Notes under the pieces: generated by a model
Database searches by the model: none
Told to the model about the DNA's origin: nothing
The model's input: the letters and a program-made list of their open reading frames with translations, nothing else
Program-made: the position numbers and the translations under genes
In this document: positions 1 to 64,000 of the stretch, one piece after another
How positions within the stretch are numbered: position 1 is the first letter of the stretch
Layout: each line of letters starts with the position of its first letter
NCBI GenBank assembly: GCA_013265495.1
Contig: MU061178.1
Coordinates: 1,215,681-1,279,680, forward strand
Length of the DNA: 64,000 bases
Direction of reading: 5' to 3'
Source of the DNA: Vicugna vicugna
Taxonomy: Eukaryota

Positions 1-59
1 GGGGATTGAACCCAGGACCTCCTGCATGCTAAGCATGTGGTCCACCACTATAACCTCCC
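1..59 (-). mobile_element. Camelid tRNA-Ala-derived SINE (vic-1 type), partial, cut by window edge
   Basis: Reverse complement matches the tRNA-like head seen in the other copies (...GCTTAGCATGCAGGAGGTCCTGGGTTCAATCCCC). Confidence 0.85.
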
Positions 60-616
60 AGCTCTGTCCTCATTTCTAAAATGCAGTTTATGTCCTGATG
101 TGGACAAGAGAAGAGCTCCTGGGGACCCAGCATCATCCGCAGGGCTGTCCCAGGCTGGAGCTTTCACATGAGGGAGGTCAGGGGGACGGGCGGGGCTGGA
201 GGGCAAAGGCAGCCGAGGGAGAAGCAAGGCTGACCCACAGACAAGCGTGCCTGCTTCTCTGAGCTTTAATGAGACAGAAAGGGGTCCAGGGCCTTGATGA
301 GTGGAGATGACAGGGGCTCCAGAGCCACACTGAGCGGAGGAGACAGAGGCCAGGGCTACTCGTAAGGGAACCGGGTGGAGGCCCAGAGCCATTCTGCTGG
401 CACTTCAGTCACCCTGTGATCATCGGCAGCCCGAGACAGCACAGTCCTGGGCCTCTCCTCCTCCTGGGCGCGAGGGAAGACTCCTGAGGACGAGGCCTAG
501 TCTGGTGCTGCTCTGAAGGTGCTTCTGGGGGACCCAGTGGCCCCGTCTTGTCCCTGTCTACTAAGTGTTGGCCCTGAGACACACTTGGAGATGAAAGGGA
601 CACAGACAAGACTCAC

Positions 617-637
617 CTGTTTCCCCAATGCAGGGAA
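617..637 (-). CDS. FCRL6: FCRL6 21-nt S2 signal-peptide mini-exon (V-P-C-I-G-E-T)
   Basis: ttctcttgcAG|TTCCCTGCATTGGGGAAACAG|GTGAGT. Exactly 21 nt, phase 1/1, the hallmark mini-exon of FcR/FCRL genes. Human FCRL6 reads VPCVGKT. Confidence 0.93.
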
Positions 638-839
638 CTGCAAGAGAACAAAGGGATAGAATTAGATTAAGCAGCCGAGAAAGCTTTCTGACAAGGAGGC
701 CCGGCACCTCATACACAGGTGCCAACATCCATTCAATCAATCAGCCACCAGCCCCCTAAGCACCTAATTGTCTAGCCACCCTCTTGCTCAGTCACCAGGC
801 CACCCGACCACCCCGCCACTCAGCTTTTATGGTGGACCT

Positions 840-1135
840 GCTGCCTGGACTCCTTTGCCTTATCTCAGTTCAAATGTCTTCTTCTTAGGTCTTGCTGGGA
901 CCCCTGAATCAAAAGAATTCTCCATCACTCTCACAGTGCCCTCTTGTATCACCATCACAACTCTTCGCACTGTTTGAAATGATTTTATTCATTCAATCGC
1001 CTCCTTGCCATCACCTGTCTCCCTCTATCTGGACTGTCAGCTCCATGAGAGCAGGTACGCTGCCTGTCTTGTTCACTGCCATGTCACCTGCGCCTGGACC
1101 CTGGTCCGTGTTCGAAGAGCACATGTTGAGTGAAA
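840..1135 (+). mobile_element. L2 LINE 3' fragment
   Basis: Contains ctccatgagagcagg...ctgtcttgttcactgccatgtcacc, the L2 3' end pattern. Boundaries approximate. Confidence 0.7.
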
Positions 1136-1988
1136 GCATGGCTGCTTTCCTTCGTGCCCACTCCTGTGGGGCAGGGAACTAAATGCAGCAGATGTACGAC
1201 TAGACCATTGTGCTCAAGTGCCTGAGGGTCCTAATTACACCTACAGAGGAACGCAGAGAGCAAAGGCGGGACCTGAGTCCTGGGGCCCCATCTGGCCACA
1301 GAGCTCTGGGGAACAAAGTACAGAAGTGATCGGGGGAAGGAGGTGAGTTTTCCTGGGAGGAATAATCATCACAGGGCTGTAGGACATGGACAGGTAGCTG
1401 GGATGGGTGGGGGAACAATAAACAGGCACTGTGCCATGCCCTGTGTGTGCTGCGCTGGTGCTTTTAGACGAATGAATGTTGGAGCCGACTAGGTGAGAGA
1501 GGCCAAGCCAAGAAAGGATGAGCGATGAGGTGAGACAGGTGTGAACAGCTCAAGGGACGGAGGACCCTAAACCCAGGGGCCCAGGTGTATTTAACGGCAT
1601 GGAGAATATTCTGGACTTTGAGGCAAGGGGTGAAACAATGGACGGTGTAGGGTTGAGTGCATTCACTTGTGTCCTTCATTGCTGACGTGGCCTGGGTGCC
1701 AGGCAGAGCCCTGAGAGACCCAAGAATGGCCTTGGGCGGGGAGGTGGGAGGAGACCCCTCAGCAGACGTACGGCACGCGCGTTCACAGGCTGTCCTCCTT
1801 GCCGTCCACGCTCCCTGGGGCAGACGGAGGCTTTTCAGCCTCACTCCGTACCTACTCAGCTCAGGGCGAGCTCAGCTGCAAGTTCTCTGCGTGTGCAGAG
1901 TTATGAGTCTCCTTCCTACCATCCCGCATCCCCCCCACCTCCACACCTAAACACGCCTTCCGGGAGCTTGGAGTAGTAGAGCATGCGG

Positions 1989-4505
1989 GCTTTGGAACCA
2001 GAGGACCTGGCCTGGACTCGTGAGTCTGTCTCTTTCTGTGTGACCTTGGGCAAGTGGTTTAAAGCTCAAGAGCCTCCATTTCCTGGTTCTGTCTGTCTGA
2101 TGGAAATAGTAATAGTCACTCTCCCCTTGCAGAGCAGTCACGTGGATCACACTGACCCACCGCCTGGGGAAGCGGGCACGACGTTAACCGAAAGCAGCAA
2201 GAAAACCTGACCTCAGGGTGACTGAGACCTCACTGGGCAGTGATGCCACTCCGTCCTTTCCCGTCTCCATCGGAAAACGATTTTGCAGCTACAAAGTGAC
2301 GAACAGACAGAGCTGAGGGCCCTGAAGCCTGTAACAGGAGAGAAGGCATCCAGAGAGCAACAGACACTTCAGATGAGCGTGTGTCTCCAGATCCCCACGA
2401 CTGGTTGCCCCGGGGCACTGCCAGATCTTGGGGCTGTCATTGCAGAAACACTGTCTGTAACAAGACAGCCACCAACTGGGGACGCACAGAGTGGGTGGCA
2501 CCTGCTTACAGTTGTTCCTATGAGGACCCGGGGGCCTCAGTGAGCTACAGGCTGAAGATGAGGTGACAGTGTGACAGGAAGCTGAGAGTGATTGTCAGGC
2601 TAAGTTGCACCACAGGGTCCCCGACAGTGGAGGCGGCAGCCCCACTGACCCTGCTCTCGGCAGGCAGGCCACGAGGGGAGGGAGGAGAAGACCCAGCTCC
2701 TGGCCCAGCGACCAAGCACATCAAGGCCAAGCAGACCAGGACAATGAACAGGGTCGAGAAACCGTTTCCTGTCAGAGGGACTGGGTGACACTTATTGGAG
2801 AAAGATGAGACAGCGTAGGGGTTACATAGTGGCCTTCAAATATTTGGTAGGGGAGGGACAGTTACTTCATAGGGCAGAAGAGGAACTAATTCATGGAAAT
2901 GAGAGCAGAGAGGCAGGTTTCAGCTCCGCGTGAGGGAGGATCTTACAGTCGGGCTCTGCCACACTGGAACATTCTGCTTTGCCAAGCAGTGGCTGCCATG
3001 CAGCTGGGGGGTTGCGTATTGTGGACCTTGTGCATGTACGTGAGGGTGGCCGTCAGTGCTGGAAGTGATGCTGGCCAACGCACAGCTCAGGAGAAGATAA
3101 AGGTTCATCTCCTAAACTTCAAATATTTGGGGAGGGTATAGCTCAGTGGCAGAGTGCATGCCTAGCATGCATGAGGTCCTGGGTTCAATCCCCAGTACCT
3201 CTACTAAAATAAATAAATAAACCTAATTACCTCTTCCCGAGACAAATAAAAAATCCCCCCCAACAAATTTAAAAAAAGGTGAAAAACAAAATAAATATGT
3301 CTTTAGTGTAGAGTCATGCACTGATACCCAATACTTGTAATGGACACCATTTATTATGTGACCATGCCGCGGCAGGCACTTTAAATACATTTTATTTTCT
3401 AGTTTTACCTGATTAGAATCCAACCGCATCCAGACAAGAGGTAGTGAAGTACACTGGAGAAAGCATCGGGGTTTGGCCTCAGATGGACTTGGGCCTGCAT
3501 CCCTCTTTTGCTGTTGCTAGCAGGGTAGTTGTAAGCAAATTTCTTAACGTTTTTGACCTGTTTCCTCAATTGTTTAATAGGGATAAAAAATATATCTGCC
3601 TTATAACATCCTGAAAGTTAGATGAGATCATGTATGTAGTACAGGGTAGGCATTCAGGGTTTTGTTCTTTTTTTCTCTGTCTCTCTGGCCACATCTGAGG
3701 AAAACTAGCACCCGAGAGGAAACAGAGCTCTGTCCTTACGGTAACTCCGTTCCTTCACATTCAGCCAAATCTTAGGCTGGCTTTCCGGGGTCCTGAGCAT
3801 CAAGTGTGACGCAGTCAGGCCTGGGTTCTCCATACACTGTCCACTCGTCAGCCAGTCACAGACTCTCCCTCCTTCTCCCCTCTCTCCTGTCCAGATCCTG
3901 GGTTACACGCTGGGAAGCTCTTAGACTTGATCTGGTCGAGTCCAAGGGCAATTCCTTTCACCAGGTAGTGATTTGCGCTTGGGACGCTCCCCTCCGGAGT
4001 ACGCGCAGGCGCGCGGCCATCCCGTGCCCGCCCTCACTGCGAGCATTGACCTCCGCACTTGTCCAGGCGGCCATTCATAGAACACACAGGGCACACGGAG
4101 ACGTCGGGGAAGGAAGAGCCCTGAGCGGGAACAGGTGTTTTCTGTCCCAGGGCTAAATTCCCACAACCTCTGTCCAGGAAGAGAGTGTATTTAAGAATGG
4201 TTTTGCTTTTGGTTCAGTGAAAACAAACGACTGGGATCAAGTTTAAAACAAAAAGTAAGTCAACTCAGAAACCGTCAAGTGAAGAGAAATAAATGCCCAG
4301 ACTTGTTTCTTTCAGGTGTAGCTGGGGACAGCGGCTGAGACTGAGCTGAGTCTGGGGGAGACCAGTAACCCACCCGCCGCAACAACCCTCTGCCTGCAGA
4401 CCAGTCCCTTCAGTCACGGGCTCGGGTGACTGGCCCCGGGGTTAGTGGATCAAGGAGAGAGATATGAATTCAGAAGAATCGCTTTGATCCTGCAAATCGC
4501 TCCCA
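1989..4505. repeat. Tandem duplication unit, copy 1 (2517 bp), in FCRL6 intron 1
   Basis: Near-identical to 4507-7017. Duplicated ORF-track entries are offset by 2518 then 2512. Confidence 0.97.
3129..3277 (+). mobile_element. Camelid vic-1-type SINE (inside duplication copy 1)
   Basis: GGGGAGGGTATAGCTCAGTGGCAGAG A-box, GGTTCAATCCC B-box, (TAAA)n-CCTAATTACC body and A tail. Confidence 0.92.
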
Positions 4506-4506
4506 A

Positions 4507-7017
4507 GCTTTGGAACCAGAGGACCTGGACTGGACCCGTGAGTCTGTCTCTTTCTGTGTGACCTTGGGCAAGTGGTTTAAAGCTCAAGAGCCTCCATTTC
4601 CTGGTTCTGTCTGTCTGATGGAAACAGTAATAGTCACTCTCCCCTTGCAGAGCAGTCACGTGGATCACACTGACCCACCGCCTGGGGAAGCGGGCACGAC
4701 GTTAACCGAAAGCAGCAAGAAAACCTGACCTCAGGGTGGCTGAGACCTCACTGGGCAGTGATGCCACTCCGTCCTTTCCCGTCTCCATCGGAAAACGATT
4801 TTGCAGCTACAAAGTGACGAACAGACAGAGCTGAGGGCCCTGAAGCCTGTAACAGGAGAGAAGGCATCCAGAGAGCAACAGACACTTCAGATGAGCGTGT
4901 GTCTCCAGATCCCCACGACTGGTTGCCCCGGGGCACTGCCAGATCTTGGGGCTGTCATTGCAGAAACACTGTCTGTAACAAGACAGCCACCAACTGGGGA
5001 CGCACAGAGTGGGTGGCACCTGCTTACAGTTGTTCCTATGAGGACCCGGGGGCCTCAGTGAGCTACAGGCTGAAGATGAGGTGACAGTGTGACAGGAAGC
5101 TGAGAGTGATTGTCAGGCTAAGTTGCACCACAGGGTCCCCGACAGTGGAGGCGGCAGCCCCACTGACCCTGCTCTCGGCAGGCAGGCCACGAGGGGAGGG
5201 AGGAGAAGACCCAGCTCCTGGCCCAGCGACCAAGCACATCAAGGCCAAGCAGACCAGGACAATGAACAGGGTCGAGAAACCGTTTCCTGTCAGAGGGACT
5301 GGGTGACACTTATTGGAGAAAGATGAGACAGCGTAGGGGTTACATAGTGGCCTTCAAATATTTGGTAGGGGAGGGACAGTTACTTCATAGGGCAGAAGAG
5401 GAACTAATTCATGGAAATGAGAGCAGAGAGGCAGGTTTCAGCTCCGCGTGAGGGAGGATCTTACAGTCGGGCTCTGCCACACTGGAACATTCTGCTTTGC
5501 CAAGCAGTGGCTGCCATGCAGCTGGGGGGTTGCGTATTGTGGACCTTGTGCATGTACGTGAGGGTGGCCGTCAGTGCTGGAAGTGATGCTGGCCAACGCA
5601 CAGCTCAGGAGAAGATAAAGGTTCATCTCCTAAACTTCAAATATTTGGGGAGGGTATAGCTCAGTGGCAGAGTGCATGCCTAGCATGCATGAGGTCCTGG
5701 GTTCAATCCCCAGTACCTCTACTAAAATAAATAAATAAACCTAATTACCTCTTCCCGAGACAAATAAAAAATCCCCCCCAACAAATTTAAAAATGAAAAA
5801 AAGAAACAAAATAAATATGTCTTTAGTGTAGAGTCATGCACTGATACCCAATACTTGTAATGGACACCATTTATTATGTGACCATGCCGCGGCAGGCACT
5901 TTAAATACATTTTATTTCCTAGTTTTACCTGATTAGAATCCAACCGCATCCAGACAAGAGGTACACTGGAGAAAGCATCGGGGTTTGGCCTCAGATGGAC
6001 TTGGGCCTGCATCCCTCTTTTGCTGTTGCTAGCAGGGTAGTTGTAAGCAAATTTCTTAACGTTTTTGACCTGTTTCCTCAATTGTTTAATAGGGATAAAA
6101 AATATATCTGCTTTATAACATCCTGAAAGTTAGATGAGATCATGTATGTAGTACAGGGTAGGCATTCAGGGTTTTGTTCTTTTTTTCTTTGTCTCTCTGG
6201 CCACATCTGAGGAAAACTAGCACCCGAGAGGAAATGGAGCTCTGTCCTTACGATAACTCCGTTCCTTCACATTCAGCCAAATCTTAGGCTGGCTTTCCGG
6301 GGTCCTGAGCATCAAGTGTGACGCAGTCAGGCCTGGGTTCTCCATACACTGTCCACTCGTCAGCCAGTCACAGACTCTCCCTCCTTCTCCCCTCTCTCCT
6401 GTCCAGATCCTGGGTTACACGCTGGGAAGCTCTTAGACTTGATCTGGTCGAGTCCAAGGGCAATTCCTTTCACCAGGTAGTGATTTGCGCTTGGGACGCT
6501 CCCCTCCGGAGTACGCGCAGGCGCGCGGCCATCCCGTGCCCGCCCTCACTGCGAGCATTGACCTCCGCACTTGTCCAGGCGGCCATTCATAGAACACACA
6601 GGGCACACGGAGACGTCGGGGAAGGAAGAGCCCTGAGCGGGAACAGGTGTTTTCTGTCCCAGGGCTAAATTCCCACAACCTCTGTCCAGGAAGAGAGTGT
6701 ATTTAAGAATGGTTTTGCTTTTGGTTCAGTGAAAACAAACGACTGGGATCAAGTTTAAAACAAAAAGTAAGTCAACTCAGAAACCGTCAAGTGAAGAGAA
6801 ATAAATGCCCAGACTTGTTTCTTTCAGGTGTAGCTGGGGACAGCGGCTGAGACTGAGCTGAGTCTGGGGGAGACCAGTAACCCACCCGCCGCAACAACCC
6901 TCTGCCTGCAGACCAGTCCCTTCAGTCACGGGCTCGGGTGACTGGCCCCGGGGTTAGTGGATCAAGGAGAGAGATATGAATTCAGAAGAATCGCTTTGAT
7001 CCTGCAAATCGCTCCCA
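4507..7017. repeat. Tandem duplication unit, copy 2 (2511 bp)
   Basis: Junction ...gctccca-a-gctttggaacc at 4505-4507. The unduplicated flank resumes at 7018 (gctccca|tggacag). Confidence 0.97.
5647..5802 (+). mobile_element. Camelid vic-1-type SINE (inside duplication copy 2)
   Basis: Head and body identical to 3129-3277; only the A-rich tail differs. Confidence 0.92.
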
Positions 7018-7654
7018 TGGACAGTCAGACCTGAAACAGACACCCTCCACCCCCTCCAACCAGAGAGAAGGTGCAGGCAAAAGAGGAAAGGTCAGTTTGA
7101 AGAGGGCTTTGGACACTCAGAGCATAAACCTCTTGATCAAGTGAGAAGCCCAGTAATTGCTGGCTGGTTCTAAGAAAAAGTCGAGGCTTCATGAAAATTA
7201 TCTCCTAAAACCCCTTGCTCACCTTGCTGAGCGAAATGCGGGGAACTTCTTTTTTCCCTAGTCCCCTGATCTGTCCTCTGACACCCCCAGCAGCCTCCTT
7301 TCCTTCTGCAATTCCGTTCTCTTTCTGAGATAGCCCTAATGGCTATTTTAACCCGGTTTTACAGGGTAAAAATGTCACTGGGCCTCCGAATGTGATTTTC
7401 TGCCTCCCTAAATTAGCTCTGATACATCGAAGGGTTGTCCTTCGAAGGACCCAGGAAAATGGAATAGGAAACGGTGGGCCTCCCCCACGCCCCCATCCCC
7501 ATCACTCTCAGGCAGGCCCACGTGCACACCCTTGTCTCAAACTCCAGCCATCAACCCACTTGAACTGGGAAAGGTGAAATCAGGAACTTGGTGTCTCAGG
7601 AGCGACTTACAGTCTTTGGTGCCCAGGAGGGGATGCTCGCGCTTGGTGACTTAC

Positions 7655-7685
7655 CCAAGAGCAGCACAGCCGTCCAGAGCAGCAT
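7655..7685 (-). CDS. FCRL6: FCRL6 signal-peptide exon S1 (MLLWTAVLLL); exon extends to 7690 when spliced from the upstream exon
   Basis: ATGCTGCTCTGGACGGCTGTGCTGCTCTTGG|GTAAGT, 31 nt, phase 1. Human FCRL6 begins MLLWTAVLLF. Expected synteny downstream of DUSP23. Confidence 0.95.
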
Positions 7686-8289
7686 GGGGCCTGGTCTGGC
7701 GCCGAGGGAACACAGGACAGACTGACTGAAGGCAGGGGCGAGGCTGGCAGGGGGAGCACGTGGGCCACAGGGTGACCCCTTCTGAGGCGGATGGTGTTAT
7801 TGCTTGAAAATCTAAGTACAGGAAGTGGGGAAGAGGAAACTTTTAAAGCACAAATTGATGTTTCTTCTTTGGTAGAAGGGCTGTTACACGAATGAATTTT
7901 CTTGACCATGAAGCATATAAGAGTCAGGAAAATCACTAGCTAGCCCTTTTGGACTCTCTTCCTGGGGTTTGAAAAAGCTCAAGCTAGGAACTACGATGGG
8001 ACATGGCTCCAGAAAGATCCAGAGACTGCCAGAAGTCGCTTGGTCCCAGCATCACTAAGTCTGGAAGGTGGCATAGCCCTGGAAACATTAAGATCTTTCG
8101 TCCCCACCCTAAGTGACCTCCAGTTCCCCAAGGTGTCTTCTTCAAGGACAGGCAGAGAAGCAGAATCCTGAAAAATAGTCCACCAGACCGTCAGTTCAGG
8201 AGAGAATCAGGGATTGATGGGGATGGAGTAGAATGGGGCTGGAGGTTCTGAATCAGAGGCTTTAAGACTCTCAGGTTACTATTTTGAGA

Positions 8290-8835
8290 AGAATTCTTCA
8301 TTGGAAGATGCCATGAAGAGAGTGACCAGGCAAGCCACAGGGTGACGAGATATTTTCAATACATACGCCTGACTGAGGACTCCTGTCTGAAACACAAGAA
8401 CTTCTACAAGTCAATAAGAAGACAGACACCCCACTAGAAAAATGGGCAATACTTTGGATAAGTACTTTATAAAATCAGATATCCAAGTGCCCAAAAAGCA
8501 CAGGATAAGGAACGCGACTTCATTAATCACTGTGGAAATGCAAATTCAAACTGCAATGACATCCCCCGTAAGAATGGCCCAAACTATAGACGACCAAGTG
8601 CTGGGGAGGATGCGAAGTGGCAGGACTCTTGTGCACTTCTAGAGGGAATATAAATCTGTACATCCACTTTGGAAAACAGTGTGGCAGCATCTAAAACTGA
8701 ACATATGGCTGTCTGACGACCCACATTTTCACTCCTAGACATACGCATGTGTGGACACCAAAAGGCATGTTCAAGAATGTTCGTAGCAGCCTCACTCATA
8801 ACAGATAAAAACTGGAAACTACTGGTCTCTCAACA
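8290..8835 (+). mobile_element. Old L1 (L1M-type) ORF2 3' fragment
   Basis: Degenerate L1 ORF2 motifs (gaaatgcaaattcaaactgcaatga; catccactttggaaaacagtgtggcag). Confidence 0.85.
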
Positions 8836-9267
8836 GAGAAGGACCCACCCCCACACAGCCCATATCCTTTGAGGACCAAATAGCTGAGTTTAAAATGAAG
8901 CACAGAGAGTTGAGTAAAGTATCAGGGAGCAGTAAGGTTTTCCCCTGGAAGCCTTTGGGTAGAAGTTTCACATAGTCTGGAAAGAATCCGATGTGCTTAT
9001 ATTGAAGGCAGGAATGGAGAGGGTGAATTTTCTAAGTTTTCTGGCGTGAGATTCTCTGAGTCCATGGACATGGGAAACGAATCTGGCGCTGACTGGTTTG
9101 CCCTCGGGACCTTCTTGTCTGGAGTACACGCATTATAACCTGAGAGTCTTAGAGCCTCAGATTCAGAACCTCCAGCCGCATTCTCAATTCTTTTGAGACT
9201 CAGTTGATTGGGAGAGAGGTTAAAGCAGCGAGGAAGTAAAGCAGGAATTGATACCTTGCTGGCTCAC

Positions 9268-9283
9268 CCCAAGATGGTAACAT
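9268..9283 (-). CDS. FCRL6: FCRL6 alternative upstream first exon, coding part (MLPSW-G)
   Basis: ATGTTACCATCTTGGG|GTGAGC splices in frame to ccAG|GCCCCATG at 7690, giving MLPSWGPMLLWTAVLLL. The human long isoform reads MLPSLGPMLLW (from memory). Confidence 0.8.
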
Positions 9284-9820
9284 TTATACCTTTCCTCTGT
9301 TGTTCTTCTCCCAACAGATCTCTCAATTTGAGTTGTCTCTGTTCAGCTGCAGGTCTCCAGGGTGAGGTGACAGCCCTGCAGATCTCCAGCTAAGGTAGGA
9401 GACAGGTGTGACCACAAATGGTCTAGCTTGCAAGCGCTGGAGGTGCTTTGCGGGCAGAATGGTTGAAGCCTCGGCCTCTCGCTGCTCTCATCGGGTTCCA
9501 GCAGCATGAGTGTGTGAACCCTCCCTGACCTCTCACTTCACCCCTGCAGAGTGAGACTTGTTGCACCTTCAGAGGTGTTAGTGAAACTGGCTCTCAGAGC
9601 TGAACTGGCTGCACACTGCTACTCGGGGATGGTCACTCAAGGGAAGAAGGGCTGCTGCCCGGGTCAGGGTTCTTCCTGGACCCAGGCTGACCTTGAATCA
9701 AGACTGGGATGGGCTAGGGGTGGATCAAAGCCCATACTACTATTCCTCTGAGGGAGTGAGGGGCTAAAAGGAGGCAGGGAGGATAATAGGGTGGGATTCT
9801 CATCCAAAAGGGCTTGATAC

Positions 9821-10166
9821 NNNNNNNNNNNNNNNNNNNNNNNNNNNNNNNNNNNNNNNNNNNNNNNNNNNNNNNNNNNNNNNNNNNNNNNNNNNNNNNN
9901 NNNNNNNNNNNNNNNNNNNNNNNNNNNNNNNNNNNNNNNNNNNNNNNNNNNNNNNNNNNNNNNNNNNNNNNNNNNNNNNNNNNNNNNNNNNNNNNNNNNN
10001 NNNNNNNNNNNNNNNNNNNNNNNNNNNNNNNNNNNNNNNNNNNNNNNNNNNNNNNNNNNNNNNNNNNNNNNNNNNNNNNNNNNNNNNNNNNNNNNNNNNN
10101 NNNNNNNNNNNNNNNNNNNNNNNNNNNNNNNNNNNNNNNNNNNNNNNNNNNNNNNNNNNNNNNNNN
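9821..10166. other. Assembly gap (346 N)
   Basis: Run of n. Confidence 1.
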
Positions 10167-10270
10167 ACATTTTCAAATCTCCAGCTCCCAATTTATCCCT
10201 CACCCCACCCCCCCACAACCATAAGTTTGTGTACCATGTCTGTGAGTCTATTTCTGTTTTGTAGATGCGT
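10167..10270 (-). mobile_element. Cetartiodactyl-type L1 3' UTR fragment running into the gap
   Basis: caatttatccc...caaccataagtttgt...gtctgtgagtctatttctgttttgta is the antisense of the L1 3' UTR also seen at 54073-54666. Confidence 0.8.
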
Positions 10271-10444
10271 GCATTAGCCCTCATTACTCAGGGTCAGCTG
10301 GCAGGAGAGCATCTGTGGGGGACAATGGCTTCTGGGGGTGGGAAGATTCAGGGCCACTCCTAGGAGGTAAGAGGGGAGAGCAGCGTAGCTGGGGCTTGGG
10401 GGCAACTTTGGGCATGGAGACATGGTGTGCCCCAGAGCCCACTC

Positions 10445-10610
10445 ACCCGAGCTTAAATCCTTGTTCTGGATAATAATCTGCTGAGATCTTGGTGAAGTTT
10501 CTAACCTCTCTGCACCTCAGGGTCCTTATCTCGAAAGTGGATAAACGATTGCACTTGCATTACTGGTTGTTAGGAAGGTTACAGGAGATAACGTGGGAAA
10601 CGCTCAGACA
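10445..10610 (+). mobile_element. MIR SINE
   Basis: aagtttctaacctctctgcacctcag...ggttgttaggaaggttacaggagataacg, MIR core pattern. Confidence 0.7.
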
Positions 10611-10624
10611 GCGCCATCTAGTGG
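10611..10624 (-). promoter_or_regulatory. CTCF consensus site, reverse orientation
   Basis: Minus strand CCACTAGATGGCGC is a full match to CCASYAGRKGGCRS. Confidence 0.7.
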
Positions 10625-10805
10625 AGCTTTCTGTGATGATGGAGATGTTCTCTGGGCTGTCCAGTTCAGTAGTTGTGAGCCACATGGAGCTACCTGTGGT
10701 TGGCTAGTGATACCGAGGAACTGAAATCTTAATTGTTTTTAATTTTACTGAATTTAAATTTAACTAGCTGCAGGTGGCTAGTGGCTACCATGGCAAATAC
10801 TGCAG
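10625..10805. mobile_element. MER3-like hAT-Charlie MITE
   Basis: ctttctgtgatgatggagatgttct...gaggaactgaaat...gtggctagtggctacc. Confidence 0.8.
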
Positions 10806-13800
10806 GCTTAGAACAATGCCTGGCAAGTGGGACGTGCTTGCTAAAGATTAGCTCTGGTTACAAGGAAAAGAGTCAGGAAGCCTTGGGCCACCAGAACTTT
10901 CCTTTTAACCTTAGCTTTTACCGGTAAGGCGCAGAGAGGTGAAGTAATTTGCGCAAAGGTACTCAGTCATAAAGCCTGCTGGGATCGGGGCCACGTCCCG
11001 AGCTGAGACTGGAGGCCAAAGGAAAGACTTGACATCATTTCTCTGGGTGAAGTCTGGAAGAGAGAACAAACTGAGGAAATTTATCAAGAGCCTAGAATTT
11101 AGGACAGGTGCTGTAAAGACTAGAAGTCCAGAGAAGGTGGAGCCAGACTGGGACTGCATCTCTGGGCCTGGCCTGCAGTGGGCAGAAAACGCCAGGAGGT
11201 ATCTGGTCCCCACTCTCTTCGCCTTTTCCTTCTACAGACCTGGAGGGAGCTTCAACGGGGCAATAGAAACGTTTGCATCAGGTCTGCAGCGACCCCTTGT
11301 GGCTACATGGACAACTGCCCTCAGGGGGGAGTCTGTTAATACTGAAAAGCACATCTGGATTCATCCATCAAGCTTTATGCTTTATTTTTTAGCTCTTGCT
11401 CAGTGAGCAGTCCATCCCTGCCTCTGGGAGCTCAGGAGGAGACAGGCATATACTCAGGGTAGTCTTTGTGCTTCTTAAAGCATTTTTTCATGCCTCCATT
11501 ATCCTATTTTATCACACCGAATTGTATTTGTTTTACTGTCTCGCTCTAATTCCAGTCTGTGATTTTCCAGAGCCAAGGGCCAAGTCTAATTCATATTTGA
11601 GTCTCCAGACCTGGCACAGGAAGAGCTTTCAAGATACACCAAAGTATAATTTTTAGACATTCTGGAGTCAGAAAGAGCTGGGTTCTAATCCTGCTTCTGC
11701 TACTTACTAAGCAGCAGAGGGAGCGGAGGGTGACTTACTCTCACTAACCTCAGATTTTAAATCTGTAACATGGCAACAAGAACATTGATTTCTAGGATCG
11801 TGGAGAAGATTAAACTTGTGCACATACAGTATCTTGTACACTCACCCTTTTATCTTTGCAGGAGCCTTGTGGTACCAGTGCTATGTGAACCTTCTCTCCC
11901 TTGAGTTTGGTCACGTGATCTCAACTGGCTCTTTCCCATGGATGCTTCTGAAGGATGCGCAAATCTCTTTCATCTTCAAACCAAACCGTTCCAGCACCCC
12001 TTCTCTGGACTCCACACTCGCCGCGAGCCCCATTCACAGTCCCTAGACTTCAAAGAGGTGTATGGCTGCCTTTCCCAGGCGGGGTTCTGAGCGCTGCGGG
12101 ATCTCAAATGGTTGCAGGTGTTAGAAGATATTGATCATCTCAGTCCTCAGGGGACCTGGGTGGGGCCACACTGCCAGCAGGGGCAGCCTTGTTCAATGAC
12201 CTGATGTTCCACGGAAACACAACTTCTCTATGTGCCACAAAGCGAAAAGGTCTGGGAGACGCCGGTGTGTAGTTTCCTGTCTCCATCTGCTCCCCTCTCA
12301 TTCATCCCTCACCTCGCCCCAGTCTGGCTTCAGTCCCCTTCACGTCTCCAGCACATCCCATGGACAGGTTTTGGCGCACATTCTGTTTGCCTGCTGCTGA
12401 TTGCTCCCTCCTTCCCTAAACCCTGGACTGACACCTCTCCTGGTTTTCCTCCGGGCTCTCTGGCCACTCCTTCCCATTCTCTGCAGGCCCTGCTCCCTCC
12501 TCCAGGGGCTTTGAAGAAGTTCCTCCGACCCCAGTCCCGAACCCTCTTCTCTTTTCACTCACAGTCTCTCGCTAAACATTCTCATCTGTGGTTGTGGTTT
12601 AAATGATCGCTTCTGATGCAGTGAACGACTCGCAGATGTGTCTTTGTAGCGCAGGCCATAACCTTGCATTTAAGACAGGAAACTGCTTACCGGAGGGCTC
12701 AGAGGTTTCTCAAGCCCAAGACTGAACCCAGCCTCTGCCTTCTACCCTGGTCCGCTTCCGGCGTTCCCGGTGTTTGTCCGCAGCACCACTCACCACCCAG
12801 CCATGCACGTCAGGAACCTGGGGTCATGACTCTGATTTGCCCCAAAATGCAAATCAGCCCAGCGAGAATGTTCCCATACCCTGACCCTTTCAGATAACAG
12901 GGATCTTGTAGGTGTGCCTGCACATGTGCTTTGTATTTCCAATGTTTGCAGTTTCCCCACTGCCTGCCCTCACTGTCAGCCTGACCTAAATCCCAGTCAT
13001 GTCTTAGAGTTCAGTTTCTATATCCATTCCTGTGGAAGCTCCTTCCTGACCCCTGCCCCCGACCCAGGCTGGCTTAGCTGCACATATACCTGTCTCAGTG
13101 TTTAGCACATCTGTCTGGCATTGTGCTGACGCCCTGGGTGCCTTCCCCTGCCCAGGACTGCAAGCTCTCTGAGGGCCCCCGGCACATTTGCCTTGTCCTC
13201 TGCGGTGCCTTCAGTGCCTGGCACAGAGCATGTGCTCAGCAAATACGTGTGGGACCGACACTGAGATAGAGCGGAGGCCCCCCTCTCACTGGTCCTGCTC
13301 AGAGACAGCCAGCGAGATGGCTGCTGAATCGTCACTCTTCTACCCTTTCTCAGGTCCTCTCACCCTCCATTCTCTTACTCATAAATAAGTGGATTTTATG
13401 GTGAGAGCCCCCTACCTAAAGGTGCTTGGTTGACTCTGAGCTAGCCAGTATCCAAATAATCCAGTGTCTCTATTCCTTCCTTCCTGGCAGTGGGAGATGG
13501 TCAATTTCTTGCGTGGGGAGGCGGGAGGGGGCTTCCATCTACTCTCAGTAGTTCCTTTGAATCACAACACTACCCCTCTACTTCCTTACCTTTAATTGTA
13601 TACATACCTGTTACATTTCTCCGTGCACGCATTTCCCTGGGTTGCACGTTTAAATGTTTGCAGTTGTGCTTCAGCTTAGGGCAGCCTTGATGAGAAGCCT
13701 GTGGTCACCAAAAGCCGCCTTAGAAATTAGGGAATGGCTCTGTAGAAGGGGCTGGTAACAGGTGGAGGCACATTCTTCCCTGGAGATTGAGGGAGAAAAG

Positions 13801-14149
13801 CATATATAATTAAAGCAATAAATTGGATTTTTTGGGGTTCTCTGTTTACCATTGTCAAACATAATCTATTTCATGCATTTATGCAGAACGCATAAAATAG
13901 GTCAGATTTAATTTTCTTCAGTTTGCTTATTATCCCCTCCAGTTCCCTGGCAGACACAGAACCTGACGGAAACAGGAACGCTACAGACATGTGTATTTGG
14001 GGGGGGGTGGTAAAGGATTTAGTGCACTGGGCCCTGGGAGTTGGATGCCTGTGAGCAAATAAAAACTAAAAAGGGGGATGCGGTATCTGGGAAAGTGCAT
14101 GGTGTTTGGAGTCAGACATTCCTGAGTGAGGATCCCGGCTCCGCTGCGT

Positions 14150-15270
14150 TCACTGTGCAGCTTGGGTTCATTCTCCTCTCCTCCCTGCTTTCATGCCCTC
14201 CGCTGCCGCCACCGCCAATTTCTCTCTCCACTAGATTCTCTTCACCTACAGGTGGACTCGCACAAATACCACCTCAACGTCGCCCTCCGCCCTCCGCATC
14301 CCTTTCAGCTTCCACCCCACATCTCTCCTCCCTTTACCGCCAAGCTTCTCAAAAGAGCCGCCTGCCCTCACCGGGCCCGCACCTCAGTCTCCGGTGATCT
14401 GGCTGCAGCCCCCACCACGCCGCTGAACTGCCTTTGTCCCAGTCACAGTGACTCCTGTGTGGCCAGCCCCGAAGACCGCTCCCTGCCCTCTGATTAGCTG
14501 GCTCCTCAGCAGCGTTTCCAACAGTCAGAGCCACTTCCCTCTTGAAACACATTTCTTTCTGGGCATCCATCAGTCCCCCCGCTCCTGATCTTCCTCCCAC
14601 CTCTCTGGCTCCTTCTGCTTAGTCTCTGCTCGATCCTCCTTTCTGGACACTGAACATAGGGCTCCTCAGAGTTCAGAGCTGGGCTGTCTCCCCTCCTCTC
14701 CCCTTCCCTCCCCTCCCTCCCTCTTCTGATCTCTTCACTTTTTCCACTGCCTCCCTAGTCCCATGGCTTTAAATGGTGTAGGGCAACCCCAAATTTATAC
14801 CTCCTGACCTGACCTCGCCCCCATTTGGGCAACTGATGGAAATGTAACATATCCAAAATAAAACCCTTCATACCTCTCCTCCTTGCGGGGAAGAAACATA
14901 CAAACGGCCCTCTCATGGTCCCCACCCTCCTCCCCAGGTTTTCTCATCCCAGGAAAACTGCCACGGGTTACTCAAAGAGAAATTTCAGAGTCATTCCTCA
15001 GTTCTGTTGGTTCTTCTCCAAAATATATCTCAAATACACCGATCCTCCCCATCGTACTGCTGCCGTTATCCTGGCACTCCCCATCTCTTTTGCCCGCATT
15101 ACTGTGAAAGCCTCCTAGTTCCTTCCCTGCTCTGCTTCCGCCCTCCCACTCATTTCACACACAAAAACCAGGTGACCTCTCGGAACATAAACGGACGCAG
15201 GGTAAATTCTGCTCTGCTTGAGACTTGCAGCGTCTCTCCATTGCACGGAGAATACAACACACCCCTTTTA
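14150..15270 (+). mobile_element. L2 LINE fragment (GC-rich, degenerate)
   Basis: Pyrimidine-rich L2 3' region motifs (gactcctgtgtggccagcc; cattactgtgaaagcctcctagt). Boundaries approximate. Confidence 0.65.
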
Positions 15271-15276
15271 TAACGC

Positions 15277-15290
15277 CCAGCAGGGGGCGC
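15277..15290 (+). promoter_or_regulatory. CTCF consensus site, forward orientation
   Basis: CCAGCAGGGGGCGC is a full match to CCASYAGRKGGCRS. Confidence 0.72.
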
Positions 15291-15458
15291 CCTCTCTCCC
15301 TCCCTGGCCTCTTTTGAAGCCACCTGCTTCTCTTACTAGATGATCCTTCAGGTCGGCTAGAGACCACAGCTCCTCTCCTCAGGGCTTTCAACTGCTTTTG
15401 CCTTAGAGGCTCTGCCCCCCTCCACCACCTCCCGTCCCCCACCCCACCCTCTGTGAGG

Positions 15459-15481
15459 GGTGTGTGTGTGTGTGTGTGTGG
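15459..15481. repeat. (GT)n microsatellite
   Basis: Direct reading. Confidence 0.9.
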
Positions 15482-15489
15482 CTATTAAA

Positions 15490-16150
15490 GGCTCAGAAAA
15501 GTGTAACAGATAACATAGGAAACATCTGGGTATCCACCACCCAGCTCTATAGAACTCTACAATGTTGCCATATATGCTTCAGATTTTTGTCTTTCTTAAA
15601 GGAATAAAGCAGTTCTGAATTAGCTGGAGAGCCCCCCCCCCTTTCCCCAATTCTGTTCTCTCTTCCTTCCCAGAAGGAACTCTTGGATTTGGTATTTGTC
15701 ATTCCCATTTTTTAAAAAATACTTTCATTACATGCATGTGTACCCATCAACAATACAGAGCATTGCTGGCATAGTTAAATTTTATGTAAATGGTCTTTTA
15801 CTGTGGGAGGATTCTGCAGCTCGCCGGGCTGTGTGAGCTGGACCCATGCTGACACATGTGGCTCTGGCTGCCATTCCCACCGTGGCACAGTATTTCATTG
15901 GATACAAAGTCTAACTTTATTTATTCTCCTAATGATGGATAATGGTGCCATTTTCGATTTGGGGCCATTATCAACACTGCTGCAAAGAACATTTGCACAC
16001 GTCTCTTTCGGCACACATTTGAGAACTTCTCTAAGGCAAGACTTTAAAATCGGAATTTCTGAGTAATAGTGTATGCACTTCTTCCACTTGACTAGGTAGT
16101 GTCAGACTGCTTTTCAAAGCGGTTAAACCAATTTCCACTCCCACGGCAGC
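15490..16150 (-). mobile_element. Old L1 (L1ME-like) 3' fragment
   Basis: Antisense L1 motifs (ttatcaacactgctgcaaagaacatt; ccaatttccactccc). Confidence 0.7.
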
Positions 16151-16399
16151 CTGGGCGTTTCCGGAGCTCTGTACTCTCACCTACCGAGAGGCCCAGCTCG
16201 GTCTGGCCCCCGGGGGCGCCACGCAGCCAAGGCGCAGCCGGCGGACTCTGCCCTTCTCTCTGCTAGTTCGTGGTCCCCTGGCCTGGCAGGTAGTCGTTGC
16301 TGAGGACAGGATCCCTGAGGTGTCTTTAGGGTGCACTCCAGCCCCTGGGTCTTAATCCTCCTCTCCTCCAAATATTTTCTGAAATTTGAAGGGAAGACA

Positions 16400-16860
16400 A
16401 AACCAAAATGTCTCCATCTTGAACTAAAAGCAACATCTGTACGCTTAACGTCCAGAATACACAATGCTAACAGTTTAACACATATATTTGCTTCAGATGT
16501 TTTCTTTCTAAGAAACAAAACATTCCAGTTACACTTGACATGCTCCTTCTTATTCTTTTACCTCCTTGTCTTCCAGGAGAGGGTGGAGATCCTGTCTGGT
16601 GGGTATCCAAACCATTTATTTGTACAGCATATGTATTATCCACAAACAATTTATAGACTTGTTTGTTTTTATTTACACAAATGGTATTCTGTACCTAATA
16701 TTCTGCACGTTTCTTTCCTGTGCACACAACATTGGTTCCAAGATAAATCTATGCTGATGCTTGCATATCTAGTTCCGTGTTTATCCATCCTCCTAACAAT
16801 ATATTTTTAGATTGTTTGCCGTTTTTGGCTATTTAAACAATGCCGCATCCACACTTCATC
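16400..16860 (-). mobile_element. Second old L1 (L1ME-like) 3' fragment
   Basis: tttacacaaatggtattctgtacc...gtttatccatcctcctaacaat...ttgtttgccgtttttggctatt. Confidence 0.65.
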
Positions 16861-17038
16861 AGAACAGAGACTTTGGGGTTTTGTGTATGCTTACTTTTGA
16901 GCCCCTAGAAGTGTACCTGGCACTTAGTAGGTGCTCAGTAAATTTATATTGAGTTAATGAATAAATGAACAGCCTGATGTATGTTTCTAGGTTGCTCACA
17001 TGCAGAATTTGTTCAGAACATACATAGAAAAATGAAGT

Positions 17039-17142
17039 GGGGGGAGGGTATAGCTCAGTGGTAGAGTGTGTGCTTAGTAGGCATGAGGTCCTGGGTTCAA
17101 CCCCCAGTACCTCCATTAAAAAAAAAAAGTTAAAAAAAAAAA
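17039..17142 (+). mobile_element. Camelid vic-1-type SINE (short form)
   Basis: A/B boxes plus poly-A tail; approximate TSD aaaaa(g)tgaag. Confidence 0.92.
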
Positions 17143-19338
17143 GTGAAGGGCCTGGATTTTCAGGTGAGCTTGCCGTCCCTAAAGGTGTTGTGCTGACTTA
17201 CCTACCCCTCAGCAAATCTGAGAGTTTTTATTTTCTCCTATCTCGGTCACCTTTGGTGTATTGAGATCTGGTATATGTGTGTGTCCAACCTGACGTATAT
17301 CAAATCCTGCCTTATTATGTTAATTTGCATTTCCCTAATGCCCTTCTGGTCCCCTGCTCCCCCATCACTGTCTTCCTTTGTGGCTTCCAGGTTATTACAT
17401 GAACAGAAGTGCGTTGGGGTGGGTTGAGGTTCACTCTCAAGCTCTCAAGGGTGCAGCCTGACTGCTGCACCAGCCTGGAGTTCTCCCCACATCCCCAGCC
17501 TCCTCCCCTTCCTGGAAGGTCTTAAGTATATGTTTCAGGCCAGATCCAGGACCTCAGGACTCAAGAGCAAAGTGTGGATACCCAGGGTCACCCTTCCTGC
17601 CCAGTCCCACCTTGAGCTCTGCAGGCTCCCGTGAGAGGCAGGAGAGGGCTTCCTGGGTGCCCAGGCTGGTCTGTATTCTCTGGGTCTCCGGCTGGAGAGT
17701 GCCAGCCAGGAGATCCCTGGGACCCAGAGCCCCTCTGGTGTTTGTAGCCACCTTGATGCCTAAGAGGACCCTGCGTGTTCCCATGCTGGCAGCTGTCTTT
17801 GGGGTCCCCTCTTGGCACACACTATGCCCTCTACTTACAGGAGAATATGCCATCTGGTCTGTTTGGCTCCTCTGTGTTTGACAAATCGACCGCTATTTGG
17901 AGAAAAGAAGACAATTTTGAAGGTAAGGGGATGGATGTAATGGGAGGGAGGGCTGGGTAGTCGGGGTGCAGCTGAGGGAGAAAGTTTGAACTCACAGGGT
18001 ATATCTTGCCCTTGGGACCACAGGGAGAAATATTGGGCTGAATGCAGCACCAGGGGTCACCACACCTCTGGGCCTTTGAATCAGGTCAATAGCCCAAGAT
18101 GCAAAATGGGAGGCCAGTGAAGCCGCCAGAGCAGCAGGGTGTGCAGGAGCCGGTGCAGCTGCCATCTGAAAGCCACACATTTCTAGCATGTAGGGATGAC
18201 ACTCATGCGAGATCCTTTCCCATTTGAAAAATATTAAAAAATCATAATCTGCGAGCCCAGAGGGTGAGCACTCTGGCTTAACAGCCCTTTTACTTTCTTT
18301 TGCAAAGCAGTAAAGTCATTAACTTCCAGCAAGCAGGGAAAGTGTGTTCTTACTTAACTCCGATCGTTCAAAAAGTCGTGAAAATCGGCCGCAGAGAGAC
18401 CCTGTCTCCTCATTGGCAGTGTTAAATCATTAAGCATTGTGCTGCTGCTAAGCAATGGGGCTGTTCTGTCCCTGTGTAACTGCAGAAAAGTGGGACCTAG
18501 TGACATGTCCTCTGCTCAGAGGCCGGTGGTGACGCCACACTGTGGATCAGATACAATCCTAACTCTTTGGTGTGAGTTTCTGCTGCCTCTCACCACCTCA
18601 ATCTAACCGTGTGTCTTCTGCTAGCCACTGGTTGAGGTTTCTACCTCGTCCGTGCCAGTTGATTCCCTGCATCTTTCCCTCTCCCTCACTGCCACCCATT
18701 CATCTTGCCCACCTAAGTGTGGACTCTGTACCTGACATGTAACATTAGTATTTTTCATATCATCCAACATTTTAGGCTGTCTGACCACACCCCCCCCCGC
18801 ATTTCACTGAAGCTCCAACTTTTTGAATTTCACCAGACACAGTCCTCTTATCTCTTCAGCCATCACTCCAACATTGTTTAAGTATTTCTGCTTTGCATCT
18901 TTTCTAATTGTATCCATCTTTGCACGCACACTTAGGGGTGTTCATGTGTCATGTATCCCGCACTAGGTTATACATCCCCTAGATTTGTCCTTTTCTTCCC
19001 ATTTCTGCATCTGTGCGCAGGTACCCAGGCAGGTGACAGCATGACAGCTAGTCAGTTGCCACGTGCTTACTGAGCACCCATGTGTCAGGCACTGTTCTGG
19101 ATGCTGCAGGTATGGGAACCACCCTTAGTCTCTAGTAGGAAGGAGAAATTAAACAACTAAATGAATCATAGATGAGCAGAGGGCTGCAAGCTAGGACAGA
19201 TGCTTTGGAAATATGTGTGGGTGTATGTTGGGTGGTTGGACACCTTTCCTCAGAAATGATGTTAAGCTGAGACCAATGGAAGGGTAGAAGTTGGGAGCTA
19301 GGCAGAGCAGGGGAACAAGTCATCTCAGGCAAAGGGAA

Positions 19339-19835
19339 TGAAACAGAGCAGGACCCGGTGGGGTCCTCCCTGGTACAAATCCTTTTTGTCCCCCATGTCT
19401 TGTTTGTAAGAAATAGGCTTCATTCAGCCTCCTTGACCTTCCTTGAGTTCCAAAGGGCAGGTTCAAACAGTTGCTAATCAGGGAAGGGAGGGATACAGAG
19501 ACCAGGGAGGAGCAGTCAAGAAACAATGGCACAGCCTTGGGGCAGGGCTCTGGTTCCTCCTCAAGGAATATACATAACAATATCTTTGAGCTCTTCTGCA
19601 GGAACTGGGGCCCCCACCCAGGTGGAGGATGGCAACTTCAGGCAGAGCTCAAGATCCCTATTACCTCACCACCAACCAGTCAGGAGAAAGTCACCCACCC
19701 TGCAGCCCCCACCCCAAATCTTGCCTATAAAAACTTTTCCTCCAAAACCTTCTGGGAGTTTGGGTTTTTGGAGCACGAGCTGCCTGTTCTCCTCGCGCAG
19801 CCCTGCAATAAACCTTGGCCTTTTGTTTGGTAACA
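19339..19835 (+). mobile_element. Solo ERV LTR (ERV1-like)
   Basis: TG...CA termini, TATA (cctataaaa ~19725), AATAAA at 19808, 4-bp TSD ggaa/agaa. Confidence 0.8.
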
Positions 19836-19860
19836 AGAATAGCACGTGCCCAGACTGTCA

Positions 19861-20703
19861 TGTAGAGAGAGCATAAAGCATCTGGTAACAGGCAGGAAAG
19901 GGTTAATTCAGCAGGTCTGAGTTGCCCAAACTTCATACTTCCCAAAGGTCTTCAGGACTTCCCCTTGACTCACTCTTGCAAGATGATCTTTGAGCTAGAG
20001 AGCATAAAGCATCTGGTAACAGGCAGGAAAGGGTTAATTCAGCAGGTCTGAGTTGCCCAAACTTCATACTTCCCAAAGGTCTTCAGGACTTCCCCTTGAC
20101 TCACTCTTGCAAGATGATCTTTGAGCTAGAGAGCATAAAGCATCTGGTAACAGGCAGGAAAGGGTTAATTCAGCAGGTCTGAGTTGCCCAAACTTCATAC
20201 TTCCCAAAGGTCTTCAGGACTTCCCCTTGACTCACTCTTGCAAGATGATCTTTGAGCTCTTGTAATACCGTGCCTGATAAGGGTGTCTGCATACCTGAGA
20301 CCTTGGGCCAGGCCGGACAGCCTGCGGACAGAGTGGTGCTGATTGCCCGGTTTTACATCCTGAGGCTGCTTTGGACCATCCGTATCAGTCTGACCTCTGG
20401 GGGGGCTGGACACCAAGAAGCTAAGTTCAGTCACGCAGGTGTTGCCTACCTGACTACCTGGCTGACCCCCAACAAAAACCCTGCCTCGGGAGAACTTCCC
20501 TGGTTGGCAGTATTATGTGTCGTCGCACGTTACAGCAGGGAGCACGAAGCACAGCTTGTGCAACCCCACGTGCCTTCCTCCTTTGCTGATTGTAAACTGT
20601 ATCCTCTCACAGCAATAAAACGGAATGGAGAGTATAACAGACTTTCTGTGAGTCCTTGTAACCAATCATCCAACCTGAGGGTGGTCTTGGGGACCCCGAC
20701 ACA
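19861..20703 (+). mobile_element. MER21-like solo LTR
   Basis: 3' end gtataacag...ctgtgagtcctt...aacctgagggtggtcttggggaccccgacaca matches the MER21 family 3' end as I recall it. TG start, AATAAA ~20613. Confidence 0.75.
19866..20258. repeat. Perfect tandem array, 3 x 131 bp
   Basis: Units 19866-19996, 19997-20127 and 20128-20258 read identical base by base. Confidence 0.97.
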
Positions 20704-20777
20704 GGGAGTGCAGAGAGAACAAGGGCTCTAGGGGAGGGGAGTGAATGAGGTGAGGACGGAGATGGAGAAAGGGAAAG

Positions 20778-21422
20778 TGTTGCCCGTCGAGGTAGCCAGC
20801 GCCCGGGTTCTTGTTCCGTCCCAGAAAGAATTCAGAGGAGACGTGGAGGTTAAGAAAGTAAAGTGGGGATTTATTAAGGGATGGACAGTACACTCTCAAG
20901 GGGAGAGCGGGCAGGCTCAGGTGAGCAGCTGCCCTGAGTTCCTTGACAAGTTAGTTACATAGACTGTAAAAATGAATGGGCAGAATATTCATTAGGGAGG
21001 GAAGGGTCTGGGGTTGTGTTCCCTGATTATCATCCCAACTCCACATTCCCAAACGGAGGGGGGATTTTTGTCCTTATTTAGTCTGGATCGGAAGTGTCAT
21101 GGTGTTGGTGTATGACAGGGACTTCTGATCTGCAAGGCTGATTTTATGGAAATGAGGGCATAATGAGCAAAAGGTTATATTTGGACACTGGAAATTCCGA
21201 CAAAGAAATCATCTTTCTTTCTTGGTCTCCAGGCCACTTATCACCTCAAAAGGTGTGAACACTTATCAGCCCAGAGGTTCCTGCTTTTCTTTCTCTGCCC
21301 AGGGACCCCTGGTGTTACATGATACATGGTTTCCTGCATTTGGCCTGTGTCTCTCCTTTCTGCCCAATTTGGTCTGCATCCCCCTTTCTCTTCTCACATC
21401 TAGCTGTCTGCCTGTTCTAACA
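20778..21422 (-). mobile_element. Solo ERV LTR, antisense
   Basis: TGTT...AACA inverted termini and a minus-strand AATAAA (tttatt ~20870). No clear TSD. Confidence 0.7.
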
Positions 21423-21475
21423 ATTGGATTCCTCGGGGCCTTCTAGGTCAGAGTCAATAATGACATGGTTCTGCC

Positions 21476-21852
21476 TGTGGGCTTGACCCCAGTGTGGTTA
21501 CTTTAATTCTATTCTACGCCCTAGACTGCACCCAGCCCTGACTAGATCTCAAAAAAAGTTACCTAAAGAAAACGAACCAATTGGTGAATTTGCATTGGGT
21601 GGGGCTGGGGGAGCCCAAGGGCACATAAAACCTAAGGGAGCAGGTGAGCAGTGTCACCTGTCCGGAGGGCTATACCCACTGCATCCTGAATGGCCAACCT
21701 TGGGCTTGAAGCAGAATTACTCAATACGTATTGGTAAAGAAGAAGCAGTGGTGTGTTTATTGCAAATGCTTGGTGAAATAAATCCCAGAACCGTTTTCTG
21801 CACTGAATCCCATAAAACGAAAACTCAGAGGTGACATCACCAATCTGTTTCA
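21476..21852 (+). mobile_element. Probable LTR with intact promoter motifs
   Basis: TG...TTTCA ends, CCAAT 21577, octamer 21588, GGGTGGGGC 21597, CATAAAA 21624, AATAAA 21777. Family not recognised. Confidence 0.5.
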
Positions 21853-21868
21853 TGATCACATATCCACG

Positions 21869-22400
21869 ATGACAGAACAAGTCAAGGGAAAAACAGCAGG
21901 GGAGAGTGGTTGGAGCAATTTAAGCAATTTATTGGCACAAAGGACTCAGTCATCAAAATTGCAAATAAGTCATCAACTTCGGGCATGGATGTGCACCGGA
22001 GCGCTTCTCAGATTTCTGCTGGCTTGGACAGGCGAGCTGCCTTCTCGAGAGTCTGCCTTGAATCTGTAATAGCTGGAGAAAAGTTCTAAAGTCACGGAAG
22101 AAGTGCTTATGCAACTCATTTCAAAATCATTGGGGGACTATATTTTTGATGGTGCAGGAGGTTGGAGGCAGAAGCCTGTTCGGGGGGACGGCTGCGCTGC
22201 CAGGTCAACGCTCTTAAGTCAGGGCAGGGCTGCCCAGGCCTGGGGTAGCAGCGCTGGGGAGCTGTGTGGTCTCAGAGTCCCACGGACGGCCCCGTGAGCC
22301 GAGGGCCTCGATTCTAGGGAACACAAGATGCTGTTACATAACTTCTAATTACAACCAAGTCTCTTCTCTCTGTTCCCAAGAGGGAAGGCAGTTTATACTT
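21869..22400 (-). mobile_element. Possible further antisense LTR
   Basis: Minus-strand AATAAA ~60 nt from a ...TGTCA end; LTR-like size. Family not recognised. Confidence 0.35.
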
Positions 22401-22798
22401 ACTTAGACAAACTCAAGCTTGAACCTAGTGACTCCAGGTGTGCTCCTTAGACTCTCTGGGCCTCTGTTTACTCATCTGTGCACTGGTCATTATAACAGGA
22501 CCTTTGTCATCGGGTGTAAGACTCAATGAGATAATGTCTACAAAGCTCTTGGCAGAGTGCCTGGCATACATTAAGGGCCCAAACAACAACAACACAACCA
22601 GAAAGGACTTTCGGGTTTTTAATTAATCCTCAGACATAAAAAGCCATTTTTGAGGGCTCCCTGCCAGTCACATGTGCCCCAAGACCGTCATGCTGGGTGA
22701 GGACATCCTCATGCTCTGAATTAGTTAATAATGGACGTGACACAAGTGCCCTGATGAATCAGTGTCACTATTTCGGACTTGGATGCTTGGGCTGCATT

Positions 22799-22936
22799 AA
22801 AAAATTTTTTTAAGGGGGGAGGGGAGGTAATTAGGTTTTTATTTAGTTAGTTTTTAATGCGGGTACTGGGGATTGAACCCAGAACCTTGTGCAGGCCCAG
22901 CACACGCTCTACCGCTGAGCTATACTCGCCCCCTCA
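22799..22936 (-). mobile_element. Camelid vic-1-type SINE
   Basis: Antisense A/B boxes; TSD ggctgcatt at 22790-22798 and 22937-22945. Confidence 0.92.
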
Positions 22937-24108
22937 GGCTGCATTCTAAACAGCAGCCCGCAACTCCGGTGCTGCTGGGTAGGTCTTTGGCCTCCTACAA
23001 GGATGAAGAGATGGACAGTTGAAGGCTTTGCTGATAAGACAGCCCTTGAGGCCAATCTCTGATCATGAAAACTGACTTCCTCGTGTAACTGGAACCAGGG
23101 GGAGGTCTGGGCAGGTGGGGTTTCTGGCTGAAGGAGCGTGAGTCTGGAGTTCCCACTTGGGTTTGATCCCAGCTCTTTTACTACGCGTGAGGCTCCTTCA
23201 CTGCAAGTGCGAGGTACGGGCAAGCTACTGGCATTTAACCTCAGCTCCTTCATCTATACAAAGGGGTAAATACCTGCTCTGCAGAGTGACTGTAAGGATA
23301 AAATTGCTCAGTCTGTGTTATAAACACCTGCTGTGTGGTAGGTGCTTTATAATGACGACAATTTTAATCATACAAGTAAGCAAAGAATAGTCACGACAGA
23401 GCGTGAAATGCGTTAGTAATAACTGATACTGTTTGGTGACGAAGCAACTCAGTGAGACCACATTTGTTTCTTAGAAACAGTAGGAAGATACAAACAGCAG
23501 GTTTGATTTGAAACTTGGCAGATGAGTGCAGTTTATTCTGGGAAATGGTTTATGGTTTGGATCAAATCCCTGCCCCAGGTGACATGCTCATCACTGCCCT
23601 GGGAAGACCTGATCTGGGGGTGCCGTGGGGGGTGGGTGTGCAGGAGGAGCAGACCTCCTAGCCAGGGGATGATCGGCAATGAGCCGCCCTACAGGATGTT
23701 GTGAATGGCTGTAAGGGTGACGAAGCCAGACATCCCAGGGAGGTGAGGGGTGGCCGCAGTGAGTATGCAGGACGTAGACCTATCTCTGCAGCAGGGAAGC
23801 TGTGTGCTGGCACTCATGGCCTGAGAGGTAGTCATGGAACCTATAGCCCAGAGAGCAAAAGGACCCTGGTCTGAGCATGCTGCAGGTGAAGTGGAGGTGG
23901 GAGAACCAGGTCAGGGAATGGTCCCAAAGAAGGGTTCTTCTGGTCCTGACTCCAGTGACTTCTGCATCTGGGACAGGAACCCAAGAGGTGACGTGTGAAG
24001 AACCCAGGTGATGTGGAGGGATGTCTTCCATGTAGAAAAGCCTCCATTCAGCAGGGAACTCAGATCACAGGCCAGAGAATAAACATGAATGAAACTTTAA
24101 AAACATGG

Positions 24109-24251
24109 GGGTGGGAGGTATAGTTCAGTGGTAGAGTGCGTGCTTAGCATGCACGAGGTCCTGGTATCTCCATTAAAAAATAAATAAATAAACCTAATTA
24201 CCTCTGCTGCCGCCACCCAAAATCCCAAAATTAAAAAACAAACAAACAAAC
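24109..24251 (+). mobile_element. Camelid vic-1-type SINE with B-box deletion
   Basis: gaggtcctgg|tatctcc lacks gttcaatccccag; TSD aaacatgg. Confidence 0.9.
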
Positions 24252-24527
24252 AAACATGGCGGCAGAAGCCAGTATTACAGCTACACTGAGAATAAAGCCC
24301 TCCTGAAAGTAAAAAATTAATGGTGTCTATCACTCTCTTAGAAACCCAGCCTGGGGGGGAGGGACTGAGGATGGGTCCCAGACATTGCTCGAAAAGGTAG
24401 CAGTGTTTGGCCCTTTCTCCCCTATCAAGATACATGTACTCAAAGGAGAAATTCCAAGTACGTTCCCACCTCTACTCCCACAGGAAATGAAGGCCTATGG
24501 TTGCCTCCGGTGTTTGTCGGTCTGAAG

Positions 24528-24733
24528 CAGTGGTTCTCAATCGGGGCTGATTATGTCCTCCTGGGGGACATTTGGCAACATATGGAGACACTTTGGGTTG
24601 TCCCACTTTTGAGGAGAGGCATGCTACTGGCATCTAATGGGTAGAGATCAGGGATATTGCTAAACACCCGACAGAGCACTGGATGGCTCCAACAGAGAGC
24701 TACCCAGCCGCAAGTTGGGGCTGAGCAAGTCTG
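24528..24733. mobile_element. MER20-like hAT-Charlie MITE
   Basis: cagtggttctcaa...ggacatttggcaa...tggagacactttgggttgtc...ctactggcatcta. Confidence 0.85.
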
Positions 24734-26599
24734 CTCTGATGCGATACAGAGGTTGTAGGTGGAGGTGGCTCGTTCCTCACACCTGTCATCTCAGTGTAGG
24801 GTAGAATGGGGAAGGGTCACAGCTAGTCTGCAATCCCTCATTGGTGGCCATATACAAAGAGGGGCGGTGGGGAGGCAAAAGATTTGGGGGTGGGAATTAG
24901 CCCAAAGGGAGCCTCGGGTTAACCTCCCAAGGTAGATGGAAGGATAAGGGCAGAGTTGTTCATTTCAAGTCAACTCTTACTTATTTAAAAACCGATTTCC
25001 TTAAGCACATAATTACATGTTTATTTCCCCAAGGAACTCTTGAGGCAGAGGAGACCTGCTTAAATTATGGGGATGGAGGCTGCACACAGGGCTTTAATGG
25101 GGTTGGAAAAATTTTCTGTCTCCAGTGAAGGAGGCTTGGGAGGAAGGGGAGGGCAGATTCCTCTCCTGCAGTGCAGATATGGGGGGATGGAGCCAGATAT
25201 CAATGGAAGAGCAGAAAGCATGAGGACTGGTTGTGTGACCCCAGTGGGTCGGGATCAGAGCAGAGATGTGAACTCTGGGGTGCAGCTTCAAGCCTCCCAC
25301 CTCTCTGTCCCCATCCTGCTAAGTGGAGGGAAGGGATCCAGGGAACAGGCCATTCACACTCTTCCTGCCCCACTGCTTGCATGTACACACACATACAATC
25401 ATATTCCCTCCGGTTTGCATCAAGAAACAGAGCAGGTCGTGGGGTTGTGGAAGGAGCAGGTGGGTGGGCAAGGTGGAGGAGATTTTGATGAGAGGTGGCT
25501 CCGGGTTTTGGTGCTTCCTCTCTTCAGCCATTTCTCACACCTCTGCGGCAGCCTGAATGCCTGGAATTGTGGGTTCTTCTCTTTAGGAGATGTCTTCACC
25601 TGGGTAGGCTGGGTGGGGATCAAGGGAACAGAGGGAAGTAACTGATTACCCAGATCTGACAGAGGAAAAGAGGGGGCATCTTACAGCCATCTGCTCCCAG
25701 ATTGGCAAGACTCTGGCTAATACACCTGAGGATTGAGTTGGGTAGGTGGCAGTGGAAGGGAGAAGATGGCGATGAGGAGTGGGTAACTTGGGCCTGGTGG
25801 TGGTCTAGGCTAAAAAGGATGGGGTCTACAGTAGAACCCACGCCTCCCCACTCTGCCTCTGCTGAATCCGGAATGCACGCCTGTCACGGTACCTATTCCA
25901 TATGGCTGGACTCCTCCAGGGGGCTGTGAATCATGTCTCATTCAGCTGGACAGCCCCTGCATCTAATAAAGCCTGGTACACTCAGGCATTCAGCACACAT
26001 TTCATGATGAGTTTCTACCTTATAAAGCCTGGCCTGCCATGGCCGAAGAGAGGACAGGAATTCAGGTAGGAATTATAGCAAAGAGTCCACTTGGCTGGTC
26101 TATCCCATTCATCTTCTCTCTCGAAGCCAGAGGTAGGGGGCAGTGCTGGTAGAATGGGATCCAGTGCAGGAGTGAAGGTAACATCTGAGATACCTGGTCA
26201 AGATCCGTAGCCCTGAACCTCTTCACTTAATCATCAAATATCCTCCACAAAGCAGCTCAGAGGGGCTCAGTTCTGGGATTCCACAGCCTGAGGTCGTGGG
26301 GCAGCATAATGGGCTGGAAGTCACGGGTGAGCTGAGCATCCCCAGGGTGGGGGAGGCACCCAGTCCCTGGGAGATGGAGATGGTGGTTACCAGAGAGCAC
26401 AGCATTCAGGCCTTTGCTGTCTTGAGATGGCTACAGGGATGCCAAGTGTGGGACACGCGTGAGGGGCTGTGTCCACAGGGGCCCTCCCGGCCTGTGAGCA
26501 TCACAGACTCTGGGCTGCTGGGGATCTGTTTCCTTTTCATTGACCAGCTCCCCAGAAGACACATCAAATATCATCAAAGAGCAGATATATGAGTTCAAG

Positions 26600-26766
26600 G
26601 GGGAGGGTATAGCTCAGTGATAGAGCGTGTGCTTAGCATGCACGAGGTCCTGGGTTCAATCCCCAGTACCTCTGTTAATAAATAAATAAATGTAATAAAC
26701 TTAATTACCTCCCCCTCTTCCCCCTAAAAAAAGACCTGATGAAATAAAACTAAAAAAAAAAAAAAA
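26600..26766 (+). mobile_element. Camelid vic-1-type SINE
   Basis: A/B boxes, A tail, TSD gagttcaag/gagtttaag. Confidence 0.92.
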
Positions 26767-26986
26767 GAGTTTAAGCATCTTTAAGAGGCTGAAGATGTGT
26801 GTTGTAGTCCTGGCCCATACTTCCACTTTCCGGAAGTGATGACCATAGCCATCTCATCCAAAGGACAGGGCTGGCCCTTCTGCCTTTCTATATCATGGGG
26901 CTTTTGTGAGGCTCAAATAAGTGGATGTTCGGGAGTGCTTTGTAAACTGTCAAGTGCTATGCAACGTGAGCTGTTTCTTAAAGTTA

Positions 26987-26992
26987 TTTATT
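26987..26992 (-). terminator. DUSP23: DUSP23 polyadenylation signal AATAAA
   Basis: First canonical AATAAA on the minus strand, ~215 nt after the stop codon. Confidence 0.75.
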
Positions 26993-27207
26993 CAAAGCAG
27001 CAGCAGAGGGACGCCCCCCAGCCCTCAAATCAATGCAGCTCCAGCCATTCCTCCAACCAGGACCTGCCTGCAGGGAAGGGCTGCTTCAGTCTCTTAAGCC
27101 AGCTGGGTGCTGGAGGGCTTGGCACTTTCAGTCCACTTTTAGTCTCTGGCCCCATCTAATGCACAGGTCAGGGCAGCAGGGCCCTGGCAGAAGGATGCTG
27201 AGGTCCC

Positions 27208-27393
27208 TTATTTAGTTCGCTGGTAGAACTGGAAGACTGCTTTCTCCTGCTCATAGGTCTCGATGGAGCCAGGTCGGAGGCGCCGTATCTCAGCGATGGC
27301 GTCTCCTGCAGCCAGTTTCCGCTCCTTCAGCAGGTAACAAGCCAGCATGGTGCCCGTGCGGCCAAAGCCCAGGAAACAGTGCACCCCCACCGC
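27208..27393 (-). CDS. DUSP23: DUSP23 (VHZ) last coding exon: AVGVHCFLGFGRTGTMLACYLLKERKLAAGDAIAEIRRLRPGSIETYEQEKAVFQFYQRTK*
   Basis: ttcacAG acceptor at 27395-27394, HCx5R phosphatase motif, TAA at 27210-27208. Near-identical to human DUSP23. Confidence 0.98.
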   Translation of the reverse strand, partial: AVGVHCFLGFGRTGTMLACYLLKERKLAAGDAIAEIRRLRPGSIETYEQEKAVFQFYQRTK

Positions 27394-27668
27394 CTGTGAA
27401 TGGGGGAGCCAGATGGGGTGGAGCCCGACGCTCGCCCAACACTCTCCTGCTCCTTACTTGGGCTAGTCTCCTGTCTGTAGCTGCTCCTTCTAGGTCAGGA
27501 CCAGGACTCTGCATACACCTCAGGCTCTCAGGGGCAGGAAGTGACATCCAAGTCACAGAGGGCTATCCTATACTTGGTGGCTTAGAGGCCACCAATCACC
27601 TTCTTCTAAGTGGCTGGTTTCCAGTTCTGGGCTTCTTGTCTGCCTCACACAACCCCCTCTGCTCGCGC

Positions 27669-27955
27669 TGTCCAGTGCAGAAGACACTGGCCACGTGTGG
27701 CTACTGAGTACCTGAAATGCTGCTAGTCCAAATTGATATGTGACGTAAAATGTAACCAGATTTTAAAGACGTAGTACAAAAAAGAATGAACATATCCTGT
27801 CAAGAATTAATTTTATATTCATTATATGTTGATAACATTTTGGACTTACTGGGTTAAATTATATTATCAAAATGAATTTCTCCTGCTTTTTTTTTTTTTA
27901 CCTTTTAAAAATGTGGTTGCTGGAAACTAAAATTATATATGTGGCTCCACTCCAT
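27669..27955. mobile_element. MER33-like hAT-Charlie element in the DUSP23 intron
   Basis: ggccacgtgtggctactgagtacctgaaatg...aattatatatgtggctc. Confidence 0.8.
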
Positions 27956-28306
27956 TTGCTCAGAGCTTGTCCTGTAGACTGCTCAATAGCCCCTGAGTTC
28001 AACCCCCATCTCTCCCAAGTCTGTCCACCCTTTCTCCTTCTTGACTCATAAAATTAGCTGGTTCTTCCTTCCCTCTCCTGGAGCCCAATTCACACTGCTG
28101 GGCCCCTTTTTCACTCCTTCCCCTTACCGCCCCGCTCCGCTCCCCTTCGTTTTAAGTCCTGGTTGCACTCTTCTGGGCCCATGGTCTTCCTCCAATCTCT
28201 CCGAATCCAGCTAAGTCATTCCCGGCCCTGAACTCTCCGGCTCCGCCCGTGTCCCCGCTGACCCCTTCCAGGTCCCTCCCCCGAGGCACATATCCAGCCG
28301 GCTGAC

Positions 28307-28573
28307 CTCTCCCCGGGCGTTGGCCTCGTCCACTATCTGCACGAAGCGGTCGATCTGGTCGGGGGCCGGCGGGCAGAAGTCTGGGATGCGCAGTCGGTGC
28401 AGGGTGAGGCCGGGGCAGCTGTCGCTATGCGGGGGCCCCCGCTCCGTCAGTGACACCAGGTGCCGGACACCCTGGTCCAGCAGGAACTGGTAGTGGGCGG
28501 GGAGCCGGGGCAGCGCCAGCCCCGCAAGCCGGCCGGGGAGCACCCACGAGAAGTTGGGGGGCTGCACGCCCAT
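28307..28573 (-). CDS. DUSP23: DUSP23 first coding exon (MGVQPPNFSW...DEANARGE, 89 codons)
   Basis: ATG at 28573, GAG|GTCAGC donor at 28307/28306, phase 0. Joined CDS is 150 aa, as in human. Confidence 0.98.
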
Positions 28574-28575
28574 GA

Positions 28576-28668
28576 CTGGGGAAGGGCACAGGACAGCGGG
28601 TACCGGGGGCGAGGCCGGCCCCTCCCGCTTCGCCCACCGCTTCCGGGGCCGGGTAACCCTCCACCCAC
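28576..28668 (-). other. DUSP23: Probable 93-nt 5' UTR intron of DUSP23
   Basis: TAG|GTGGGT donor and ctgtcctgtgcccttccccAG|TCATG acceptor two bases before the ATG. Confidence 0.55.
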
Positions 28669-31319
28669 CTAGCACTAGCACTGGGGCCTCCTGGAACCAC
28701 GTGGTCTCGGGGACACAGCCCGGTGACGTCCTGCTCCGCCGCAGGGGATTGGCCGACCCGCCTAGGGGCGGGGCTGGAACACCGAACTCCGGGCTCTGAA
28801 TGACTGAGAGGAGCCGTCAGGCTCGGCCCCAAGCAGGACACTTGTTGATTGGTTGGATAGCCAATAATGGGCGGGATTACTGCAGCGGTGCGCACGGAGA
28901 TTGGTGGGCCACGCAAACAGCAAAGGAGGAAAACCTAGAAGAAATTCAGAATTGTTTTCTGTGGATGAAGCAACCCGGGGTCGGACTCTGCTGCTCCCTG
29001 GCGGTAGGTGGGAGTTATTGCATCACTGGCCAACTGCCCCTGCTGCCCCGAGAGCCTGGCCTTGTCTTTCTTCACAATGGATGCCCAGGAGATGGCAAAT
29101 CTCCATCCGCCTTGGAGGAGGAATCTCCTCTACAATGACTCTGGCAAGCGACTTTTTGAACTCGTCCAGTTAGCGGGAATCACTACTCTACAGGGGACTA
29201 TTCTCATTTTTCCACTGCTGGAATTATTTTTCAAAAAAACAAAAAAAAATGTTGCTGCCATCTGGGGCCCTGAAATTTTACCCAGGATAGTAATTATATA
29301 ATAATAATAATAATAACAATAACAACAGAACTAACAAATTGAGCATTTACTCTGTGCCAGGTATTATTCTAAGTACATGTATTAACTTACTTAATTACCA
29401 TCATAATCTTATGAGGTAGGTAATCTAATTAACTCTGTTTTACAGATGAGAAAACTGAAGCCCCAGAGAGTTTCAGGAATTTGACCATGAGTTGACTGAT
29501 GGCCGGTCATTTGAAACCAAGCAGCCTGACTCCAGAGTGTTTAACAAAACAGTATTGTATTCTAAGTTACACGGAAGGTTACCGCCTCTTTACATAACCA
29601 TCCTCAAGCCCCTCAGCTGGGTTACACAGTTGCAGAGTTTCTTAATTTCTCATCATAGTTCCTGATTTCCAGGTTCTATGAGTCACCCACCCCTGGGGAG
29701 GCAAGTGCTTATCTGTGTCCTTCATAGAAGGTGGGGAAGGTGGGGAACTACATCTGAACACAGTGTCTTAGCTGTGATGTGACTGGTTCATATCCTCATT
29801 TGAACAATGTGCTTCTAGTGATGCAGACTAATTATAATTATGAAAATTGTTAACCCTTGTTGAATTTGCTTACGTACCAGGCCCTGTGCCAGGTGCTTTC
29901 TGGAAGAGCCACATGTGGAAGGTATTTCTGTAACCCTTTTGCACAAGAGTAATCTGAGGCTTAGAGATGTTGGTTAACTTGGCCAAGCGCGCACAGCTAG
30001 TAAGTAGCTGGGCTGTGAGCCAAGGTCTCGCTCATTCCAAGCCTAGGGTACTTAGCCATGAAGATGTTATTTCCCTCCCTCTGTCCCCACCTACCCCTGA
30101 CACACACATTTGGTTCCAGCAAATAAAAAGGAATAAATGCACTGACAATTTACCCAGACAGCTCTGAAGCAGTGCCTCCGCCTCCTCTCCCCAGCTTCTG
30201 GGAGCTGCCAAATCTACCCTTTCCTACAATCACAGCCCTGATTAAACCCTTCCTGTTTGCACTCCCATTTCCCACACCACTCCCTGTCAGTCTATCTAGC
30301 TCATCCCAGTTGATTCCTTTCCTTGCTTCCCTGCTGTGCCTCTCAGCCATCAGTCACCTGCTTCTCCCTCCCAGCAACTTCTCTCAATCCATTGCTCTCC
30401 AGTGTTTCTGGTGGCCTGGCCCCTGGAGACAAGGCTCCAGCATTTGCTCCTTTCAGGTTGAACTTTTCTCAGTCCCTTCTCCTTGCTCGTCTTTCTTTGC
30501 TCCCTCCACTTGTCAGGGAAGAACTTCCCACATCTCTACCCACCACCCTAAGGCCCCTTCCTTGCCTCCCTGAGATTCAGCTCAAAACCCACCTTCTCCA
30601 GAGGGAAGACATTTCTGGGGGAGACAGAGATTCTTTTCTCTCCTGAACCCCCCAACAGTGAGTGATTCTGCCCCTGGTGTGGGTCTCTACAGGGGCAGAA
30701 ATGCATCCATCAATCCACCTTTGTAGGAATTCCTCCCCCTCCAATGCTCTGCCCCTGGCTTCCAACAGACCCTGAGTGGGGAGGGCCCAGGGTCCCTGCC
30801 TTGGGCTGTGTTCTGTTGTCAAGGGTACTATTTAATTTTCTGTTTTGGGCCCAGGGAGCCTCAACCTGAAAGGAAAAATCTTTTCAGCTGGTTTCTTCAC
30901 CAGGATCCCTGCAACTTAACAATGTCAGCCCCCTGCATGGGGCCCCCGGCCCCCAGCCCCCGGGTACACTGAGCTGCTTTTCCTTTCTCTTCTGTAAAAT
31001 GTTACCCCATCTTCAGGGAGATGTAGGCTCTTTCTGTACTCCCATCTCACCTTGTATAAATACGTGCTCCCAGTATAGCAGTTACTTTATTGGATTGGGG
31101 TTACCTGTTTGTGTCAGAGCTGAAACGGCATCATCCCATCTTTGCATTTCGCACATGTAGCGTGGAGCCTGACACACAGTGCTCAAAAATGCTTAAATGG
31201 ATGAAAAAAAAATCAGTGAGTAGAATGCATAGGCAGGACTGTGAAGGTACATTTCTGGGAGTGTAGGCGAGTCTCCAGGACTATGTAAACAATGTGTGTT
31301 TGTGTGTCTTTTTTTTTCC

Positions 31320-31700
31320 CCCTTAAACCAGCAAAATGAGTTTATTAAAGAATAGTAGAGAACTGCAATTTCAGACAAGCAAATTGTGGCAAATCATAGG
31401 CAAGCCTGGAGAACAGAGGAGAGAGACTTGCTTTTATAGAGGAAAGGAGGAACTTGAGGGCTCTGATGGCTCTTCATTGGCTGCAGGCAGTGGGCAGCTT
31501 CTTGACTGGTCAGATGGAAATCTTTCTTCCTGTGGGGATGGGGGGTGGGGTGTGTGTGTGTGTCTTTTTAATTGCATGAGTTTGAGGACTAATTGAGTGC
31601 TGTGTAGTACCTTCTTGAGGTGTACGTTTCATAGTCTGTGCTTTTATGGAGACAAAGACTATGTCAGCATGATCCTGGCTAAGTCTAATTGTAAAAAGGA
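31320..31700 (-). mobile_element. Probable ERV1-type LTR fragment
   Basis: gagtttatt...gaactgcaatt...cttttatagaggaaagg...ttcattggctg, the antisense LTR pattern (polyA, TATA, CCAAT). Boundaries uncertain. Confidence 0.45.
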
Positions 31701-32427
31701 ATAAATAAGCCTTGTTTTTTGTAGAGTTCTGCTCCTATCATGTGCATGTATTTGATCACATGTGTATGTGACTGTGTTGAGGGGGACATATTCCTGGAGA
31801 ACAATCTGTTGACAATGACGGTTGGCTGAGTAATAAGCTTAATTTCCTTGACTTCAGAGAATTTACAACATACTTGGGGGGATTTAGACTCAAAAGTAAT
31901 TGTTCTCATAGCATATATGAAGTGCTAAATTATTCATCAAAGACAATCAGATAATCTATATGGAAAAGTTAAATGACAATAAGCACAAAAGAAGTCAATG
32001 GGGGCAAAGATAAGCTTCAGTCGGGAACTACCAGAACAGTCTTATGAAGACAAGGTCTTCTTCCATTTTGTTCTCTGTCTGTTGTGAAATACTGGAAGTA
32101 AGTGTCTTTGGGAGCTCCACAGAACAGTTTTAGGGCATCCTAGCTCTCCCTGCCCCCAGCTGATAAGAACGTTTTGACCCAGCTGTCTTTCACGTTAAGT
32201 TCTCTGAGGGCTTGACGACAGTGGTAGTTAGAGCGGAAGCCTGAGTCAGAGAATTCCTTCCTCCAAGTAGGTCAGTGTCCCACCAAGGCAAAGGATTGCT
32301 TGGGTTTAGGTGGCCCGTGGACCGCAGGCAGAATTCTCAGTATCTTTAATGTTGTGGTCTTCCTTTGTCTAAACACATTTCACACCTGGGACTCGATGAT
32401 CTGGAAATTGGGTTTACAAAGGGATAC

Positions 32428-32936
32428 TGTAGTAGCCAGCCTCAGAGATGTCCCCCCAGTGAACCATCTCATGTCTTGTGTAATTCTCTTGCTCATTGAT
32501 AGGGTCGGTTTTTGTATCCAGTAGGATATAGTGGAAATGATGATGTGACTTCTTTGGTTCAGTCATAAAAGATATTATGGTTTGTGCCTTGCTTTTCTGT
32601 GGGAGAAGCCAACTGCCATGTTGTGAGGACACTCAAGGAATCTTATGAGGGATCCATGTGGTGAGGAACTGAGGCTTCCTACCAACATCACAGAGGGGAA
32701 CTGGCTATTTTGGAAGTCGATCCTCTGGCCCCATTAAGACCTTAGATGACCTGCCCAACATCTTGACAATAACCTCATTATTAGAGCCAGAATCACCTGA
32801 TTCCCTGAGCCAGAATCACCCCGTTAAGCCGCTCTTGAATTTCTTACCCACAGAAACTATGAGATAATAAATATTTATTATTTTAAGCCATTACATTTTG
32901 GGATAATTTCTTATGTAGCAATAGGAAACCAATACA
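32428..32936 (+). mobile_element. MLT1 (MaLR) solo LTR
   Basis: TG start; ends ...ttatgtagcaataggaaaccaataca. Confidence 0.85.
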
Positions 32937-33435
32937 GATGGGACCATTTAGATAGAGGGAAAGAAGAGAAATAATTTCTAATTAACTCAAGAAGTGAAAT
33001 AAAATTAAGTTTTTTTTTTTTTTTTCCAAAGGAAGGGTTACACTATAAGCAACTGTGGTCTATTGTGTGTGTGTTGGTTGGGGATGGGGTGTTGTGATAG
33101 TCAATGCAAATTTTCCACATTTGGAGAACCATGCTGTTTAGAGGAACCAAGCAGAATGGTGTGGGTGTGGGTTTTGTGTGTATATGGTATCGGAGATATG
33201 AGGGTTTTATGTGCTATTTGTATAGTTAGGGGTAATACATAAATTATATAATAACTGGCTACGACACAGGAAGCAAGCAATCAGAATGGACCCCCTACCG
33301 ATCAGCACCACTGCCTACAAACAAATACTGCAGCTATCCTGCTGTCTATTGGGTGCACGTCAGTGTTGAGTGTAGAGGCGTTGCTATGAGCTGGGGTGTG
33401 GCCAGATTACCTTGGACATCTTAATATAGGTCTTT

Positions 33436-33449
33436 CCACAAGATGGCAC
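33436..33449 (+). promoter_or_regulatory. CTCF-like site, forward, one mismatch
   Basis: CCACAAGATGGCAC. Confidence 0.4.
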
Positions 33450-34339
33450 TGATAGCTTTTCCTTGTTTCTCTCTCTCTCTTTTTTTTTTCTTTTTTGTAT
33501 TTGTGATTTGTATACTGTTACAGAACATGCCATGACTGATATCTTAAAATTTACCAGTTGATTTCTTGTATTCTGACAATTCTGTCGTCTTCATGGCACT
33601 TACATTATGTTTTTCCTTTAGACCATTCCAGGAGCACATCGAGACTTCATGTTGGCAGGTGGGGGGTGGTGGTGCCTTGGAAGCTATGACCAGGGCAGTT
33701 GGAGATGGAGACGGAGTTGGGGCCAGGCTTTGGTTTTGGCAAAGCTGTTCAGCAAAGGCAGGTGGGAGCAAAACCAGAGAAGAGGGAGCACTCAGGTAAG
33801 AGACACCTTTGCAATGAAAATAGTTTTGGTGAACTCTCTCACTTCTACCATTCATGATGCTACAAACTTTGCTTTGTCTTGGACTCGAAAGGAAGAAATT
33901 ACTGAAAATCTTTACGTTGCAGTTTTCACAGTTGAAGTGTAAAATTTGGAAGGAACTTTAGAGATCTCCCCATCTCTAGTGGAGGAAACTCACTTAGTTG
34001 AGTCACTCAGTTGGTCTAGACTAGGACTCAGTCCACACTATCAAATGTTACTGGGTCACTAAACTGTGACCCCAACCAAATTACTGAAAATTTCCAAGTC
34101 TCCCTTTCCTCATGGACCAAATACAGATATCTATAATGATACAGACTATTAAGGATTACTGATAGGATTAAATAAGCCAAGAATATGTCAAGTACCCAGC
34201 ACATAAGCGGTGCTCACAAATGGAAGCTACTGCTGCTATGACCATCATCACAGGATGATTTAGAGCCTGACGGGAGTAAATGAAGAAATTACACGTATGC
34301 TGAAGTATCTCCAAGGTGAAGTTTTTAGTCATAGGAAGC

Positions 34340-34740
34340 TGTGGTTGGCAGAATTCCAAGATGGCCCCAAATGACCCATTCCCTTCCACAATGGGTATCA
34401 CTCCCATGATTATGCTATGACACAGCAAAAGGGGGCCACTTGGCAAGGTGGCCCCTGGGAGCTGAGAGTGATTCCCAGCTGACAGCTATAAGAAAGCAGG
34501 GACTTCGTCCTACAACTGCAAGGAAGTGACTTCTACCAAATGAATGTGCTTGGAGGAGGACCCCGAGCCTCAGATGAGAGTTGGAGCTTGGCTGGCATCT
34601 CAATTTCAGCCTGATGAGACCCTGAGCAGAGGATCCAGCTCACCCGTAATTGGACTTCTGACCTACAGATACTAAATGGGCATCTTTTTTAGCCACTAAG
34701 TTTGCAGCAATTGGTTACGTAGCAATAGAAAACTAATAGA
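34340..34740 (+). mobile_element. MLT1 (MaLR) solo LTR
   Basis: tgtggttggcagaattccaagatggcccc...gttacgtagcaatagaaaactaataga. Confidence 0.85.
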
Positions 34741-35001
34741 GATGCCTTATTTACTTACTTAATTTTCTTATATGGTCTTCTTACTATTACAATACCAGAC
34801 CTTTGAGGTATCTAAAGTGCAGCCTTATTTCTTATCTCTTTCCCCTTTATGTCTTCCAGTCTTCCAAACTAGACCACATAGGTCCATTTTCCAGGGCAGA
34901 TGGAACAAATACAGTGAATCTATGGAGCACAGCAATTGTAAATTTCTGTACCTCTCGGCATCTCCCCAACCTCCTGGCTCATCCTCCAACTTCCTATAGA
35001 C

Positions 35002-35143
35002 CAGCGCTTCCCAAAGTGTGAGCCACAACTGAGCAGCTTCAGCACCACCTGGGAGCTTGTGAGAAATGCAGACTCTCGGGCCCCGCCCCGGACCTGTGAG
35101 ATCCCAGGTAGTTCACACGCACACCTGTGCCTGAGAAGCCCTG
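35002..35143. mobile_element. MER5A-like hAT MITE
   Basis: cagcgcttcccaaagtgtg...gcttgtgagaaatgcagactctcgggcccc. Confidence 0.8.
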
Positions 35144-36940
35144 CTGTAAGCCCGGTTTGTCCTGCAGCTGTGTTTTCCCTTCTTCCTGACAGTCATCGGG
35201 AGCACCTCCAACACAGCCTGGTCACAAGCGGTGGTGCCTGACATCTCCCGGTGTCTCCTCTCGAGCTGAGATGCTTTGGCTGAGCAGGGCTGTCCTTGGG
35301 CAGAGGAGCCAATTAGTAAAAGGAGAGGCTTCAAAGAGGCCTAACTGGCCTGAGTAAAAGCCCGAGGTCAATTACGAACACTTAACAGTCCCTGGTTGGA
35401 ACTTCACCTACAGGTTAGGAAGATATCCAAGAAAACTACGCTTAGATGTGCATTGTGACTTTTCTGCTTTTATTCCAAGGAAGGGCTTGGCTCCCAGACT
35501 TCCTTTCTGTAGGAACTCTTGAAATGTCACTTTCCACTCTACCTTTAAAGTAAGTTCCAGGCTTGGCTGAAATTGTCTGATTTATCATCCTTCAATTGAA
35601 GTGCGCCACCCTCCCTGCAGTTTGGGGATAAGAGGGACAAAGCCATGGACCACCTCCTGTCACATCCCCTCAACCCCCCAGCAGAACTTCTTCCCACCCA
35701 GATCCCATCCTTCTGGAATCTCCTTAGGACTCATCACGTCCCTGGCTCTCTGGACTGGCGTCCACTATTCCAGCCCCTACACACGTCCCCTCTGTGCAGC
35801 TACAGTGACATTCATAGAGCACGACTTATTTCCCAGTTCTTCAGTAACTCCTTATTGCCTTCAAGGGAAAAAAAAAATCCAACAGTTACAGACTAGCATA
35901 AAGGGCCCTCCAGGATGAGGCCTCTTGCTTCTCTCTTCAGCCTCATCTTACCTCATTCTTTGCCACAATGTGTCCCATCACACTGAACAACGTTGGGATG
36001 CTCAGAAGCAGAGCTCTCTCACGTGCCTTTGCACATGCTGTTCCCTTCACCTGTCCCGTTCTTACCTTCACCCTGAAGCAACTCCTCACCTCCCTCAAGA
36101 TTCAGTTTGGAACACATTGGTCTCTCTCTTGGAAGCCTTCCCTGTGCCCTTACATTTGATGTTTTATATCTCTCTTCTGAACTTCTGTGGCATCTCTAAT
36201 CAAAACATTTAATACATTATATATTTAAGACATTTTAAAGTATTGCTTTATTATACAAATACTGTGTTTTCATTATAAAAGCATTTATATATACACAAAA
36301 AGAAAAAATGATTACCTATTACTTATTTATATTAGTGTTCAAAGAGAAGACGCTCTATGTTTTCCAAGGATGAAGGAAAGTGACACAAGACATGAGAGGC
36401 TGACACACCTGTTAGATGGGCTGCAGTAGCAAAGGTCCCAGGTGACCTTAGCCTGTGACATCTAAGTGAGAGGCTCTCCAAGACCTTGCCTGGAAGCCAC
36501 TCCACTAGAAAGCCCAAGAACTTCTTGAATGTTCCCACCAGTTATCTCAGTCTGTGGCAGTAATGTGGGGAGTCTCAAGAGATTCACCTGGACACTGTTT
36601 TGAACCGCTCATCCGCTTATGCATTTGCCTGTCTCTGGAAAAGGATGGCTTCTTCTCTCTTTTGGAAATATTGCTCCCAGCATCTCCTCTGTGGTGCAGA
36701 GAACTTCACGATGAGGTGCATTGATGCTAAGCTTACAACGGACAACTCTCCTAAAGATAAGCACATTTTGGTGCATCATCTTTCTTATGTATGTATAGTG
36801 TGTGTGTGTGTGCGTGTGTGTAAGTGAATAATCTACATATAAAACTCTCTTTACTGTGCGCTCTCTCTGTATATCTATATGTTTTCTCCCCACTGGCTCC
36901 TTGAAGGTTTAATGAGCTTGCTTCTCTACTTTTTAGAGCA

Positions 36941-37136
36941 NNNNNNNNNNNNNNNNNNNNNNNNNNNNNNNNNNNNNNNNNNNNNNNNNNNNNNNNNNNN
37001 NNNNNNNNNNNNNNNNNNNNNNNNNNNNNNNNNNNNNNNNNNNNNNNNNNNNNNNNNNNNNNNNNNNNNNNNNNNNNNNNNNNNNNNNNNNNNNNNNNNN
37101 NNNNNNNNNNNNNNNNNNNNNNNNNNNNNNNNNNNN
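36941..37136. other. Assembly gap (196 N)
   Basis: Run of n. Confidence 1.
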
Positions 37137-39128
37137 AGGACGGGGGTGGGGTTGGAAGGGACCAGAAAGGTGGTTTACTTAGAATCTTTCTAAAATATCC
37201 CCTCTAACTACTTCTAGGTTGGTATTCCCCCAAAATTAATCATGTTTTTCAAATTGGAAGTCGGGGCTGTGGGGGCCAAAAGCTCCAGTGTGCACGTCTA
37301 TCTTCCATGCCTCCTATGGGGCTTGGCGTGTGGAGGTCTCAGGACATTTTGATGGACTGTGTGTTGGTGCAGGATGTAGTGCTGGTGGCTGAGAAGGGCA
37401 CACGGCACATGCGAGTTTCAGCTCTGTAGGACTGGAGGCCATGAGATGGCTTCAGAGACCGTGGTCTGGGTACCATCCCCACTCAAGTTCCAGGAGAATG
37501 TAGATGCCCCAACGGTCACAGAGAAAAGAACCTAGGCCGAGATTCACTGGCCTTAAATGACTGGCCAGAAGCTTCTGTAACTGCCTTTCTGTTAATTTGT
37601 GCAAATCATCAGAAAGCTAGATATGTCAGCCAACAGCATGAGTGTATAAACGTCAGTGACTTGCTGCTGAAGGTACAGCCCCAAGGTCATAGATGCAGGA
37701 AAGAATTTTGAGTTCTGCATGAGATCGGTATTTTGAAGCAACAGAGCTGGTGGAGGTGGTTTCAAATCCTCAGTCTGCCATTTAAAGCTACATAACCCTG
37801 AATAAACTGCTTTACACCCCAGCGCCCCCCTCTTGTAAAGTGGAGATAATGCTAATGCCAACCTCATAGGGTTGTGAGGATCCAATGAGTTAACCCATGT
37901 AAAGTGCTCTGAACGATGCTCAGCAGAGCAAGGGCACCAGTGAACGCTGCCTCTTGTTATCATCATCATCACAGTAGGCGCTCCGGACCTACCAGGTCTA
38001 ATTGGTAGTCGATGTTTCAATTAGAGAGTAACGGGGTATCCATTCCTCTCTGCCCTCAGAGCGGAGTGCTGTAGCGACCCTCTCTGGTCCCAAAGAATAC
38101 ATTCAAGACTTCCTCCAGGTGTCCCCTAGGTTGGGGTAGGAACATCATTTGCAGTGCTAAGTCTGGAAACTTAGGCAGAAGGTTAATAGTATAACAAGGA
38201 AGCAAGCAAGCAAACAAAGCAGAACAGAAAACCACCACTTGCAAACAAAAGTCTCAGTGAATCCCCCTGTCACACCTTGATGGGATATTCTGCTTCATGG
38301 GGGAAAAACAGTGCAAATGTGTCTGGATTCTTAGACTCACAATTGGTAGCAAGCAGGGGAAGAATGTGTCTTTTAGCAGAGTTTTATGGCTTCTCAATCC
38401 TTGAAGGTAAGACATCATGAATCAAGAGAAAGTTTCAAAATGTGTTCGTCATTGCCCACTCCTATTGACGAAAAAACCCCAACCTCTTTTGGAGAAAATG
38501 ATTGATGAGAAGAGAACCTTTGAGGCTACTAAAACACGTTCCTGATTCTCTTTATTTTAGTGAAAAACTAAATATACCTATATCCCCAGATGAGAAAGAC
38601 AAATCAAGTCTCATGTCTGATCTTAGCAAAATTCAAATACTGGGTTTGAAATGCCAATAATTCTGTTCAATTCCTTTTCTCTTGTGCAAATACTGAAGAA
38701 TATATGTTACATGATTATTCAGATGTTCAAAGAGTTATTTGGATAAGAAAATTTTCAAGTCCATATAGAATTTATTTCTAGGATGGCTTATGACCATAAC
38801 AGAAAAGATTAATGAGTTAGAGTTTTTTTTTTGAAATTCATGATACTCTAAAGACTATCTTTGGTCAGAAATATATTTGATTTACACGAATGTAGAAATA
38901 AAGTGAGAAAAAGTTTTTTAAAAAAAGTTTAGCTTTGTTTTATAGTATTTTGGATCTCCAAGGCTATAGGAGTCTTATCTGTCATCATCTAGGTGTTTCC
39001 AAACCTCTGTGCCTCTTCAATTCAGTTAAACAAATAGATACTAGGTATGCCTAGGTAAACAAAATATATTGGGCTATACACTTGAATGAAGATACAGAGA
39101 AAAGCACATTTTACTTACACTTTAGTGC

Positions 39129-41252
39129 TGTAGAGGATTGTTACAGCCAAGGCCCCAATGAAACACACCTGCCAGTTTCCACACCCTTTTATAATCGCCT
39201 ATCACATTGACACTTGCTTCAGCCATGTGACTTGCTTTGGCCCAGGGACATAAGTAAATGTGATGGAAGCAGAGGTTTGATAAGCACTTGCACACTGAGG
39301 CTTGTCCTCTTGGAACCCTGAGACCACCATGCAATGAAGAAACCCAGAATTAAATACTGAGTTATAGGAGAGGCCAGTTGAGTTCAGTCTCCAAGGGCAA
39401 CGCCCCCAGCTGAATGCAGCTGCATCAGTGACCCAAGACATCACCTGCAGAAGAATGGTCCAGCTAACTTACGGAATCATGATAATCATGAGGTCACTAT
39501 GTTTTGGAATATCTTGCTACATAAATGGAAAACTAGTATAAAAATTGATAACCAGAAGTGACACACTGATATAATAAAAACCTAAACTAGGCAGCATTGG
39601 TTTTGGGACTGAGTGTCTGGTAGAGGCTACGGAGACAGCCAGCAGGGTGCTGGTGGAGCCTGGCAGACCTGAGTGGAAACTACTACTGGAGGTTGATAAA
39701 GGGCAACCCAGAGTGTGTAATAGTGACACGACTGGCAACACTGTCACCTCCAGTACCTTGGAAGATAGAAAGTGTACTTAATGTGGATTGGCCTTAAGAT
39801 TTCCATTTAGAACGATGAGGGGCATCAATTAACTTTTTAAAAGGTATATATAATAGGATATGAGAAGAGAGAGAGGAACTAAAGAAAGAACTGCTCCATT
39901 TGTCAGCAGAATTTCAAGTACACATGGAGGGTCCAGGATGCACTGAGCTGGAAAATAAAACCATTTCACATTTCCCGTCTCTTCAATAGGCAGACGATCC
40001 TCAGAGTAAGAAATGACCTCAGGATGCAGATCAAATCAAGAGTGAGGTTATAAGACTTTGTGAAGACCACAGAAAGACTTTAAACGGTGTCTACCAGACT
40101 CTCTTAGCTAGATAAAAGGTCTTCTAAGAATCTTGAGGGCATTTTCCCTTGGCACCTTGACATGCTGACCAAAGTAGAGGCCTGTCTTAAAAATAATTGT
40201 TAGTATAGCTTTTGTCTAATGAGATGGACTATAACCTGGTATGTGGAAAGCTCACAAAGTTTATAAGGGAACTGGACCAGGTTAGACTAAATGGTGCAGG
40301 AAGCAAGCTGAGAAAAATCACTCAGCTGCAAACAAAGGTTATTTCTTATTGAAAAGGAAAACCATCTCAGAGGGCAGAGCCAACCACTTCCAGGGAGAGA
40401 ATCAGGCTCTTTTCAAGATCCATTTCCCGTACTCAGAATAGGAGGCTTTGTCACATTTGCCTGGCTGGGTTCCAGAATTGCTATGGACCAGTGACTTCTA
40501 TGTGGCCCCCTGTTCCTCCTCCTTTTAAATGGGAGTGTCTATTGGGTGTTTCATCTTCACAATTGTGTGCTGGGTATGTGTGGAGCAGATAAGTTGTTTC
40601 TTCAGTCCATGGTGAGAAGTCCCTGAATGATGAGAAGACACACTTGAGAAGCTGCATGAGGAACTGCACCTGAGGAGCCTCAGCCACATCTGGAGCTGAG
40701 GCAGATCAGGACATTCTGGACTTACAGTTCGATGCCATCACTGGATGAGCTCTTGTTGGTTTGGAGATGGGTAGTGCATCTTTCAAATAAGAGGGATGTG
40801 GGTCACTGGGGCCGGGGGAAGACTGTGGTACCTCGTTATAGTAATGACCCTCAATAAATTATGCCTTGTGGTATCCGTGCCCTGGGTAGCCCCCTCCCAC
40901 AACTCTACGCTTGACCATAAGACTTGCTTTGGTCAATGAGATACCAGCACACGTGATGCAAGTAGAGGCTTCACACTGGGCCTTGTCCTCTTGGAAGCTG
41001 CCCTAAGATCACCATGCTGTGAAGACATCTAATGAAAGACAACATAGAGAGAGAGGCCCTGTCATCTTAAACTGTCCCAGTTTAACTCTGCACCCAGCTA
41101 ACCCATCAGCTAAATGTGGCTTCCTGAGTGGCCCCAGGTAAGACCAATGGAGAATGGCCCAAATACTCACATAATCATGAGATAAAATAAATAGTTGTTT
41201 TAAGCCACAGATTTGGGGGTGGTTTATTATGCAGCAATAGTTGACTGATACA
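39129..41252 (+). mobile_element. Two-LTR MLT1 MaLR element (5' LTR 39129-39540, internal region, 3' LTR 40824-41252)
   Basis: Two homologous MLT1 LTRs, an MLT1-int-like start, and a purine tract (ggggccgggggaagac) before the 3' LTR. Confidence 0.8.
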
Positions 41253-43437
41253 GGAGTCTGTTACTAAGCATCCAGTTACATCTAGTCAATTGTAGAAAGG
41301 AGGATGCTATACAGGGGGTTATATGGATTTTTGAAAGTCACTGGTGCTCTCTCTTGACAGCTTTGTGTACCAGAAGAAGAACTGAGGATGGAGTGAAGGT
41401 AATGTGTTACAGGGTCTCACAGCTGTATGTAAAGATGCTGAATAATGGATGAAGCCCTTGACGAATGTGGCAGAACGGGCTGAGAATGGGCTATGGATCA
41501 GGGAGACCTGGTACAATCGTAGTTCTAAAACTTAACTTAAGGCAAGTTACCTAACTTCTCAGAGTCTTTGTTTCTGGACCTGTGAAATAGGGATTACACT
41601 GTCTATTTTATGAGATTACTATCAGGGTTGACTGAGATAATATATATCAAAATATGCAGTGCAATGCCTGGCACGTGGTGGGTGTTCACTATATGTTGTT
41701 TTCTTTCTATTTGAGTTTGCTCTGCTCACCCCGCAACATTTCATTGAGGAATCCACAGAGACATTGGCTGTGGGGATCATGGAACAGCAACTCCAGGATT
41801 AGGAAAACTGGGGAAATTGGGTTCATGATTGCAGGGTTAGGGATCTGTAAGCCAATTCCAAGGATAGGGCAGAATTTCTGAACTGATTTGTCTTCAGAGT
41901 TCTTTCATATGTGCTTTCATTGATTTTCATAACACACTGTGCACTGGCTCAGTCTTTGGAATACTTTCCCTCTCTCACTTGTCAAAATGATCTCTCCTTA
42001 GTCCCATTTCCTTAGGGTCTTGCTGAAGTACTTCCTTGTATTATAAATTGCTCTTAAAAATATGAATTCCATCCAGAAGTAGAGTCAGTGACATGTCTCT
42101 GACATAACCCAAGATGGACAAAGGACGGTATCCCTTCTGCAAGAAAATGATGGTCTTACTTCTGGGTCGGGGATGTGGTTAACCAGGCAAAGGCAATGTC
42201 TCATCACTCAGATGATATGGCCTCAAAAACTGAAGAAGAGGACTCAGTTGGGCACTATATTTAGGACATTTCCCAAACAAGGTACCAGAGGAAATCCTGG
42301 CCAATTGGAAGGGCACCACAGTTACCAATGAGTTGACTACTTCAGCTTAGTACCCATTTGAACTCTGCTGGCCTCCAGGATAGTTTGTGATAGCAAGACA
42401 GGATGACTATGGTGCACTGGTAAAAAAGGTTAATTAACCTCCAAACATAAAATGATGGAAGAAGAAAAAAAATAAGAAGCTCTTCTGGGGCAGGGAATGA
42501 GAATATTCCTTAGGTGACTATCCCCTCCAGCCCCCTGGAGAAGGGGATGCATCCATTACAGAGGTCCTCAAAATGTTCATGACACATGGGAGACTTGGGG
42601 GTAGGGTGGATACTTTATCAACAACCTATTCTTTCCCATTTTTTTCTTTCTGATCCACTTGCTGATTTTCAGGGTGGTCTTGGGTTCTAAGTCTTTGGTT
42701 TCTTTTTGTTGGTTTTGTTTTTGAATTTCCATTTGTTGAGCAACTTCTATGCATCAGATGCTGTGTTAGGTATTTAATATCTGTTTTCCTATTTAATTCT
42801 CACAACTACCCTACATTGGAGATACTGTTTTCCCCCTACTTTATAAACGATTCGACCTGGAAAGATTTGAAAGCAGGTCTTCCTGACTGTGAGGGTTTTG
42901 TTCATTCACTGCACCATGGTGGTGGCGGAGAGGGCAGCTGCAAGGCCTTTGACTCAAGAACAATTACACTCATCTTTGGAAGAATGAGTCTCTTCACCGA
43001 CTAGATTCTGGCTTTTCTTCCTCATGTAGTACTGTTGATTACAAAGTGCTTTCTGAAGATTTCTTACCACAAAACTGCTCAAGTTCTGCTCTCATTGGGA
43101 GCTAATTTGTTTACTCTCATTAATTTTATCTGGTTGAAGCCTTCCTTCCCCTGCTTTTTAAAAAAGGACAGTACTGCTCTATCAAATCATAGAGCCATTA
43201 TTTTGGTGGGCTTTTCATATAAATGTTGTGCTAGTTTTGTCTTTCATAAATTAGTCGGATTTTTTTCCGACTAATATTTTCTATGAGGAGCAGGTTAGGT
43301 GTAGGTAAAATACTCCATCATTAACTATGTTTTACTATTAGGGGTTGGAATAATCTGTCAAGAGTAGACTTAAGATTGCTTTTAAATGTAATTGATCTTG
43401 TTTTGGTCTTCGTGCAGAAAAACTAGGAATGGACTAT

Positions 43438-43925
43438 TGTATCAGTCAAGGTTTGTAAGGAAACAGATAGCCTATACAAACTAAATAACTGAAGAGAGGT
43501 TAAGAAAGGAACTATATACAAAGGTAAAGGCAAAACTGAGGAAAACCTACAAGGGTTGGTTAGTGCTTTGGGAACCTTGCAACTCACCAGCGTGAATGAT
43601 CAAAGGAAGTGAGGGCTTACTGGAATTCAAAGAGTGCAGCTGTATAGAGAGGGCTGCGGACATGAGCTACAGCCTTTGCTTAGGGAATGAAGCCAACCCA
43701 TGGTGGCCAGGCAGGGAGGGAACTGGGGGACAGATAATCTAACCTTCCTACTTCCCATCCTCTAATCTCCTGCTAGTGCCTCCCACTGGCTGAACTCCTC
43801 CAGAAGTGACAGGGGAATGGAGCTTGCTGATACAGCCCACACATTCCAGCCTTTCAGGGGCACAGGGCAGTGGGGAGAAGTGTGGAGAGGGGATGGAGAA
43901 GGCCCAACAGAAGTCACTCGAAGCA
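43438..43925 (-). mobile_element. Old MLT1 (K/L/N-like) LTR, antisense
   Basis: tgtatcagtcaaggtt...ggaaacagat start; gcctcccactggctgaac motif. Confidence 0.7.
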
Positions 43926-44957
43926 GCTGGCATGCAAGATCTGATAACTTATGTTTATGTCCAACCTGAACTTTCGACCACAGCAAGCATTCATGAGAAT
44001 GGTCTTCTAACAGATGAGATGATAATTTCAGTCTTAAAAAAAAAATAGGACTGTGTTCTGGCTCTGCCTCCTCCAACCTTTCTTTTTAATTTGTTTCTTA
44101 ATAATTTGAAACAATTTGCACATGATCTAGCTGCATGTACCCCTATTATGAAAAGTATAAAAATAACTATTCTTTATGCTGCTGGTATAATTTTATTGTC
44201 ACTAACCAGAAATGGCCTCTCTATCTTATGGAAAACAGAGTGACTCGAATTCAACTTTCCTAAATCCCAAATCATCATTTTTGGCAGATAGTATTTTCAA
44301 TCTAATTGCCTTATATCTAATGATTATATAGAGCCAGCCAACTTTTTCAGCTACTTTGGGGTACATTTTGCAACCATTTTCTCTGATGGTTTCACTAGAA
44401 AATTATGCTACTTAAAAGTAGATATTTCTTGGGTGCATTATTGACACACATTTGTTTGTTTCTGGGGCCTGGGAGATGGGTAAAACCTATTTTGAAAATA
44501 TTTTCAGATACAGAGTACCATGCCTGCTTAGTAAATGCTGGTTGAATAAAAGAGTGAGGGAATTAACTTTGTAGCTTTGATTTTATCTTTTTTTTTTTCC
44601 TTCAAAGGTTGTTAGGAAACAGTTTTTAGAAACTGGCTTGAGGAAAATTTTAGTCTTGCCAGTAGGTCTCCCACTGAAAACCCTTCCACCTGGAGATGGG
44701 GTGGAGCAGCTATTTGGGTCTTGGACAGGAGCCTTCATTGACTTTAAAGGAAGGGAAATGACCTCCTGCCCTGTTGAGTTTTAAGGTGCATGAGATGCTC
44801 CTCCGTTAACCATACTGATTCCATGCAATTCTTATTCTTGTCACATGTTAGAAGCTGGGCATTTCTGCTGCCCAGTGCCCACCAGGAGCTTAATTAGATG
44901 GTTGAGCAATTCTGAGTGACAGCTAAGGGATATACAGTTCTTTCTTTATTCTCGATC

Positions 44958-45175
44958 AACACCGTCCAACAGAACTTTCTGCCATGATGGAAATGTTCCA
45001 TAGTAGTGCTGCACAATATGACAGTTACTAGGCATGTGTGGCTGTTAAGAGTTTGAAATGTGGCTATTAAGACTGAAGAATGACATCCACATTTTAAAAT
45101 TTACTATCAATTAATTTAAATTTAAAATTAAGCCACGTATGCCAGTGGCTACCATATCGGGCAGCACAACTCTAG
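44958..45175. mobile_element. MER3-like hAT MITE
   Basis: gtccaacagaactttctgccatgatggaaatgttc...agtggctaccatatcgggcagcac. Confidence 0.85.
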
Positions 45176-45259
45176 ATGTTCTAGCTTTATTCCTGGATCA
45201 AGTCAGACTATCCTTTCTTTGGCTTTCAGAAGAATAGCATTTATTGAATCACAAATTTC

Positions 45260-45696
45260 TAGTTTGTCCTTTATAGTGGTTTTAAAACATTTTTTGTCAC
45301 ATTCTTGGTCACTTCTCCATCACAATATGGAGGTGAATTACTCTTCCCTTGAATGTGGGTTGGCCTTGGTGACTTGTTTCTGGCAAACAGAATGTGGAAG
45401 AAGCAATGCCATGTGCCTTTTGAGGCTGGTTCATGAAAGGTGGTCCAGCCTGCCTGGCTCTCTCCCTCTCAGCCGGAGCTTCCTTGTAAGGATTCTGGCT
45501 GCTCTCCTGCTACCAGGCGGAAGTCACGAGGAGAGACCACCTACAGAAATCTGAAAAGGATCAGCTGATCTAGCCCCCAGCTTAGAGAACTGCTCAGCTG
45601 ATTCCAGCCAGTCCTCAGTGAGATAAAAATAAATGATCACTATCGTTTAAAATCACTATTTTGAGGTTGTTACCCAGCAATAAATAACTGGAACAG
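45260..45696 (+). mobile_element. MLT1 solo LTR
   Basis: cccttgaatgtgggttggccttggtgacttg...gttacccagcaataaataactggaaca. Confidence 0.8.
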
Positions 45697-45995
45697 TCTT
45701 GTAGGAAAGGATGCAGGAGAAAATGGTTCTATTAAATGCTCAGATGTATTCATTGTTGAGTTGTTTTGAGGACCAAGTCTGTTACGTTGGTTTCTTGTGA
45801 TCTTAATATCAGGAAGAGCTGCACTTTCTCGAACAAATAAAATCTTTTACTTTAATACCTTTTTGCTTTGGTTGCTAGGAAACTCAAAGCTGAATTCACA
45901 CCCCACCTTTGTAACTAAATAGGACTGTACTTTTCCTTTCGCTTCATCTTACTATTCTCTTCACCTTTTTTGTCTTTTTAAAAACCTCAGTGCAG

Positions 45996-46119
45996 GGGGA
46001 GGATACAGCTCAAGGGGTAGAGCACATGCTTAGCATGCACAAGGTCCTGGGTTCAATCCCTAGTACCTCCTCTAAAAACAAATAAATAAACCTAATTCCC
46101 TCCCCCCTCCAAATAAAAT
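45996..46119 (+). mobile_element. Camelid vic-1-type SINE
   Basis: 16-bp TSD aaaaacctcagtgcag/aaaaacctcaatgcag. Confidence 0.93.
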
Positions 46120-46548
46120 AAAAACCTCAATGCAGTATATACATTGTCAAACAACTTCAAAAAATGAATGCAAGTGATGTTACACCTTTGCCGAACCAAT
46201 GTGAGCTGTGAGATCGTTCAGTGGATTGGTAACAGTGGCTGGGAGAGCCCTGGAATTGTGTACCTCTAAAATGGCCTTATTTTATATGAGGAAAATAAGG
46301 CCCTGAGAAGTAAAGTAACTGCTGAGGGATACAGGGCTGGTGAGCAACAGAATCTCAGCCCAGGTGAAGCTGCGTCTTACCATCCATTCACCCATATGGT
46401 ACCCATTGGCCAGATGTTGGTTCTTTATTGAGGGCCACCTCTGGGGACGGGATAGTGGTACAAAGATAAGTAAGAACTCACCGAGGGATTGACTCTCAAG
46501 ATTATTCCTGGTGGGGATATTATGTGTGTTTAAACATAAAGTAAAATA

Positions 46549-46784
46549 CAGTCAGCCCTTGAACAACCAGGGATTAGGGGCGCTGACCCTCTGCACAGTA
46601 CAAAATTCACTTATAAGTTACAGTCAGCCCTCTGTATACACGGTTCCTTCCATCCACCATTCCACATCCAGGGATTCAACCAGCCATGCATCATGTAGTA
46701 CTGTAGTACTTACTAACTGAAAAAAAGAATCCATGTACAAGTGGAACCATGCGGTTCAAACCCATGGTGTTCAAGAGTCAACTG
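46549..46784. mobile_element. Tigger-family (Tc1/mariner) MITE
   Basis: TIRs cagtcagcccttgaacaac / ggtgttcaagagtcaactg flanked by TA at both ends. Confidence 0.88.
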
Positions 46785-49700
46785 TATATCATAAAAGAGG
46801 TACAAATTAAGTGTTGTAAAGGTTCAGAGGAATGAAAGATCACTTCCAAGCGGAGGATCATGGAAGGCTTCATGAAAGAGTGATAACTGGGCTAGGCCTG
46901 GAAGGACGAGTATGACTCATCTGTGTAGACACTGGAAGAGAGGACGGGGTGGAGGGTGGAGACTAGCAGCAGCGAGTTCAGTGCTGGGAATTCTAGGCAC
47001 TGTGGCATTTGGTGGGGAAGGTATTTTTGGAAGTGGGCTGTGACACATCTCAAAGTATACTATATGAGTACTTGCTTACTCTTCTGTTGTGGGACAAGCC
47101 CTGTCCAGGGGCGTGTGACCTGCACATGTGGATGAGTCGACTCAGGGAAAGAGACAAATGCTGATTAAAGCTTCCACACGGCTGACTGCTTAGAAAACCC
47201 AACACTTAGGACTATGTTCTGAGGTAACTGCTTAAAACCTTTTATCAACAAATAGCTTTTAGACTTCAGTATGGAAGAGAAAATACTGGGAGAGATTCTA
47301 CAGCCTTGCGCAGCTCTGCAAACAGAGGGCATTTCAGGGCACTTGTGAGGGACCCAGTGTCATGTTTAGCTTCTTTTTAGACTGTCTTACATTTCTTGCA
47401 GTCTCCTGTGATCATAGGAGCCCGGTATTCCATGGACAGTAAGCCCAGCAAAGCTAAAGAGTGGAGCTCTGTAGAGACAGATCTGCAGTTCTTTCCAGAG
47501 TCTGACTTATAACAACTGTAGTTAATTTGTAACTATTAGTAATAGGCAGCTCTCCAGAAATTCCACAATTGCATATTGAAATAGGAAAACCCCAGGTCAC
47601 CTGGGTAGGAAATTATTAATGGGGTGAAAACTTTTCCCGACCATTAAAACAAGATCCTGCCACTTGCCTGTAAGTGAAAGTTTAAAGAAACCTCTTTTCT
47701 CGATTAGAAAAAACAAAGTCAATATCTGATTACAGCACAATTCAAGGTCATTCTGCTGAATTCTTTTGGGTACACAAAACTCCAAAAGAGCAGCAGCCCA
47801 GGTGAATGACCCACAAGTGCCCTGACTCAGAATCCAAATGCCTGGGGGTGCTTTCCGTAAAGTGCTTCTAAAGGTGTTAAATCACCAGGAATCATAGTTG
47901 CTACATTAACTTTGCACAAACCTGCACTGCATGTAAATTGTTGTCATGCACCGTGTCTCATCTAATCCTTGCAAAACTCAGTGAAGTGAATATTAGTCTT
48001 CTACTTAGCAGAGGAGAAAACTGAGGCCCAGATAATTTAAGTACATTTTCCTAAATCTTAGGGTGAGTGTGTATCACTGGGAAGGTTTACAGCTGGTCTC
48101 AGGAATCTCAGTCTGTGCTCTGGAGCGAGGTGTGAAGATGAGAAACAAGATTGGGCATTGTGGGTGGAAAGGTGGAGGGAGAGGCACACAGGGCAAATGC
48201 CTGATTATCTAGGAATATGCTGTCCCCAGACAGGGACAAGCTTTTACCAGCCTTCTCTCTGCCTGGGAAGGTAAAATCAGTGGCAGAGAACCTCCAGGTC
48301 TGGGAGTGACCAAAGTTATGATGTAGTTCAAATCCCTCATTTTTCTGGATGTGGAATCTGAGTCCTAGAGAAACTAAATGTCTTGCAGACTTATGCAGCG
48401 AACTGGTGACAAAGCTGGGATTGTTACCCAGTGTTCTGGATCTTACAGGAATTTCTACTTCGACCCCAAGTGCTCTTCCAGCTACATTCTCTCTCCTTTT
48501 GACTCCAAAGAAATGTGTTTACAATGAAAGATGACTGGGCGTTCCTTAGATAAGCGAGCTGATATTAACAATTGCCACTATTCATCCAGCACCTGCGACA
48601 TGCCAAGTTCTGTGCTAGATCTTTCATATACATTATTTTTAATCTTCACAAGGACTCTGCAGAGTATATATTATTATCTCTGCGAGGAGATGGAGGCCAG
48701 GGATGAGGAGGGACTTGCCAAGACAGAACTGAGTTTACGTTCTTTCCTCTGTGCAGTACAGCCTCTGTAATAATTTCTCTCTTGTCCCAGAAAACAGAAA
48801 TGTCTGAATTTTTTTTATATGATCAAGTATCATTTTGGGAAGATCATTAAAATTCACATTGTTTATTCCTAGAACAATATCTGATTTAAAAAGTGAGATA
48901 AGGGAGATGAATCAGTTATCGCTTTTAAACAGAGTTCTTAGAAGTCTTGATTAACAAGTTTTTTTTTTTATTGCGAAGGAAAACCAACAATAAAAAAACA
49001 TTGTAGTTCAAGTCATATGCTTAAGTAATTTTTTTAGAAGAGAAAGGGTTTTTCTTTTTTTTTAAACCCTTGTTTGTCTAGGGTGCTAGGGACAGAGCTC
49101 TAGAGGTTCTTTTGTATTAATTAGTTCTTCCCTCAACTTCTAATACCTTTAGGAGCGCTAACGGCATTCATCATCTATACCTTAGTTACTTTGATACATC
49201 TGCTTTCTGCTTAGCACCTGTGATATGCCTTCCAAATTAAAAAAAAAAAGCATTTTTTTAAATGTGGAAAACTTTAAATGGAGAGGCCTGAGTGCCATGC
49301 CTCCAAGGAGGGAGCTGGACCACAGATGGGCAGCATGGAATTGCTCGGTACTTGAGAATCAGCAGGGAAGGTTGCCAGGAAATGGGAAAATAGAACTGAA
49401 GGGAGTTGGGAAAGTGGCAACATGAAATATCTCAATTTCCATTTTTCCTCTGATCCCTGGTGGCTGTTTCTGGCCACTATGCCCCCGAATCCTGATACAA
49501 CATGGGTGGCTAATTACTAGCTTAAAGTTCTGCCCTTCATCAGGCAGTGCAGAGAGGTGTCGTGATGGGTCTTGCGGTGTGATTCCCAGCACTGTACCTC
49601 TGTCATTCCTTTTCACATGGATCCTCTGCTTCCAGCTGTACAACCCAGGGTGGTCACATCTTGGATAGCTGCCACAGAACTGGGGTAAGAGCCTTTTTTC

Positions 49701-52129
49701 TCTCAAAGAGCAGGTTGATAGAGCGGCTTCAAGGCTATTGTGATGATGCCTCAATCTGCTGTCACAGCCTTTTACGTGGCTTCTTGCCTTTTGCCTTATA
49801 TTGCCTGATCCCTGACTGCTGGCTTGGTTTTAACCCACACACTTAATCTTGACTCCAGACACACGTCTGATTCCTGGCTGTTTGCTAGGCGTGAGCCCTA
49901 CTGGTTTTTCCCATTTGCAGCCCCTACCTGTGATCCTTGGGTTTGTTTCCTTCCAAGCTTCCCACCCTGGCTCTGGGATCTGATGATCCTCATCAGCACC
50001 AGTCCTGACCCAACAGTGAGATTCAGTCTCACTGAGCAGCCAGGTAAACAAGAGGACTCTGAAAGGAGCTGACAATCTCACATCATCATCTGGCATCTGG
50101 CACAATTCTCATGGTCTTTTTGAACGTAGAGTCGCTTTTATATGTTATAAGCGTTCAAAGAATTCTTATACAGAAGAAATCTTTTGTAATCAGGGGGCAA
50201 TAATTGTTATTCTTTCCAGTTGTCGAGTTAGCTATGCCTCTGTAGGTTGTAACACAGCGTTCCAAGTTTATTGAGTTCCTGTGGTGTCCTGAAATTGGGG
50301 TCAGTCCACCTCTCCAAAGAGGACCAACCATGTTCCTGGGATGCAGGATATTTGATAGACGGCTCATGGCTGATAATTTCGACTGCTTCTTCCTCATTCT
50401 AAAAGTGAACCAAAGTCAGTTTCCCCACAGAACCTAGATTTTTGAAGTAACTTTACCTGTATGAAATCTCAGCTTATCTCAGTAGGATATTATTAAAGGA
50501 AGGAGAATTTCTCATCCAAGGTAACTAACTCAAATCAAGGTCCTTGGCTGGGAAACAAAACTCAATACCTGATCTCAACAAAGCTCTGGCAGGTTTGTTG
50601 AGAGTATGTAACCATGGATAATTTCTTGGGCAAATAAACCTGAGATTAATTTCTCACTATTTTCTGGGAATATATTGAAGCACCTGTAAATTTGGATAGG
50701 ATGGGCTCTCAAATATCAATTCTTTTACAACATGGTTCCTAAGAATTCACATTAAGCATATTTCTAAAATTATAACTGACTATGACAGATAAGCTGAGGA
50801 GTCAGTGTCATCTCTTAGAGTTCACGATAATCTTAAGGGCATGTTATCAACCACATTTCTAACCCCAAATCAAGCAGTTTTAGGTGTGGCTCTTAAAGCA
50901 GTTGATTTCCACAATGTCACACTTTACCCTGCACTTGTAGCTGCTCTTTGAGCTGTAGGGTTTGGTGGGGCTGGGGATGCTGACCTCAGGAAGGATTTGG
51001 GACAGTGCTTGGCAATCCTGTGACACATCAGTTGTCCTTTCCCGTCATCAATCTGGGGTTAACGGGATCAAAAACAGAGCACGATTCCTGGCTTATGTTG
51101 AAATTCTCTGTTGTCCTTTGAAACCCTAAGTAAAGATTTCCTCCTATTGTGTAACTCAAGAAGTTTGATTAAGTATGGTGTTTGGCATTCTGTTTCTGGA
51201 AATCTCTCTTTCTAGAGGCCACTTATAGGTGTTCTAGAATTGCCTGAGTGACAGTGCTGGATGATGCAAGGGAGGCCACAAGCCAAGTCTGTGTGGCAAT
51301 GATGAGCAGGGGCCATTCCAAGAGGGATGCAGTAGCAACTCAAAGGATCTATCACTCAGACAACCAAGGTCGTAGGGAGCAGAACAGGAACACCGAGAAG
51401 CAGTCCCTGATAAACCAATGCAGTAATTGGAAGTGTTTCTGGCGATGTGAAGGAGGACTCAGGAGGCCTCCGGGGTGAGATAAGGCAAGCAATCAACATG
51501 TCAAGGTAATTTGTTAGCAGTTCTGGCTTTGGGTCGAGGTGTGTAAACCTGCCTGCTGTGATGTATGAAGCCTGCTGCCCTGAGGAAACTTGGCCATAGG
51601 ACAGTAGCAAAGTGCAGCCTGCCTGGAACTGACAAGAGGGGCCACCCGTACCTGTCAATGTAATACCCGTCCCAGTGAAGGAGGACGCTGATTACAAACT
51701 GCTCATATAGAAAGAGGGGTAGACCTGGCCTCGATATAGGACAGCAGGGTGTTTCCCACCTTTCCTTCATCTTGTTGAGTTAGTTCTTACGGACTGATGC
51801 TCTAAAACAGCCGAAAATGGGTATAAGGGCTTGAGTGAAGGTTCTTCAGTGTAGGCCAAATGGACACTACAACTGTCTGAACTCACACCGATTACAGACA
51901 CCCCCCATCATCTCACTGAGCTCACACAGATTACACACCGCTTACCACATGGTTAACCTCACACCCGACTCTGTATGTTTCTCACTGTCCTACTGAGCCC
52001 ACACCAACCACACCCACCCTTCACCGTCTCAACGATTTGACATCCACTCTGCACTGTGCTCAGAGGCGACTGCACAGCCCAGCTCACTGACTTTACGCAG
52101 ATACATATTGCTGTGAAAGCACTTGCTTT

Positions 52130-52760
52130 TTTCTCCAGTCAATATCTATTTTTCCTAGAAATAAACCCTGGTTTTACTCAAGGTGGAGTTGTGTGCAGCT
52201 ACGAGACTCCCTTGCAGTTACACTTGGTTACGTAACTAAGTCTGGCCAATGAGACTTAAATGTTGCTGGGTGGGGTTCCGGGGAAGGTTTCTTGAAAGGG
52301 GGCGGCCTACTAGGCATAATCTTTTGTCCTTAGTCTTTATATTTTTCCCTCCAGTTTTGAAAACAGATATGATGGTCAGATCTCATCAGTTGCCTTGTGA
52401 CTTTGAGACTAGAAGCCACCTCATAAGAATGGTTGGTTCACTGCTGTGCACGTGAAACTAACAGTGTAAATCAACTACAATTTAATAAAAAATTTGAAGA
52501 ATTAAAAAAGACCTCCCCAAAAGTTACATCTTCTTGCTGAGAAAACAAACAAAAAAATGAAAAAAAGAAAAGAAAAGAAAAACAACCCCCCAAAAACAAA
52601 AACAAACAAACAAAGAATGTTAACTTTGCGAAACTACAGTATCACCTCTGGGCCTCCTATCTTTTAATTTCTTTTATATGAGAAAATGAACCCTTGGTTT
52701 TACTTAAGCCCCTGTATTTGGGTCTCTGTTACAACAGCTGAATGCAATTCTTACTGACAC
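52130..52760 (+). mobile_element. Old MLT1 (J/K-like) LTR interrupted by a short L1 3' tail (~52433-52610)
   Basis: ggccaatgagact...gggaaggtttctt start and ...gggtctctgttacaacagctgaatgcaattcttactgacaca end. The insert is flanked by aagaatg(g/t)t. Confidence 0.65.
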
Positions 52761-53473
52761 AAACCCTCACCATTCTTCTGAGCTTGCACTGACTGTGCAT
52801 ACACTCAGCGTCCCCCTTGGCCAATGTGACTCAGTATATTACCATCTCTCCATGATGTCGCATAAGTGGAACAACTGTCTTTTTTTTTTTTTTAATGCCT
52901 AGCTAAGTCTCTGCATTTTCCTTTATACTTATCCAGTTGCATAAAGCAGAATGGACCAGAATCTCTGAGGTATATTAATCATATTCTGTAAATGTTAATG
53001 GGGAGAGGCTAAGCCAGTACAACACAGGTGTATGTAGAAACAAATAGTTAGGTGGTACAGAAAGATGTGAGATCCACATTTCTTCCTCTACGAGGTCAGC
53101 ACTGAATTATGTCATCATAGTGCTACTTCTGCATCACAGGGGGAAGGGTGGGGTCCTCGAGGGCGGACTTTACAATTTCCTAGTGTAAAGCTGAGTCATA
53201 CCCCTGCACTTCCCAAAGGGTTATGTTTGGAAACAAGTTCACATTAATTTCTTACCTTGCCTTATCAGTTTCCCCCTAAAAAATTAAAAGAAGCAAAATT
53301 CAAGATAGGGAGTTTGTACCTGGAAAGCAGGAAGTAGAAGGATCGGTTTATACCAGTGCTGCCCCACAGAGGGAGAGCCTGTGATGGTGCCCCTGGAGGA
53401 GTACAAAGCAGAGGACCTGGCTCATTCCCACTCAGACCATCTCAGCTACTAGCAGAGTCCTTGGGGACTGGCT

Positions 53474-53537
53474 AAGGTGAAACTCTTGCTCTGGTTCCAG
53501 TTCATCCTTATTCTTTTGGGAAAAGCCCTCTCCCCAG
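53474..53537 (+). pseudogene. Candidate exon 1 (signal peptide) of the pentraxin pseudogene
   Basis: AAG(ATG?)-GTG-AAA-CTC-TTG-CTC-TGG-TTC reads K/M-V-K-L-L-L-W-F-Q-F-I-L-I-L-L-G-K-A-L-S-P, resembling CRP MEKLLW.. and SAP MNKPLLW... No canonical donor follows, so tentative. Confidence 0.35.
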
Positions 53538-54072
53538 GCTTCAGCGTGGTGGCCCAGGGGAGGTGTCCTCTAAGAGGACAAGTCTTCAGGTCAATGGTTT
53601 TTCCACCAAGGACTCTTCAGGCTGCAAAGGGTAAGACTGAGGAGGATGTGACTGAAACCTCTAGGTAAGAAGTGGTTACCTCGGCATAAAAATCACCTTT
53701 TCCTGTTCTATCAGAACGAGGAAGCAGAGCTTAAAACTTTTAAAGGAGTATATCTAGGATAAAAGTTATTTATTTTAAATAGGGAGTTCTTGGGTGTCTG
53801 GACTCAACACTTCTAGATCTCTGTTCTTAATCAGTCAGCTACCCAGAAAAACTAGAGGATGTCTCTACATGACCCCTTTCATGAGACTCTTGGTGACCAG
53901 CTGTGACTGGCGGGTGGGGGCCTATGACTCTTTGGAAGCCTCAAGGTCATCCCTCAGATGTGGGGTCCAAGGCCATATCTGAGTCGTGGCCACTCCCTCA
54001 TTTTGCTCTTTATAGATTTCACAGGGACTGGCATTCACACAGCTCGTCATTTCTTTAAAAAATAGCCCATGT

Positions 54073-54666
54073 CATATATCCAGAGGGAACTCTATTCAGG
54101 AAGACACAGGCACTTCAATGTTCACAGCAGCCAAGACATGGATGTGATCTAATGTCCATCGACAGCTGACTGGATAAAGAAGTTGTGATGCACATATATA
54201 CATATACACATAACTACTACTCAGCCATAACAGAACAAAATAATGCCATTGGCAGCAACGTGGATGGGCCCGAAGATCATCATTCTAAGTGAAGTAAGCC
54301 AGAAAGAGAAAGAAAAATGCCATATGATATCACTTGTATGTGGAATCTAAAAGAAAGACACAAATGAACTTATTTACAAAACAGAAACAGAATCACAGAC
54401 ATAGAAAACAAACTTATGGTTACCATGTGGTAAAGGGGTGGGAAGGGATAAGCTGGGAACTCGAGATTTGTAGATTCTAACTACTGTATATAAACTAGGT
54501 GAACAACAAGTTTCCACTGTAGAGCACAGGGAACTATATTCAATATCTTGCAGTAACCTATAATGAAAAACAATATGGAAACAAATACATGTATGTATAT
54601 GTGTGACAAACATGCTGTATGCCAGAAACTGACACACTGTAGACTGACTCTACTTCAGTAAAAAAT
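54073..54666 (+). mobile_element. 5'-truncated cetartiodactyl L1 (ORF2 end plus 3' UTR)
   Basis: L1 3' motifs; 16-bp TSD aaaaaatagcccatgt (54057-72) / aaaaaatagcccacgt (54667-82) at a TT|AAAA site. Confidence 0.92.
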
Positions 54667-55205
54667 AAAAAATAGCCCACGTTAATTTTTCAGTGATGGA
54701 TTTTCTACCTTAAGCGCAGAGGTCCTGCTACCTGCCTACCTTGCCAACTCAGCATTTGCGTATTATTTTTATGTTAATGACATGTAACAAAGAAGCTATT
54801 GTTTCAGATTTTCATTTTTTCCAGTCTGTCCCTGTTATTACTTGTTGGTAGGGACAAGTCACCCCATTTAAGCAACAGTTTCCTCATCTGTAAAATGAAG
54901 GCCAGAACATGCCCTGAGGACAAGTAACTTACTTAAGACACAAGCCAATCCCTGGCGGAGTCCTAGGTGCACCCAGGCCTCCTGCTCCCCTCCTCATGTC
55001 TTTTCTGATGACAACAGTAACTCACAGCTTGTTGGGAAAATCGGATTAGGTGATGTGCTGAGAGGCATTTTATGCTCTGAAAAGTGACACAAAGATCTTT
55101 GTGATTATTGCTAGGGATTTACGCTCCCTAACAATCCTAGTGACAGAGTGAGGCCTTTACTCTTAGAGAAAATTACTTTGCTTCACTATTTTGTTTCTCT
55201 CACAG

Positions 55206-55788
55206 ACCTCACGGGAATGGCTTTCAAGCTTTTTAAAGACTCAACTAATACTTATGAGGTTTTAAACTACAGTTGATGAAGCTTCTGTTGGCTTTTCCCA
55301 GCATCTGCATCTTCTCTGATCTCTCTGTCAGCTAGAGTTAGCTTTCCTCTGCCTCTGGGGACCACAATAATAATATCATCCCTTTTAGGTACACCATCTG
55401 TGTGTGTGTGTGTGCGCGCGCGCGCGCGTCTGTGTATCCCTGCCAAGAGTCCCAAGTACCCCTTGTGTTCCTATTTTACATCTATGTGACTCAGAGAAAG
55501 GCTCAGATTTTGTTGAGTTCTATACAAATAAAAACCCTCTAGTGAGAAAGACTGTGAAGAAAGAACATTTTGAGGAGACAGAGGCAAAGATGATCTTAGT
55601 GCAGGAACAGGCTTCCTTTGGTGGGGACCAGGCTTTGGGGGAGATGATGGACAGACAAACATGTGAGGCATTGTTTGTCCCTGAGGGATTAACACTGTCC
55701 ATGGTGGTGGGGACTTTGGTTCTAACGTCCTGGACTGGCTGGTGCTGATGTAGGAGGCACGTGGCAGTGTTCCCAGCTGTGGTCCTGG
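55206..55788 (+). pseudogene. Unprocessed CRP-like short pentraxin pseudogene, exon 2
   Basis: ctctcacAG acceptor then DLTGMAFKLFKDSTNTY../KLQLMKLLLAF..SDLS*S*../LHLCDSEKGSDFVEFYTNKNPLVRKTVKK..EAKMILVQEQASFGG../INTVHGGGDFGSNVLDW..*EARG..QLWS. Colinear with CRP exon 2, with at least 3 stops and several frameshifts. Confidence 0.9.
55399..55428. repeat. (TG)8(CG)7 microsatellite inside the pseudogene exon
   Basis: Direct reading. Confidence 0.95.
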
Positions 55789-56340
55789 GCCCTGGTGCTC
55801 TCAGAGGGTGGGGTCCTCAGGGTGCCTGCTGGAGGTGGCTCCTCCCACTTCTGTCTTGGGTTGTGGTGCTGTGCCACGGGTGTCCACACTGAGGGGCTGG
55901 CTTTCCCTTCTCCCTTTCTATCTGGCTTAAGAGCATTTCTGAGGGTCTTAGTGAGTTCTTGAGAAGAATGAGCTCCTTTAAGAGGTTTGGTCACCAGAAA
56001 TAATAGAATTGTAGGATTTTTAGAATCAAAGAGGGTCTCAGAAACCTTATTGTTCGAAATTCTTATTTTATAGATGAGGACACTGAAGCCCAGAGAGGTT
56101 AAATGATTCGCTCAGCTTTGGTAGCTTGATAGTATCTGTGTTAGGATGATAATGCAGGTTTCTTGATTTCTAATTAGACGCTCTTTCCTACTGAATCTTT
56201 TTGCAATCGGGAAGAGGATATTCTTTTAATAAATAACAATAGGAAAGTTAGGGCAGATTCAAGAATTATGTGATTTACTATCTGGCAGTAGTAGCCACTC
56301 TAAGAGAAAATGGCTCTAAGTTAGTTTTAAGAAACTTATT

Positions 56341-56470
56341 AGGGAAGGAATATGAAAAGCAATATACGCATGTATATGTTGACCGAAACATGATGCTGCA
56401 AACCAGAAATTGACACAACATTGTAAACTAAATCTACTTTAATAAAAAAGAATGCAAATAATAAAAAAAG
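56341..56470 (+). mobile_element. Short L1 3'-terminal fragment
   Basis: gaatatgaaaagcaatata...ccagaaattgacacaacattgtaaact...aataaaaaa. Confidence 0.75.
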
Positions 56471-56940
56471 AAACTATCAAGGTCACAAAAATGCACAAAT
56501 AAACTGTCATGTCCCTTTCCACACTTTCCAGTGCTCTTTGTTTCTCTTTCTCTTAATGGTCCCACTTTCTAGCGTCTTCTGTCTTAATAAAGAGCACAAG
56601 GAGGTTCCAATAGGAGCCTCCATAGCATGTCTACATTTTTTTTTAATTATTACTTTTTTGTTCACAAACACAGGTTCTTATGAAAGCCCGGAAATGAAGT
56701 AAATAGGAAGGGAACGTTTCCTTCATCTTGATCTCTGATGACTGACTTCCTTTGCGGCTGGGGAATGTGGCCCTGGGCTTACTTCCAAGGCTTCATGAAA
56801 CCAAGGACTGAAGACGGAAAACTTGGCAATGGTGTTCAGCAGTTTTCTTCTTTTTTAAAATAAAATATATTTTAAAATGTAGTTTAAGTAAATTCAACCA
56901 GCGTGTCAAGTTATAAAATAAAAGAGTACGGGTTTTCACT

Positions 56941-57140
56941 GGGTGGTGTGTTGGAGCCGACCCTTACTGGCTAGTAAGAATAGATTGTTATTCAGGAATT
57001 ATTCTGAGCCTGTTGTTAAGTCATTGGTAGCTTGAAATCAGCCACGATGGGAATATTTACACCATGGAGATCAGTAAATGTTACAAATCAGGGCTTCTTT
57101 TTTTTTTTAATCAGAGAGTCACTTTGCCAGCACAACATCT
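56941..57140. mobile_element. MER63-like hAT-Blackjack element
   Basis: tggtgtgttggagccg...ttggtagcttgaaatcagccacgatgggaatatttacacca...tacaaatcagggc. Confidence 0.75.
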
Positions 57141-57844
57141 TTGCCACATGAGAAGTTCCACTGTCCAGAAGTCATCATTGTTGGTTTTCTTATGTAAAAC
57201 ATTCCCCAAAGTGATTATTCACATGCTAGCACATGTGCATTATTATTTTAATTCATTTATAGAAAGAGAATAATATTTCATGAAATTTTCTTGAGATCTT
57301 TCCATATCAACACATAGAGATCTAACAACTTACTATTTTCAACTATAATATAATACACTATTATATGGTTGTACCATAGTTTAATTAACCAGTGTCTTAA
57401 TGATGGGTGTCTTTTTTTTTTTTTTTTTTGGTTTCTCCAAAAGTAGACCTGAGACATGGGGCTGGGAGCAGATGGTTTATTTGGCAGGTGAATAAAGAAG
57501 CACAAGTGAGACAGTGAGCAAAGTGGGACAGAGACGTTTGCTTGTTTAAATCAGGTCCAAATAAAGCCCTCACATTTGATTGGCTTATACGTCTCCTAAA
57601 CCTCTTTGAATTTACAGGCTCCTCATTTGTCTTTTTTTCTTATTGCAATTTATTTCATTGAAGGAAACAGGTCATTTTGCTGATTGGATCCTCATGGCAT
57701 CATTTAATATGTTCCTCCATATGCTGTATTTCCTATAAATCATTGTTGGATATAAAGGTAGAAATTTGTCTTGGTTTAATAATGATAATAAAATAATGAT
57801 AGATATTCTGATTGTTAAACTCCATTTATTTTCATTAACACTAT

Positions 57845-58690
57845 TTTTATAATAGACTTTATCTGAGAACAGTTTTAGATTTAGAGAAAAACTGAGAGGA
57901 TAGTACAAAGAACTCTCCATCTAACTCCCCCTCTCAACGATTTCCCCCTTTTATGAATATTCTACTTTAATATGGAACATTTGTTACAAGTCATGAACTG
58001 ATATTGACACATTATTAACTAAAGCTCAAAGTATTTTCAGATTTTAAAAAATTTTATGTAACGTCCTTTTTCTGTTCCAAGATTCCATCCAGTAAATGCA
58101 CACTGTAGTTAGTTGTCCAGTCTCTTTAAATTCCCCTGCGCTGTGACAGTTTCGCAAACCTTTCTTGTGCTGGTCAGGTATACTGTCAAATGCTCATCTG
58201 TTGGAATTTGTCTGATGTTTCGCTCATGAGGAGACATGGCTTTGGGCTTCGGGAGGACACCCACAGAGGTAAAGTGCCGTCTCATCGCATTGTAGCAGGA
58301 GTGCCAACCGTCAACATGGTCTGTGGCTGCGCTGTTGACTTTGGCCACAGAGGCAGTGTTGGCCAGGGTTCTCCCCCTCCCCCTCCATACTTCCACACTC
58401 TTTGGAAGGATGTCACATATTCAGCCCCACACTTAAGGGAGGGAGGGTTACCCTCCCCTTCCGTGCATACTGCCCCCTCCAAATAAAATTATTTGGAATT
58501 CTTCTGAATGAAATATTTGTTTCTTCTGCCCACACACTATTTACTCAATCGTTTATTTCTCTCAGTGTAGACTCAGATATTTATTTTGTCCTTTGGGCTA
58601 CAGTCGCATGCTACTTTATTTTGTTGGTTAAATTGTTCCAGCTTCGGCCAGCAGGAGCTCTTTCAGTTGGCTCCTGTGTCTTTAAGGAAT
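57845..58690 (-). mobile_element. Old L1 (L1MB/MC-like) 3' end, antisense
   Basis: agactttat...agttttagatttagagaaaaactgagagg...gttccaagattccatccag. Confidence 0.8.
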
Positions 58691-59409
58691 AGACACTTCA
58701 TGTACATCAAGTTTTGAGCAGGGGGCACGGATTTCAATTTTGTGGCAGGATTTGCTCTCCTTTTCCTAATTTAATGAAATGTGATGGTTGGTTTTGCCAG
58801 ACTTCTTAAACCCCTGGGGTCAGCACCACCCACCATGTCCTCCTTTAAAAGATTCTTCACTAGCCATTGTTAATTGAGGCTTCCAGTCTTTGCCTTTGTT
58901 CTTTCTTCTCTAACCAAGGCTATTTTTTTTTTAAAGTTTTTTGTTCCTACAACTATATCAGTGAGGACGTAAACCTAAGCTGGTCGTGGCTTTATGTGTA
59001 TTTGTGTGCGTGGTGTGGGTGGGGAATGGGGTGGGGGGTGGTTTTAATTCCACAGTTGTGAGCAAAAAGCGTTGTCTCCTGTCCCTGAAGCCAAGACTTG
59101 GGCAACTGAGATAACCATGTGCCCTTGTTATTTTATACTCTGGCTTTCCTCTCCATTTTTATCTTGTCTCTTGGAGACTTTCTTTGCTTTTTCTGTAGTT
59201 CAACTATGCTTTTTAAAGTATGTTTGTTATATTTTTCCCAGAATTTCTAAATCTTTTATATTTAAAAAATTGAAGTCTGGTATATTACCAGAAATGGAAG
59301 TCTTATATGTTATTGCCTCTTTTTATCCATTTTTTTGAGAAATTAAAACAATTGAAAACTACAAAGTATTATTTCAAATATATCTTATCCTCTACCCAAA
59401 ACTGGAAAT

Positions 59410-60225
59410 TCTTCAGTTTATTCCATGAATATGTGTCAGACACTGTTCTAGGAATTTGGGATAAATCAGTGAATTAAACAAAAGAAATTCCTCTTCCCAT
59501 GGGACCTACATTCTAGTGGGAGATGCAGACAATGAATAATAAACATAGCATACAATTATGTTACCTGATATGTAGAAGGAGATAATGCTCTGAAAAAAAC
59601 AAAACAAAACAAAACAAAACATGTAACAATTAGAGCAGGGCTTGGGAATCAAGAGTGTAGGAAGTTTGATGGGGGAGGGTATAGCTCAGTGGTAGAGCAC
59701 ATGCTTAGCATGCATAAGGTCCTGGGTTCAATCCCCAACACCTCTGCTGAAATAAATTAAATAAAAACCTAACTACCTCCCCTCAAAAGACTAATAAATA
59801 AATAAAACAATAAAATATACATTTAAAAACAGAGTGTGGGAAGTTTGATTATTATTATTGTTGTTGTTGTTGTTATTATTATTTTGGCCTTTTTAAGTAA
59901 GGCAGTTCTAGAAAGCCCCACTGAAAAGATGACATTTGAGTAAGGCTTGAAGGCGATGAGGGAGTAGGCCGGGGAGGATTCTGAGGGAAGAGAATTTCAG
60001 GCAGAGGGAACAGCCAGTGCAAAGGCCTTAAGGTGGGAGTGTGACAGATGGGTTTGAGGAAAAGCAAGAAGGCCTGTGTGGCTGGAGCAGAGTGTGTAGC
60101 AGAGGAGATCTGTAAGAGATGAGGTTCAAGTAGAGGAGAGGAGGTGGATTGTGGAGGGACTTACAGGTCATTTTAAGACCTTTGTTTTTTCTACGAGTAA
60201 CATGGAATCCACTGAAGGTGGTTCT
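59410..60225 (-). mobile_element. L2 LINE, antisense, interrupted by a SINE
   Basis: gtcagacactgttctagg...gacatttgagtaaggcttgaagg...caggcagagggaacagccagtgcaaaggcc. Confidence 0.85.
59671..59830 (+). mobile_element. Camelid vic-1-type SINE
   Basis: 19-bp TSD agagtgtaggaagtttgat / agagtgtgggaagtttgat. Confidence 0.93.
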
Positions 60226-61504
60226 TCCCCCAGCCTCCAAATTAATACAAAGAACTTTTTGTTTTCTGAACTGTCTGAGAGTAAGTTGCCAAAAAAATCT
60301 TTAAGCCAACATAAAGATGTTCTTTAATACATAACTCCTACAGACAAGGACATTCTCCTTTATAACTACTATAGAACCATCAAAACCAAGAAACTAGTGC
60401 TGACACTATACTATCATTCTATCCTCAGACCCTCTTCAGATTTCACCAGTTGTCCCAAATATGTCCTTTTTATAGCAAAAGGACCCAGTCTAGATCACAC
60501 CTTGTATTAATTGTCACATGTCCCTAGTGTCCTTTGAAAGAGTTCTGAAAGAGTTCTTTGCGCTTCCTTGACTTCCACGGCATCTGCAGGTCCCAAGCCA
60601 ATTACTTTGTAGAATGTCCCCCTCTTGGGTTTTGTTAATTGTTCCCTCATGATTAGAGTCAGGTGACTTTGGCAATAATATCACAGAAGAGGCACGTTTT
60701 CCTCCTCCGTGTATCTAGTCATGAGTACACAATTTGGATTTGTCTTATTACTGGTGCTGCAAACTTTGAACACTTAACTAATGTGGTGTCTACTGGGTTT
60801 CTCCTCTATAAAGTTGCTTATACTCTTTGTAATTAATAAATATTTTGGGGAGAGGTCATTTAAGACTACATAAATTTTTTTTCCCCATCAAACTTTCATT
60901 GACTAGTTTTATTCTTTTTTTTTACAGGTAATTTACGTTTTTTTCCAAGAATATTACTTACAGCACGATGAGCTGGGTTCAACCTCAGCTCTATCCTCTC
61001 ACCTTTAGAAATGTACTCTCTGAGAAACCTTGTTCAATAAATAAGTTGATGAGCTCAGAACAAGTTTTATAATAGCACGTTCACTTAATCCTTTGAACTC
61101 CTTCCAAGCTATATGCAAATCACAAATTTTCTATCATAAAAATCACATACAATGTTCTATCAGCTGATTAGATTATCCTTAAGTTTGTTTAAAATAAAAA
61201 AATTAAAAAATCACCTAACCTGCGAAAGGATATGTTTCCTAATTTTCAATTTCTCTGAATTACACAGAAAAGACTTACTAAGACTTATCAATGACACTTT
61301 ATTTCATCTATTGCCTTTTCAAGGTACCTGAACTTGATATATTTAGAAGAGTTTAGAAAAATCTGACTAATAATTTTAACATAACATCGTTAATATGATA
61401 TTTTGATAATATACATTTATGATGTAATTTTTTGGGGTGTTAAAAAATATTGGCTCTGGTAATTTAACTCAGTCAATTGATGGAAATTATCCACCATATA
61501 ACCT

Positions 61505-61588
61505 AATGATGGTGGGCTACTAAATATCACTCCAGGACAGCAGGTGTACACGACTGCCCTGGGCAAACTGAGACATATGTTTACATTA
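61505..61588 (-). mobile_element. MER94-like MITE fragment inside the Charlie fossil
   Basis: Minus strand aaacatatgtctcagtttgcccagggcagtc...cctgctgtcctggagtgat. Confidence 0.6.
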
Positions 61589-61976
61589 TCTGATGAACAA
61601 AGCCACTGTTCACTGTCAAGCCATTCAGCCAAATCAACTTCTTTTCTGTCAGAAAAAGTCTGACTTCATATTCAATCCAAATAAACATGCTATTATGTGT
61701 CCCCATGACAACCAGCTCACTTCTAAACGCAGCGACTAGCTGGGGATGTGATGATCCCATTTTCTCACACATCAATTTAAAAAGATGCAAGTTTAACTCC
61801 CTTGACTTTATAATATTTACAATTTAAATAGCAACATCCGATACTCCCTACAAGTCAGAAATCCATTTTTTGCAACCAAAGCTTGTTGATCAATAAAATC
61901 ATGTTCCCAAGCTAAAGCAAGTTTTAAAGTGTGGATTAAAAAAAAGAAACAATTTCTATGTAGTCACTGTAACAAT

Positions 61977-62144
61977 CAGGACCAGTTACATAATTTTCAG
62001 GGCCCTATGCAAAATGAAGATGTGGGGCTCTTTGTTAAAAAATTAAGTATTTCAAAATGGGAACACGAGAGCCTTAAAGCCAGCGCTGGCTCTTGTAAGG
62101 TGGAGCCCTTTTAAGGGCAAGTCACACACCCATCAAGCTAGCCC
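61977..62144. mobile_element. MER53-like hAT MITE
   Basis: tacataattttcagggccctatgcaaaatgaagatgtggggc...cacacacccatcaagctagccc. Confidence 0.75.
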
Positions 62145-63309
62145 AAGCCATAGTTTTGTTTGTAAAGACCCTTATGTCCCATTCCTAGTATAAGCCAAAT
62201 CAATGTGAATAAAAGTTTCCAAATTTTAAAAATAATACCACCAAGTCACTCTTTGCATGCCTTTTCTTCTCCATAAAAGAGGACACAATTTATTAAGTGG
62301 AAACATCTGTGGATTTTTCCCATCTGAAAGGCATAGGAAATCTGTCTACCACAATCTTTACCATAATCTGGTGAACAGTCTCTGAATGTCTCAGTTTCCT
62401 CATCTGTAAAATGGGGATAATGTACCTACCCTGAATTGTAAGGACTAACTGGGTTAATATGGGAATGCACTTAGAACAGTGTGTGGCATCTAGCAGAACT
62501 ATAGCTGTAATAGAACACAGCTACAGAACTGTTTGCTATTATCATTATTTTTATTATTACTATTATTATTTAGTCATTTCATTCACTATATAAGTTAAAA
62601 TAATGTTGGAACAGGGAATTGATTTAATGGCAGTGACAGACTTGGTATGTAAAATCCTTTACCTGTCAATGATGCACCAGGTATTATAATCTTTTCCATG
62701 TTTATGCAATATTTTCTATTTTTCACTAGAAAAATAGTGACCTCTTGAGCAATGCTCATTCTCATGATGCTCTCCAAGCCAACCCTGATAACTGTGCTTA
62801 AATGTTAAGCTTAGTGATAATTCTCCCAGTGCCCTTAGCTTTCCTTACAAAGAATTAATTGATTTAATTTTAGAGTCTGAACGTTCTGTAAATAATTATT
62901 GCACATTGCATTAGAGATTTTTTTCATATTATTGTTTGACAATTTTTTTAATGATGAGGATCACAAAGCAGAATTGTTATTAGAAAGAAACATGTGGTTG
63001 TATGTAAGATTCATTATGTTTAGTTTTGGTGTTTTTCTTTTAGTTCAACTTTGGTAGTCCTTGGAACGTTGGTTGGAAAACATCCACTATGTTTTTGTTA
63101 GAGCTTTGGTCTCTTACAAAAACCCCCAAACTGTAGCTTTACTGTGTGTCCAAGGGAATCCTCAAGTCTGCTTTCTTCAACACTCTCATTCTTCCTTAGC
63201 CATAGACTGACAAATTTAAAAAAATTTAAATGAAAAAAATGTTGACTCCTTTTACTAGAAAGTGACAGTGCAGTTCCCAAGGGAAATCAACATTGTATCA
63301 AACACGTCT

Positions 63310-63751
63310 GTGTTAGTTTCTTAGGGTTGCTCTAACCAAGCACCACAACCTGGATGGCAACAGTTCTGGAGGCTAGAAATCTGAAACCAAGGTGTCATCA
63401 GGGCCCTGCTTCCTCTGAAACCTGAAGGGGAATCCTTCTTTGCCTCTTCCCAGCTTTTGGTGGTTTGCCAGCAATCCCCAGCGCTTCGTAGTTTGCAGTG
63501 CATCCCTCCAATGGCTGCCTGTTGTCACCTGGCGTCCTCCATGCGTGTCTCTGGCTTCCCATGGCCGTCTTCTTCTAAAGATGCCGGTCATACTGGATGG
63601 GGGCCCATTCTACTCCTGTATGACTTCACCTTAATGTAACTAATTACACCTGCAGCTACCCTATTTCCAAATAAAATTACATTCTGAGGTACTGGGGTGT
63701 TAAGACTTCAATCTATATCTTTTTGGGTGGGACACAACTCAACCCATCACA
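63310..63751 (-). mobile_element. MLT1C/D-like LTR, antisense
   Basis: tgtgttagtttcttagggttgc...cagttctggaggctagaaatc...gggacacaactcaacccatcaca. Confidence 0.88.
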
Positions 63752-64000
63752 ACATCCAGTTAAAATTTTTTTATATCAAAAGGTAAACATTTACTAGAGT
63801 TTTAATAATATTAAGTTATTCAGATACTGGAAAAACTTGCATCACAAGATTTTTCATTATAACTAAATATACAACCAAATTCTAATTTTACATGTCAATA
63901 ACAATATATATTTTATGAATAACTAATTGTGTATTTTCAAGGGATACATCTTAGTACTTAGATTTGTATTTCCAAAGACTATTATAGAAACCACGAAGAA

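Follow-up and report, generated by a model that had tools for sequence, protein, structure and literature searches.

Which gene left the pentraxin-like sequence that lies on the DUSP23 side of the CRP/SAP cluster in this camelid DNA: CRP itself, the pseudogene CRPP1, or a further member of the cluster? The earlier note, made from the letters of this DNA, had favored an extra, ancient short-pentraxin duplicate. In the analysis reported here, the locus (hereafter the relic) is very probably an unprocessed pseudogene of a third CRP-lineage short-pentraxin gene, non-functional and separate both from CRP and from the equivalent of CRPP1. The following features were recognized in the window, which is the whole 64-kb stretch of DNA that was analyzed.

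27211-28573, minus strand: DUSP23, intact (exon 2 at 27211-27393, exon 1 at 28307-28573), a context gene
54966-55017, plus strand: possible relic of exon 1 (signal-peptide exon), with the ATG and the splice donor lost; weak
55018-55205, plus strand: intron relic, recognized by intron-tail homology and ending in the conserved acceptor tctcacAG
55206-55788, plus strand: decayed exon 2 (mature pentraxin coding region), readable across three frames only
55399-55428, no strand assigned: (TG)8(GC)7.5 microsatellite found with Tandem Repeats Finder, which replaces the coding part around the beta-strands 'GYSFTVGG'
55789-55935, plus strand: CRP-type 3'UTR relic, recognized by local alignments

The three-frame reading of exon 2 starts with D-LTGMAFKLFKDSTNTYEVL, followed by KLQLMKLLLAFPSICIFSDLSVS, a stop, S, a stop and LSSASGDHNNNIIPF, and then by SLPRVPSTPCVPILHLCDSEKGSDFVEFYTNKNPLVRKTVKKEHFEETEAKMILVQEQASFGG; it continues with GDDGQTNM, a stop, GIVCP, a stop, GINTVHGGGDFGSNVLDWLVLM, a stop and EARG, and ends in QLWS. 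The longest stop-free piece (119 aa, 55389-55745) matched the Pfam family PF00354 (Pentaxin) with 30 bits and an E value of 5.1e-7 (cut-off 25 bits) and, among solved chains, human SAP (E 5.4e-8) and CRP (E 6.9e-8). In tblastn, a check that the earlier note had proposed, many CRPs aligned to the relic in two pieces scoring 75-95 bits together, the best intact protein matches being canonical CRPs, and no further pentraxin-like site was detected in the 64-kb window with about 230 pentraxins as queries. The pentraxin match in the window is confirmed and far above chance, and exon 2 is recoverable across frames, as had been claimed. The pentraxin signature H-x-C-x-S/T-W-x-S/T reads H-L-C-D-S-E in the relic, with the Trp gone, QEQD has become QEQA, and no intact pentraxin open reading frame with the signature and the calcium-site residues is left.

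Lesions were read in the homologous frame after alignment to the intact exon 2 of dromedary, goat, and aye-aye CRP and of the hippo and ass CRP-like genes. The frame is shifted by 1-bp deletions after 55255, 55488, and 55638, by a 5-bp deletion after 55432 and by a 10-bp deletion after 55770, and it is kept by deletions of 3 bp after 55299, 12 bp after 55628, and 3 bp after 55678. Five stops stand in the homologous frame, namely, TAG at 55333, 55339, and 55751 and TGA at 55664 and 55682; those at 55333 and 55751 were formerly Tyr codons and that at 55664 a Trp codon. The ancestral stop codon is now TGG (55786-55788), the Trp of H-x-C-x-S-W was lost through the deletion after 55488 plus a change of TGG to TCA, and the missing NFEGS equivalent corresponds to the 12-bp deletion. 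With five stops, several frameshifts and the signature Trp lost, the relic is a pseudogene.

Much of this damage had been listed in the earlier note. Its frameshift at about 55260 proved to be the 1-bp deletion after 55255, and its TAG codons at 55333-55335, 55339-55341, and 55751, its microsatellite at 55399, the lost Trp, the change of QEQD to QEQA, the deletion of the NFEGS equivalent and the stop turned into TGG at 55786 were all seen again. The frameshift that it had placed at about 55688 was not: there is no indel at that point, and the frame changes at the 1-bp deletion after 55638, past which the homologous frame contains both TGA codons and the 3-bp deletion after 55678. The deletions of 3 bp after 55299, 5 bp after 55432, and 10 bp after 55770 are additional to that list.

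The noncoding surroundings of exon 2 are also those of a CRP-type gene. The acceptor (...tctcacAG/AC) stands at 55198-55207, a 13-mer of the intron relic, agatctttgtgat (55093-55105), is identical to a stretch in the goat CRP intron, and 55166-55205 aligns to the final 40 bp of the CRP intron of aye-aye (z 3.7). In local alignments, 55811-55935 matched the 3'UTRs of camel, aye-aye, and hippo CRP within z 4.6-6.8, as it did those of the hippo gene of type B (a group of CRP-like genes taken up below) and of the aye-aye CRPP1-like copy, compared to z 0 for the 3'UTR of whale APCS. No A-run follows the 3' end of the relic. Intron and flanking noncoding sequence have thus been kept and a poly(A) tail is missing, as in an unprocessed pseudogene, and since intron sequence was retained, the relic arose by copying of DNA and not as a retrocopy. 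The acceptor, the unprocessed nature of the copy, and a C terminus and 3'UTR resembling CRP rather than SAP had all been proposed before and are upheld by these alignments. The exon 1 relic is suggestive only: at 188 bp upstream of the acceptor, it is plausible by position and in a MAFFT alignment and has no statistical support, as local alignment of goat CRP exon 1 picked 54966-55004 with a score of 27 (null, 18.6 ± 2.8) and the other four CRP exon 1 sequences gave no score above the null.

The same relic was found in other mammals. A search of 1.84 billion representative proteins with the 119-aa piece returned five matches, four of them being frames of 70-137 aa that belong to this relic in further hosts, and no close relative with an intact gene was present among these representatives. 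Six contigs (L001 to L006; 1.3-4.1 kb), assembled from metagenomes or archived reads, are colinear with window positions 53.6-58.3 kb at 69-82% identity, several kilobases of noncoding flank included, and because the colinearity extends well into this flank they are orthologous host-genome fragments. In L001, Bov-tA and Bov-A2 SINEs are inserted within the relic, and we take these elements to mark its host as a ruminant; L002 and L003 have an L1 fragment in common, L004 begins in a tRNA-type SINE, and a screen of L002 to L006 for SINE motifs detected no element diagnostic of a host. The search for an orthologous relic suggested in the earlier note was therefore successful: no fewer than four other mammals, among them a ruminant, have the relic, flanked by colinear DNA and carrying lesions in common with the window.

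Two observations were made alongside. Window positions 56345-56467 resemble an L1 3' end (...ccagaaattgacacaacattgtaaactaaatctactttaataaaaaa) and are missing from all six contigs, which points to an insertion specific to the lineage of the window. Eight short sequences in metagenome-derived protein collections (P0001 to P0004 and P0006 to P0009) are frames of 45-137 aa on the relic in contaminating host DNA, one with a weak Pfam Pentaxin match; they are spurious and not real proteins, and the relic explains these few pentraxin-like entries.

The five relic copies formed a clade with 100/100 support, in which the window was sister to the ruminant copy (97/96). Both sides of the deepest split in this clade carry the 1-bp deletions after 55255 and 55488, the 3-bp deletion after 55299, the 5-bp deletion after 55432, the stops TAG 55333, TAG 55339, and TGA 55664, and the microsatellite, at the position of which every orthologous copy has a GT-rich run. 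Only the window and the ruminant copy share TAG 55751 and the 10-bp deletion after 55770, a nesting that is as expected, and three lesions are seen in the window alone, namely, TGA 55682 and, at 55628-55638, the deletions of 12 bp and 1 bp. Because lesions are shared across the deepest split, the gene was already dead in the common ancestor. Judging from these shared lesions, the relic was already inactive before camelids and ruminants split, and its inactivation is probably older than their ancestor.

The relic evolves neutrally, with a conservation no better than that of its flanks: identity was 82% in the relic versus 77-81% in the flanks for L001, 79.3% versus 79.9% for L005, and 73.7% versus 75.0% for L002. 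An excess of third-position substitutions is absent from the relic, and even intact pentraxins show only a weak excess. These values bear on the reading that the locus, although dead for coding, was kept as a regulatory element or noncoding RNA for the neighboring pentraxin genes. It would agree with such a role that the relic is recognizable in several lineages despite long divergence and that a precedent exists in CRPP1, for which an enhancer-like role has been proposed in a review (PMC7901964), but with conservation not above that of noncoding flanks, SINEs interrupting the ruminant relic, and L003 and the window showing large deletions confined to their own lineages, we regard this reading as improbable.

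The position of the relic in the cluster was considered next to its neighbor DUSP23. As DUSP23 lies on the minus strand, the relic is divergent from it, in agreement with the earlier note, and 26.6 kb separate the DUSP23 ATG from the relic. The window ends 8.2 kb past the relic and does not reach the first base of the dromedary CRP locus (L011), so that a CRP gene on that side would be separated from the relic by at least about 18 kb. With the published human gene order as the guide (PMC7901964, PMC11696572), the order would be DUSP23, relic, CRP, with CRP beyond the window end on the same strand. No description of a pentraxin pseudogene between CRP and DUSP23 was found in the literature searched. 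At the other end of the window, at about 1950-7000, identical six-frame translations reappear over long stretches at a spacing of about 2518 bp (2244-2540 and 4762-5058 are one such pair, 3797-4153 and 6309-6665 another), which is either a recent tandem duplication or an assembly artifact, where FCRL6 would be expected.

In the best protein tree, the relic belonged to the CRP clade (99/95) and, within it, to the eutherian CRP group (97/89). The eutherian group was a polytomy of four lineages, with marsupial CRPs outside: the relic clade (100/100), canonical CRPs together with mole CRPs (81/98), type B (83/86), and the aye-aye CRPP1-like copy. Type B consists of the annotated CRPs of ass, rhinoceros, hippo, right whale, pangolin, mustelids, and seals and of CRP-like genes of armadillo, sloth, manatee, and dromedary. 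A 2-codon insertion (..EL[xx]TR.YS..) is present in crown canonical CRPs, including that of elephant, and is absent from the relic, as it is from type B genes, moles, marsupials, SAP, and MPTX. The mole CRPs (Talpa, Condylura, and Galemys; P0167, P0178, and P0190), which stand among the canonical CRPs without having this insertion, may represent an early offshoot, a gene altered by conversion, or another paralogue that has survived.

The trees carry little phylogenetic signal, and the CRP affinity of the relic is suggested by the best tree, the best matches and the 3'UTR homology taken together. None of the placements tried was rejected in AU tests (p 0.16-0.61), with p values of 0.35 for a grouping of the relic with cetartiodactyl CRP, 0.18-0.31 with type B, and 0.16 with SAP plus MPTX. 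The tree called for in the earlier note thus agreed with CRP rather than SAP or MPTX as far as the best topology is concerned, and the AU test kept the SAP plus MPTX placement. The relic clade stands on a very long stem, with 0.38 changes per site for DNA and 1.32 for protein; this exceeds the length expected from simple neutral decay since a eutherian duplication and counts against the reading preferred here. Because the AU tests reject nothing, it is synteny, not the tree, that carries the case against orthology to CRP and to CRPP1.

For synteny, the window was compared to the CRP loci of dromedary (L011), goat, hippo (L007), ass (L010), and aye-aye (L012), those of goat and ass being CRP with 10-kb flanks. 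The 21-kb dromedary locus (CM016647.2) contains an intact CRP at 10001-10928 (P0235, 225 aa) and, 7.4 kb past it, the exon-1-like start of a second CRP-like gene (L011:18326-18385), and the dromedary has a second, 'low quality' CRP-like protein (P0234). In hippo, a frameshifted canonical-type copy (L007:127-746) precedes the gene annotated as CRP by 9.3 kb, and L007:17092-17709 was compared to the window as the downstream copy. In aye-aye, a frameshifted second copy (L012:18904-19564) shares the strand of CRP and follows it at a distance of 8 kb. The published position of human CRPP1 is past CRP, toward OR10J6P and APCS (PMC7901964, PMC11696572), and the position of the aye-aye copy agrees with it.

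The window was colinear with none of these CRP or CRPP1-equivalent loci of dromedary, goat, hippo, ass, and aye-aye. Only repeats and an exon match of 65-71% (68.6% for L011) are common to the window and the comparison CRP loci. A tRNA-derived SINE occurs in nine copies in the window, in three in the dromedary locus, and in none in the hippo, goat, ass, aye-aye, and whale loci, by which the window is marked as camelid. An orthologous dromedary region would be near-identical to this camelid window, and the relic is therefore separate from both dromedary CRP-like genes. In identity, the relic reaches 58.6% to dromedary CRP, 60% to aye-aye CRP, and 57% to the aye-aye CRPP1-like copy. A match between L010:1-290 and window positions 63254-63518 (70%) was considered as an overlap with the upstream flank of CRP and rejected, since the other matches of the ass locus are out of order, which makes it a repeat and not synteny.

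A further sequence was noted at the start of the dromedary locus. L011:1-340, which precedes dromedary CRP by about 10 kb and has the same orientation, represents the 3' end of another CRP-like relic, frameshifted and with a decayed ..SPNVLDW.. region, of which only the tail falls within the fetched locus. It was rejected as the orthologue of the window relic, with about 63% identity, non-colinear flanks, and different indels. An 11-12 bp segment of the 3'UTR (CTCTCAGAGGG-like) is common to L011:1-340, the window relic and its orthologues, and living CRP genes are without it.

These loci weigh on the two remaining alternatives. According to one, the relic would be orthologous to human CRPP1, the downstream CRP-like gene, and would have been brought next to DUSP23 by an inversion or by loss of intervening DNA; the earlier note had named such a relocation as what would overturn its proposal. 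CRPP1 and the relic are indeed both unprocessed CRP-derived pseudogenes in the DUSP23-CRP-APCS cluster and in the orientation of CRP, the 2-codon insertion is missing from the relic as it is from type B, and the AU test allows the two to be grouped (p 0.18). However, CRPP1 stands on the APCS side and the relic on the DUSP23 side, and the positional equivalents of CRPP1, at 7.4 kb from CRP in dromedary, 9.3 kb in hippo, and 8 kb in aye-aye, are not colinear with the window and no closer in sequence, the relic being less similar to the aye-aye CRPP1-like copy than to aye-aye CRP. Camelids also have a separate type B gene (P0234), and the relic does not occupy the site that marks orthologues of CRPP1 and type B, on the strand of CRP, 7-9 kb past it and with colinear flanks. 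Orthology of the relic to CRPP1 is accordingly very unlikely.

That the relic is the canonical CRP orthologue, decayed in this lineage by a unitary gene loss, is scarcely credible and was rightly ranked low in the earlier note: its orientation and side relative to DUSP23 are those expected for CRP, canonical CRPs are its best intact matches, and AU allows a grouping with cetartiodactyl CRP, but dromedary CRP is intact at a locus that does not overlap the window, goat CRP is intact with 10-kb flanks not colinear with the window while the ruminant contig L001 carries the orthologous relic, and the relic has neither the colinear flanks nor the 2-codon insertion of all crown canonical CRPs examined, so that a decayed CRP orthologue is in effect excluded. 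An extra ancient duplicate distinct from CRP and CRPP1, as originally proposed, is supported by the orthologues with shared lesions and by the non-colinear loci.

Among known genes, the relic resembles canonical CRP (type A, of primates, rodents, ruminants, pig, and camel) in having two exons, a phase-1 acceptor before Asp or Thr-Asp, a C-terminal ...SPNVLDW...QLW(S/P), and the same 3'UTR start, and differs from it in locus, in an exon 2 DNA identity of only 56-60%, and in its five stops and frameshifts. Type B genes belong to the same eutherian CRP group and likewise have no 2-codon insertion, but they are intact and, where the context is visible, lie 7-9 kb downstream of the canonical CRP position, non-colinear with the window. 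APCS and MPTX1 are short pentraxins of the same family, and MPTX1, the mucosal pentraxin, which is a pseudogene in human, is likewise a dead short-pentraxin gene; in contrast to these two, the relic groups with CRPs in the best tree and has a 3'UTR that is CRP-like, not SAP-like.

In the history that we propose for this pseudogene of a third CRP-lineage gene, a DNA-level duplication, tandem or segmental, inside the DUSP23-CRP-APCS cluster would have produced the gene, the copy taking along the intron, the whole mature-protein exon, and the 3'UTR. Frameshifts and nonsense changes would then have killed it in an ancestor of camelids, ruminants, and at least three further mammalian lineages. Neutral drift would have added lineage-specific deletions, extra stops, the microsatellite and, in the ruminant, the SINE insertions. 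The relic makes no pentraxin.

The comparison also brought out a second CRP lineage, seen in loci L007, L010, L011, and L012 and in proteins P0209, P0218, P0233, P0234, P0240, P0191, P0215, and P0228. It is the annotated CRP of ass/horse, rhinoceros, hippo, right whale, pangolin, mustelids, and seals, and where its context is visible it lies 7-9 kb downstream of canonical CRP, the place described for human CRPP1. Hippo reverses the state of aye-aye, having the canonical-type copy frameshifted and the downstream copy intact. The N-terminal half of the aye-aye downstream copy is closest to type B proteins (51-57%) and its C-terminal half to aye-aye CRP (74%, and 14/14 at the very end), a pattern that suggests gene conversion from CRP into this CRPP1-like pseudogene.

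On its own, the relic is an ordinary fossil with no gene function to explain. For the history of the CRP/SAP cluster, it contributes a third locus of the CRP lineage, on the side of DUSP23. The cluster once held more CRP-like copies, probably more than are now annotated, and the relic and the two living CRP lineages combined speak for birth-and-death evolution in which losses were reciprocal. Tentatively, and with the balance tipped slightly against it, the relic may be the third early eutherian gene of the CRP lineage (with L011:1-340 perhaps a fourth), different orders having kept different members of the cluster. If this is true, the canonical copy was kept by primates, rodents, ruminants, pig, and camel, the downstream copy, which is the human pseudogene CRPP1, was kept by horses, rhinoceroses, carnivores, whales, pangolin, armadillo, and manatee, and the upstream copy died early and may persist intact in some other lineage. 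What is called CRP across mammalian orders may then be more than one orthologous gene, and the name CRP would cover non-orthologous genes in different model and veterinary species; the CRP of horse, dog-like carnivores, and whales may correspond to human CRPP1 and not to human CRP. The comparative use of CRP as an acute-phase marker would be affected by this question of orthology.
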